Positions 1 to 64,000 of a stretch of DNA of 64,000 bases are shown here, in pieces (the stretch's first letter is position 1; every line of letters begins with the position of its first letter). The translations under genes and the position numbers were made by a program. The stretch spans positions 394,196,001-394,260,000 of the forward strand of contig OZ024741.1 of NCBI GenBank assembly GCA_964016885.1, read 5' to 3'. Source of the DNA: Eledone cirrhosa. Taxonomy: Eukaryota. Below the pieces are notes generated by a model. That model was not told the DNA's origin. It saw only the letters and a list, made by a program, of their open reading frames with translations, and made no database searches.

Positions 1-1480
1 GAAGCATTGCAAAAATATTCACTTTCATTACTTTTATTCTAAATAGCTGTTGACTTATGAAATATATCCGTAAACTGTACAAGAAGTGGCTACAATATTG
101 GAGGAATATTGATCAGACATTTGCGCTATATAGATGACATCAAGTTATATGTCACGTCCGATTCGGAGCTTGAAAATGTTTTTCAGACTGTAAATCTTTA
201 TATAGCTGTGATATCAATATGGAGTTTGCTTCTTGACAAATACACAGGGGCTACTTTCAAAAGGGAGGTGGATTGACCACGTTGGTAAACATTGCTAATG
301 GAATCAATCAGATATGATCCTAAAAACATGATCCTGATAAGTATACTCATCTGGAAAATAAGATGGAAGAAATTTACATTCTAAAAACCAAAAAAAACTA
401 TTGACAAAGTTTAGACTACATCAACTAAAGGTTGACATACATTACCAAATTATCAAATTAGTTATAATTGAGAATATTAAATTATACATAAGTACCGAAA
501 CCAGAACTACCTGTAAAAATACTTAAGAGCAGATAAAATGGATAAAATACAGCATACAAAAATGAAAATTAGGGAATAGTACTATAGAAGAGTAAGGTAA
601 TTCATTTAAAAACTGAGCTCAATGTCTACATTAAGATAGTAGCCATCTAGTTATTTATATATTATAGCTTCAATAAAATAAACTGGAAGTTCAGTGAATT
701 GAAAAAAAATTCTTAGAAAAGGCAAGAAAGTACTAACAGTGTTCCAAAGCCTCCACCCCAAAGCTGATATAGATAGAATTTACCTACCTCGCAAATAGAA
801 ACATACTAAAAAATAAAACAGAAGTACTAGAAAATGCTTAGAAATAAACCAAGAAAATCTGATAAGTGCCATAAAACTTTATATAAGGAAATAGACGTGC
901 TGGAAGAGCCACTTCACAGGGCTAGCACCTGCGGGCAGTCAACTCTTTGAGAGTGAAAAGGGACAATGAACTCTAAATATTTTCTAACGGTAGATGCCAG
1001 GACTTGAAAGTCCCAATATATTTACAGGCACGATTGAATCGGCACTACCTTTGTCTGCAGAAAAACAATCCCAACTCTTAGATGTGAAAACATTTATTAA
1101 CATGGTACATAACAACGATCTAGTAACAATCATCTTGAAGCTGCTTATTCAAATCGAAAATGCGATCAAAGTAAATAATCCTCAGATAATAATCAAGAAC
1201 AAACAAAAATACGTGCACGCTCGTATACACCACGATCATTTTTTACCAAAATATTGCCCGAAATGAAGAAGGTAAAACCGTCAAAATATAAGGATCACGT
1301 AAACCGAAACAACAGAATTCTAAAAGGAAAGTAAAAGCAGCAGCAATAATTATTGAAACCATAGGTATGATATAAATATGAGCAAAATCATACAAGTTAT
1401 GCCAGTGATTCCAACGTTACACACAGTCTAAAAATAACTTTGTTAGATACAGCCCACGATCTACGCAAGATACTGTAGAA
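1..1480 (+). mobile_element. Highly decayed R4/Dong-like non-LTR retrotransposon (RT to C-terminus)
   Basis: 121-150 reads LRYIDDIKLY (YxDD box of R4/Dong type). The 3' end ~1340-1480 reads IIIETIG...LLDTAHDLRKIL, like the R4 restriction-like endonuclease C-terminus. Many stops and frameshifts. Confidence 0.65.
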
Positions 1481-1699
1481 CACAAAGTTGAATAAATCGA
1501 CCCCAGTTCGTGCTGTACAGTTGCTTTATTTTAACGATTCCGTAAGGATGAAAGGTAAAGCTTAACGTCGGCGGCATTTGAAATCTGAACGTAAAAGGTC
1601 GCATGTATATGCCACACACACCAATATTATTTTACATAAATTTTACATAATTACAATATTATTTTACAATATTATTACAATATAAGTCGCAGGGCGGGT

Positions 1700-1882
1700 G
1701 TTTGGCGGTATCGGTAGAGGGTCGGGCGCCATGCTTTGAAGCATAGTTACCTCCTTTTATGATCTGAGTTCAAATCCCGCCGAGGTTAACTTTGTCTTTC
1801 ATCCTTCCAGGGTCGATAAAATAAAGTACCAGTAATACACTGAGATAATTGCTGGCCTTGTGCCAAAAGTAGAAACAATTAT
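1700..1882 (+). mobile_element. tRNA-derived SINE family A
   Basis: A-box TGGCGGTATCGG, B-box GAGTTCAAATCCC, core tcatccttccagggtcgataaaataaagtaccag, tail ggccttgtgccaaaagtagaaacaattatt. About 14 copies or fragments in the window. Confidence 0.85.
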
Positions 1883-2499
1883 TTTACATAAATTTTAAGT
1901 AACGTGTATACTCATGTAAAGTTGAATTTTGACTTATTTGTTGAGAAGTTAATTTCATACAACAATCCAAAATAATGTATCAATAAACGAAAGAACTCGA
2001 ATAACTTTAGATCGGGCATTGGCAATGTTTTTTTTTAATCAGTGGGGCGTGTGAGATATGGTATGTCATAAGGTTGGCAACACTACTAAAGAATTTTAAA
2101 ATGCTTTTTCATTATGTGCCATTAAGAAAGTCACACGGGCCACATGCAGCCCGCAAGTCACAGTTTCCCTATAATTGCTCCAGTATTACCGTACTGATAC
2201 CTTTATTTCCACGCATCAAAATACAATTTCCAAAACCAAAACACACAAATAAGGCAACATAACTCTTATTTTATAGAACATTATAGCTTAGTAAAATAAC
2301 GTTTTTTCATGATGACATTTATGTTCTGGATAAAACATTCATCCACAATTATGATTTGTTATCCGTGAAGAACTAGGGGGACTTTTACAGGATGAGCTCG
2401 GCAGGTCTCGCTTGAGATTCAGCTGAATCAATTGGAGACAGTCGCTTCCGGAAAGTGTGATTCAGAACTCTGTCCCCACGACCTTTCCAGGAATAAGTG

Positions 2500-2582
2500 G
2501 ACGAAAAATAAAAATAAAATGAGGTAAAAAATAAGGGGTTGACTTTTATATGGGATCAATATTTACTCGCGTATGTACGGCA
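2500..2582. mobile_element. Possible terminus of a Tc1/mariner-pogo-type DNA transposon
   Basis: gggttgacttttatatgggatcaatatttactcgcgtatgtacgg resembles ends of the type ...gacttatactcgagtatatacgg. No partner TIR found. Confidence 0.3.
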
Positions 2583-3249
2583 ATATAAATTTGCCTTTCA
2601 TCAGCAGAATTGGTCATTAAGTTAATGATTTTTTTTCTTCTTACAGTTGGTGAGAAGTATTAATCAAAATTGTAATTAATCAAAATTTGTTGGCTTAACA
2701 CATTACATTAACAACGATCACTCTTTTGTTATATATTTACTCCAGTTCTTCGTGATTTTATATGGTTGTTTCATTATTTGACAGCACTTATTTGTTTAGA
2801 AGAGTGGAAATAACCCGGTTCCTGGTCATAGCACCCAGGCACATAAACAAATTCACATGTATGTGTACGTGTCAGTATGTGTTTATGTACTTGAGATTGA
2901 GATTATAATGAGGAAACTGGTATAATTCTGGTCACATCTCCATTTATTATGAAACGTGGCTCATAAAAACTTGCAAAACAAGTATTATGAACCTTCAAAT
3001 TTAGTCCCAGTTTGAAATGTGTTTGTTTCTCCTGATTTCTTTTGTTACATGGTGGCTGCCAACCCGTTTCGAGTACGGCCACTACTTTATATCCATGTAG
3101 AAGAACCCCTACCGATCCGCTGAACGAGTGTGACTTTTTAGTCCAGCCAGGGACTTGAAAACTCTGGTTCAAACACTACACTTGTGACAATTATTGACAC
3201 ATAGTGCTGGGCCCATGGTACCATGTGACAAGTGTAGAGAGATCTCCAG

Positions 3250-3455
3250 ATATAAAGCAATGCCTGTGCCGTGAAGCTTTTATAGTGAGCAAAGGCACTG
3301 CACAAAGCCAGTCCCACTCTCTTAACCAAGATGATATTTACCAAAAAGAAGAACAAGTCAACATCATTGGATACCATCAGGGTTGCAGGTGTTATATCAG
3401 AGTTTTCCTTCTCCTAGAATTCTGCCTTGACAAAGGCTAAGAGGTCATCTCTCCC
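3250..3455 (-). repeat. Diverged copy of an RTE-5'UTR-like module
   Basis: Similar to 14500-14720 (gcaatgcctgtgc...ccttctcctagaa...gacaaaggctaag) and to the reverse complement of 5260-5480. Confidence 0.55.
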
Positions 3456-3459
3456 GGTG

Positions 3460-3650
3460 ATTTTGGATGGCCATTGACTCTTAAGAGCTCCTTTTCCCTT
3501 TGACAGGTTTTGTTTTTAGTCCTGCAGGATGTCCAAAGTCACCCTCCTCACCAAGAAACCTTGGTGGGTTTGCCAGTTTAGTCGTCAACGACCCGACCAT
3601 GGGACAGGTTGTACTGGGATACACGTTACCAATAGCACCAACTGGTGACC
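3460..3650 (-). repeat. Dispersed non-coding repeat module (copies at 4940-5130 and 45675-45830 in opposite orientation)
   Basis: Shared string gtcctgcagg...cctcaccaa...gccagtttagtcg...acgacccgaccatg.gacag.ttgtactgg. Confidence 0.7.
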
Positions 3651-3679
3651 TGGCCATATTTTGTTACATACATACAGAC

Positions 3680-4020
3680 ACAGACATACCAGATATTATG
3701 ATATGGGACAGGGAGAAGAAAGCATGCACAGTAGTGGAAATTAGCTGCCTAGCAGATACCAATATAATATCAAAGATTAGTGAAAAGGAGAAAATATTTA
3801 TGCAGAACTGATGAGAAATCTGCAGATACTCCACCCTGATTACATCTTCAGATTTATGCCTGTGATTATTGGGGCACTGGGATATGTTAGTAACTGCCTC
3901 AATACAAATCTTGAGAAGCTGGGCTTCATAGGAACAGAAAGAACATAACTAGTTAGGAAATTACAAATACAATCCATTAATGGGACAGTAAAAATATGTA
4001 AAACATTCCAAAAATGTTGC
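3680..4020 (+). pseudogene. R4/Dong-like restriction-like endonuclease fragment
   Basis: IPDIMIWDREKKACTVVEISC...KEK then, after a frameshift, LQILHPDYIFRFMPVIIGALGY...GTVKICKTF (PD..E..K motif). Confidence 0.8.
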
Positions 4021-4029
4021 ATCTACTGT

Positions 4030-4870
4030 TTTATCAGTGAAAATACAGTCCTCCTTGTTTTTAACTTTAGGATAGTAGCTCAAGAAGATAGATCCTCTAT
4101 GGGTCTCATAATAGTGTCTGGTACTTTAGCAAGTTGGGAACAGAATCAAATGCTTTCCTGTAGTCCAGTCAGTCTGTAGCCATATTCCTCCTAAGTTATC
4201 ACACCTTCGGCATCGCAGCTTTGTTAATTAGGAGTTGTTCAGCACACACCCAAACACCTTTCTACCCAGCTGCTTGCTCATCAGTAATGATATTATTACT
4301 GTCGAAGTATTACGGTTCAGGCAAGCTATAGACATTTTATACATCAGGTTCTGGCTTGCAATGGGTCGGTAGTCTTTTGCCAAGTGGATGTCTTTGTTCT
4401 TGGGGACCAATATTGATTGTGCTAGTGTCAACGACCCTAGTATATGTGCATCTCCCTTGAGAGCTTGTTGGTAGAGGTTGGTGAGATACATCCGGCAGAA
4501 TAACAGTTTTTTTGTACCAGTAAGCCAACAATCAATTCTGTTCCTGGTCGTTTCTTATCTTGGAGTTTTCCTATCACAGTCTCAAAGGTATCATCACTTA
4601 TTCTGTATGATTTTATAGTAGTAGGCGCAGTAGTTATTTTGGATCTCTTTTAGTCACACTGCATCTTATTTGAAATTTTTCTTTTCACCCCATATTTTTC
4701 TCCAGAAGGATTCTATGTCTTTCTGTGATGGAACCTCAGTGACATTTATTACTTTACTCTTCATATTTCTATGGACTGATGTTTGGTTTCGTTTGAATCT
4801 TTTATTAATTACTTTTCTTTCATCTAATCTCTTCTGGTATTCGAAGTTTCTCGCTGACAATTCTCAATTC
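4030..4870 (-). pseudogene. R4/Dong-like RT N-terminal fragment
   Basis: IESFWRKIW, AKDYRPIASQNLMYK, EQLLINKA, WLDYRKAFDSVP across frameshifts. Confidence 0.8.
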
Positions 4871-4890
4871 TTGTTTGTGGGTGATCAGCT

Positions 4891-4922
<32 letters not shown>

Positions 4923-5204
4923 TGTATGTATGTATGTATGGGTCACTTTTGAGTGCTAGTGGTAACATGTAATCCAGTACAACCTGTCGCATGGTCGGGT
5001 CGTTGGCAACTAAACCGGCAACCCCCTCCCCCCAGTTTACTTGGTGAAGAGGGAGATTTTGAACACCCTGCAGGACAAAAAACAAGACCTGATAAAGGTC
5101 GGAAGAACTCATAAATGTCAAGGGCCATCCGAAAATATGTAAATATGTATATACATATTTATATATTTGTTTTATGTTTATACATGTATACATATGTATG
5201 TATA

Positions 5205-5560
5205 TGCGCGGGGACATAGAAATAATCGGGCTGGATACCCGATCGCGCGGTTAAACCACTGGGAGTGAAGGACCCTTAGCTTTTGTCAGGGCATTCTTCT
5301 AGGAGAAGGCAACTCAGGAAACTGGGATAACTCCGACATAAAACCTGCGACCCAGTAGTTACCGATGATGTTGATCTTTTCTTCTTTTCGGGTTATAGCT
5401 TCTGTAGCTCAGAGAGTGGGATTGGCTCAGTGCACAGTCTTTCCTCACTTTAAAAAAAATCTTCACGCACAGGCATTGCACAATACAATTAATTGATAAT
5501 TACTAATAACGTTATATCGTGCAATGGCCATACTCGATAACGAGGGGACAGCCATCATGT
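5205..5560 (+). repeat. RTE-5'UTR-like non-coding module
   Basis: gggagtgaaggaccc...ctaggagaaggcaactc...aaaacctgc matches the leader of the RTE at 46175-46250. Near-full reverse copy at 14368-14775. Confidence 0.7.
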
Positions 5561-5659
5561 ATGCATGTATGTATATTTTTCTCTTTCTGTTAATTTTCAG
5601 TACAATTTTGACCGGCCACCTTCCTGGTGGCTGGCTAGGTTGTAAAAGAAAAGAAATTG

Positions 5660-6310
5660 ACATCCCTTGAATCGCAAAAAATGTTTTGCAAACTTTGAAG
5701 GTGCCAGCTATGACAGCCATTTGTAGTCTATGAATTAGGGAGCTGTGCTCTTTGTCCAAAAATCGAAGTTCAGTGATACTTTGGTCAAGCGGGTTATTAT
5801 ATAACCTGTATCGCCAATAATAATGGGTATGAAATTGAAGGTGTATCTTGGATACTGGATCTGCAAATACCTCATCAATTGTCCGTAGATGTCTTCCTTC
5901 TCCTGTATTTTTCTTACAACGTTTACATCAAGTGGGCAGCTGATCTCTACAACAGAGCACTTTTTCAATGTGTGGTCCCAAACAACAATAGCAGGCCAGT
6001 TGTGCTTTAATTAGGTGGCAGTTTTTATTTTCAAGTCCCACTAGTATTCTTTAGTGTCATCTATCTCAACATATTCCTCCTCATTCGTTTTTAATTTTGT
6101 TTTCCTAAATGCGTTCCAGATGGTTCTAGCTATCACATCGTGTCTCATAGAGAGGTAGTAACAAGACGACATTCTTTCACAGTTCGTAATAATGTGGCTT
6201 ACATCTTTGATCTTTGATTTACATAGCCATTTATTGTCGACATTTATTGCCCTCCCCTTTTGCGTAGCAGATATTTGGTAGGGATTTCTTGTTCCTGTAT
6301 TGCATAGAGA
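5660..6310 (-). pseudogene. R4/Dong-like 3' end: CCHC knuckle plus restriction-like endonuclease
   Basis: KCR..CK....DVSHIITNC...RHDVIAR, then VVEISCPLDVNVVRKIQEKEDIY...FIPIIIGDTGY...GTFKVCKTF. Confidence 0.8.
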
Positions 6311-7178
6311 ACTCCATGCCAGGTTTCTTTAATGATTTATCCCCTCTATGGTCTGTGTTTTTCGTCTCAGGTACCCATGCACAACTTTCTCTGTAAATTG
6401 GTCCATTTTTTGTATGTATGTGTAGCGAATGTGAATGTAGCGAATATGTGTTTTGGAGTTGCTGTAGTTTGTGTTTGTTGCTGTTATTCATTTGAGCGTG
6501 GCATGCACCAGAAAGAGTCGAATTTTGATGGTTAAGTTTGTGCAGAAGTAAATGTGTGTTGGGTGATATATACGGATGTGGTAAATGTGGGTGTGTAGTG
6601 TGGTGGCTGGAGTTATGTGTGTGTATATGTGGGTGTCTTTGTGGCAGCAAGGATAAAGGGAGGTTATAGGAACTGTTGTGGGGAAATGAGTCCATTATAT
6701 ATAGATATACGTAGATACATATATACACATCCTCCTGTACACACACATATATGTGCACCTAGCTTCATATGGTCGCCGACGTCCCGACCATGCGTCAAGT
6801 TTTACTGGAATACATTTTAACATAGCGCTCTACAGCGACGTGACATAATATAAATATATATACACTCTCAGGTCTCGAATACTCGCACTCCCCGGCTTAT
6901 TAATTTTTCAAATGTTTTCCAACCTTTCCCCCGCTCTTATCACCCCAACCCCCTTATCAAATTTTGCTAATCCATCTCCGACGAAATTTTATTTTATGTG
7001 GTAGCATTTTTGCGACAATTAATTTTCTTTATGTATTCAAAAACGTGATACTTGACAAAAAAGAACTTTACAAGAAATCTCAGGCATTTTAAAATAATTA
7101 GAATGGTTGGGGAGTCAATATCTAAACCAAACAACTAATTCTGGTTTTAAAAATATCAACGGACACAACCTAGAAAAA

Positions 7179-7219
<41 letters not shown>

Positions 7220-7221
7220 TG

Positions 7222-7341
7222 AATGAAAAGATTCAGGACCCCTACGGCTGAGCGCTGACCGCTTCGACAGCTAGATCTTGCTGTCGGCTCAGGCTGTCGA
7301 AACGGCCGGAGCTCAGCCGTTGGGGTCATGAATCTTTTCAT
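7222..7341. repeat. Fold-back hairpin of a dispersed family (also 44915-44965 and 56641-56732)
   Basis: atgaaaagattcaggacccctacggctgagc...gctcagccgttggggtcatgaatcttttcat. Confidence 0.8.
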
Positions 7342-7431
7342 ATTACCCCTTCTACTACCCCAAATACACAAATCTATACAGCGATGTCTGAGCGACACTT
7401 ATATATATGCACATTTATATATGTATATGTT

Positions 7432-7463
<32 letters not shown>

Positions 7464-7468
<5 letters not shown>

Positions 7469-8928
7469 GTGGTTACACAACAGTTAGTTCACCATACCGA
7501 GAACAATTGTTTCACCTTAGCGGATCCTCAGCTCGGAATGGGCATGGTTATATGAACAGGAAGGACAACCGTACGAACGCGCATGCGCAGAAACCCGGTC
7601 ACTTCGCACAGGCAATACTAGACTGCGTGCGAGAGGTGTAAGGGAGATAACTGCGAGAGTCCGAAAAGTTTTTAAGTTGAAAATAAAATTACAAAGAATC
7701 AGTACGGAGCCTTGTAGTTATGCAATAGGTGTTTGGCGACGTGTGGACAACGTGTGAAAAATTCATTTCTCGTATTTAGGCAATCACTATTGCGTAATCT
7801 CTTTAGAATAGTTATTCGTTCGTCAATACATAAGCCACACGTCGGATTTCCCCTTGCGTATGGCTTGGACTTAGTGATGGCTTTCCATTGAATGGAGTAG
7901 TCTATACTCGAGTCCATGAGGGACCATACGTGGCTCGCGAGTTTCGTGGATGAATGTCTGTCCGGGTACGTGAAGGTAGACTGGTGGTTCAGGAAACCTT
8001 CCTTAAATCGGCCCTCCGCCATGCCCACATAGGATTTGACCTCCTGTGGTTCGTTTGGTCGGTTGGAAGTGATCACAGCTTCATAAATCACAGCTGGTGT
8101 TGCATTGCTGTTGAAGGGGGAAAGCTTCAGGCTTACGGCAAGAGCACCCTGGTGGGGTGTTGCTCCTAGGGCTGCTGGTGATGTGGGCCTTCATGTTCTT
8201 AGTGCAGGAGTATCCTAGTTTAACTTTGTGTCGGTTAAAGATGGAGCGGTATTTATGACCTATGGGAAAGTGTTTATCTAAGACGGCTAGAATTTTTTTT
8301 CCTACATTGGTTTTAACGTTGAGTGAGAAGGGAGGAGAGAACCAGATAGTTTGTCTATTGTTGCGCTTACTTTTCTTAATGGTGTTGTTGCTAGTAGGAG
8401 AGTAAGTGATAGGTTGTGAGAAACCGCTGTTAGCCAACGCCGTGTTATAGTAGGGTGCCGCCCTGTCAAAGATAGCCTTATTAGAGGAGAGGTTTGAGAT
8501 TCTAGTACTGATATTCTTAACGAAGTTTCTAAAAACAGTGGGAGGGTGGCATGAGTCCTTGTGAATATAATTGAGTTTCTCGTTTAGCTTATGGAAGGGT
8601 CTGTGGGTGGGTGTGCGAAGGTCTAAATTAATGTCTAAGAAATCTACGCTAGAGAGATTGGTGGCTACTGTTATCGTAAGTCCTAACTCATTGAAGGTAG
8701 AAGCTAAGTCTTTTTTAAACCGGTCGAGGTCGTGACCACTTTTATGACTCGATAAAGTCAGTCCATCGTCGCGGTATATTCCCGTGTGGAAGTCCCGTAA
8801 TATGTCTAAGATAAATAGGCCAACCAAGTCACATACGTCAGCACTGTCAAACGATCCCATGGAGACGCCGAATAGGTCTGAAGTTGTAGACGTCTTTGCC
8901 CAGGCTACTGCGCCGTTGAAGAGGAGGG
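7464..8928 (-). mobile_element. PLE (Naiad-like) RT + GIY-YIG, left arm of a palindrome
   Basis: ORFs 8081-8935 (MGSFDSADVCDLVGLFIL, GIYRDDGL, VDFLDI, CSCRKPEA.PLQQQC) and 7699-8091 (IYEA..SYVGMAEGRFK, CGLC, RCPH), separated by a frameshift. Confidence 0.9.
7497..7536 (-). ncRNA. Minimal type-I hammerhead ribozyme
   Basis: Minus strand: ccgag CTGAGGA tccgctaaggt GAAA caattg TT ctcgg. Stem I ccgag/ctcgg, palindromic stem III acaattgt, weak stem II. Confidence 0.75.
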
Positions 8929-10495
8929 AAATCATCGCTCACTGCCGGAAAACCCTCCTCTTCAACGACGGAGTAGCCTGGGCAAAGAAGTCTACAACTT
9001 CAGACCTGTTCGACGTCTCCATGGGATCGTTTAACAGTGCTGACGTATGTGACTTGGTTGGCCTATTTATCTTAGACATATTACGTGTTAGATTCCCGGA
9101 CTTCCACACGGGAATATACTGCGACGATGGACTGACTTTATCGAGCCATAAAAGTGGTCACAACCTCGACCGGTTCAAAAAAGACTTAGCTTCTACCTTC
9201 AATGAGTTAGGACTTACGATAACAGTAGCCACCAACCTCTCTAGCGTGGATTTCTTAGACATTAATTTAGAGCTTCGCACACCCACAGACCCTTCCATAA
9301 GCTAAACGAGAAACTCAATTATATTCACAAGGACTCGTGCCACCTTCCCACTGTTTTTAGAAACTTCGTTAAGAATATCAGTACTAGAATCTCAAACCTC
9401 TCCTCTAATAAGGCTATCTTTGACAGGGCGGCACCCTACTATAACACGGCGTTGGCTAACAGCGGCTTCTCACAACCTATCACTTACTCTCCTACTAGCA
9501 ACAACACCATTAAGAAAAGTAAGCGCAACAATAGACAAACTATCTGGTTCTCTCCTCCCTTCTCACTCAACGTTAAAACCAATGTAGGAAAAAAAAATTC
9601 TAGCCGTCTTAGATAGACACTTTCCCATAGGTCATAAATACCGCTCCATCTTTAACCGACATAAAGTTAAACTAGGATACTCCTGCACTAAGAACATGAA
9701 GGCCCACATCACCAGCAGCCCTAGGAGCAACACTCCACCAGGTTGCTCTTGCCGTAAGCCTGAAGCTTGCCCCCCTTCAACAGCAATGCAACACACCAGC
9801 TGTAATTTATGAAGCTGTGGTCACTTCCAACCGACCAAACGAACCACAGGAGGTCAAATCCTATGTTGTCATGGCGGAGGGCCGATTTAAGGAAGGTTTC
9901 CTGAACCATAAGTCTACCTTCAAGTACCCGGACAGACGTTCATCCACGAAACTCGCGAGCCACGTATGGTCCCTCAAGGACTCGAGTATAGACTACTCCA
10001 TTCAATGGAAAGCCATCACTAAGTCCAAGCCATACGCAAGGGGAAATCCGACGTGTTGCTTATGTATTGACAAACGAATAACTATTCTAAAGAGATTACG
10101 CAATAGTGATTGCCTAAACACGAGGAATGAATTTTTCACACGTTGTCCACACGTCGCCAAACACCTATTGCATAACTACAAGGCTCCGTACTGATTCTTT
10201 GTAATTTTATTTTCAACTTAAAAACTTTTCGGACTCTCGCAATTATCTCCCTTACACCTCTCGCATGCAGTCTAGTATTGCCTGTGTGAAGTGACCGGGT
10301 TTCTGCGCATGCCCGTTCGTACGGTTGTCCTTCCTGTTCCTATAACCATGCCCATTCCGAGCTGAGGATCCGCTAAAGTGAAACAATTGTTCTCGGTATG
10401 GTGAACTAACTGTTGTGTAACCACTTCTACCCAACTCGTCCCATGGACCGAGTGCTCTACCACTACGGATATTACCTTCCAGTGTTCCACCACTA
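8929..10495 (+). mobile_element. PLE (Naiad-like) RT + GIY-YIG, right arm of a palindrome
   Basis: HCRKTLLFNDG...GIYCDDGL, CSCRKPEACP, ORF 9817-10194 GIY-YIG C-terminal half. Reverse complement of 7464-8928 with different lesions. Confidence 0.9.
10357..10396 (+). ncRNA. Minimal type-I hammerhead ribozyme
   Basis: ccgag CTGAGGA tccgctaaagt GAAA caattg TT ctcgg, in the PLE 3' UTR. Confidence 0.72.
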
Positions 10496-10499
10496 TATA

Positions 10500-10560
<61 letters not shown>

Positions 10561-10750
10561 ATAAAAAAATCTGAGGCCATATTCATTTGATTTGGGTTTA
10601 TTAAAATCCGTAATGTATATTTCGCTGAGGACTGTCATTTTTGACAGCATGTGCTTCTCAAACGGTAAACCTAAAAAACAATGAAATATCATTTAAAAAA
10701 ACCTTTCAATTTGGAAAAGGTTTACTTTTCTTGTTTTGATACAGGGGGCC

Positions 10751-10820
10751 GACTGGGCGTGTCATGTTATTTCCTCAACAAGAGGCCGATCGTTGAGGAA
10801 ATAACATAACACGCCCGGTC
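10751..10820. repeat. Short inverted repeat
   Basis: gactgggcgtgtcatgttatttcctcaac / gttgaggaaataacataacacgcccggtc. Confidence 0.85.
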
Positions 10821-11120
10821 ATGCCACCCAGCTCGCAAATCATGTATGGAGCCTTAAAAACAACGGCCCACTTTTCCCCATCAAATGGAGCATATTAGAA
10901 AGATTGGATTCTTTGAGACAGCTAGAAAATATTATTTTTGTTCTATTTTTGTTTTATCTTGACCGTGGTCTCGCAAGTGTTACCTCCTATGATCTTTCTT
11001 TCTAATTAAAAAAAATGAGTTGGGGTCCAGAACCCAACGAAACTTAAGTGCCTATTCATTTATGTCACTGTTATAATTATACATATATATATAATTATAT
11101 AATTATATAATTATATATAT

Positions 11121-11318
11121 AAATGTAATCTGAGTTTTTCAAATATTAATAATAATTCGAATATTAATAATAATATTTGATTCGTTTGCAATTATGCTAA
11201 CAAGCCTCATTTTTAAAGCCATGTCAGTAGAATGAACCCTTCATTCTTGCTCTTGCGTTGGCATTGCAAACGAATCGAATATTATTATTAATATTCGAAA
11301 AATTCAGATTACATTTAT
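11121..11318. repeat. Imperfect inverted repeat
   Basis: aatgtaatctga...gattcgtttgcaat / attgcaaacgaatcg...tcagattacatt. Confidence 0.75.
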
Positions 11319-11491
11319 TGTATTCAGCCATGTAGAGCGAACATTTATATATATATATTCTCTGACGCATTTTAATTGCGTATATATATATAATATTAAG
11401 GATACTATTTATAACTATGTATATGTTAAACTATAAACAGGGAAGGTCAGTAATTTATTACTACCTTATTACCAGTAAGATAAATAGCTCA

Positions 11492-11525
<34 letters not shown>

Positions 11526-11585
11526 TCTGACGCATTTTAATTGCGTATATATATATATATATTCTCTGACGCATTTTAATTGCGA

Positions 11586-11622
<37 letters not shown>

Positions 11623-11669
11623 AAGAGAAAAATATATATAGAAAAATATATATATCGAAAAAAAATTTT

Positions 11670-12510
11670 TTTTTTCTTTTTTTGTCTCTCTCTCTTTTCT
11701 TAAATGATTAAAACGAAATATTTTACTTTGTGTGAAGTGTTAAGGTATTAGTTGATTTATTTATTATTTAACAATGGCATTTATTTATCTATTTATATAT
11801 TTAATTATTGTCTATTACCGGTTTCAGCATTTATATGCATTATCAAATGATAGTTAAATGTATTAGTGTGGTGTCGCACATGTTAAACAGAAGGTGCAGA
11901 AAGAATAATGTTATATACAAACAAGGTTTAAGAAGTGAAAAGAAAAAAGAAAAAGGAAAAAAAACGTGCATAATGTGGAACGTAAAAAGTCAATGTGGAA
12001 GAAAAAATAATGTTATTTACAAGCACAGTCATTGAAGTTAAGCAGTTCAAAATGTGTTAATATCGCAAGAGTGCTTAGTTGAACCATGGTTCCATGAAGG
12101 AGGCAAATGGTGGACAGTCCACCATTTGCCTCCTTGACTGTGCTTGTAAATAACATTATTTTTTCTTCCACATTGACTTTTTACGTTCCACATTATGCAC
12201 GTTTTTTTTTCCTTTTTCTTTTTTCTTTTCACTTCTTAAACCTTGTTTGTATATAACATTATTCTTTCTGCACCTTCTGTTTAACATGTGCGACACCACA
12301 CTAATACATTTCACTATCATTTGATAATGCATATAAATACAGAAACCGGTAATAGACAATAATTAAATATATAAATAGATAAATAAATGCCATTGTTAAA
12401 TAATAAATAAATCAACTAATACCTTAACACTTCACACAAAGTAAAACATTTCGTTTTAATCATTTTCTAACCCAGAAAAAAGAGAGAGAGAGACAAAAAA
12501 AGGAAAAAAA
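11670..12510. repeat. ~840-bp palindrome centred on 12116
   Basis: Centre aaggaggcaaatggtggac-a-gtccaccatttgcctcctt. Arms near-identical (mirror ORFs 11808+ and 12156-). The right arm lacks ~65 bp. Confidence 0.92.
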
Positions 12511-12602
12511 GATATTTTTCTTCCTCATAATCGTCTCTTTCTCCCTGTTTTCATATATATATATATATCCTAACTCGTGTGCCTCCTCTCCACATTTTAT
12601 TT

Positions 12603-12687
<85 letters not shown>

Positions 12688-13054
12688 AAATAACAGATTA
12701 AAGTTTAAGCAAAGAATCGCTGCTTTCATCCTTATATATTTGATATATATTTATCCTTATCGAGCCCTCTTTGGATTTTAGTCTTCACATTTATTATTAT
12801 TACTATATATATATAACGAAGGAAGTGTGGTAAGGAACCAGATGGACCATACCGCACCAGAATACTCAATACTTAGGGTAATAGAGTGGGTAATAGGAAA
12901 ATGTTATTTGGTCAGGGATTGTGATCAGGCTCTTTATACTGAAGTTGCTTGAGATTTTATATATCCTCAGGGAACGATATTTTATCTACCAGTTAGTGAT
13001 ATGTAAAATATTTTCTATATATATATGTCTGCTTCTCTGACGCATTTTAATTGC

Positions 13055-13148
<94 letters not shown>

Positions 13149-13544
13149 GAAAATGGATGCCATATACAAATTGGCTGTGGACAACATGCAATTTATTGCT
13201 GGAAAATTCAAGCCCTACGATATCAACCTGCAAACACAAGGACAGTACAACAAAACTACACAGGACGAGGAGGGACCGAAATCCTCGTGTCGAACTCAAT
13301 ACGAGACTTGAGTATAAACATGAGTGACGATGCATCATTTTATTCGCACATGAATTTCTCTGCATGGGGAGTGGCTGGTGTCTGCAGTTATTGTTGTACT
13401 GTTGGATATAGTTTTGGTTGCGGCTGTTGGTTTTACTTTTGTACCCAGTGGGCACTTGGTATGGCCAGCCAAGTGCGCCAAATACCAGGCGGTGGCTTTG
13501 GCAATTACAGTAGTTTACAAACTATTAAATAAAAAAAAATTCCC

Positions 13545-14285
13545 TGCACTAATATGAAATGCATAGTCTACATTAAGCCCACAAACTAACTGCAAAACGT
13601 AATATACAGCATACGATGTATTGAGGGACCGTGTAGGAATAAGAACACAACATACATAGGCGAAACAGTCTGTAGCATAGGAGAAAGAATAAGTGAACAC
13701 TAGTGAGAACTCCAAGATGGGAAAAAATCATCAGTACTGCAACAACATGCCAAAATAGAACATAGGGGCACATGTGAGAAAATAGAGTAGAAATTATACC
13801 CACATACAGAAACGATGCAATGCTCAGTCAAATCACAGAGGCGACAAACATAAACGAACTCCAACCAAAATTAAACAGAAAACATGAGTGGAATAGCAAC
13901 ATCACAACTAGTAACTAAGGACAAGATGAAGACATACAGACACACACAAAAACTAAACTAACAAAAACAACCCAGACACACACACAGATAGAACAAACAA
14001 CCAATTAGTGACAAGTAAATAAACACACACACCCCTGATGTAACGCATGCGTAAACTAACCACACAACACACAAGATGGTGTAGGACGAAGGAGACACAG
14101 AATAAGAAATCAGTCACTGAGGAGGTCACGGAATGTGTATCGAAAGAGCTTTGACAATAAATAAGCAACTATCCGGTTATTGAACCAACCAACCAACTGG
14201 AAATTTATAATAAATTGAAGTGAAATCCAACAGGTGCGTGTGTTTTTATTGGCAGCGTGACCTTCCCAAAGTATAACAATATATA
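13545..14285 (+). mobile_element. PLE 3' part: decayed GIY-YIG endonuclease plus tail
   Basis: VIYSIRC...C...TYIGET...ERISEH...MLSQITEA..I...PKLNRKHEWN, followed by a CA-rich UTR with an HHR. The tail matches 23600-23790, 35890-36030 and 53680-53890. Confidence 0.75.
14113..14155 (+). ncRNA. Minimal hammerhead ribozyme (family H2)
   Basis: gtca CTGAGGA ggtcacggaatgtgtatc GAAA gagc TT tgac. Confidence 0.65.
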
Positions 14286-14367
14286 TATATATATTAGGTA
14301 TTAATTTAACAATGAAAATAATAACAACAAAGTCGAGTTATTTTACCTATTCATATATATATATATA

Positions 14368-14775
14368 TGATGGCTGTCCCCTCGTTATCGAGTATGGCAA
14401 TTACGGGGTCGATAAAATAAAGTACCAGTAATGCACTGGGTATTTGCTGGCCTTGTGCCTAACGTAGAAACAATTATTAGTAATTATCAATTAATTCTAT
14501 CGTGCAATGCCTGTGCATGAAGATTTTTTTTAAAGTGAGGAAAGACTGTGCACTGAGCCAATCCCACTCTCTGAGCGACAGTAGCTATAACCAGAAAAGA
14601 AGAAAAGATCAACATCATCGGTAACTACTGAGCCGCAGGTTTTATATCGGAGTTATCCCAGTTTCCTGAATTGCCTTCTAGAAGAATGCCCTGACAAAGG
14701 CTAGGCGTCCTTCACTCCCAGTGGTTTAACCGCGCGTTCGGGTGTCCAGCCCGACTATTTCCATATCCCCGCGCA
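14368..14775 (-). repeat. RTE-5'UTR-like module with an embedded SINE-A 3' fragment (14403-14478)
   Basis: Reverse complement of 5205-5560. Confidence 0.7.
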
Positions 14776-16824
14776 TATACATACACATGAGCACATGCAT
14801 ATACATATATATATATACATGTGTATATTGATAGGTATGTATACAGCCGTTCAACCAGTAAGAAATAGCACCCGTATCTCCATCAGATCCCACCCTGCAG
14901 TTTTCAATATTTAAGACATAGTGTTCTGAGTAGAATGAACGTTTCATGACCGTAATTCATGGCCGTAATTATGATATCGTTCTGTGCTTGAGGAAGACAC
15001 TTTATTTTGCGTTGTTCGAGTCCACCTAGCGGATAAAAAATGAGTTGTACCTGTAATTCAGTGAGTTGAACCTGAATGCATTAGTGAGTTTCAAGCTGCA
15101 TGTCTCTATGAATTACATTATTATCCACGGACTAGCTGATTCGGAATACTCAGCCACTTACAATTTAATTCCACGAACAGGTTGATTCGTTTTTCGAACA
15201 ACTAGAACACTCCTGGTTGTCCAACACACCTTGCAGTTTTCAAAAAGGAATCGTACGTGTATATAAAAATAGATATACAAAAAGATACGATAGTCGAAGC
15301 CTATAACCAACATCATTAGCAAGGATTTTTTTATTTATTTAATAGTTTGTAAACTACTGTAATAGCAAAAACCGCCGCCTAGCATTTGGCATCCTTGGTT
15401 AGTCATACAAGGAGCACCCTCTTTTCCTATTTATGTTTTTTTTTTACACTTCTTGCTTAGACCCACCAAGAAAATGACTAAGCCTGCATTTTCCACTACA
15501 TATTCCATGTTCAGCCATCCTACATCATGCGCTGAACATCGTACGTCCTTCTCACTGCTTTGAGTGTTTCCACAACGTTGGTACGGACAAAGATGTTTAG
15601 TGATCTATTGATCGCAAGAAATTATTATATATTTAAGTTAATTATACAAAATTTAATAAAACTGAGATCCTTTATCGTTCAATAATGCAACTGATTATTC
15701 GGCCCAATGGTAATGCTGGCTTTGATACTAGTTTAATAAACATGTATTAAGTATAAAGAAGCCATAGAAATGTTTATGTAATTTCATTAAAACCGAAATG
15801 CCTAACGAAATAAAATGAATGCAGTTAACATATTAGAAAATGTCAGAAGAGATATTTAAACAATAATTGGCTTTACCTCTAAGGAAGTGAACGTCAACAC
15901 CAACATATAGAAACTGCAGTAATTAGATATCTAACAGCAGACGATATCCTAAGACTACTCAAAAGTACACCAAGAAAATTCGAGTGAACTAAATTAAATA
16001 TTATATTGACAAACATGGTGACACAATAGTAGTTTAAATGTATTTCCTCACAGCTGCAATATTGTTTCTATTGATCATTTTTAATTCAGAAAATATATAA
16101 ATGCAAACATCTCCCTCATTTCCCTTCTTTTCTATTTGATTTTGTTCACGAAGACAGTCATAAAATAAAATAAATCCCAATAATTATACAAAAGGGACAA
16201 TATTAAACAGGCGCCGAAAGCGAAAGCTGATTCTTCTAGATATTGATATTGAAATGATCAGGCAAATGGAATGAAATGAAAATCAATGAAGCTACATATT
16301 TAATAAAATACATGTTTTTTTTTAAATTGTAAAAAGAAGGTAATTGTTTGTTATAAATTGTTTACTTACACTGGCATAAAACAAAATATGGGGTTTTGTA
16401 AACGAGGCAAGATGTCGTAAGTTTTAAGTAACAACGCTCTAAGACGATATTCTCTATATCAAAGTGTTCTACAATTTCGGAGTGCACGCAGCATAGCAAA
16501 ATTCGATCTCACTACGTCACAGCTTGGGCAAGTGTCATTTACTATAGTCTCGGGTGGAACGATGCCTTGTAAATGAAACTGGCAGACTGATAATGTTTGG
16601 AAGTCCGTCAGATTGACTGCACTTGTATGTGACGTTGAGTCTCCTCGAGGAGTACCTTAAGGGTATACGTGTCTGTGGAATGATCAGCCACTTACACATT
16701 AATTTCGGGAAAAGGCTGTTCTGTTAATCAAGCAACTGGAACAATTATCGTTGAAACTGATGGAGATCCCATCCCACAACTTTGGATCAAAACTTTATAT
16801 TACGGGAATGGAGCTATATCTGTA

Positions 16825-17091
16825 AATATATGTCAAATAAATCGAGAATGTATTTCTGAGGTAAAGTCAACACAAAAGGCTCAATAGACCTAGGAAATAG
16901 TATGGTGTGGACTCCTAACTCTTGAGAGTGTCGTATGGGTGCCATATTGACATACACACCGTATGTCAATATGGCACCCATACGATACTCTCAAGAGTTA
17001 GGAGTCCACACCATACTATTTCCTAGGTCTATTGAGCCTTTTGTGTTGACTTTACCTCAGAAATACATTCTCGATTTATTTGACATATATT
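16825..17091. repeat. Near-perfect 267-bp palindrome, 5-nt loop
   Basis: ...gccatattgacatac acacc gtatgtcaatatggc..., arms ~131 bp, one mismatch noticed. Confidence 0.95.
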
Positions 17092-18714
17092 AGGACATTT
17101 TTTTTAAAACCAGGTTTGAATACAGCAGATTTATTCAAGAGAAAGGGAGAGAGTGATATAGAGAAAATGAGAAAGGTATATAGAGGAAGAATCGACCCCC
17201 AGTACTGACTAGTTCTTTTTTTATTGACCTCGAATGGATGAAAGGCAAAGTTGACCTCGGCGAGATTTGAACAGAAAGAGTAGAGAGCCGGATCGAATAC
17301 CGCAAAGCTCTGTATCCGACTGTAATGGAACTACGTCATGACTCGCAATAGCAACATTTTCATATGCAATAAGGTTAAACAGACCAATGGTAAGTCGCGT
17401 ATGAATACATTGTCTCTCTCTCTCGTGAAAACCACTGTACGAGAAGGGAAGAAGATGAAGCGGACTACGAAAGCGAGAAGACTCATTACAGTTTGACTCC
17501 TACTATATTCCTTCCATAATCCTGTTAGAAGGAGTATAACAGTCATCGACAAACCATGTTCTCTTTTCTGTCAATTGTTCAGCTACTGTTGATCTACTAT
17601 TGAGATATTCTATTGCCCGTACGGAAATCAACTTTCGACAATAAAATTATATTTATAGAGGATTGAACGTTAAAGAGATATTTATTTATATCCTGGAAGT
17701 CAGAAGCATGTCACTGCAAATAAGAAGCAACAAAGTCATCGACTAAGGTATTTCTCTTATTATCGTGTGTAAAAACAAGATCCTTGGAAGATTTCAACTT
17801 GTAGATATAAAAAGATATAGGTAATATTTAACTCCTCAGCCTTCCTATACGACGTTTTAACAATTCTGCCAATTCGCCGCCTAGGAGATGCTGGAACGAT
17901 GTATGAAATATATAATGTAAACGGAATTAACTCATTGAATATTTACATATGAAAATAAATATATATCTTTAAAAAATCATTTTCAATTGATTAGCGAGTG
18001 ACATAAACCACGTGCAAATTCCTGATTAATAATGATCGTTTGTGTCTGGATTTCACTCTAATCACCCTGGAAAAGGAATTGTCGTCATAACATAGTATAT
18101 ATGTCCCAGTACGGGTTTGTATCTAGTCTAAACTGTCTTTTATACTTATTTGAATCTATTAGTAAACAGTTGTAGATAATATTAAAAGTATCTTTGTTAA
18201 ATAATAAACAGGAAGATAGAAAACAAGAGAAAAAGGGATGCATTCATGAGTTTTATATCGAATAATAATAATTGTTTCTACTTTTGGCACAAGGCCAACA
18301 ATTACTCAGTACATTACTGGTACTTTATTTTATCGACCCCGCAAGGATCCGATTATTTGCAAAAAGTGATGCTAAATTTTTAAAAAGAGAAGGGAAAGCA
18401 TGTGCATCCCACAGACACGATAGCAAAACCATTGCCGCGGAGAACAGCCAATAACACTCACTGCATCAGCCATTCCACCTCACGGAACCCTTCCTCAGGT
18501 ATGATGCACTTCTTCCGATTTTGTGGACGAAAACAACATTCCGGGGGCCAAGACACGTTAGGTCTCGATGGCAACCGGCACAAAAAATAATCGGTCGGTC
18601 AAAACCAAGTATTTGTTTATGTTCCTCTCTTCTATGTTACGGAGCGTGGTGCTTGGCTTTGTGGTCGAGGCGATGGTGTGGGCACCGGAGAATGTCTCTT
18701 TTCCTAAACCTTTC

Positions 18715-19010
18715 TGATTAGTGGTTAGGGTGTTCAGCCAACGATCGTAAGATCCTGAGTTCGATTCTAAACCGAGCGGTACGTTGTATCCTTGAACAAG
18801 ACGCTTTATTTCACGTTGCTCTAATACACTCAGATAACAAACATAAGTTGTACCTGTAATTGAAAGGGACAGCCTTATCACACCTTGTGTCGCGCTGAAT
18901 CTCCCTTAACTACATTAAAGGTTAAATGTGTCTATGGAATGCTCAGTCACTTATAAGTTGATTTCATAAGCAGGAAGTTTCGTTGATTGAGTCAACTGGA
19001 GCACTTATTA
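18715..19010 (+). mobile_element. tRNA-derived SINE family B (relatives at 14940-15230, 19450-19660, 24880-25110 minus, 63405-63560 minus)
   Basis: A-box tagtggttagg, B-box gagttcgattc, core gtatccttgaacaagacgctttatttcacgttgctc. Confidence 0.7.
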
Positions 19011-19074
19011 GAAACGACAACAACAACAACAGACAGACAGACATAATATAGTGAAAACGCAATGTTATCTGTAC

Positions 19075-19272
19075 CAAAATGTTCTGAAGACATTTCAAAT
19101 GAATGGCGTCAGACCTGTTAAATGACTGAATATTGTATGAAGTATGAATATTAAATTGTCCAAACTCAGAAGTTGTCATGGTGAAGTTGCACATAAGAAA
19201 TTCATTATCTGACTTATCTGCTTCCGAATTGAGGCCTGCAGTTAACTTAATCTGACACAAATCAAAAGGTAC
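19075..19272 (-). CDS. Candidate internal exon of a host gene (198 bp, phase 0-0)
   Basis: Acceptor ctctctcaatttaacAG, donor ttg|GTacag, open frame VPFDLCQIKLTAGLNS...KCLQNIL, non-repetitive sequence. Confidence 0.4.
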
Positions 19273-20561
19273 CTGTTAAATTGAGAGAGTGGTTCAATTA
19301 TACCTATGCGGATATAATTGATCTACTCTCCCAATTTACAGTCGTGCTAACATGTTGACCCTGAAAATGATATTGTATCCATGACAAAAGAAGGTATAAC
19401 AGCTGATTCTTTTATACTTTCATCAAAAATCGGAATCAACTATTAATGTGTGTGGTTTATTGGTTACATTGTCTGGCTCATGACCGTGAGTTCGATCCGG
19501 GCAGCACGTTATATCCTTCAAGCTATTAAGCTGGCAAATGAGCTGTACTTGTCACACTTTGTCTCACGCTGAATATCCCCACGTATCTGTAGAATGTCAA
19601 ACTACTTGCACGTTAATTTCATAAGCAGGCTGTTTCGTCAGAAACGACGGGGCTCCAACACCGGTATTTATCAAACGGTGTTAATGATATCAGTTTTGGA
19701 GAAGATTATTTTCCCACATAAAGGAAACACTTTTCTGGCGTTTGATATGCGAAAGGAATTAAAGGTCACAGTAGAAAGTGTTACATCTTGTGTTTTATTT
19801 CCTAGGGTAGTTTATAGTGACTGATTTTTGAAAAAGTGTTTTATAAAAACGTTTGCTTGCTTTTTGAGTGTGGCTAAGTTAGATAAGGTTTTTTTTTTTA
19901 TTGTTAGTTGTTGTGGAGTTGTTGATCCTCCTATGTTTTATGATGTCTTATGATGGTGGTGGGCAGGAGATCGAAGAAATAATTGGGAATTGTTTGCCTG
20001 TGTGATTATAGTAGTTGGTGTGTGCAGTAGGTGATGTGTGGAGACAAGATATTGTAATTAGTTAGAGTATGTTGGTTGTTTAAGATCTAAAGGGAGTTAG
20101 TGTGTGTTTTATGCAATAAAGACTATATGTTCATACTTGTCGGTGACTGCCATGATTTTTGCAGTATATATATAGTGTGCATGTGAGTGTGTGTGTATGG
20201 CAAGATTTTGAGTGGTACAAGCGAATGTTATTGTCTAGAAACCTCCTGTGAGATACAACCACCTCTCAACCTACAAGGTGTGAGGCGTAACAACAATACG
20301 AGGGAGTAGCTTAAGGAAAATCTGTCTGCTATATCTAGCTGATCGAGCAACGACTTATTTATGCTCTCCTTCACTCCTGTAACTAAAATATTAAACATAT
20401 AAATACAATACTATATACCACCTTAAAAACAATTCAGTTTGTTAAATTAGCTTGTGAAGTGAACAGACGCCCAAAGTCAGTAATTTCCCGGAAAGGAGTA
20501 CCATGAAAAACGTGTTCGCTCATCCATATTTTTAATTCATGCCTGCACAACCTTCAATAAT

Positions 20562-21391
20562 AAAAGTAAAAATAATTAAATATATACATACACACATCTA
20601 CATACCTATATACACGTGCATACGCGAAGACATCCGCCATGCATGCATACACGTACACATAAATGCACGTACACATAAACACGCGCGCGCATACAGAAAC
20701 CGGCGCGACACATATACCCGCACACATACGAACGTATACACCAAATACACATATAAATATGTGTGTGTGTGTGTATACATATAATTATATATACATTTAT
20801 AAATATACACGCATAAATGCGTATATAACGCACACACACATACCTACAGGTAAATACACATATGTTCACCAAACGTACATATACCAAAACCCTATGTACA
20901 CATATACACACCATACATACGTGCAAACACACATACACACTCATACATACCCATATATACACATATACAAAACATACAACTCATACACGTTTTGTATATG
21001 TGTATATATGGGTATGTATGAGTGTGTATGTGTATTTGCACGTATGTATGGTGTGTATATGTGTACATAGGGTTTTGGTATATGTACGGTTGGTGAACAT
21101 ATGTGTATTTACCTGTAGGTATGTGTGTTTGTGTGCGTTATATACACTTTTATTCGTGTATATTTATATATGTATATATAATCATATGTATACACACACA
21201 CACATATATTTATATGTGTGTTTGGTGTATACGTTCGTATGTGTGCGGATATATGTGTCGAGCCAGGTTTACGTGTGCGCGTGTTTATGTGTACGTGCAT
21301 GTATTTGCATGCATGGCGGGTGTTTTCGTGTATGCACGTGTATGTACGTATATGGATGTGTGTATGTATATATTTAATTATTATTACTTTT
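20562..21391. repeat. ~830-bp inverted duplication of (CA/TA)-rich low-complexity DNA
   Basis: Centre ~20980 (catatacaaaac...gttttgtatatg). Unique landmarks are mirrored (cctacaggtaaatacac / gtgtatttacctgtagg). Confidence 0.85.
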
Positions 21392-21395
21392 ATGT

Positions 21396-21581
21396 GGATT
21401 GGCAGTATCGGTAGAGGGTTGGACACCATGCTTTGACGCATAGAGTTACGGCCCTTTCCATTCTGAGTTCAAATCCCGCCGAGGTTAACTTTGCCTTTCA
21501 TCCTTACGGGGTCAATAAAATAAAGTACCAATAATACACTGGGTAATTGCTGGCCTTGTGCCAAAAGTAGAAACAATTATT
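21396..21581 (+). mobile_element. SINE family A, full length
   Basis: ggattggcagtatcggtagagg...gagttcaaatcccgccgagg...gtagaaacaattatt. Confidence 0.9.
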
Positions 21582-21911
21582 CTTAACTCCGAAGCAGAGA
21601 ATCATTCGGTTTCCTAAATAGAATATTAGTTTACGACTCCATTTATACGTGGTTTTGTCTTTGCGTGTATTTATTCTCATAACGACGTATTATCTTCACT
21701 TTTTTCCGTTCATTGCCAGGGAACGTCTTCATGAACCAAAATATCGTCTTCCTGTTTTCCTTCGGTTGTAACGTTTTTCGATTGCAACGTTTTTCGAAAT
21801 ATTTACTCTGCGTTCACAGATTGTTTTTTTTTTTTTTTTAGTTTTAGAAGATCCCGTTAAGGGTGAAAGCAGCGATTCTTTGCTTAAACTTTAATCTGTT
21901 ACTTTAATATA

Positions 21912-22770
21912 TACTAGCAGAATGGCCCGGCGTTGCTCGGGATTTGCTCTATATATTTGATATATATTTATCCTTACCGAGCCTCGTGAAATAAATACGT
22001 TTGTTTATATTTTGTTATTGTGTATGAAATAAATACGTTTGTTTATATATTGTTATATATATATATATTAAAATAACAGATTAAAGTTTAAGCAAAGAAT
22101 CGCTGCTTTCACCATTAACGGGATCTTCTGAAACTAAAAAAAATCAATCTGTGAACGCAGAAAATGAATCGCTGCTTTCATCCTTAACAGGATCTTCTAC
22201 CTAAAAGCAGTATGAAGTACACTAAGACTAACTGATGTAATCGTTGGCCTTGTTTGTTTATATTTTGTTTTTGTGTATGCAAAAATATCTGTACACGAAT
22301 ATCTATATCAAAATAACATATTAAAGTTTAAGCAAAGAATCGCTGCTTTCACCCTTAACGGGATCTACTGAAACTAAAAAAATCAATCTGTGAACGCAGA
22401 TGTAAATATTTCGAAAAACGTTGCAACCAAAGGAAAACAGGAAGACGATACTTTGGTTCGTGAAGACGTTCCCTGGCATAACAATATATATATATACACA
22501 CACACTATATATACATATATACACACACATACTGATCGCGTCATAATGACGTAATGCAGAGAGCCAGGCATACGGACAGATATTATAAAGACGCGACGTC
22601 ATATCTATGTATCTATCTAAAAAGAGAAAAACTAAGAGAGAGAGAAAGAGATCGCTAAGTATTACATGTGTAAAGTTTGAAAACAATCGGTTGGGTGGTT
22701 CTCGAGTTTTAGTGATTGTACAGACAAACAGACAGACAAACAGACATTCTCTGTTTTAGTAATATAAATA
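21912..22770 (+). mobile_element. Helentron/Lep1/DINE-like non-autonomous element
   Basis: Starts tactagcagaatggcccggcgttgctcggg (short palindrome). Ends aaagtttgaaaacaatcggttgggtggttctcgag...(gaca)n...ttttagtaatata. Confidence 0.6.
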
Positions 22771-22777
22771 TATCTAT

Positions 22778-23141
22778 CTAGGGCGCGTAAAATTTCCGAG
22801 ATCCATGGACGAATTCTCTCCAGCGGTCTCTGTCCCTCATTATCGCTGCCATCTCCAACAGACCAGTGTCTGTCCTTAGGGCATCAACATATGTTAACCT
22901 CGGTCTTCCTCTTCCAATGTGTCCATGCAGGGGCTCCCACAGGAGCACTGAGTGCAGTGTCAACTATGGATGTCGGTGAGCATGTTCAGCTAACCTCCAG
23001 TCTCCTCTGTGTACAGCTCTGAGTTCTTCATCCTCAGTGTATACTGATTAATGTTCAGAGCCATCCTCAGCATTCTCGTGTAGCACCCATCCACCATCTG
23101 AGTGAGTTTCTTGGTCAGTGTCCTAGTCTCAGACCCGTACA

Positions 23142-23145
<4 letters not shown>
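22778..23145 (-). pseudogene. RTE-clade LINE 3' fragment
   Basis: LLYGSET...DGCYTRMLRMALNI and LLWEP..GRGRPRLTYVD...MRDRDRWR. Confidence 0.8.
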
Positions 23146-23203
<58 letters not shown>

Positions 23204-23259
23204 TACATACATACATACATACATACATACATACATACATACATACATACATACATACA

Positions 23260-23290
<31 letters not shown>

Positions 23291-23496
23291 CGTTTCTGAA
23301 TTTGTTTAGCAAGATTCTCTATCTGAAAACGTGTGTTGAAACCGATATTATACTTTGGGAGGGTCATGTTGCCAATAAGAAACACACGCACCAGTTGCTT
23401 TCACTTCAATTTATTATAATAAATTTATAAAATTTAGGAATTTATAAATTTCCGGTTGGTTGGTTGGTTCCACAACCAGATGGTTGTTTATATATT

Positions 23497-23539
23497 GTCA
23501 AAGTTCTTTCGTCACACATTCTGTGACCTCTTCAGTGAC
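23497..23539 (-). ncRNA. Minimal hammerhead ribozyme (H2)
   Basis: gtca CTGAAGA g gtcac agaatgt gtgac GAAA gaac TT tgac. Confidence 0.72.
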
Positions 23540-23615
23540 TGGGGGTTCTTTTCTTTGTTTTTGTTTTTGTTTTGTTTTGTTTGGAGAGACACAAAAAACA
23601 AAGAAAAGAACCCCA

Positions 23616-23658
23616 GTCACTGAAGAGGTCACAGAATGTGTAACGAAAGAACTTTGAC
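23616..23658 (+). ncRNA. Minimal hammerhead ribozyme (H2)
   Basis: gtca CTGAAGA ggtcacagaatgtgtaac GAAA gaac TT tgac. Confidence 0.68.
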
Positions 23659-23856
23659 AATATATAAACAACCACCTGGTTGTGGAACCAACCAACCAAC
23701 CGGAAATTTATAAATAAATAATAAATTGAAGTGAAAGCAACTGGTGCGTGTGTTTCTTATTGGCAACATGACCCTCCCAAAGTATAACAATATATATATA
23801 TGTATCTATATATGTATGTATGGATATATGTGTGTATATGTATGTATATGTACATA

Positions 23857-23905
<49 letters not shown>

Positions 23906-25138
23906 TTGTGCGTGTATATGTATATATGTGTGTGTGTTTGTGCGTGTATATGTATATATATGTATATGTGTATGTTTGTATGCGTATGTGTATATATGGA
24001 TATATATATGTATTTGTGTGTGTATATGTGTCTGTGTTTGATGCGCATATATATCTATGTAAGTGTGTACGTATAGATGCGCTCATGTAGTTTATGTGTA
24101 TGTATGTATATTTGTATGTATATATATTTTTTCCGTTATAAGATGTTCCTTCCTTTTAACTCGACCTCACTTTCATTTTTAATAGATATCCCTTTCAAAA
24201 TTGATATCCAAAACATTATTGTGTGGAATGGAATTAACCTACGTCGGTTCCAACGTTGTGTGTTACAATTGTTAAAGTTGCTGTAGAGGCATTTCACAGG
24301 CACGTGAACCCATAACGTATTTTTCGGGGAGATTTAGCGTGAGACAGTGTGTGACACGACCAGCCCTTTGTATTACATATACAGAATACCCGACGAGCTT
24401 CCAAGCAGCTTCCTTCTGTCCAGTTTCAATCATAAGGTATGGGTCGACTCGATGCTATGGTAGATGACAATTGCTTATCATGTTAACCGGTGAAATCGAA
24501 CCCTCAAATTCGTGACCTAATGATTACGAAGTGAACTTAACCATTTCGCCATCCACTGTTAGATGCAGCATGACCAAATGGTTAAGTTCGCTTCGCAATC
24601 CAGATTCGAAGGTTCGATTCTACAGGGTAACATGCTGGGCAATTTTCATTTATCATAGCCCCGGGTCGACCGATGCCTTATGATTCAAATTGGGCATATA
24701 GGGTAAAGCTCCTTTTAGTTTTACCCTCCAAGGCACAAGCCTGTGCAAAGTGTTTTTGTGGTAACCAGCAGTCGCCTATGCATACCAGTCTCCCACTTGT
24801 ATACATTCTGTTGATTGCCAAAATAAAACACACAGATACTGCGACATCACACTTCCTACGGAAAAAAATGTTCTATATTGCTACCCGCTCCAGTAATCAA
24901 CAAGTTTTACAACATAACCTACATTGTACTTGGGAAAGGCTGATACCGCTTGGAATCAGCGACGTCGCAGCTCATTTCAACACCTGAATAAACTGGAGCA
25001 ACGTAAAATGAAATGTGTTGCTCAAAGACACAACGCATCGCCCGATCCAGGAATCGAATGCATATGCACAGGATTGTGAATTCCACTCTCTAACCACTAA
25101 GCCACGTGCCTTTATATTCATATATATAAATATATGTG

Positions 25139-25205
<67 letters not shown>

Positions 25206-25870
25206 ATGTGTGTGTGTTTGTGTGAGATTAACCAAGTATATCTGAGGGGGCACACATACACGTTATAGCTTCAGACATTCTTCTTTACCAAGTTTCAGCA
25301 CAAGAATACAAGAAAATATCCCTCTGATGTCTAATTTTATCTCTCTCCTACTTTTAAATATATGTTATCATAGACTAATATATGAAGAAACTTATACCAG
25401 TTTCAAATACTATTGCCTCAGAACAATATTATCACATATACACAACATACTGTGAACTTATTCTCATGCTACTATTCACGACCAACGTATACTTTTACTT
25501 TACAACGCAAAAATAAACAGGTTAGTGATTCTTGGCATGAAACAACTGAAGCATGTCTACAAGAGAAGCAACATTTATTTTCGTCTTTGTTTGTTTGTAT
25601 TTGTTGTTGTTTTTTTTAGTTTCTTCTCTTTTACCACCAACACCCACGTTACTTTTGGCCAGGTGTATTTATTTTAATTTTAATATTTTACACCTTTATT
25701 CCATGTATCTTAGTACCGTGTTTTTAGTTGTCCTTATTCCCCATCGGCTGCTGCTGCTATTTTACAGCAACCCCACCACCAGCACCTCGACTGAAAATGC
25801 TCGTTTTCTTTTTAGGTTAAAGTCAAAATTCTTGATCTATCCCAACATTCAGCTGAATGTTGGTTTAGAT

Positions 25871-26922
25871 CAAAGGTTCTCAACGGGGGGCATATGCACC
25901 CCCGGGGGGCGTTTCGGAAATCCGGGGGGGGGGGCGTTTGGGAGCAAGGTCGCGTTATGGGGGCGTTGGGCGCTGGAAGGCTCTTTATTTTGGTAAGTTT
26001 TATAAGCCATATTTGTTTGTCTTTGAGACAGCCAGTGTGAATGCATTTGAATGAGCTTGCAGACAGCATAACTATAGTCTGACCGCACCTGTGAGCAGGT
26101 GTGCAGGCATGTCCGGTAATTGAGATCCTAAAAATGGGAAAACCCACAGTCAACTGGGTCAAAGACACTTTGAACGCAGCCAGTTAGAATCTTATCTTTC
26201 CTTCACTGATAACAATGTATTTCATGTCTGAAATTATTGACTCAACCGCAACGAGTTAACACTATGTAGATCTATTTTATTCCCAATTGTATAAATAATA
26301 TTACAAATAATAAAAAGAAAAGAAAAAACACACATCTAGGACCACATACAACACATAATCAGGTAATACACACATCTAGGACCACATACAACACATAATC
26401 AGGTAATACACACATCTAGGACCACATACAACACATAATCAGGTAATACACACATCTAGGACCACATACAACACATAATCAGCTAATACACACATCTAGG
26501 ACCACATACAACACATAATCAGGTAATACACACATCTAGGACCACATACAACACATAATCAGCTAATACACACATCTAGGACCACATACAACACATAATC
26601 AGGTAATACACACATCTAGGACCACATACAACACATAATCAGCTAATACACACATCTAGGACCACATACAACACATAATCAGGTAATACACACATCTAGG
26701 ACCACATACAACACATAATCAGGTAATACACACATCTAGGACCACATACAACACATAATCAGGTAATACACACATCTTTGGAATATTGTTAATCAATTTT
26801 TTAGTAATCTACTGATATAAAAATCAGTAGTATATTGAAAAATGGAAAAATAGAGGGGGTGGCGTTTCGTGATTTCGAGGGACAAAAGGGGGCGTTTGGC
26901 CTAAATGGGTTGAGAACCTGTG
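25871..26922. mobile_element. Non-autonomous hAT (Charlie-like) DNA transposon
   Basis: TIRs caaaggttctcaac / gttgagaacctgtg. 8-bp TSD gtttagat (25863-25870) / gcttagat (26923-26930). Confidence 0.85.
26328..26777. repeat. 40-bp minisatellite, 11 full units plus a partial unit
   Basis: Unit acacacatctaggaccacatacaacacataatcag(g/c)taat; one variable position. Confidence 0.98.
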
Positions 26923-26932
26923 GCTTAGATCA

Positions 26933-26977
26933 ACCGGGTCAACTGTGCCTTTTGTCAAAAGGCACAGTTGACCCGGT
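26933..26977. repeat. Perfect 22-bp-arm hairpin, 1-nt loop
   Basis: accgggtcaactgtgccttttg-t-caaaaggcacagttgacccggt. Confidence 0.95.
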
Positions 26978-27109
26978 AAGATTTGAACACATAACGTAAG
27001 GAAACGTAACTAAATTGAACTAAGTTGGGGGAGATATATTCGATATATATTCGATATATATTCGATAGTATTCAAACTTCGTCAAGAGACATAGACTAAT
27101 AATAATGGT

Positions 27110-27305
27110 TTCTGATTTAGGTACAATGATTTGGGGGAAGGGAAAAGTCGATGAAATCGACACCAATTCATTACTGGTACTTTATTTTATCGATCCCGTA
27201 AGGATGAAAGGCAAAGCTAACCTCAGCGGTATTTGAACCCAGAACGTAAAAGGGCGCAACTATGCCGCGAAACATGGTGTCCGACACTCTACCAATACTG
27301 CCACC
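27110..27305 (-). mobile_element. SINE family A
   Basis: actggtactttattttatcgatcccgtaaggatgaaaggc...atttgaacccag...ctaccaatactgcca. Confidence 0.85.
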
Positions 27306-27309
27306 CTCA

Positions 27310-28650
27310 ATAATAATAATTGTTTCATTTATTGGCCACAAGGGCCGACTTATAGGGTACAATACAATAGACAAGGACAGTGGGGTTTACATACACAACT
27401 TGTAAAAATCATAAATAACAATAACAAAATAACAAGAAAAACACAAATGAAAATTCCCCAATAGAGTGGATAACCACCCCGAGAACGTCGTCGCACTTGC
27501 CCACCATTAATCCTCTATAGTACTCGAGAGTGGAAGTTACACTGACAGCGTTGCCCGCTTGGTAGAGGGCAGTGAGTGCCTGGCAACATTCCAGATGCTA
27601 GTCACACAGTCTCGGTCTCTTCTTGACCCAGGACTGCAGCTCAGTCAAAGAGACGAGCTGCGGAAAGGCCCGTCTGATAAACGGCAACCACACCTGTTCA
27701 CCGTTTAGGCAGAATATCTGGAGATGCTGCAGCCTCAGCGCATGTCTGCGCATCATTAGCCACGACATGCTCTGCGCAGAGGGTGCTGGCAGTAGATGGA
27801 CCGCCTCACCAAGAGAACCTGTCCCCTCCACAAGAATTTCAATAGGAACCGTTCCAATTTGGCGAGGCGCAAACGGGGATAAGGCATGACCGTCAAGCGG
27901 TAATAGATGACTGGGTGAGAGTGGCTATCCTATCGTAACCTCGTCCCAATCTCTTATCTACCTGGAGGTCGGGCCAAACCAAATCCCGTATAACTTTACC
28001 GGCTCGTCCAGCGCCCAACGACGCTGTTGGACGGCAGGACTTGCTTCTGCAAGCCTACCGACTTTTCCGGGTTAAGTTTCACTCCTGTCAACCTTACATA
28101 TTCCTCCAATAAGGTGCCAACCACCTCAATTTCCGAGATGTGTGACACCATCACAGTGATGTCGTCCGCATGAGCCAACACAGACTTTCCGCGCCCCGGT
28201 TCGAGCGGATGCCTTACAACAATTCCAGTTTCCGCAGTAAAGGCTCGAGAATTAATAAGTACAGAATGTTCTGGCGGACCACTGGTTGGCGACCGCTGAT
28301 CCAGATCACCATATGTGGTTGGTCCAGGTCCACACTGGCACATTAGGGAAATCTACTCGTTACCTGTCAGACAGTTGGGACTGGCTGATCAGTTACTTGA
28401 TTGTTTTGCACCCTTTCCCTGCTAATATCAGCTACTTCCACACAATCCCAACGTGCGTCTAAGATGTCGTTCCAGTCACTTGCTAACAGTAAAGGGCGAG
28501 ACGTTCCCAGAAAGGCTTCCAAGCGCCTAAAGAAATCCAGCCGTCCGGTTCCGGTCGGGGCGTAGACGGCAACCAGTCTAAAAGCACCACCTTCGCTATT
28601 GCTCACGCCCAGGACCACCAACTTACCGTCTGCTTCCGGGCATGGCGGTA
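27310..28650 (-). pseudogene. Tx1/L1-clade LINE with internal deletions
   Basis: APE endonuclease FRLVAVYAP..RLDFFRRL...SDWN.ILD (28367-28621), RT VLAHADDITV...TGVKLNPEKS (27996-28343), 3' end ...ggccaataaatgaaacaatt(att)n. Confidence 0.8.
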
Positions 28651-28729
28651 GAACCAGCTCACAAGACGCTCGATTTCCTGGCTCGTGTAACTTCAGATGG
28701 TTGACAAATTCAACTCTTCATAGAAGAAA

Positions 28730-30330
28730 TCGTCCACATACATTGCACCTCAATTCTTGCTGGATTTTTTCAGCCAACACAATTGGGTCCCGCTTACTGA
28801 GCGAACACTTCAGAACAACATGCTCCACTCGCTTTTTCTTAAAGATATCAAATCCATATTTGAGCATTTTCCATGAGGTACGGCTTCGGCCAATGTCTTA
28901 CAGTTCTCCATATCAATCTTCAGAACTTTAAGATTGTCTTTTATGACATCCCTAGACCGCTTCTTTGGTTTATTCTGTGACCTTTTTCCTCAGGTCAGCT
29001 CCCCATGTAATAACTGTTTAAGTAGCCCTCCATCCTGACCACATGACCAGCCCAACGCATCTGGTTCATAATAATCCTCTTCTCAATACTGGTTCTGCCC
29101 ACTTTCTCAAGTAGAGCAGCATCAGATGTGTAAGAGGACCACTTGATGACCAGGATGCGCCAGGTACAAAGCTGATGAAACCTTTCCAGCTACCTAATGT
29201 GATGCCTGTAAGTTGTCCACGTTTTATATCTATATAACAGGGCTATAAGAACACAGATCTCACAGAAAGAGAGCTTTGTGTTTCTTGTGATACCCCGATC
29301 TGACCAGACTCGCTTTTGTAATCCTGTGATTATTTCAGCATCGAGGATACCATCTCTACTAAGTGTACTTCCGAGATGCACAAAGTTGTCCAATATTTCA
29401 AGTTTTTTTCTTTCTTACGAAAAAATCTGACTCGACATATATTTCCCCAACTGGTAGAATGTACATGGCCTTTGTCTTTTTTATGGAAATATTTAGCCGA
29501 AATGCAATGCATGCATTGGAGGTGTCCTCTACTCTGTGAGCCACAGTCTGTATCATCAGCATACAGGAACTCCCTGACAAAAGTGTCAAATGTTTTGGAC
29601 TTGGTGTTAAACCGTCTTAGATTAAAGACTTTGACAGAGGTTCTAAATCGCAAGTATACACCAATTTCGAAGTCTTGGAAAGAATATGTCAGCAGCACGG
29701 CGAAGTAGATAGAAAACAGAGTTGATGCAGGTATGTCACCTTACTTGACACCGTTTTCCACTGAAATTGGCTCTGAAAGTGTCCCATAGAAGTCCACTTT
29801 TGCCTTCATATATTTTGGATATTTTTAATATTACAACAAATTCAAGGCATCCAAGTTTCCATGTAACCCACAATGCGCTACGATTAACAGTATCGAAGGC
29901 CTTAGTAGTGTCCACAAATACTTGGTTCAGTGGCAATCGCTGCTCAATACACTTCTTCATAAGCAGGCATACTGAAAAATCATGTCGATAGTACCCCGCC
30001 CAGCTCACTCTGAATCCACATAGTGTTTGAAGGATAGCACCAGGCAGATCCATTTTATTAGACGATTCAGCAAGATTTTGGATAAGACATTTGCTACCGA
30101 TTCGAATAGATTTCTACCACGATAATCACCGGATTCAGATTTGGAAGTCTTATCTTTGTAAATCGACAGTAAAATTACATCTACCCAGTTTTGCGGGATA
30201 GATTCATCATGCAATACAGAAAAACACTAGCTCATGAATGAACATAACAACAGCGTCTCCTCCAAAGCTGATCAGCTCAACAGATATTCCATCCAAACCT
30301 GAAGCTTTCCCTAAGTTTATCTCTTTTTCA
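28730..30330 (-). pseudogene. RTE (BovB-like) LINE, RT region to 3' end
   Basis: IPQNWVD..IYK.K...DYRG, VFVDTTKAFDTVNR, FLYADD, F.HLGSTLS, RWAGHV; frameshifted. Confidence 0.88.
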
Positions 30331-30421
30331 CAGTAGATCTTATCTCATCAATGGTAGGATCATTCACCATCTCTGTCACAGTTTCCCTTTGCAGCAGTCC
30401 AACGTTAAATAAGCCGCATAC

Positions 30422-30611
30422 GAGTAAATTATCAACTGTATATCTCCAACTCGTTAGTTCTGTATACATCGCTGCTTCCCTATCGCCGAAAGACACCGAA
30501 AAGATATTTGCACAAAGAGATAAAAGAGCATGTGATTGTGGTACCCATATGCTGCTCTCTGAGTAACAACAGCCAGAATCCAATGACAAGCAGGTGCAAG
30601 ATGAGTGGTAG
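30422..30611 (-). CDS. Candidate internal exon of a host gene (190 bp, phase 2-0)
   Basis: Acceptor gttgttacAG, donor ctc|GTatgc, open frame YHSSCTCLSLDSGCCYSESSIWVP...TSWRYTVDNLL. Confidence 0.4.
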
Positions 30612-30989
30612 CTGTAACAACCGTATGTTTTCCCAGATAAATAAATAAATGAAATATATTAATAGATAAGGTAAAATGAAATTAAAAAAATTATTATTTG
30701 AAAATAAAATTTTTTTTTTAACTTATATATATGCAGACACACAGACTTGCGCACACACCACACACACACATATTTACACATCCTCACAATATATACATAC
30801 GTACACACTAAATGACTCTCCGTGTCAGTTTTTGTTAGAGGATCTGCTGTGAGCTCGGTGGTTTCGGCTTGATGTGTGTGTGTATTTATATATATATATA
30901 TATATGTGTGTGTGAATCAATTAGAAAGAGAGGAAAAAATAGAGAATAGATTTATTTGCCGTTGTGCTGGCAAATGATGCCGAAAGCCA

Positions 30990-31350
30990 TTGACCCGCAT
31001 CTTCGGTCACAGAAGCTGATACAGAAACCACCTTGACACCCGATATAGGAAGCACAAACAATTATCACTACCATTAACAAGAGGAAGGCAGCGACAGCAA
31101 CAGTGACAATAACAACGACCCCGCATCTTCGGTGAAAGAAGGCGTTCGAGCCCCAGCAACCCGCCTAGCAGCCCTAATAGGAAGCAGTTTCAACTACCAG
31201 TAACATTAGCAAGAGGAAGGTAACGACAGCAACAGTGACATTAACAACAACAACATATATGTGTATACACCAACATCTTACCATTAACTACCATTAACAA
31301 GAGGAAGCCAACTCCAGCATCAGTGACAATAACAACACCAGCAACAACAC
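30990..31350. repeat. Degenerate tandem repeats
   Basis: Three copies of catta.caagaggaag...cagca.cagtgaca.taacaac and two of gacccgcatcttcggt. Confidence 0.7.
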
Positions 31351-31599
31351 ATGTTTTCAGGATTGAAAGACTCATTCTTAGCCACAAGGTTCTATGAGAA
31401 ACTGCTAACATGCTCGCACGTGTGCGTGCTGAACTCTGGGTCTTTCCGCTGGGAACAACCCCCTGTTTTCTTTTGTGTTACCTTCTTGTGTGTCCCCTCC
31501 ATGCACCCCTTCTTTTCTCTCTTGTCTTCTGGCGCCTACATATCTGGTGTAGGTGAGCTATGAGGCCTCACTCTTATCAGCACTTTCCCTTTCACCCAC

Positions 31600-33222
31600 A
31601 CACAGTTGTGCCTAGCACCTAGGCAGGTGACAACCAACCACTCACCACTGATGCCGCTTGGTGCCCCAGTCCCCGGCCCCACACCCGATCCTCCATCCCC
31701 ACCAGTCGACACCTGCAGCACATGCAGCACCACGAACAGACGGAAGAGAGGCCGGAACTGTTCGAGGTGCGACTGCATCCACCACCTTGAGGCCTCTTTT
31801 TTTCGGCTAGCCTGACCGCTCTTAGGAAGAAAGAGGGCGGCATACGCCCCATCGCTGTGGGCAATGTCTTCCGGAGGCTGGCTGCCAAGGTGGTCTGCAG
31901 GTCCATAACACTTGAACTGGCGAGGATTTCAGTCCGGTGCAACTGGGTGTCGGTGTGTCCGGTGGCTGTGAGGAGGCTGCACATGCAACCGGGCAGTCTT
32001 CAACAGCTGCCAACCGGAACCGGCATCCAGGGACTCCAGGCACCTACAATCGGTGGTTCCTGCCCTGACGGGAATCGGCCTCCAGGTCAACTCGTCCAAG
32101 TCGGAGGTCGTGAATGTCAGCCACGATGCTGAGAGCTTTGCAGCCTCTGTCTCGGACATGCAGTCCATTCTCCACCAGGTGCAGGTGACCCCCAAAGAGG
32201 ATGTCCTCACCCTCGGGTCACCGATCCACCCACCGGCCATCTGCTCCACCATCAGGTCCAGGCTCCGACAACTCCAGGCCCTCACGAGCCGACTGGGCTT
32301 GATCGACGGCCACCCAGCTCTTTTTCTGTTGAGGAACTGCTTCGCCGTGCCGAAGCTCCTCTATACCTTCGCAGCGCTCCGTGCTACACCCACGCATCTC
32401 TCCCCGCTGACCTCGATACTTGTATCCGAACAGCAACCGAGAAGATATGCAACGACAGGTCTGACGACATTGGATGGCAACAGGCTACTTTATCTGTCAG
32501 ATATGGCGGCCTTGGCCTCCGGTCCCCTATCTCCCTGGCGTTTCTGTCGTCGGTAACCTTATGCCGCGCCCTCGTCAGCAGCGTTCTTCAAAACACAATG
32601 GAACCCTCTGTGATCAGGGAACGTGAGGCCGCCTGTGAGACGTGGGACCGGCTGGGACTAAGCCCAGTAGACATCCCTCCTCCTTCTCCCCCTGCTCATG
32701 TCAAGCCCCCCCCCCCACAAAACACACGCGCCAGCTCGACTAGCACCGCCTTGCTTGTTTTCGTACGGCCTCCAAACCCCCCAATGGCGTCTGGCTCTAT
32801 GCCTTTCCCTCCTTCTCGACTGGCACGTAGCTGGATAACAATAGCCTGCGCATCGGCGTTTCCTTGAGGCTTGGCCTCCGGATCTGCGATCCACACCAAT
32901 GTCGCTGTTGATCCACCGTGGACTCTTTCGGCCCCCACCCACTTTCCTGTCGCCACAGTGCCGGCCGCCTTCCACGTCATGTTGCTCTCAAAGATGTCAT
33001 AAAGCATGGTTTGGACGCTGCAGGATCCCCCTTGTGGATACTTCTGGCATCCTCGGCCCTAGGGCTACCTCCCTACTCACCACCATAGGCGCTGAGCTGG
33101 CTAGCCGCACGTGTATGCCTCGCGAATCGGAATGGCTCTTCCAGCGCGTCTCCCTTGCCGTCCACCGGGGAAACGCCTTCCCTATTCTGTCCGGCGGGGC
33201 TGTGGGGAGGCCACTAATATGA
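31600..33222 (+). pseudogene. CRE-clade non-LTR retrotransposon, internally deleted
   Basis: LTALRKKEGGIRPIAVGNVFRRLAAK, GLQVNSSKSEV, ALFLLRNCFAVPKLLY, YGGLGLR, LDNNSLRIGVSLRLG, WLFQRVSLAVHRGNA. Visibly GC-rich. Confidence 0.85.
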
Positions 33223-33290
33223 TTAACTGATTTGTCATTTTATCAGTCAACCTGCTATTTGTTTCAATATAGCCACTTAATGAAAATCGG

Positions 33291-33451
33291 TACAGTATAT
33301 GGAAGGAATATATTAGGTTAACGCTTGAAATAGCAGGAAGAGGGTTTTAACGTTTCGGATGCTAGTATGTATGTGTGTGCGTGTCCAAAACATTACGACT
33401 CTCTTCCTGCTATTTCAAGCGTTAAGTTAATATATTTTTTCCATGTACTGT
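33291..33451. repeat. Imperfect palindrome (single-arm copy at 34830-34882)
   Basis: aacgcttgaaatagcaggaagag / ctcttcctgctatttcaagcgtt. Confidence 0.8.
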
Positions 33452-33557
33452 GTATTTTGTTTTCGATAAAATAAAGCACCAGTAATGCACTGGGTCGATA
33501 TAATCGACTTTCCCCTCCGCTAAAAAGATTGCTGGTCTTGTGCCTAAATCAGAAATT

Positions 33558-33742
33558 TGATTGGCAGTATCGATATAGCGTCAGACATCATCTTTGCAGC
33601 ATAGAGTTATGGCCCTTTAAGTTCTGAGTTCAAATCCCACCGAGGTTAACTTTGCATTTCATCCTTTTGGGGTCGATAAAATAAAGTACCAGTAATGCAC
33701 TGGGATAATTTCTGGCCTTGTGCCAAAAGTAGAAAAAATTAT
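33558..33742 (+). mobile_element. SINE family A (preceded by a 3' fragment at 33465-33555)
   Basis: gattggcagtatcg...gagttcaaatccc...ggccttgtgccaaaagtag. Confidence 0.85.
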
Positions 33743-33766
33743 TTTTGTTTATCTTTTGCGCGCACA

Positions 33767-33952
<186 letters not shown>

Positions 33953-34759
33953 TATATATATATAATGCTTATAATGTATACAATTATTTTAGCCATTTCA
34001 GAATACACAAAAACGTTCATTTTCGTTTATGTCGTAATAGTCTCCTGTCTATTATTAAGTGTTAAAAATGTCTTACATCTGTGATCCGATCCCTTACGAA
34101 ATCGTACTGCGCCCGTTGGAAAAGAATCACTAGCCAGGTTGTATGTTTCGAAAATTTCCTTTCTTCATTAATTCATTCCTTCTTTCTTTTTCTCTCTCAC
34201 TCATTCTTTCTCTTCTCTCTGTACCTTTCTATCTCTTTCTCCTCCATCTCTCTCTCTCGCTTTCTCTAACTATTTCTCTCTCTCACTATCTATCTATCTC
34301 TATCTATAAATCTATCTGTTTCTCGTCATTCTTGCATTATATTTTAGAGTATACATAAAAATATTCCATGGTTTGGAAATAAACACAAGTGAAATCATGG
34401 TTGTGTTATTAAGGATTCGTTTCACAACCAAGTTGTTTCGAGTGTAGTCCCACTGCGTGGCATTTTAGGTAAGTGTCTTCTATAACAGTCTCGTGTTCAC
34501 CAATGAACACGAGTGACATTTGATATACGGAAACTGCAGACACTCGTTGCATATATAAATATATATGTGTATGTGAACATTGTTTCTGAGGATAGACAGT
34601 AAATGGATGTGCTTTTTTCGTGAAAGATAGTATGTAGTTGCATAACTGCCATCGATTAGTCCGCACATAGATAATATTGCTCGCTGAAACGATTGTAAAA
34701 CATTCGATCAATAAACTACTTCACCGGCCTTTTTAATCTTTCATTGTTTAAAATTATAT

Positions 34760-34829
<70 letters not shown>

Positions 34830-35340
34830 TCTTCTTGCTATTTCAAGCGTTAAACTAATAGATTCCTTCCATATACTGTACCGTTTGTGTTGTTATTTCT
34901 GTTTACCTTTTACATACATACATGCATATATATATATATACTCTTTTTTTTTCTTTACCTGTTCCAGCCATCTGGCTGAGGCCATGCTGGGGCAACGCCC
35001 CACTTATAAAAAAGAAGTTTGTTTGTTTGCACGTTGACCGCTAATAACACTAAATAAAATTGATAATAATTAGGGTTTTACGTGTTTTCAACAAGCTTGC
35101 TGTCGATTTACTTTACGAAAATGAAAATGAGGTGGGTATAATTTACTGCTGTTTCTAGCATACAGGTACTGTCTGGTCGTCAATTTTGCTATCTATACAT
35201 AGATGAAAACAATACACCTCTCAATCAAGCCACCTCCTCTCTTTTTCGTTTGTTATCGGCCGGACTGACATCTGTCTCAATCTTTCTCTTTCCCTCTCCC
35301 TCTCATTACCTCTTTATCTCTCTACCTGTATATTCTGTAT

Positions 35341-35880
35341 ATGTGTCGCGCACATTATGCTAAACCCATGGGCTCTAAATACCTTAGACTCAACAACTCA
35401 GCAATGTCCAATAGAGCTAAGTTTAATATTCTGATCGCAGACTTGGTAAGAGTGATGAAAAATGTGTCCCGTATGTGCGACCCAACTGAAATGGAAAGTC
35501 ACATCCAACACTTCATCAATCATATGCAGTTCTCTGGCTACAACCAAAGAGACAGAATCAGAATATACAAAGGAGCCACGGAGAAGTATAAGACCCTCAT
35601 AGAAATGGACATGAAAGGAATTTGCCCATTGTACAGGAGCAAATCATGGAATAGCTTAGATAGGACTAAACATAAGATAGGGAAATCCACTTCATGGTAC
35701 GATAACCAGAGATTCCAGAGTGTCATGTTCGTGGATGCTACCCCTAGGGGGAAATTAGCTAAGCAATGTAAAAAGGCCCTAAAAAAAGACCCATCTTACG
35801 ATTAAAGTGGTAGAAAAGCCAGGAACTACCATAAAATCCCTGATCAGCAAAACATACCCCTTTAAGAAAACCCACTGTAT
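35341..35880 (+). pseudogene. PLE RT thumb/linker fragment
   Basis: HYAKPMGS...SAMS..K..IL...R...N.S...MQFSGY...LYRSK.W...SWY...VMFVDATPRGKLAK...KVVEKPGTTIKSL. Confidence 0.7.
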
Positions 35881-35977
35881 GTCCTCTTTAGTACCAACAT
35901 AACATGCCTGTTGCTTTTCACTTCAATTTATTACAAATTTCCGGCTGGTTGAATAACCGGATGGTTGTATATTTATT

Positions 35978-36020
35978 GTCAAAGCTCTTTCGTCACACAT
36001 TCTGTGACATACTCAGTAAC
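35978..36020 (-). ncRNA. Degenerate hammerhead ribozyme (H2) in a PLE tail
   Basis: gtta CTGAGTA t gtcac agaatgt gtgac GAAA gagc TT tgac; core G8 is mutated. Confidence 0.55.
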
Positions 36021-37869
36021 TAATTTATTATTTTGCGTTCTTCCTTTATTGTGTCCTACAATATCTAGTTTTTGTGACAACACATAAAAATATGTGTGCG
36101 TGTATGGGGGCGGGGCGAGGAAATCAAAATTTGTTAGGGATTTATTTTTATGGAAAATATATATATATATATATATATATCCCTAAAAATAAATCCCTAA
36201 GATCCCGTTAAGGGTGAAAGCAGCGATTCTTTGCTTAAACTTTAATCTGTTATTTTAATATATATATAGTACTAGTTATACTTATATATAGAATTGTAAA
36301 TAAGATTATTAAACTTTTCAGCTAAATATTTTCACCTAAAACTAACATATCTTATGATGCTTATAATAGTAACACCTATATGTATGATCCTACTACACAA
36401 TTGTCTTGCACTTATTGCCCGTTCTCTGCTATTATTAACATTCCTGATATGATATTCTTGCTATAATATTTTTATTTTTATTATGACTTCTTGATTTTTT
36501 GATTTTTTGTTATTAGTAATAATCCGTGTGTATATATATCATATACCTCAGAATATGTATATTATAACTTTAACACAAATTTTATTTTATTACTATCTTT
36601 TCATTATAATCATTTCAGTATAATATTCTTTTGCTCTTACACTTTAATATATTGCAGCTGACGCTAACAATTTTAATTATTCTTCTCACATATAATGTTG
36701 AATGTTCTAATGATTAGGAATTTATTTATTTTAACATTTTATACGCTCCGATTATTCCAGACCTACACCTGGAAGAAGCGATCGTAACAAATTAAATGCC
36801 TTAAACAAAATTTGATTGTTCTCTATGTTGTATATTATAAAGTGAAATGACTGGAAACCAAATATGTTGAATTTCCTTAATTTTTTATTTCTGCAACCAC
36901 TATGCACATTTCAGTGAGCAGGTTGCGTAAGAACCCGGTGACATCTTCAGGTGTAAATTGCGTAATAGATGCATGCCAACGGAATTGTGGTACACCTTCA
37001 AGAAACAAGCACAGCAAAAAGAGAGGAAAGAATGTGTGTTTATGTTTTTGACTGAGAAAGGAATGAGCCAGCATGCTTCCACTACTTTCTGAGTTATCTT
37101 CCTGCTAATTTGCTAAGACGGTAGGGAGATATATAGTTTCTCAGGATCCTTACTACCTCCCAATTCTAGCAGTCTGCGGACAGCAGGCAAGAGAATGAGG
37201 AGGGGTGAAGATATCGTGTTACAGATAATCATTAGCTGCTTGGGTCAAGCTAAGTTCTATATACTCATGGAAGGTATACAACATACTGGGGACAGAAACA
37301 TATAAAGTAGAAAAGAATTTCGGTTAAAAACGTTTAGAAGCTAGAGTTAGGGTTAATTTCAGGGACAGGAAATTAAAACTGAGTGTTTAAAAATGTTTAA
37401 AGTATAATTAAACAAGTAGAGTCCGCACAGTTGGCAGAGGAATTACCGTTTAGTTAAGCTAAGCTAATTTACTATCCGCTTTTGGTTCCACCTATAGTTC
37501 AATGTTAGAAGTAAGGTATGACGGTTAACAACACCCGAATAACGTGACCCAACCATACACACACACAGAGCCCAACGGTCCACCGACCGTTCCGAATAAT
37601 TACGGTTTACCTTAGAAACGGGAAATTTAATTTATTTCCAAGCACTCTAGGAGGCGAACAGACCAAGGCGCCACGAGTGCAGCTAGGAGGGTTTCCATAG
37701 CCAGCCAGTGTCATAATATATGCTATGTATTCGTGGCTAGTGAACTATACACAATCCCCAGCTGTACCTAGGTTCCACCCGCCGGTCAGTCCCAAAATCA
37801 TACTGGGTGTAATCCACATAGGCAAGGTACATACATTCAAACCAGACTATTACTACAAAATGAAGACAC

Positions 37870-39913
37870 TATAGCGAGGATTCTGGGTTGCATGAATGTA
37901 ACAAGGAATACATGGTTTGTGTAGATAATATTTAATTAACAATGGTAGATAGTATAGTTGACATGTCAAAGAAATAGATGATAGAATGAAACAAAGTTAA
38001 TCGTTACCGTTTTGATTACCAGGCAAACGCGGCTGGCAGAGGGCGCCTGGCTAAGGCCAGGCGCCTGCTGACCAAATGAATGGCAGAGCCAAATGAGAGG
38101 CTCTTGACCTGGTGCCGAAAAGGCAATGAGAGAATGAGAACTTACAGTTGTTAGTTTTATAGGGTTCTGACCGGAAGTTACAGAAAAGGTTCTACTTCCC
38201 GTCTAGATGTTAAACCAAACAAGGGAGACAACCGCTACATAACCTCCCGCCAGAATTTTAGTGTATAAAAATCGAAATGAAATATGTAGCAAGTTGGCGA
38301 GAATGTTGTAACAGGCATGAAAATTACGACAAAAGAATGTTTGCAAAAATCAATGATAGATATCAAGGTAGCAAACCGCTCTTGGCCAGAGAACGACTGG
38401 ACATCTATCTATCCATCACCCAAAGATTCATTGTAATAAAGTAAGAGAAGAGCTCAAAGTTCAAATGTACAAAATAAAGTTCACTTGACAGCAGGAAAGA
38501 AAGTGTGTTCCAGAGAATGAATGCAGGTGGTTTCTGTTCTGTGGTATATCGTGAAATTTCCAACCTCCGAATGGATTTTCTCACAGGAAGAGTGCTGCAA
38601 AAATAAATTCTCTGGCTTTGGTTGTTGGTGAAGCTGTGTTGATGTATTGCTGCCGCCGCCGTTGCTGCTGCTGTTGTCTCGCTGAGTGAGCGTATTCGGT
38701 GTTTAAATTCACAGTAAAAAAAATTTTTTTAGAAAAAAAAATGAGTTGCGCAAAGTGCTAGAAATAGCAGCCGAAGTTGATGGTCGATGTTGAGAATGCG
38801 TTGACCTGGAAGGGTCAAGAGGCCAGCGACCAGAGAAATAAGCATTCTTAATAAATGCGCGGTTATCAACGGTAAATTTACATTGTAAATTTATAAACCG
38901 GCAAATAGAAGAATATAGCTTAAGGCTGAAGAATCCTTGGCGAGAAATGTTATCTCTGGCGTGCGGCTATGTCTGTGAGTAGAGACATCTCTGTGAATCG
39001 AGAATTTGTGCTGCCTACACGTGCCAATACAAGGTTGAAAAAAATAATATTTCTAACGCGCGAGAAAATGATAGTGCAATTTTGAAAGTGACAATGATGA
39101 AAAAGAAAGGCTTCACTCAGCATAATTATTGGTGTGAACTTTGGGAAAAAAAAAACTTGAACGATGAAGAAAACGATGAACAAAAAGGCAATGGTTCATC
39201 GAAAATAAATGTTCCTGTTGAAATGTTTTTTTAAAGAATATCAAATTTTTTTTTTTTGTGTGTTTTGAAAGAGTTCGTTGTAAGAAACGAGAAACATGTA
39301 TATATATCGTGAAATGCGACAGTTAGTTGATGCGTGAGAGAAAAAGTCTGTCTGAACGAGAATTCCACATGTGCGTGTGTGCGTTTGTTTCTTTTACTAA
39401 GTATTTTCATAGTTTGTCGATAAATTTACTGTGTATTCGTAATGTTACTCACACCAAACCAGATGTGCTATTTTTTTCTTTTTTTGGGGTGACCACTTAT
39501 AGCGATGAACGGCTGGGTGTTCGTATCACGTCGGGGTCACCAATATAGCGAGGATTCTTGGTTGCATGAATGTAACAAGGAATACATGGTTTGTGTAGAT
39601 AATATTTAATTAACAATGGTAGATAGTATAGTTGACATGTCAAAGAAATAGATGATAGAATGAAACAAAGTTAATCGTTACCGTTTTGATTGCCAGGCAA
39701 ACGCGGCTGGCAGAGGGCGCCTGGCTAAGGCCAGGCGCCTGCTGGCCAAATGAATGGCAGAGCCAAATGAGAGGCTCTTGACCTGGTGCCGAAAAGGCAA
39801 TGAGAGAATGAGAACTTACAGTTGTTAGTTTTATAGGGTTCTGACCGGAAGTTACAGAAAAGGTTCTACTTCCCGTCTAGATGTTAAACCAAACAAGGGA
39901 GACAACCGCTACA
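37870..39913 (-). mobile_element. Non-autonomous LTR retrotransposon (Gypsy-like cis signals)
   Basis: 370-bp LTRs at 37870-38239 and 39544-39913 (3 differences noticed). Termini tgtagcg...cgctata on minus. TSD ACAC. PBS tggtgaccccgacgtgat. PPT-like ctggcgggagg. Confidence 0.93.
39525..39542 (-). promoter_or_regulatory. Primer-binding site complementary to the tRNA-Trp 3' end
   Basis: Plus strand atcacgtcggggtcacca equals the eukaryotic tRNA-Trp 3' terminus including CCA, 1 nt from the LTR. Confidence 0.88.
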
Positions 39914-40027
39914 ACACTATCGTATATCATATATTATATAGCAAATGTATCCCAAGGCGCAGGTGGGACAGTTAATCAAATAAACATACATGTAGTTAAT
40001 GGTAAATATGCTAAGGAGTGTTTAATT

Positions 40028-40197
40028 AATTGTTTCTGGCCAGCAATTACCCAGTGTGTTACTGGTACTTTATTTTATCGACCACGTAAGGATGAAAGGC
40101 AAAGTTAACCTTGGCAGGATTTGAACTCAGAATGGCAAGGGCCGTAACTCTATGCGTCAAAGCATGGCGTCCGACCCTCTACCGATACTGCCAATCC
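40028..40197 (-). mobile_element. SINE family A
   Basis: ggccagcaattacccagtg...ctaccgatactgccaatcc. Confidence 0.88.
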
Positions 40198-40339
40198 CCC
40201 GCCCTAGTGTTTAATTAATGGAAAGTATAATGTATCGGGGACATAGAGGGTAAAAGAATTTAGATAAAGGATGAATAACATGCATATAAATGGTCTAGTC
40301 GTAAGCAAATACAGAGTGGTAGTAATGGGAGTAAAAAAA

Positions 40340-41285
40340 TACAAATATAAACTATAAGATATAGGAATACAAAATAACAAATAGGATGTAACATATAAAC
40401 ATATAAACAAATAAACTGCAGAGCTCAAAACCAGTAAAGCTTAAAACAGAAAATAACTGGAAGAGATATCTAGATGATTGTTTCATCCTTTGGCTTGAAA
40501 GTATAGAGAGACTTAAAGAATTTAAAGCACTTCTAAATGGACTTAACACAAAGATTCAATTTACGATGAAATACAGCCATCAGCAACTTCCCTTCTTCGA
40601 CATCCTTATCAAGAAAACTAACAACAAAATAGAAACAGACATATTCTATAAGCCTATAGACTACAAGCAATATCTTCCATTCAACTCATGCCACCCGAGA
40701 CACACTAATATGAATATCCCCTACAACCTAGCCAAAAGGATTTGTAAAATAGTATCTAATAGAAACACCTGTTACATGCGACTACAGGAGCTAAAGGACA
40801 CACTCATCAGCAGGAATTACCCACCATCCCTAATTAGCAATGGATTCCAACGTGCCCTAAAAGTATCCAGGAACATAGACACCCCAAACTAAAGAATGAA
40901 TCGAAACTGAAAGCCCTAACATACATCTCCACACAAAACCCTATAAACAATGAGGCCTTCGACACCATCCTCCACAACATCCCTTAACTAAAAAGAAATC
41001 ATAGAATGAACCAAATCTTTCATAAAGAGAAAAGACAACCCAAATCAATGAAAAATATCCTAACACAGGCCAAAGCCCAATCGACAACAACAACGAAACC
41101 AACAGTAAAAAAAAATGCAGAAGACCCAACTGTGACATATGTGTCAACCTAATAGAGGGATCGGAGTTCTGCTTTACTGTGAAAAACAATTTCATATGCG
41201 CATCAGAAAACCTGATATATGTATTAACTTGCTCAAGCTTACGAGAGCAGTACGGAGGACAAACTAAAAACAGACTTCATCAGCG
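40340..41285 (+). pseudogene. PLE (Neptune-like) RT, Zn-knuckle and GIY-YIG start
   Basis: WKRYLDDCF, LPFFDILI, FYKP...YLPFNSCHP, CRRPNCDIC, CASENLIYVLTC...QYGGQT. Confidence 0.88.
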
Positions 41286-41417
41286 ATCGCTCCCACCCTT
41301 GCGAATGCTGGACTAGAGCCAACTTATGCAAATGAGATTAATCACCTCATTTACACAGACAAGGAAACCATATATTCTCACCTGTTTTCAAGGCCAGCAG
41401 TCGCAAGGGTGGGAGGG

Positions 41418-41461
41418 ATCGTCCTGATAAGAACCAGTTAAGTTCGGAATGTATCGACGAT
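41418..41461 (+). ncRNA. Degenerate hammerhead ribozyme
   Basis: atcgtc CTGATAA gaac cagttaa gttc GGAA tgta TC gacgat. Stems I and II are perfect; two core substitutions. Confidence 0.55.
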
Positions 41462-41619
41462 TGTCCCCATTGCTTCTGTTGGACACTACCAGAGGGCGTT
41501 AGTCCCGGTGTTTCGCATAGTTACGGCTTTCTTTCTAAATGTTTATCTATAAACATACTGTACTGTATTTCTTTAGAAATACGAAATTTCAATACATATC
41601 TGTATACAGCTACATCCTA

Positions 41620-43577
<1,958 letters not shown>

Positions 43578-43777
43578 NNNNNNNNNNNNNNNNNNNNNNN
43601 NNNNNNNNNNNNNNNNNNNNNNNNNNNNNNNNNNNNNNNNNNNNNNNNNNNNNNNNNNNNNNNNNNNNNNNNNNNNNNNNNNNNNNNNNNNNNNNNNNNN
43701 NNNNNNNNNNNNNNNNNNNNNNNNNNNNNNNNNNNNNNNNNNNNNNNNNNNNNNNNNNNNNNNNNNNNNNNNNNNNN
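43578..43777. other. Assembly gap (200 N)
   Basis: Run of N. Confidence 1.
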
Positions 43778-43893
43778 TATGACTCCAGTTCCCCAGTGAA
43801 TTAACAACCCAACAAGGAACTGGGCATATCAGAGTATTGACAATATCATACACCTAAACAACATATGTACTTGTCTATACCATACTAATTCAA

Positions 43894-43948
43894 ACTGCCT
43901 GAAGAGGTCACAGCCAAAGATGGCTGTCACTGAAATATATATAGCAGT
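43894..43948 (+). ncRNA. Hammerhead ribozyme (family H3)
   Basis: actgc CTGAAGA ggtcacagcca aaga tggctgtcact GAAA tatata TA gcagt, followed by aataaa. Confidence 0.82.
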
Positions 43949-43989
43949 AATAAAGGAAGCTAAATTTTAATCATTTGACTTTTATTTAA

Positions 43990-44909
<920 letters not shown>

Positions 44910-44999
44910 AACCAGTAAGACCCCGACAGCTGAGCTCAAGCCGTTTCGACGGCTAATCCTGGACTCTTCCTTCGTTATATATATATACACTTCCTTCGT

Positions 45000-45061
<62 letters not shown>

Positions 45062-45117
45062 TATATAAAATAAGTAAGTCAAACATGTTAAATTTTGCTT
45101 CGTTTATTATAAATTGT

Positions 45118-45170
45118 CTGCTATATATATTTCAGTGACAGCTATTATTGGCTGTGACCTCTTCAGGCAG
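45118..45170 (-). ncRNA. Hammerhead ribozyme (H3)
   Basis: Reverse complement of 45387-45439. Confidence 0.8.
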
Positions 45171-45386
45171 TACGAATTAATGTAGAAAGAACAGGTAAAC
45201 ATGGTGTTGAAATGTGTTCCACTATTAATTCATCGATATGTCCAGCTCTTGGGTGTGTTGTTAGTCATATGATTCCAGTTCTTCGTAGGACTAACAACAC
45301 ACCCAGGAGCTGAACATATCGATGAATTGACAGAGAGGATCACATTTCACCACCATGTTTACCTGTTCTTTCTACATTAATTCGTA

Positions 45387-45439
45387 CTGCCTGAAGAGGT
45401 CACAGCCAATAATAGCTGTCACTGAAATATATATAGCAG
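45387..45439 (+). ncRNA. Hammerhead ribozyme (H3)
   Basis: ctgc CTGAAGA ggtcacagc caataata gctgtcact GAAA tatata TA gcag. Confidence 0.8.
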
Positions 45440-45894
45440 ACAATTTATAATAAACGAAGCAAAATTTAACATGTTTGACTTACTTATTTTACATTACTCC
45501 GGAGTAAACAATCCAACCTGCGTACACCGTCGAGTGCTCCACCTGCATACTGAGGTATCGATAAAAAACCAACACATACTCAAAAAAATAATATATATAT
45601 ATATATCTGCCTTCCTGTTTTTGTTCCCATCCAACTTTTCACTCTCTATATATACATATATATATATATATATTGTAACATGTAACCCAGTACAATCTGT
45701 CTCATGGTCGGGTCGTCGGCGACTAAACTGGCAGCCCCACCAAGTTTAATTGGTGAGGAGGGTGATTTTATTTTGGACACCCTGCAGGACAAATAACAAA
45801 ACCTAACAAATGGCAGAAAAACTCATAAGAGCATGTATATACCGTATGGGTGTGAGTGTGTATAGGATTGATTGGATTGCATGTTTGTCTGTAT

Positions 45895-45960
<66 letters not shown>

Positions 45961-46104
45961 CATAAAAGAATTTTAAAACATTTTAAAAACCTTTTAAACC
46001 TTTTTAATCTCTTAGAATCCTTTTAAAACTTTTTTTTATTTAAAAAATGTTTTAAAAACCCTTTTAAAACTTAAAAACCCCTTTTAAAATATTTTTTTTT
46101 TAAT

Positions 46105-48940
46105 GAAAGAGTCAGTGAATCATTGTAACTCATTTGCGGGTGTGGTGACCCGCAGATGGGTAAAAGAAAATCCACAGGGAGTGAAGGACCCCGAGCTATT
46201 GTTACAGTATCTTTCTAAAAGAGGGAAACTTTGAAATAAAACCTGCAGTTGATGTGATTACTGATCATATGGCTTGGGCCTGTCACCAGACAGAAACTCA
46301 GAGATTGGTGCTCGTGTAGCACAAGCGTTTGCGACTATAATCCAATGATGTACAGATGTCTCTTTTGTGATCTCATCTGTCATTTTTACAACTGAAAGTC
46401 CTGTGGTGATGGAGGAGTGGTGACATGTGCAGACCTGACCAGTTGAATGTATATAGTTGCAAATCTACACATAGGCGGCAGGGGTCTTATCATAACATCG
46501 TTGTTATGTCTTCCTGTGACAGGGGCTAACTCCGGTGGAGACGCCTGTGTCTGAGCAGCCCTATCAGGGAGAGCACCGCTCACCCAAATTCTTGGGAAGG
46601 TGCTAGAAAAGGTGCATTAAAAATTGCCTGTCACATCAATGTTGGGTAGTTTATTGCCGCTATCGGCGGTTCATTCAAGCAGGAAAAGAAAAAGTGATGG
46701 ACACAGTAAAACATTTATGACAAATCGAATCAAACTCAATATTTGTTGGAATGTCAGAACCCTTCTGGACAAAATCTCATCAAACCAGCCAGAAAGAAGA
46801 ACCTCAGTGGTTACAAAGGAACTCCAAAGATTAAATATAGATATTGCAGCCTTATCAGAAACACGTCTATCAAGGTGTGATCAGCTGACTGAAGCATCAT
46901 CAGGTTTAACACTTTTCTGGACAGGGAAACCAAAAGGAGAACGGTGAGATGATTATGTAGGTTTTTCAGTGCGAGAAACTCTAGCACAACATTTAAAGTG
47001 CCCCTCTAGAATCAGTGACCATATAATAAAGTTGCGCATTCCACTTGCATGTTGGCGATGTGCAACTATTCTGTCAGTTTATGCTCCGACTCATGCTACA
47101 ATTACATCTACTTCAGTCGAAGAAAAAGTGGTCATTCTTGGTGATTTCAATGCCTGGGTTGTCAGAGACCATGTGACATGGGATGCACTAGGCCATTACA
47201 ACATCGGTAAGATAAATGCCAATGATTTGAAGCTATTTGAGCTTCGTTCGGAACTCAACCTAGCCATTTGCAATGCATTCTTCCGCCAAAAGAAAAAGCA
47301 TAAAGTTACCTGGATACACCCAAGGTCAAAATATGGCCACATGATAGATTTCATAGTAACCCAGAGATGCGACCTGAATGATGTCTGTAATGTGTGCGTC
47401 ATGCGTAGTGCAGAATGCAACATAGATCATACGAAGGTTCAGGAGAAGTTTAAGTTACGTATTCGGAAAAATTCTCGTATGTGCGGGATCAAAAGTCTGA
47501 AGAGTATTGATGTTGGAAAGTTAAAACGGCAAGAGGTATGTGAGACTTTGAATAAACGTTTGAATAATATTGACTTTGATGGAACGTGGATAAACTTCAG
47601 GGATTGATTGTATACAGCAGGAGCAGAAGAACTTGGATTCAGGGCGAAAAAACAACATAAAGACTGGTTTGATGATAATAATCTGGTTATCAGCCGACTA
47701 TTAAAGAAAAAAAAACATGCTCTTCATGAGAAACTTCTGGGGGAGTGCCTTACGAATTTAACTGCTATTAAAAAGACATAAAGAATATAAACCCAACTCG
47801 AACTGAGAAGGCTTAAAAATAAATGGTGGTTAAAGATCTCTGAAGATATTCAAAGTGCTTATAGCGCAAAGGATTCAAAACTGTTTTATAGTCTTGTGTG
47901 TACAGTATAAGGTTCAACATCTTCGTCTGTTGTTCCCACAAGGTCCAAAGACGACACTGCCATCATCAAGGAATCAGAGAAAATCCTTAAGCGTTGGCAA
48001 GAACATTTTACTGATTTATTTGATAATCCATCATCAGTTGATCATGATGTGATAGATGGCATCCCCCAATATGTTGTAAATTTAAAAATGGATCGATTAC
48101 TGGATTATAATGAGGTTAAAATAGCCATCAACCAGTTAAACATGGGTAAAGTACCTGGATCAGATGGAATCCTGTGGAATTGTTAAAGGTTGGTAATAAG
48201 AACATAACACAAACAATACTCCATCTCATCACAGAGTGCTGGGCTAGAGCTCCTATACCACAAGATTGGATAGATGGTATCTTGGTGACCCTGTTTAAAG
48301 GTAAATGGGATAAAGGAGTCTGCGATCACGACTGTGACATCACTCTGTCGGAGTCTGTGGGAAAAAACAACCTTAAAGATCTACAGTTTGAAATTCAGAA
48401 CTGGGAAGTGCTTGCTTTAAAGAGGGGTAAATGGAGAGGACATGTCAAGGAAGTCTGTAGAATGTTTGAAGAGAGACGTCTTGATCATGAAAAACTTAAA
48501 AGTCAGCTTCGAAAAGGCCACAGTATGAACCTCAATAAGAACATGGAGAGCTGGAGTTGTGAAGTGTGTGGTCGTCCACTTCTCTCTAAATATGGGTACA
48601 TCACTCATTTAAAATCACATAAAAAGCCAACTGTATGCAGCTCTATCCCTTCAGTGCTAGGTGAGACAACATGTGTGGTGTGCAAAAAGATCTGTAAATC
48701 AATCTCTGGTCTTAAAAGGAATATGAGGGTACATAAGGATGACATCCCACAAACTGACTCAATAAATCCAATAGAGGGCACATATTTTGTCTGTCACATT
48801 TGCTGCAGATCGTGCAAATCTAATGCTGGATTGGCAAACCACGTAAGAGGCCATGAATGGACGTTTGGAGTTCGTGGTGATGGTTGATGGAGGTGCATAG
48901 GGAGATGGCAATCATCTGCAAAGATGAACCAATCACCTTG
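46105..48940 (+). mobile_element. RTE LINE: 5' UTR, APE endonuclease, RT deleted, three C-terminal C2H2 fingers
   Basis: CWNVRTL...DIAALSETR, VYAPT, ILGDFNA, HPRSK.GHMIDF, IPQDW.D..LFKGK, then a jump at ~48360 to the 3' end with CEVC..H...H, CVVC..(N)...H and CHIC..H...H. Confidence 0.9.
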
Positions 48941-49193
48941 TATATATATATATATGTATGTATATGTATGTATGTATGTATGTATACGTACATACATATA
49001 TGTATACAGACGTACAGTAGTATGTACGTATACATACATACATACATTTAAGTAAGTGCCGTACTAAGAGTGAGAAATGAAATTTCGTTTCATTCTATTC
49101 CATTTATGTATGTATATATGTATGTATACATATATGTATATATATATGAATGTATATATATATGTGTATATAAAGTCTATGTATATATATATT

Positions 49194-50021
49194 TATTGAT
49201 TTATTGATATTTTATCTGAGTGACCCGAATCTTCCAGATCGTAATTTTTCGGTCGTATGGTTGATTTTAGACATGATCTATGTGTGTTGGTATTTTAACG
49301 ATAGTTATAGCTCTGATTTATCTGAATTATTGAGCCCTATGCCACTCATTTCGAATTTTGTTTATCGTGAACTCGTGCGCCGATTTTTCGATACTCGATT
49401 ATTCTACTATATTTAGCTCTAGACTTAGCTATTGACCAGTTAATTTTATTGTTCATTTTTTGTCGATTCTATTAAATGATGAATAGCTCCTGTTTATTTT
49501 AACATGTCTATTGAGCACTCTTATTCGATATGTGATTTTCCACATTTTCCCGAATATTTTTTGCGGATATAGAGGTTATCTCCCTTGCTGAATTCCATGT
49601 GCGTTTTCAACTTGGGTTGTGCCTTTTTATTCGTTCGGACAAAAGCTCGTTGAGAAAGTAATTCCTGTCCGCTGCTCTCTAGAAGTCTTATATATTTTTA
49701 TGTGGGCTGATAGAGGACGATTTAAGGATTTACAGAAACCCAAGAAGCTAGATTTACCATCTTTCTAGCGGGTCCGGGTAAGCTTTTTACATTCATTTGA
49801 TTTATTGATTTATTGATATTTTATCTGAGTGACCCGAATCTTCCAGATCGTAATTTTTCGGTCGTATGGTTGATTTTAGACATGATCTATGTGTGTTGGT
49901 ATTTTAACGATAGTTATAGCTCTGATTTATCTGAATTATTGAGCCCTCTGCCACTCATTTCGAATTTTGTTTATCGTAAACTCGTGCGCCGATTTTTCGA
50001 TACTCGATTATTCTACTATAT
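49194..50021. repeat. ~215-bp direct repeats (49194-49411 and 49803-50021), pLTR-like partial tandem
   Basis: Duplicate ORFs 49204 and 49813 are nearly identical. Flanked by (TA)n. Confidence 0.9.
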
Positions 50022-51181
50022 ATATATATATATATATATAGTGACGAAACATAAGTCAATTGCATGAACTCATAATCCTTTATTTACTGCTATATATATT
50101 TCGATGATAGCAGTTAGTCAGTTCTTAGATATGCCAGCTCTGTGTTTATGGTGTTGATGGTATCAGAGCCTTGGGACATATATATATATATGTGTGTGTG
50201 TGTGTATATATATGTATATGAATAAGTTACTCAACAATAAAATCGAAAGATCAATTTATTGTAATCATAGACTCAAAGAAATGTTTTCGCACTACAAGTG
50301 CAAATCGAACCCTTAACCTCTTACTACCACCTGACAAACTGCATATACTTAGCCTTTCTACCCTCTTATTGTATCTAACCCCTTTAATTACCCATAAAAA
50401 CTAATACCTATATCCCTCCCTTCTCCTTCATTCCTTTTCTATTTCTTTTCGTTTTCTTCCTTTCTTCTCTCCGCTTTTTTGCTATCTTTTCTTTTCTTCT
50501 TTCTCCCCCCCCCCCCCCTTCTTTATTTTTATTTTTATTTTTTATATATATATTTATCTCTCTATCTCCCACCCCTCTCTCTCTCCATCCCTCCCACTAT
50601 AAACAATTTAATTCTCTTTAACTCACTACACTGTAAATCGACGACATGAGGTCTACGTATCAAAACTGATCGAGGAATCCTTCCACCTCTACCCCTCCCT
50701 TCATCTCAGTTTGTCACTCTACTTCCTAATTCTTCTCCCCCTTCCTCTCTCTCTATACTACTCCGTTTGTCAATCCACTTTCTAATTCCTCTTCCTCTCT
50801 CTCTATACTAGTAAATACAATTAAAAAAAAATGTTTCTCTATATAATAAGAACTTTTTAAGACTAACTTATTCACTATTTTGAAAATTTGGACGTGAACA
50901 ACAATTATTATTGAGTGGCTGCTATTTGCAGTATAGCAATATAAGGTTGCACTTACCAATGAAACGGTCGTAAATACCTGGATAAAATCCTTTTTTTAAT
51001 GCTCACCTTTGTTTTCTCTTTAATACTTTATACTCCAAGATTGAACGGAATTCTTACAAACTTGTGGAGTTACCCCTAATCTTACGTTGAAACCGTCCAT
51101 GAAACTCGCTTTCTTAACCACGAACTGGATTACAATAAGCAATTTTCTGCTTCCCTAACTATATATATATGTATGTATACA

Positions 51182-51256
<75 letters not shown>

Positions 51257-51259
51257 ATG

Positions 51260-51320
<61 letters not shown>

Positions 51321-51555
51321 ATTTATATATATATAAATTAGAATTGGTGTTCTGAAATAGCGATATATATATGAATGTATATACAGTGTATTTTGCAATA
51401 CACTGTATGCTTAATTAAAAGCATTTTTCAGACCTTACGCTATTGTTTGAAAGTAGTCACAAAGTCACTTACTTCTTTTTTCAGCAAACAAGGGGAGATA
51501 AGCTGACAGAGCTCTGTTTCGTACTTGTTGGTACTTATCAAAGCTCAGCACACCT

Positions 51556-51683
51556 GTTTGCTGAAAATTATGAATGTTGGATTCTTATAGAATTCCAGTA
51601 ATAATCAGGAACTGATTATTACTGGAATTCTATAAGAATCCAACATTCTATGAGAATCCAACATTCATAATTTTCAGCAAACA
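51556..51683. repeat. Palindrome, 3-nt loop, small duplication in right arm
   Basis: gaattccagtaataatcag-gaa-ctgattattactggaattc. Confidence 0.9.
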
Positions 51684-51747
51684 TATTGTATAAAGCTGTG
51701 CTTGAAGCGAAATCTTATTTCTTATATATATATATATATATATAAGA

Positions 51748-51863
<116 letters not shown>

Positions 51864-51890
51864 TATATATATATATATAAAAATATATAT

Positions 51891-52353
<463 letters not shown>

Positions 52354-52643
52354 CTGACCTAAGAGAAGTATAAATAAATAAGTAAATTAAATTAAATAAA
52401 ATAAGATAAATAAATACATACACAAGCACATAAACACACACTAGTCACCCAGCAGACACAACACTATACACACTAGTCACACATCACACATAACACTATA
52501 CACACACGCAAACGCATGCGCAAAGAAGACAAAATAAAATAAGATAAACAAACAAGCTAATAAATAAATAAATATATAGACAGACTGAACAAAAAAAATG
52601 GCGTAGACATACAACACAACAGGAGGAACAATGAATATAACAC

Positions 52644-52682
52644 CACTGACGATGTTGCAGATGTGCAACGAAAGATTTATGT
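52644..52682 (+). ncRNA. Minimal hammerhead-like motif
   Basis: ca CTGACGA t gttgca gatg tgcaac GAAA gatt TA tg. Perfect stem II, weak stem I. Confidence 0.55.
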
Positions 52683-52909
52683 AAATTATGTAAACTATAT
52701 ATATATGTGTTTGTCTATATTGTATCTGTATTATTTTTGACCGCCGGTCAGTCAATGGCAACATTGAGGACCGAGTAAGTTAGATCGCAGATATATATAT
52801 ATAAAAGACAGCGAGAAGCGAAAACCAACCAAACAGTGAGTGTGTTCTGTTATTAATTCTGGCAATATTACGCAAATATGACCCTCCCCAAATATAACAA
52901 TATAAATAT

Positions 52910-52940
<31 letters not shown>

Positions 52941-52943
52941 AAT

Positions 52944-52998
<55 letters not shown>

Positions 52999-53001
52999 AA
53001 T

Positions 53002-53034
<33 letters not shown>

Positions 53035-53037
53035 AAT

Positions 53038-53068
<31 letters not shown>

Positions 53069-53087
53069 AATATATATATATATAAAT

Positions 53088-53144
<57 letters not shown>

Positions 53145-53147
53145 AAT

Positions 53148-53178
<31 letters not shown>

Positions 53179-53181
53179 AAT

Positions 53182-53230
<49 letters not shown>

Positions 53231-53233
53231 AAT

Positions 53234-53286
<53 letters not shown>

Positions 53287-53289
53287 AAT

Positions 53290-53346
<57 letters not shown>

Positions 53347-53425
53347 TATATATATATAAATATATATATATATAAATATATATATATATAAATATATATA
53401 TATATAAATATATATATATATAAAT

Positions 53426-53456
<31 letters not shown>

Positions 53457-53459
53457 AAT

Positions 53460-53580
<121 letters not shown>

Positions 53581-53583
53581 AAT

Positions 53584-53616
<33 letters not shown>

Positions 53617-53841
53617 AATATATATATCGTTTCTGAATTTGTTTAGTAAGATTCTTTATCTGAAATCGTGTGTTGAAACCGATATTGTTATACTTTGGGA
53701 GGGTCATGTTGCCAATAAGAAACACACGCACCAGTTGCTTTCACTTCAATTTAATTTATTATATATTTATAAATTTACAAATTTATAAATTTCTGGTTGG
53801 TTGGTTGGTTCCACAACCAGATAGTTGTTTATATATATATA

Positions 53842-53884
53842 GTCATAGTTCTTTCGTCACACACTCTGTGACCTCTTCAGTGAC
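53842..53884 (-). ncRNA. Minimal hammerhead ribozyme (H2) in PLE tail 53625-53940
   Basis: gtca CTGAAGA g gtcac agagtgt gtgac GAAA gaac TA tgac. Confidence 0.72.
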
Positions 53885-54088
53885 TGGGGATTTCTTTCTT
53901 CGTTTCTGTGCCTTTCCTTTCTTCTATCCTACGCCATTTTTTAAATATATATAAATATATATATATATAAATATATATATATAAATATATATATATATAA
54001 ATATATATAAATATATATATATATAAATATATTTATATATATATATATATATATATAAATATATATATATATAAATATATATATAAAT

Positions 54089-54123
<35 letters not shown>

Positions 54124-54126
54124 AAT

Positions 54127-54984
<858 letters not shown>

Positions 54985-55468
54985 TATATTTATACATATA
55001 CATATATATATATATATATAATGTGTGTGTGTGTGTGTATGCATGCATATATATATATATCATCATCATCATCATCACTGTTTTGTGTCCATTTGTCCAT
55101 TATGTCCATGGATTAGACGGGTTGTCCTGTTGTGGGCAATGCCAGGTTAGTAAGTAGTGACCTGGTTTTATACCGTGCCGCTTACACATCCACTTTACAG
55201 TGTGGTCTGTGTGCTTTTTTGTGTTGACACATACACGACTACTTTACAGTGGAAGCGGAGTGGGACCATAAATTCTATATGTTTCAGCTTCGTCTTGTAC
55301 CCATGGGAAGTCGGGTCTTCTGTATTACAGCATAACGCCAGAGGTCTAAATCCTGTGTCATCGCCTTTGAGAGGTGCAATTGGGTAAGGTCAGCTTTTGT
55401 CACCTCATCCTAGGTCTTCTAGGTCTCCCCACTCCAAGGCTTCCATCGACTTTAAGTGGTCTGTACCT

Positions 55469-55519
<51 letters not shown>

Positions 55520-55525
<6 letters not shown>

Positions 55526-56408
55526 GTAGAAATAAACACAGTAAATTCTGCGTCTAAAATTACGAGGGTAGATTATACCACAAATGTTTTATATTTAAAC
55601 TGAAGCATACATTTGTGGTATAATCTACCCTCGTAATTTTAGACGCAGAATTTACTGTGTTTATTTCTACATATATCATTATTATAATGCTCAGTATTTA
55701 TACTTTGAGCTTGTTAATTGCAGGGTATCAATATGAGTTAATAACTCTATATTTTATTTGTATTTCGGCTCCCTATCTAGGTGAGCTTATAAGATGAGTG
55801 TAATAAGGCTATTATTTCTAGCATACCCACTCACACCACGTATAGCTTTCAACCCACGAGGTGCATTATTTACTTCCATGAGTTCTTGTTAGATGTGTTT
55901 TGTTTCATTTAATCTAATCTCTCGCTGATGAAATGCCTAAGGATTATCTGTTACAAACACAATTTTCAGGGCGAAACAGATTAAACCTCTAATCTGTCCG
56001 AGAGATGAAATCGTTATTGATACGGTATGTATAGGAAATCTTGTACCTTACTGTATGCTTCAGTTTAAATATATAAAACATTTGTGGTATAATCTACCCC
56101 CGTAATTTTAGACGCAGAATTTACTGTGTTTATTTCTGCATATATTATTATTATAATTGTTTCTACTTTTAGGCACAAGGCCAGCAATTACCCAGTGCAT
56201 TACTGGTACTTTATTTTATCGACTCCGTAAGGATGAAAGGCAAAGTTAACCTCGGCGGGATTTGAACTCAGATCGTAAAGGGACGTAACTATGCTGGAAA
56301 GCATGGCGTCCGACTCTCTACCGATACTGCCAATGCTCTGTATTTATACTTTGAGCTTGTTAATTGTAGGGCATCAATATGAGTTAATAGCTCTATATTT
56401 TATTTGTA
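55520..56408 (+). mobile_element. Non-coding HHR element: 5' fold-back plus partial tandem repeat, interrupted by SINE A (56153-56333, minus)
   Basis: 55520-55610 is an inverted copy of 56053-56146. 55609-55762 is repeated directly at 56078-56155 plus 56334-56408. Confidence 0.85.
55917..56006 (+). ncRNA. Type-I hammerhead ribozyme with full stem III
   Basis: atctctcg CTGATGA aatgcct...agggc GAAA cagatta aacctc taatctg TC cgagagat. 8-bp stem I, 8-bp stem III, GUC site. Confidence 0.88.
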
Positions 56409-56597
56409 TATATATACAAACCGAACATTATAATAAATGTTGGGTAAACCTATACGTGCATATATATATGTGTGCATGTATGTATATATATACATACTAC
56501 TGTACGTCTGTATACATATGTGTATGTACGTATACATACTTATATTTAAGTATCAGCCGTACTAAGAGTGGGAAATGAAATTTCGTTTCATTCTTTT

Positions 56598-56638
<41 letters not shown>

Positions 56639-56640
56639 TA

Positions 56641-56732
56641 TGTATGACCCCGACGGCAGAGCTCAAGCCGTTTCGACGGCTATATCCAGAAATAGCCGTC
56701 GAACAACTTGAGCTCTGCCGTCGGGGACATAC
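56641..56732. repeat. Fold-back hairpin heading a ~180-bp dispersed element
   Basis: ccccgacggcagagctcaag...cttgagctctgccgtcgggg. The downstream part 56735-56825 matches the reverse complement of 12812-12900. Confidence 0.85.
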
Positions 56733-56819
56733 ATTGTCCTATTACCCACTCTACTTCCCTAAGCATTGAGTACTCTGGTGCGTTATGGTCCATCTGGTTC
56801 CTTACCACAGCTCCTTCAT

Positions 56820-56850
<31 letters not shown>

Positions 56851-57182
56851 ATACATATGTGTGGTGTGTGTGTATATATACACAGCATATACATATATAT
56901 ATATATATACACAGTTCAAGAGTAACCAATCTTAAAGAGAGAGATGGAGATAGTAGAGGAGATATGAGAGGAGAGATTGGTGAATTAGTTAGAAGTCAAA
57001 GCGTAAAGGCATGTGCTCAATGTGCAATATGCAGTAGAAAGCAGCTAGGTGGCTGGGTTCATTGTAAACGGACATTATTATTATTATTATTCCCTACATT
57101 CCTTACATCAAACTAAAATATGTTGACAATCTTTTAATAATGTCTTCCTTGTGAAATTTGTGGTCTTGTTTTGCTTAACTAA

Positions 57183-57220
<38 letters not shown>

Positions 57221-57244
57221 CTAAAAGTGTAAGATCATCCGCAT

Positions 57245-57525
57245 ACATCATCATCATCATCATTTTACGCCCGCTTTTCCCTGCTTGCAAGGGTTGAGCG
57301 GGTCCTATTCAGCACACCATCTCTCCACTTGTCACGGTCCTTCGTCATCTCCTCGGTGAGTTTCAGCGATCTGAGGTCTGCTCTCACTACCTCCGCCCAT
57401 GTTTTTCGTGGTCTTCTACGGCATCTTCCCTCCACTGGGACTTCCTGGCACTTCTTCACCCAGTGGTCATCCTCCATGCACATCACATGTCCATACCATC
57501 TCAGCCTTCTCTCCTGCACACCACA
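57245..57525 (-). pseudogene. RTE 3' end with (GAT)n tail
   Basis: QERRLRWYGHV...RRRPRKTW.EVVRADL...DRDKWR. Confidence 0.88.
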
Positions 57526-57542
57526 ACTTATAAATATTTTAT

Positions 57543-57681
57543 AAATGTTTTATAAATATTTGACATGACCAAGGATAATATACCTTAACGGTTTAAGTTA
57601 TCCCTGGAAAGTCTTTCCATGGATAACTTGAACCGTTAAGGTATATTATCCTTGGTCATGTCAAATATTTATAAAACATTT
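57543..57681. repeat. Palindrome, 1-nt loop at 57612
   Basis: ...aagttatccctggaaag-t-ctttccatggataactt... Confidence 0.93.
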
Positions 57682-57688
57682 TGTATTG

Positions 57689-57740
57689 TATCTGATGATA
57701 GTGTACCAAAATTGTTGGTACCCTTGAAATATATATAATA
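57689..57740 (+). ncRNA. Minimal hammerhead ribozyme
   Basis: tat CTGATGA tagtgtaccaa aattg ttggtaccctt GAAA tatata TA ata, followed by aataaa. Confidence 0.7.
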
Positions 57741-57989
57741 GAATAAATATGGTTTTATAAATATAGTTTCCATTTATTTAATATCATTGACTACTTACTC
57801 CAGAAAACTGTCGAGTGCTCTAAATCAGTTATAAACATCTATATTTGTTGGATTTCCAACATATATATATCCAGGGCGTATAACGCGGATTTACTGTAGG
57901 TTCACCCAGGTGAGCACTCGATGTTTAGGTTCCCGTCAGTATTGAGGTGTAGAGCTAGACAGAGTCTAATATAATAATATTATATTATT

Positions 57990-58581
57990 GGTGGATTGGC
58001 AGTATCAGTAGAGGATCGGACATGCTTTCCAGCATAGTTACGTCCCTTTACAATCTGAGTTCAAATCCGGCCGAGGTTAATTTTGCCTTTCATCCTTACG
58101 GGGTCGATAAAATAAAGTACCAGTAATGTACTGGGTAATTGCTGGCCTTCTGCCAAATATAGAAACAATTATATTATCATTAATAATATAACTGCAGTGG
58201 ATTGGCAGTATCGGTAGAGGGTCGGATGCCATGCTTTACAATATAGAGTTATGCCCCTTTATGATCTGAGTTCAAATCCCACCGAGGTTAACTTTGCCTT
58301 TCATCCTTACGGGGTCGATAAAATAAAGTACCAGTAATGTACTGAGATAATTGCTGGCCTTGTGCCAAAAGTAGAAGCAATTATATTATTATTAATAATT
58401 GTTTCTATTTTTGGCACAAGGCCAACAATAACCCAGTGTATTACTGGTACTTTATTTTATCGACCCCGTAAGGATGAAAGGCAAAGTTAACCTCGGCGGG
58501 ATTTGAACACAGAATGGCAAGGGCCGTAACTCTACGCGTCAAAGCATGGCGGCCGACCCTCTACCGATACTGCCAATCCAC
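57990..58581. mobile_element. Cluster of three SINE A copies (57990-58172 plus, 58197-58383 plus, 58395-58581 minus)
   Basis: Each copy has A/B boxes and the core; the last two are tail-to-tail. Confidence 0.92.
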
Positions 58582-58726
58582 ATAATGACCACGGTCTTTA
58601 TGTGTGGTTATGTCCAGTACAGGTGGCAGCTTATTTTGTCCACTGGGTATGGCTATGCATTGTCAATGGGATTAGCTCTTGATTGGTTGAAAATAGTTAG
58701 CTCTTGATTGGTTGAAAATAGTCTAT

Positions 58727-58775
58727 TTAAGCTGTTGGGACATATAGCCAATGGTTATATGTCCTAGCAGCTTAA
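58727..58775. repeat. Hairpin, 1-nt loop
   Basis: ttaagctgttgggacatatagcca-a-tggttatatgtcctagcagcttaa. Confidence 0.85.
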
Positions 58776-59059
58776 GGAAATGCTATTAGGCTGGTGTCTG
58801 CAATTTACTGCCAAGTTGGGGTTTTATGGCTATTTTAGATAATGAAATGCCATTAGGTCAGTGTATGTTATCTGTTGTTTAGTCTTGTATGACTATTTTA
58901 GATAAAGGATGAATTTAATGTCTTTTTACTGACATCACTATGTACTTAAGAGATACTATCAACAAATAATTGCGTCTGCCAGATTAGGTTCACATATTAA
59001 TGAAACATTTATAACACACATACACGCACACACACACCACACACACACACATATATAGT

Positions 59060-60760
59060 CTAGCTATTATATTCTCGGTGCACCCTCCTCCACTGCTAAT
59101 TAGGTCAGCTAGATAGCAGAAGCAATCAACCACATCTATGGGTCCTTCCTGTGACTGGAAAAGGTTTATGTCATTGGCACTGTTCGACTTGGTTTCTCCT
59201 GTGCATCTTCTACACGCAAAGTGATCCCTCTACATCGTTTGTGTACTCAATGTACATTGTGTATATTGTATGGAGTTTATGCCTACTCCTATTCATCATA
59301 TTGAGCAGGGCCACTTACCTGAGGTATCTGGGTCCTATCTTCTCTCCTACTCACTAGCACTTTAGTTTTGGTTAAGTTTACTCTCAGACCTTTTAATTCC
59401 AAATTTAGTTTCCATAATCGACATATGATTGTACTGCTGCGCCAGTCATTAGGTATGACTCCGTTATGTATTAGTTGGGGGTAGTTTCTCTTCTTCCCAT
59501 TCATTCTCTACATTCATCAATCTCTCAGAATAACATTTCCAAGCCTCTTTAATTTTCTCCAACAATATCATGATTCACACTAACACACTGCCTTGCAATA
59601 TGGAACACTTCACGCTTCTGATCCTCACATCTCAAGACATTGGCAAACTTAATTCCTTAAACCTCTCTCTGAGCTGTGTGTACCTGTCACCTAGCTTCTT
59701 TCTTAGCTACTTGGTACTAGTCTCTGCTACCCTCATTTTCCAGTCTTTCCAGGTCTGTCTCTTGACTTCAATGGCTGTATTTACTGTACAGTTCCACCAC
59801 CAGGTCAACCTCCGTCTGGCTGGTGCTTTACTCCAGCTACAAGTATCGCCAGTTGTTCACAAAAGGTTGTGACGTAAGAATTTCCAGTTCTCTTCTACAT
59901 TATATGTATCTAGCTCGTCATCCCTCTCGTCAAGTGCATCCTGTATGGCCTTTCTAAACCTATATTTAACCGAGAGGTCCTTTAGCTTCCACACCCTCCG
60001 TCGCCATATTTTCCTGTGTCGTGTTCTGTTTTTTTTGTTTATTTTGATGTCACTAATAACTAACTTGTGCTGGGCAGTGCATTCTTCCCCAGGGAAGGCC
60101 GTAGTATTTATTACAATCCGTTTGTCTTGTTGTCTAACAAGTAAGTGATCTATTTGGTTTGTGTTCACCTGATTGATATGAAATAAGGTGGTTGGCTGGT
60201 TTCCTGCAATTTGTGTTGCAAATGGTTATTTCATTTACATCACAGAATTCCAGGAGTCTCAGTCTCTCTTCATTCCATGAGCAATAACCATAGTTGGCAT
60301 GAACTCCACTGAATCCATCCTGTCAATTAAAGTCGCCTGCCTAGATGATGAGATCTCTTTTGTCAATACCTAAAGTTCTCTGCAAAATTTGCCCATAGAA
60401 CCTGTCCTTTTGTTCTTTACCTAGTCCTGCCTGTGGAGCCTAGGTGGATGTGATTCTCACCAGTATTTCCTACAGTTAATCTAAGCTTGATGATTCTGTC
60501 ACTTACTCTAACTACCTCTATCACCTTATCTATCCATTTCTCAGCTAGTAGGATGCCTACATCCTCTACCCCATTGTCATTTCCTATTCAGTAGAGTTTA
60601 TATCTAAGTTGCTTGCCTGTGATTAGTCTCACTGAGGCACCCTTCCATCTCACTTCTTGTACACAGCATACATCTACTCCTCTTCTCTCTAATAGTTCCA
60701 CAATTTCGCCCGATTTACCTTTCAGGGTACCAACATTAAGGGTGGAAGTCCATAGTATGG
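59060..60760 (-). pseudogene. RTE LINE with deletions: APE, spacer and RT fragments
   Basis: STLNVGTLKGKSGEIVELL.RR.VDVCCVQEVRW, QIDHLL, QHKLVISD, IPNDW, KGLRVNLTKTKVL. Confidence 0.88.
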
Positions 60761-60964
60761 GAGTCACACACATTTACAGTGTGAAGCAATGTGGCCCATT
60801 ACAAGGCAAGTCTGGTCAGTTAGTCACGCTTTACCTTGCACATAATCATGTTTTGTTTGGGTGTATATACGAACCATATATGCATGTATATAACATATAG
60901 CACATACACCCAACACACATACACATCACACATATACACATGTGAATATGCAATATGTATATAG

Positions 60965-61515
60965 GGTGGAAGTAACTTTGAGAACTACTCCCAGTGATAA
61001 CAAAAGGTTTCTCCTAACGTAGAAAAGGATGGCTTTATAATGCTTGTGTGCGGTGCACGATGCTGCATGGTTGTGAAACATGGATGGTAACTGCAGAGGA
61101 CATGCATAGTCTGGAGAGAAATGAAGCAACCATGTTTCGTTGGATGTGCAATGTAAATGTGAGAGAAAGGCAGAGCTTGGATGAGCTGAGGGAGAAGCTG
61201 GGTTTATGGGGAATCTGAGATGGTGCGCAAGAGAGAAGACTGACTGCATTGGTATGGACATGCAATGCGCATGGAGGATGATCGATGAATGAAAAAAACG
61301 CAAGGGAATCCCAGTGGAAGGAAGCCACTGTAGAGGATGACCAAGAAAGACCTGGGAAGAGGTTGTGAGCGCTGACCTTAAATTGCTAAAACTGGCAGAG
61401 GTGATGACGAAGGAACGTGTCAAGTGGAGAGATGTTGTGCTGAGAAGGATCCATCCCACCCATGCAAGCATGGAAAAGTGGATGTAAAATCGATGATGAT
61501 AATGATGACGATGGT
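60965..61515 (+). pseudogene. RTE 3' part with (GAT)n tail
   Basis: LERNEATMFRWMC, WYGH, PRKTWEEVV; ends caagcatggaaaagtggatgtaaaatcgatgatg. Confidence 0.85.
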
Positions 61516-61534
61516 GATATATATATGAATATAT

Positions 61535-61905
61535 ATCATCATCATCATCATCAGTGTTACGTCCGTTCTTCCACGCTAGCATGGGTTAGACGGGTTGTCC
61601 TGTTGTGTGCAGTGTCCGGTCGGCTGACCTTGTCTTGCTCATACAGGAACTGATTTGGCTTGATTTCTACAGCTGGATGCCCTTCCTAACACCAACCTCA
61701 TTTACAGTGAGTGCTGGGTGCTTTTTTTCCGTGGCGCTTACACGTCCACTTTACAGTGTGGGCTGGGTGCTTTTTTGCCGTGGCACCTCCACGACCACTT
61801 TGCAGTGGGAGGGTGTGGGGACATATTGTCTATATGCTTCAGCTTCGGCTTGTACCCATGGGAAGTCGGGTCTTCTGTATTATTGCGTGACGCCAGAGGT
61901 CACGG
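61535..61905 (-). mobile_element. Non-coding element sharing the RTE 3' tail (relatives at 55060-55400 and 63225-63392)
   Basis: (cat)n, then ttacgtccg...gcatgggtt..., ctggatgcccttcctaacaccaacc, tgtacccatgggaagtcgggtcttctg. Confidence 0.65.
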
Positions 61906-62712
61906 TCGATATATATATTGGAAAATGTGTGAGATCCTTGGTACAGTTAGGTATATTTGAAAAAAAGGAAAAGAATGACTTCACTTGTAGTGTTAAACAT
62001 TTTTTTATTTAATTTTATAATATTATAATATTATGAGTTGGTAGATCCAATAAGTTCTTTGTTAACTTCGGTGGGAAGAATTTTAGGGATTCCTGGTTAA
62101 CTTGGGTTGGAGAACTGTCTCGCATTCGTCTGTCTGTGGCGGTTGTCAAACTGAGATCAGGTTGTGTTGAAATGTGTGACTATATATAAGAGAGATTTGG
62201 ATGTGTCTGGGGTGTGGGGTGTGGTGTTAATGAGTGCTGATGTTGATGATGATGAAGGAATTAAAGCATACATACATACACATACACACGTACCCACACA
62301 CACATATATATATACACTCAGAAAATGGTGAGGTTGTAAGATAGGGGTGTTTCAGAAAGTGGTTGTAAACAAACTCTCCCGCTGGTTTTATTTCATTAGC
62401 TGACCTTTGATGAGTAAATAATGGCATAGCTGAATCAACTCTTCCAAAGCCATAAAGAATATCTTCTACAAATATCTATATCAAAGATGAATTTAGGTGC
62501 TTGTCTGGGTTTTAATGAGGTGTAAGATACATGTCTTTTGATAAGAATGGGATGACAGGAAAAAGAGAAAAGAAGGATAGTTTGGGAACATTTGTCAAAG
62601 ATGTGATGTTGATATTGGTTTGGGAGATGAAGTGTGGAGGGGGGGAGAATGCTGGCCCACATATTCACTTCCCTATGTGTAAATATATCTACATTCCATA
62701 TATATTACATAC

Positions 62713-62743
<31 letters not shown>

Positions 62744-62948
62744 CACATACATACACATACACACCCATATATATATATATACACATATATATATACATAT
62801 ATATATACACACATACACATACATATACATACATACATTCACACACATATATACACATACCATATATATACACACATATATATATACATATATACCACGT
62901 ATATATACATACACCATACACATATATATATATATATCTTATACACAC

Positions 62949-62988
<40 letters not shown>

Positions 62989-63694
62989 ATACATACATAT
63001 ATACATCTCACATACACACATATATTTTTTACATACATACATATATATATATCCCATGCACACACATATATACACACACATATACATACACACATATACA
63101 CATATACATATATACATACATATCCACATATATATATTCCACACATTGTATATACACATACATATACATACACATTGTATATACACACATATATTCCATA
63201 TATACACATTTTATACCTCCTACATATCATCATCATCATCATCATTTTACGTCCACTTTTCCCTGCTTGCAAGGGTGGGAGGGGAACTGATTCTGGCTTG
63301 ATTGCTACAGCTGGATGCCCTTCCTAACACCAACCTCATTTACAGTGAGTGCTGGGTGCTTTTTTGCCGTGGCACCTCCACGACCACTTTGCAATGGAAT
63401 GATATGGACCCCAGTCATCTCATTTCAACAGCTGAGTAAACTGGAGCAATGTGAAATAAAGTGTCTTGCTCAAGGAATCAACACATCACCCGGTCTGAGA
63501 ATTGAACTCACAACCTTTCGATTGCAAGCCCGATGCTCTAACCACTAAGCCATGTGCTTCCATATTATAATATTATAAAATTAAATAAAAAAATGTTTAA
63601 CACTACAAGTGAAGTCATTCTTTTCCTTTTTTACAAATATATATATATATGTGTGTGTGTATGTGTGTGTAATTGTATCTATATATGTTTATGA

Positions 63695-64000
63695 GATGCA
63701 GTTTGGGTTTGTGCCAGGAAAAAGCACCACTGATGCTCTCTTCCTTGTGAGGCAGTTACAGGAAAAGTACCTAGCTAAAAGTAAACTGTTCTACCTGGCA
63801 TTTGTCGATCTGGAAAAAGCCTTAGCCAGAGTGCCCCGTGACATAGTCTGGTGGGCTCTTAGAAAACTAGGAGTAAATGAATGGCTTGTAAAAGCTGTAC
63901 AAGCCATGTTTAGGGGAGCAGTCAGCAAAGTTCGAGTTAACAATGACTATAGCGAGGAATTTGGCATACAGGTCAGTGTCCACCAGTTAGCCCTCTCCTG
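63695..64000 (+). pseudogene. RTE RT fragment (runs off the window)
   Basis: MQFGFVPGKSTTDALFLVRQLQEKYL...LAFVDLEKA..RVPR...WWALRKLGV.EW. Confidence 0.9.

Follow-up and report, generated by a model that had tools for sequence, protein, structure and literature searches.

Penelope-like elements (PLEs) of the Hydra clade are characterized, in the sections of PMC8557442 (Craig et al. 2021) that define the clades, by a reverse transcriptase (RT) followed by a GIY-YIG endonuclease (EN), DKT and RWK motifs, a CxCx5C linker, a YRDDG motif, a hammerhead, a length below 3 kb and (TA)n. According to the same sections, Naiads have an N-terminal EN linked to a C-terminal RT, a DKA motif, a CCHH in the EN and a length of 3.4–4.4 kb, and the canonical hammerhead is absent. 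Palindromes with two hammerheads are already published: Penelope-13_HM of the Hydra clade, as described there, is a 3045-bp entry whose 5' end holds an inverted, 5'-truncated copy and whose two strands each have a hammerhead. Our locus shares this design, with nearly equal arms, whereas the inverted copy of Penelope-13_HM is 966 nt. It also resembles the Naiad clade, as that source presents it, in the (TA)n target, the inverted 5' copy and the one-sided tail. For Poseidon, a further PLE clade, the in vitro results given in PMC11167929 describe an enzyme, predicted to be a dimer, that cuts and extends both strands from two start sites bounding the tail.

The window (the whole 64,000-nt stretch of Eledone cirrhosa contig OZ024741.1 analysed here) contains two arms arranged head to head, 7464–8928 on the minus strand and 8925–10495 on the plus strand. 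Each has a partial RT followed by a C-terminal GIY-YIG and a minimal hammerhead motif, and is flanked by (TA)n. The features are as follows.

7434–7463, unstranded: (TA)n target, left side (from the sequence)
7464–8928, minus strand: left arm, tailless 5'-truncated copy assigned to the Hydra clade, with RT motifs 4–7, thumb, linker, GIY-YIG and 3' UTR
7497–7536, minus strand: predicted minimal type-I hammerhead motif of the left arm (pattern as in the Hydra rows of File S2 of PMC8557442)
8925–8928, unstranded: 4-nt microhomology AGGG at the inversion point, common to both arms (from comparison with other copies)
8929–8952, plus strand: 24-nt unpaired spacer, coding, in the right arm only
8925–10429, plus strand: right arm, 5'-truncated copy, ORF stop at 10192–10194
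10357–10396, plus strand: predicted minimal hammerhead motif of the right arm, with one of the two stem II pairs broken at 10377
10430–10495, plus strand: 66-nt one-sided tail, identical to the 66 nt that open the next tandem unit of full-length copies (L013, L042, L079)
10496–10558, unstranded: (TA)n target, right side (from the sequence)

The reverse complement of the left arm aligns to 8953–10429 of the right arm with 1421 of 1461 columns identical (97.3%), the differences being 28 transitions, 12 transversions and 5 indels. The likeness of the two arms is far beyond chance, confirming the two head-to-head RT and GIY-YIG arms of about 1.46 kb described in an earlier note on this DNA. The spacer, read in that note as in-frame coding sequence of the right arm (EIIAHCRKT), is indeed family coding sequence. 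The note also had each arm end in a hammerhead and then (TA)n; both arms do have the motif and the flank, but the right end does not follow this order, because it carries the 66-nt tail that is absent from the left arm. This tail and the central microhomology were both missing from that account. In sequencing-run contigs, the family sequence diverges upstream of 8925; judged by other copies, the right arm starts at 8925, and AGGG therefore belongs to both arms. The overlap of the two arms (1451 nt) is the longest among the sampled pairs, a rank that is partly the result of selection because this pair was the query.

The element is almost certainly a Hydra-clade PLE, to judge from its sequence, and one decayed copy among thousands. 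Longer natural genomic copies have the order RT, thumb, linker and GIY-YIG on a single ORF with a C-terminal EN, and 149 homologues have the full domain order, with identity up to 48%. The linker CxCx5C reads CSCRKPEAC, the EN contains CGLC..E..N..CPH (CxxC and CxH around E and N) with no internal CCHH, and YRDDG is present in longer family copies. DKG is changed to DKT (VLSDKTNN) in the longer copies L003 and L004, in a region missing from the window arms. The N-terminal motif is RLRWRA in six and RLRWQA in one of the distinct near-full copies; homologues have RWK or RWR. The family unit is 2551 nt, below 3 kb, and 141 of 163 sampled family 3' ends are flanked by TA. The order and motifs bear out the earlier assignment to the PLEs. 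Its narrower placement among the Naiads is rejected, since the EN is C-terminal rather than N-terminal, DKT stands in place of DKA, no CCHH is found, a hammerhead motif is present and the unit measures 2.55 kb rather than 3.4–4.4 kb; the CxCx5C linker and YRDDG, on which the placement leaned, are Hydra features. In the supplement text of PMC8557442, which covers Naiad proteins only in part, 13 of 13 YRDDG matches are Hydra proteins. Pfam gives no significant family for the window or the family ORFs, and the best E value of a PDB profile search is no lower than 0.22.

The nearest described element, Hydra-1_Obim, agrees, as far as PMC8557442 presents it, in RT followed by GIY-YIG, DKT, RW(K/R), CxCx5C, YRDD, a hammerhead, a length below 3 kb and (TA)n. 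It also has CxxC and CxH around E and N, and the two proteins run in parallel when compared by eye. The present element differs in having RWR rather than RWK, another hammerhead sequence with a stem II of only 2 bp, and a tail of 66 nt rather than 30–40 nt. These differences therefore set it apart, by eye, as a separate family: a new family of a known clade.

A hammerhead motif at each end of the palindrome, as the earlier note proposed, is recovered, with core motifs at 10357–10396 and 7497–7536. The predicted layout comprises stem I CCGAG/CUCGG, the core CUGAGGAU..UGAA, a 2-bp stem II (CC/GG), the palindromic stem III ACAA/UUGU, and U at the cut. The free core position is variable (G 60, A 22, T 2) and its neighbours are invariant. 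Neither arm gives an Rfam hammerhead match at gathering or E-value thresholds. An Rfam score is not expected for minimal PLE hammerheads. The fold is no better than that of shuffled sequences (z −0.44 and −0.35). The core ctgaNgat..tgaa, the stem III palindrome and the cut-site U match the Hydra rows of File S2 in PMC8557442. Such minimal motifs are weakly active and work as dimers, as reported in the relevant part of PMC4209133, and ribozyme cleavage is dispensable for insertion in the in vitro results given in PMC11167929. Because the two ribozymes lie on opposite strands, no single transcript would contain both in sense orientation, and a joint function of the two is rejected. They would be passengers of a duplicated 3' end, with no joint function predicted. 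A hammerhead cut as the origin of the 5' ends is also rejected, as 0 of 36 sampled arm starts lie at the predicted cut.

Indels were assigned to arms by measuring the same intervals in other family copies. The left arm has a 12-bp in-frame loss and a 2-bp loss; the right arm has a 4-bp loss and two 1-bp gains, both in homopolymer runs. The different lesions reported before (12 bp lost on the left, 4 bp on the right) are thus upheld against other copies. In addition, Phe replaces the third Cys of the linker in the left arm, and the right arm has YCDDG instead of YRDDG as its RT motif. The locus is a dead insertion as judged from its reading frames: neither arm is predicted to encode a working protein, because roughly the first 1050 of the 2551 nt of the unit are missing from both, and each is frameshifted. 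None of the near-full copies examined has an intact ORF, and their longest open frame is 460 aa of about 700.

The design recurs throughout the genome. In the 3.0-Gb assembly, exact matches number 5,598 for a 24-mer from the element end and 741 for an internal one, against 0 for reversed controls. Among the first 100 of the 5,598 end-motif matches, neighbours within 5.2 kb are head-to-head in 19 cases, tandem in 1 and tail-to-tail in 0. Sixty loci were then taken in list order, from row 23 on, among the 100 matches listed of the 741; 29 are head-to-head, 27 are solo or tandem, and 4 are other. Nine loci that duplicated already sampled places were removed before counting. The head-to-head shape is very common in this genome and the locus is ordinary, so that its importance was overrated in the earlier note. 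An assembly or read fold-back artefact could be suspected, since none of the listed contigs and RAD reads of runs X1–X3 spans the stretch and the joints listed do not include the central one, though both unique flanks are present in them. However, the arms differ at 40 sites and 5 indels, only one of them has the tail, and the same design appears in 29 of 60 consecutively sampled loci. With arms this divergent and a design this recurrent, an artefact is extremely improbable, and we reject it.

Other repeats accompany the palindrome. The segment 7215–7400, beside a (TA)n run, is a 120-bp head-to-head mini-palindrome with a one-sided extension; it is the end of a different, very abundant element, probably another PLE family, with related pieces in 13 other sampled loci and high depth in the sequencing runs. 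A second Hydra-like endonuclease fragment lies at 10751–10903 (ATQLANHVWSLK; tblastn E 0.003), with a 30-bp inverted piece at its 5' end. Further palindromes span 11659–12519 (860 bp at 88%), pieces of which recur beside other loci such as the L013 flank, and 16825–17091 (267 bp at 97%). Decayed RT and thumb fragments with an RYLDDCF motif at 35269–35805 and 40407–40892 are matched by no Hydra protein and have no Pfam support; they resemble other PLE clades. Decayed non-LTR retrotransposon pieces, zinc-knuckle/REL-like and AP-endonuclease-like by eye, are located at 5735–6490, 31972–32867 and 46948–48887. Very long (TA)n/TTTA arrays occupy 41500–45100 and 51700–53700, with an N assembly gap near 43600–43790. 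Outside the window, L017 (3079–4056) has a 326-aa open frame that belongs to another Hydra family; its thumb and linker are separated by an asparagine-rich insert resembling the N-rich inserts of Adineta Penelopes described in part of PMC3846280.

Divergence between the two arms of the window is 2.8%, compared with 3.2% and 4.1% for the nearest other copies and medians of 5.0% and 5.4%. A tree of 104 segments places the arms as sisters (98/93, with the bootstrap not fully settled), and 11 non-majority variants, of which 9 are rare, occur in both. Each arm is thus nearest to its partner, and not to other copies as the earlier note had considered, and its proposal of one source for both is borne out by the sister relation and the shared variants. 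No sampled copy with the variant set of the window, as a source or sister, was found; no other has more than 3 of the 11 variants, and three other genomic copies with one private variant each have none of the other variants covered.

The same signal extends to the family. In 31 pairs, subfamily sites are shared in 227 cases and discordant in 30, compared with 2069 and 11485 between loci. Rare shared variants are tenfold more frequent within pairs (0.39% per site) than between arms of different loci (0.039%). A rival reading has twin priming on two RNA molecules, or two insertions, followed by gene conversion that made or raised the likeness of the arms. In accordance with it, four pairs (L017, L021, L035, and L058) share no variants and differ by 7–9%, and L058 differs at two subfamily sites. 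The synonymous enrichment of rare shared variants (11/31 versus 85/380) is not significant (p 0.12), and in the pooled set these variants lie farther from arm differences than random (24.6 versus 17.9 nt; 0/2000 permutations), which may hint at some gene conversion adding to the shared-source signal. Clustering is absent at the window locus (mean distance 19.9 versus 17.6), where 40 substitutions and 5 indels remain spread along the arms. Subfamily-level shared sites are strongly enriched for synonymous changes (76/127, p 3e-14) and therefore predate insertion, and direct tandem copies form sister pairs just as strongly (L042, 99/93). We regard this rival as quite improbable.

For the mechanism, 46 simple two-ended palindromes were pooled from three samples, each with its own bias: best BLAST hits, end-motif matches, and internal-motif matches. 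Forty-two have one tailed and one tailless arm (p 2.6e-9 against free choice), 3 have two tails, and 1 has none, partial tails being scored as tails. Among 24 complete solo ends, 13 are tailless and 11 tailed, with 7 more short ones. Tailless ends also occur solo, indicating that both bounds of the tail are primary start sites. In seven pairs (L031, L100, L101, L102, L116, L117, and L126) neither arm contains the other, the tailless arm reaching 83–2043 nt further 5'; the second arm of L117 is tail only. L031 (99/95) and L102 (100/98) are well-supported sisters. Microhomology of at least 2 nt is present in 21 of 30 junctions without inserted bases, against 16% by chance, though it is possibly overstated because arm ends are defined by BLAST.

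Some further junctions and ends were observed. L028 and L078 are apparent solos with a 7–16 nt stub of the tailless end at the 5' junction. The complex junctions of L071, L089, L108, and L113, with several internal pieces of switching orientation, suggest template jumps during insertion. The three commonest family 3' end points correspond to window positions 10423–10429, 10460–10465, and 10490–10495, each after an ACCAC motif plus TA, which may mark RT start sites.

The earlier note took the left arm to be a fold-back. In this reading, the cDNA primed at the tail folded onto its own AGGG, 24 nt from its terminus, and served as a DNA template; the resulting copy was cut or joined at the inner end. 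A related idea, self-priming on an antisense template, is proposed in part of PMC3846280. The window junction fits exactly as a 4-nt stem with a 24-nt loop, so that fold-back is possible for this locus, and private variants common to both arms agree with it. Two of its predictions, which count against twin priming, are also seen: in 29 of 41 unequal pairs, that of the window among them, the tailed arm exceeds the tailless one in length (L103 is mis-scored in this count, its tailless arm being tandem), and arms of nearly the same length are over-represented (within 40 nt in 3 of 33 long pairs, null 2.5%, p 0.013). However, the seven non-nested pairs need extra deletions, although later lopsided central deletions could mimic such pairs. 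Moreover, as solo copies end at either site and tailless primary cDNAs are common, fold-back should often yield tailless pairs, yet only 1 of 46 is observed. The 42 of 46 mixed palindromes and the seven non-nested pairs thus argue against fold-back as the general route. The geometric part of the earlier claim stands and the family statistics make the rest doubtful; we consider fold-back unlikely, with some weight left to it.

Given the tail, nesting, and microhomology statistics and the in vitro results in PMC11167929, twin priming on one RNA is the simplest reading. Probably, though with modest assurance, a (TA)n site was cut and its two strands primed reverse transcription of one source RNA at two tail-end start sites, and the cDNAs were joined by microhomology. 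Family identity, head-to-head shape, tailed and tailless arms, common source, and the 4-nt microhomology are the observed parts of this model, from which we infer the remaining steps. Both target strands would prime reverse transcription of the same RNA. The enzyme, probably a dimer, would initiate two cDNAs, one at the outer tail end and one 66 nt upstream of that point. The two would halt no more than about 28 nt apart, possibly where the RNA was broken. Their 3' ends would anneal by AGGG/CCCT, fill-in would yield the palindrome, and the arms would have decayed separately after insertion. LINE-1 twin priming similarly employs two primers from one target site and gives an inversion with microhomology. 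The L1 pieces barely overlap, whereas here both arms cover the same 3' sequence.

In a coordinated form of twin priming, which we hold tentatively at slightly less than an even chance, each target strand would receive its own tail start site from the dimer, one the outer and the other the inner; the trailing RT would displace the leading cDNA, and both would here have reached the same RNA break. The Poseidon element PAc of Anolis (Frangieh et al. 2024, PMC11167929) is alike in its two RT start sites bounding the tail and its AT-rich target, and in having both strands cut and extended, as observed there in vitro and proposed here. It belongs to another clade, and the results presented in that source include no inverted-copy model and no strand-specific start site. 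That no difference in start sites between strands was seen there, in Poseidon, counts against the model. In the open-access literature, with subscription papers outside the scope, we found no twin-priming account of PLE inversions, and from 2022 only PMC11167929 is relevant.

The locus is of value as a long, well-preserved record of Penelope integration. If true, coordinated twin priming would explain why the tail is one-sided, why one copy is inverted, and how a sense template can yield the head-to-head polarity. One tail per palindrome, a common source, non-nested arms, and microhomology lead to a prediction that is testable in the existing in vitro system. The long inverted repeats, if transcribed, could give double-stranded RNA.
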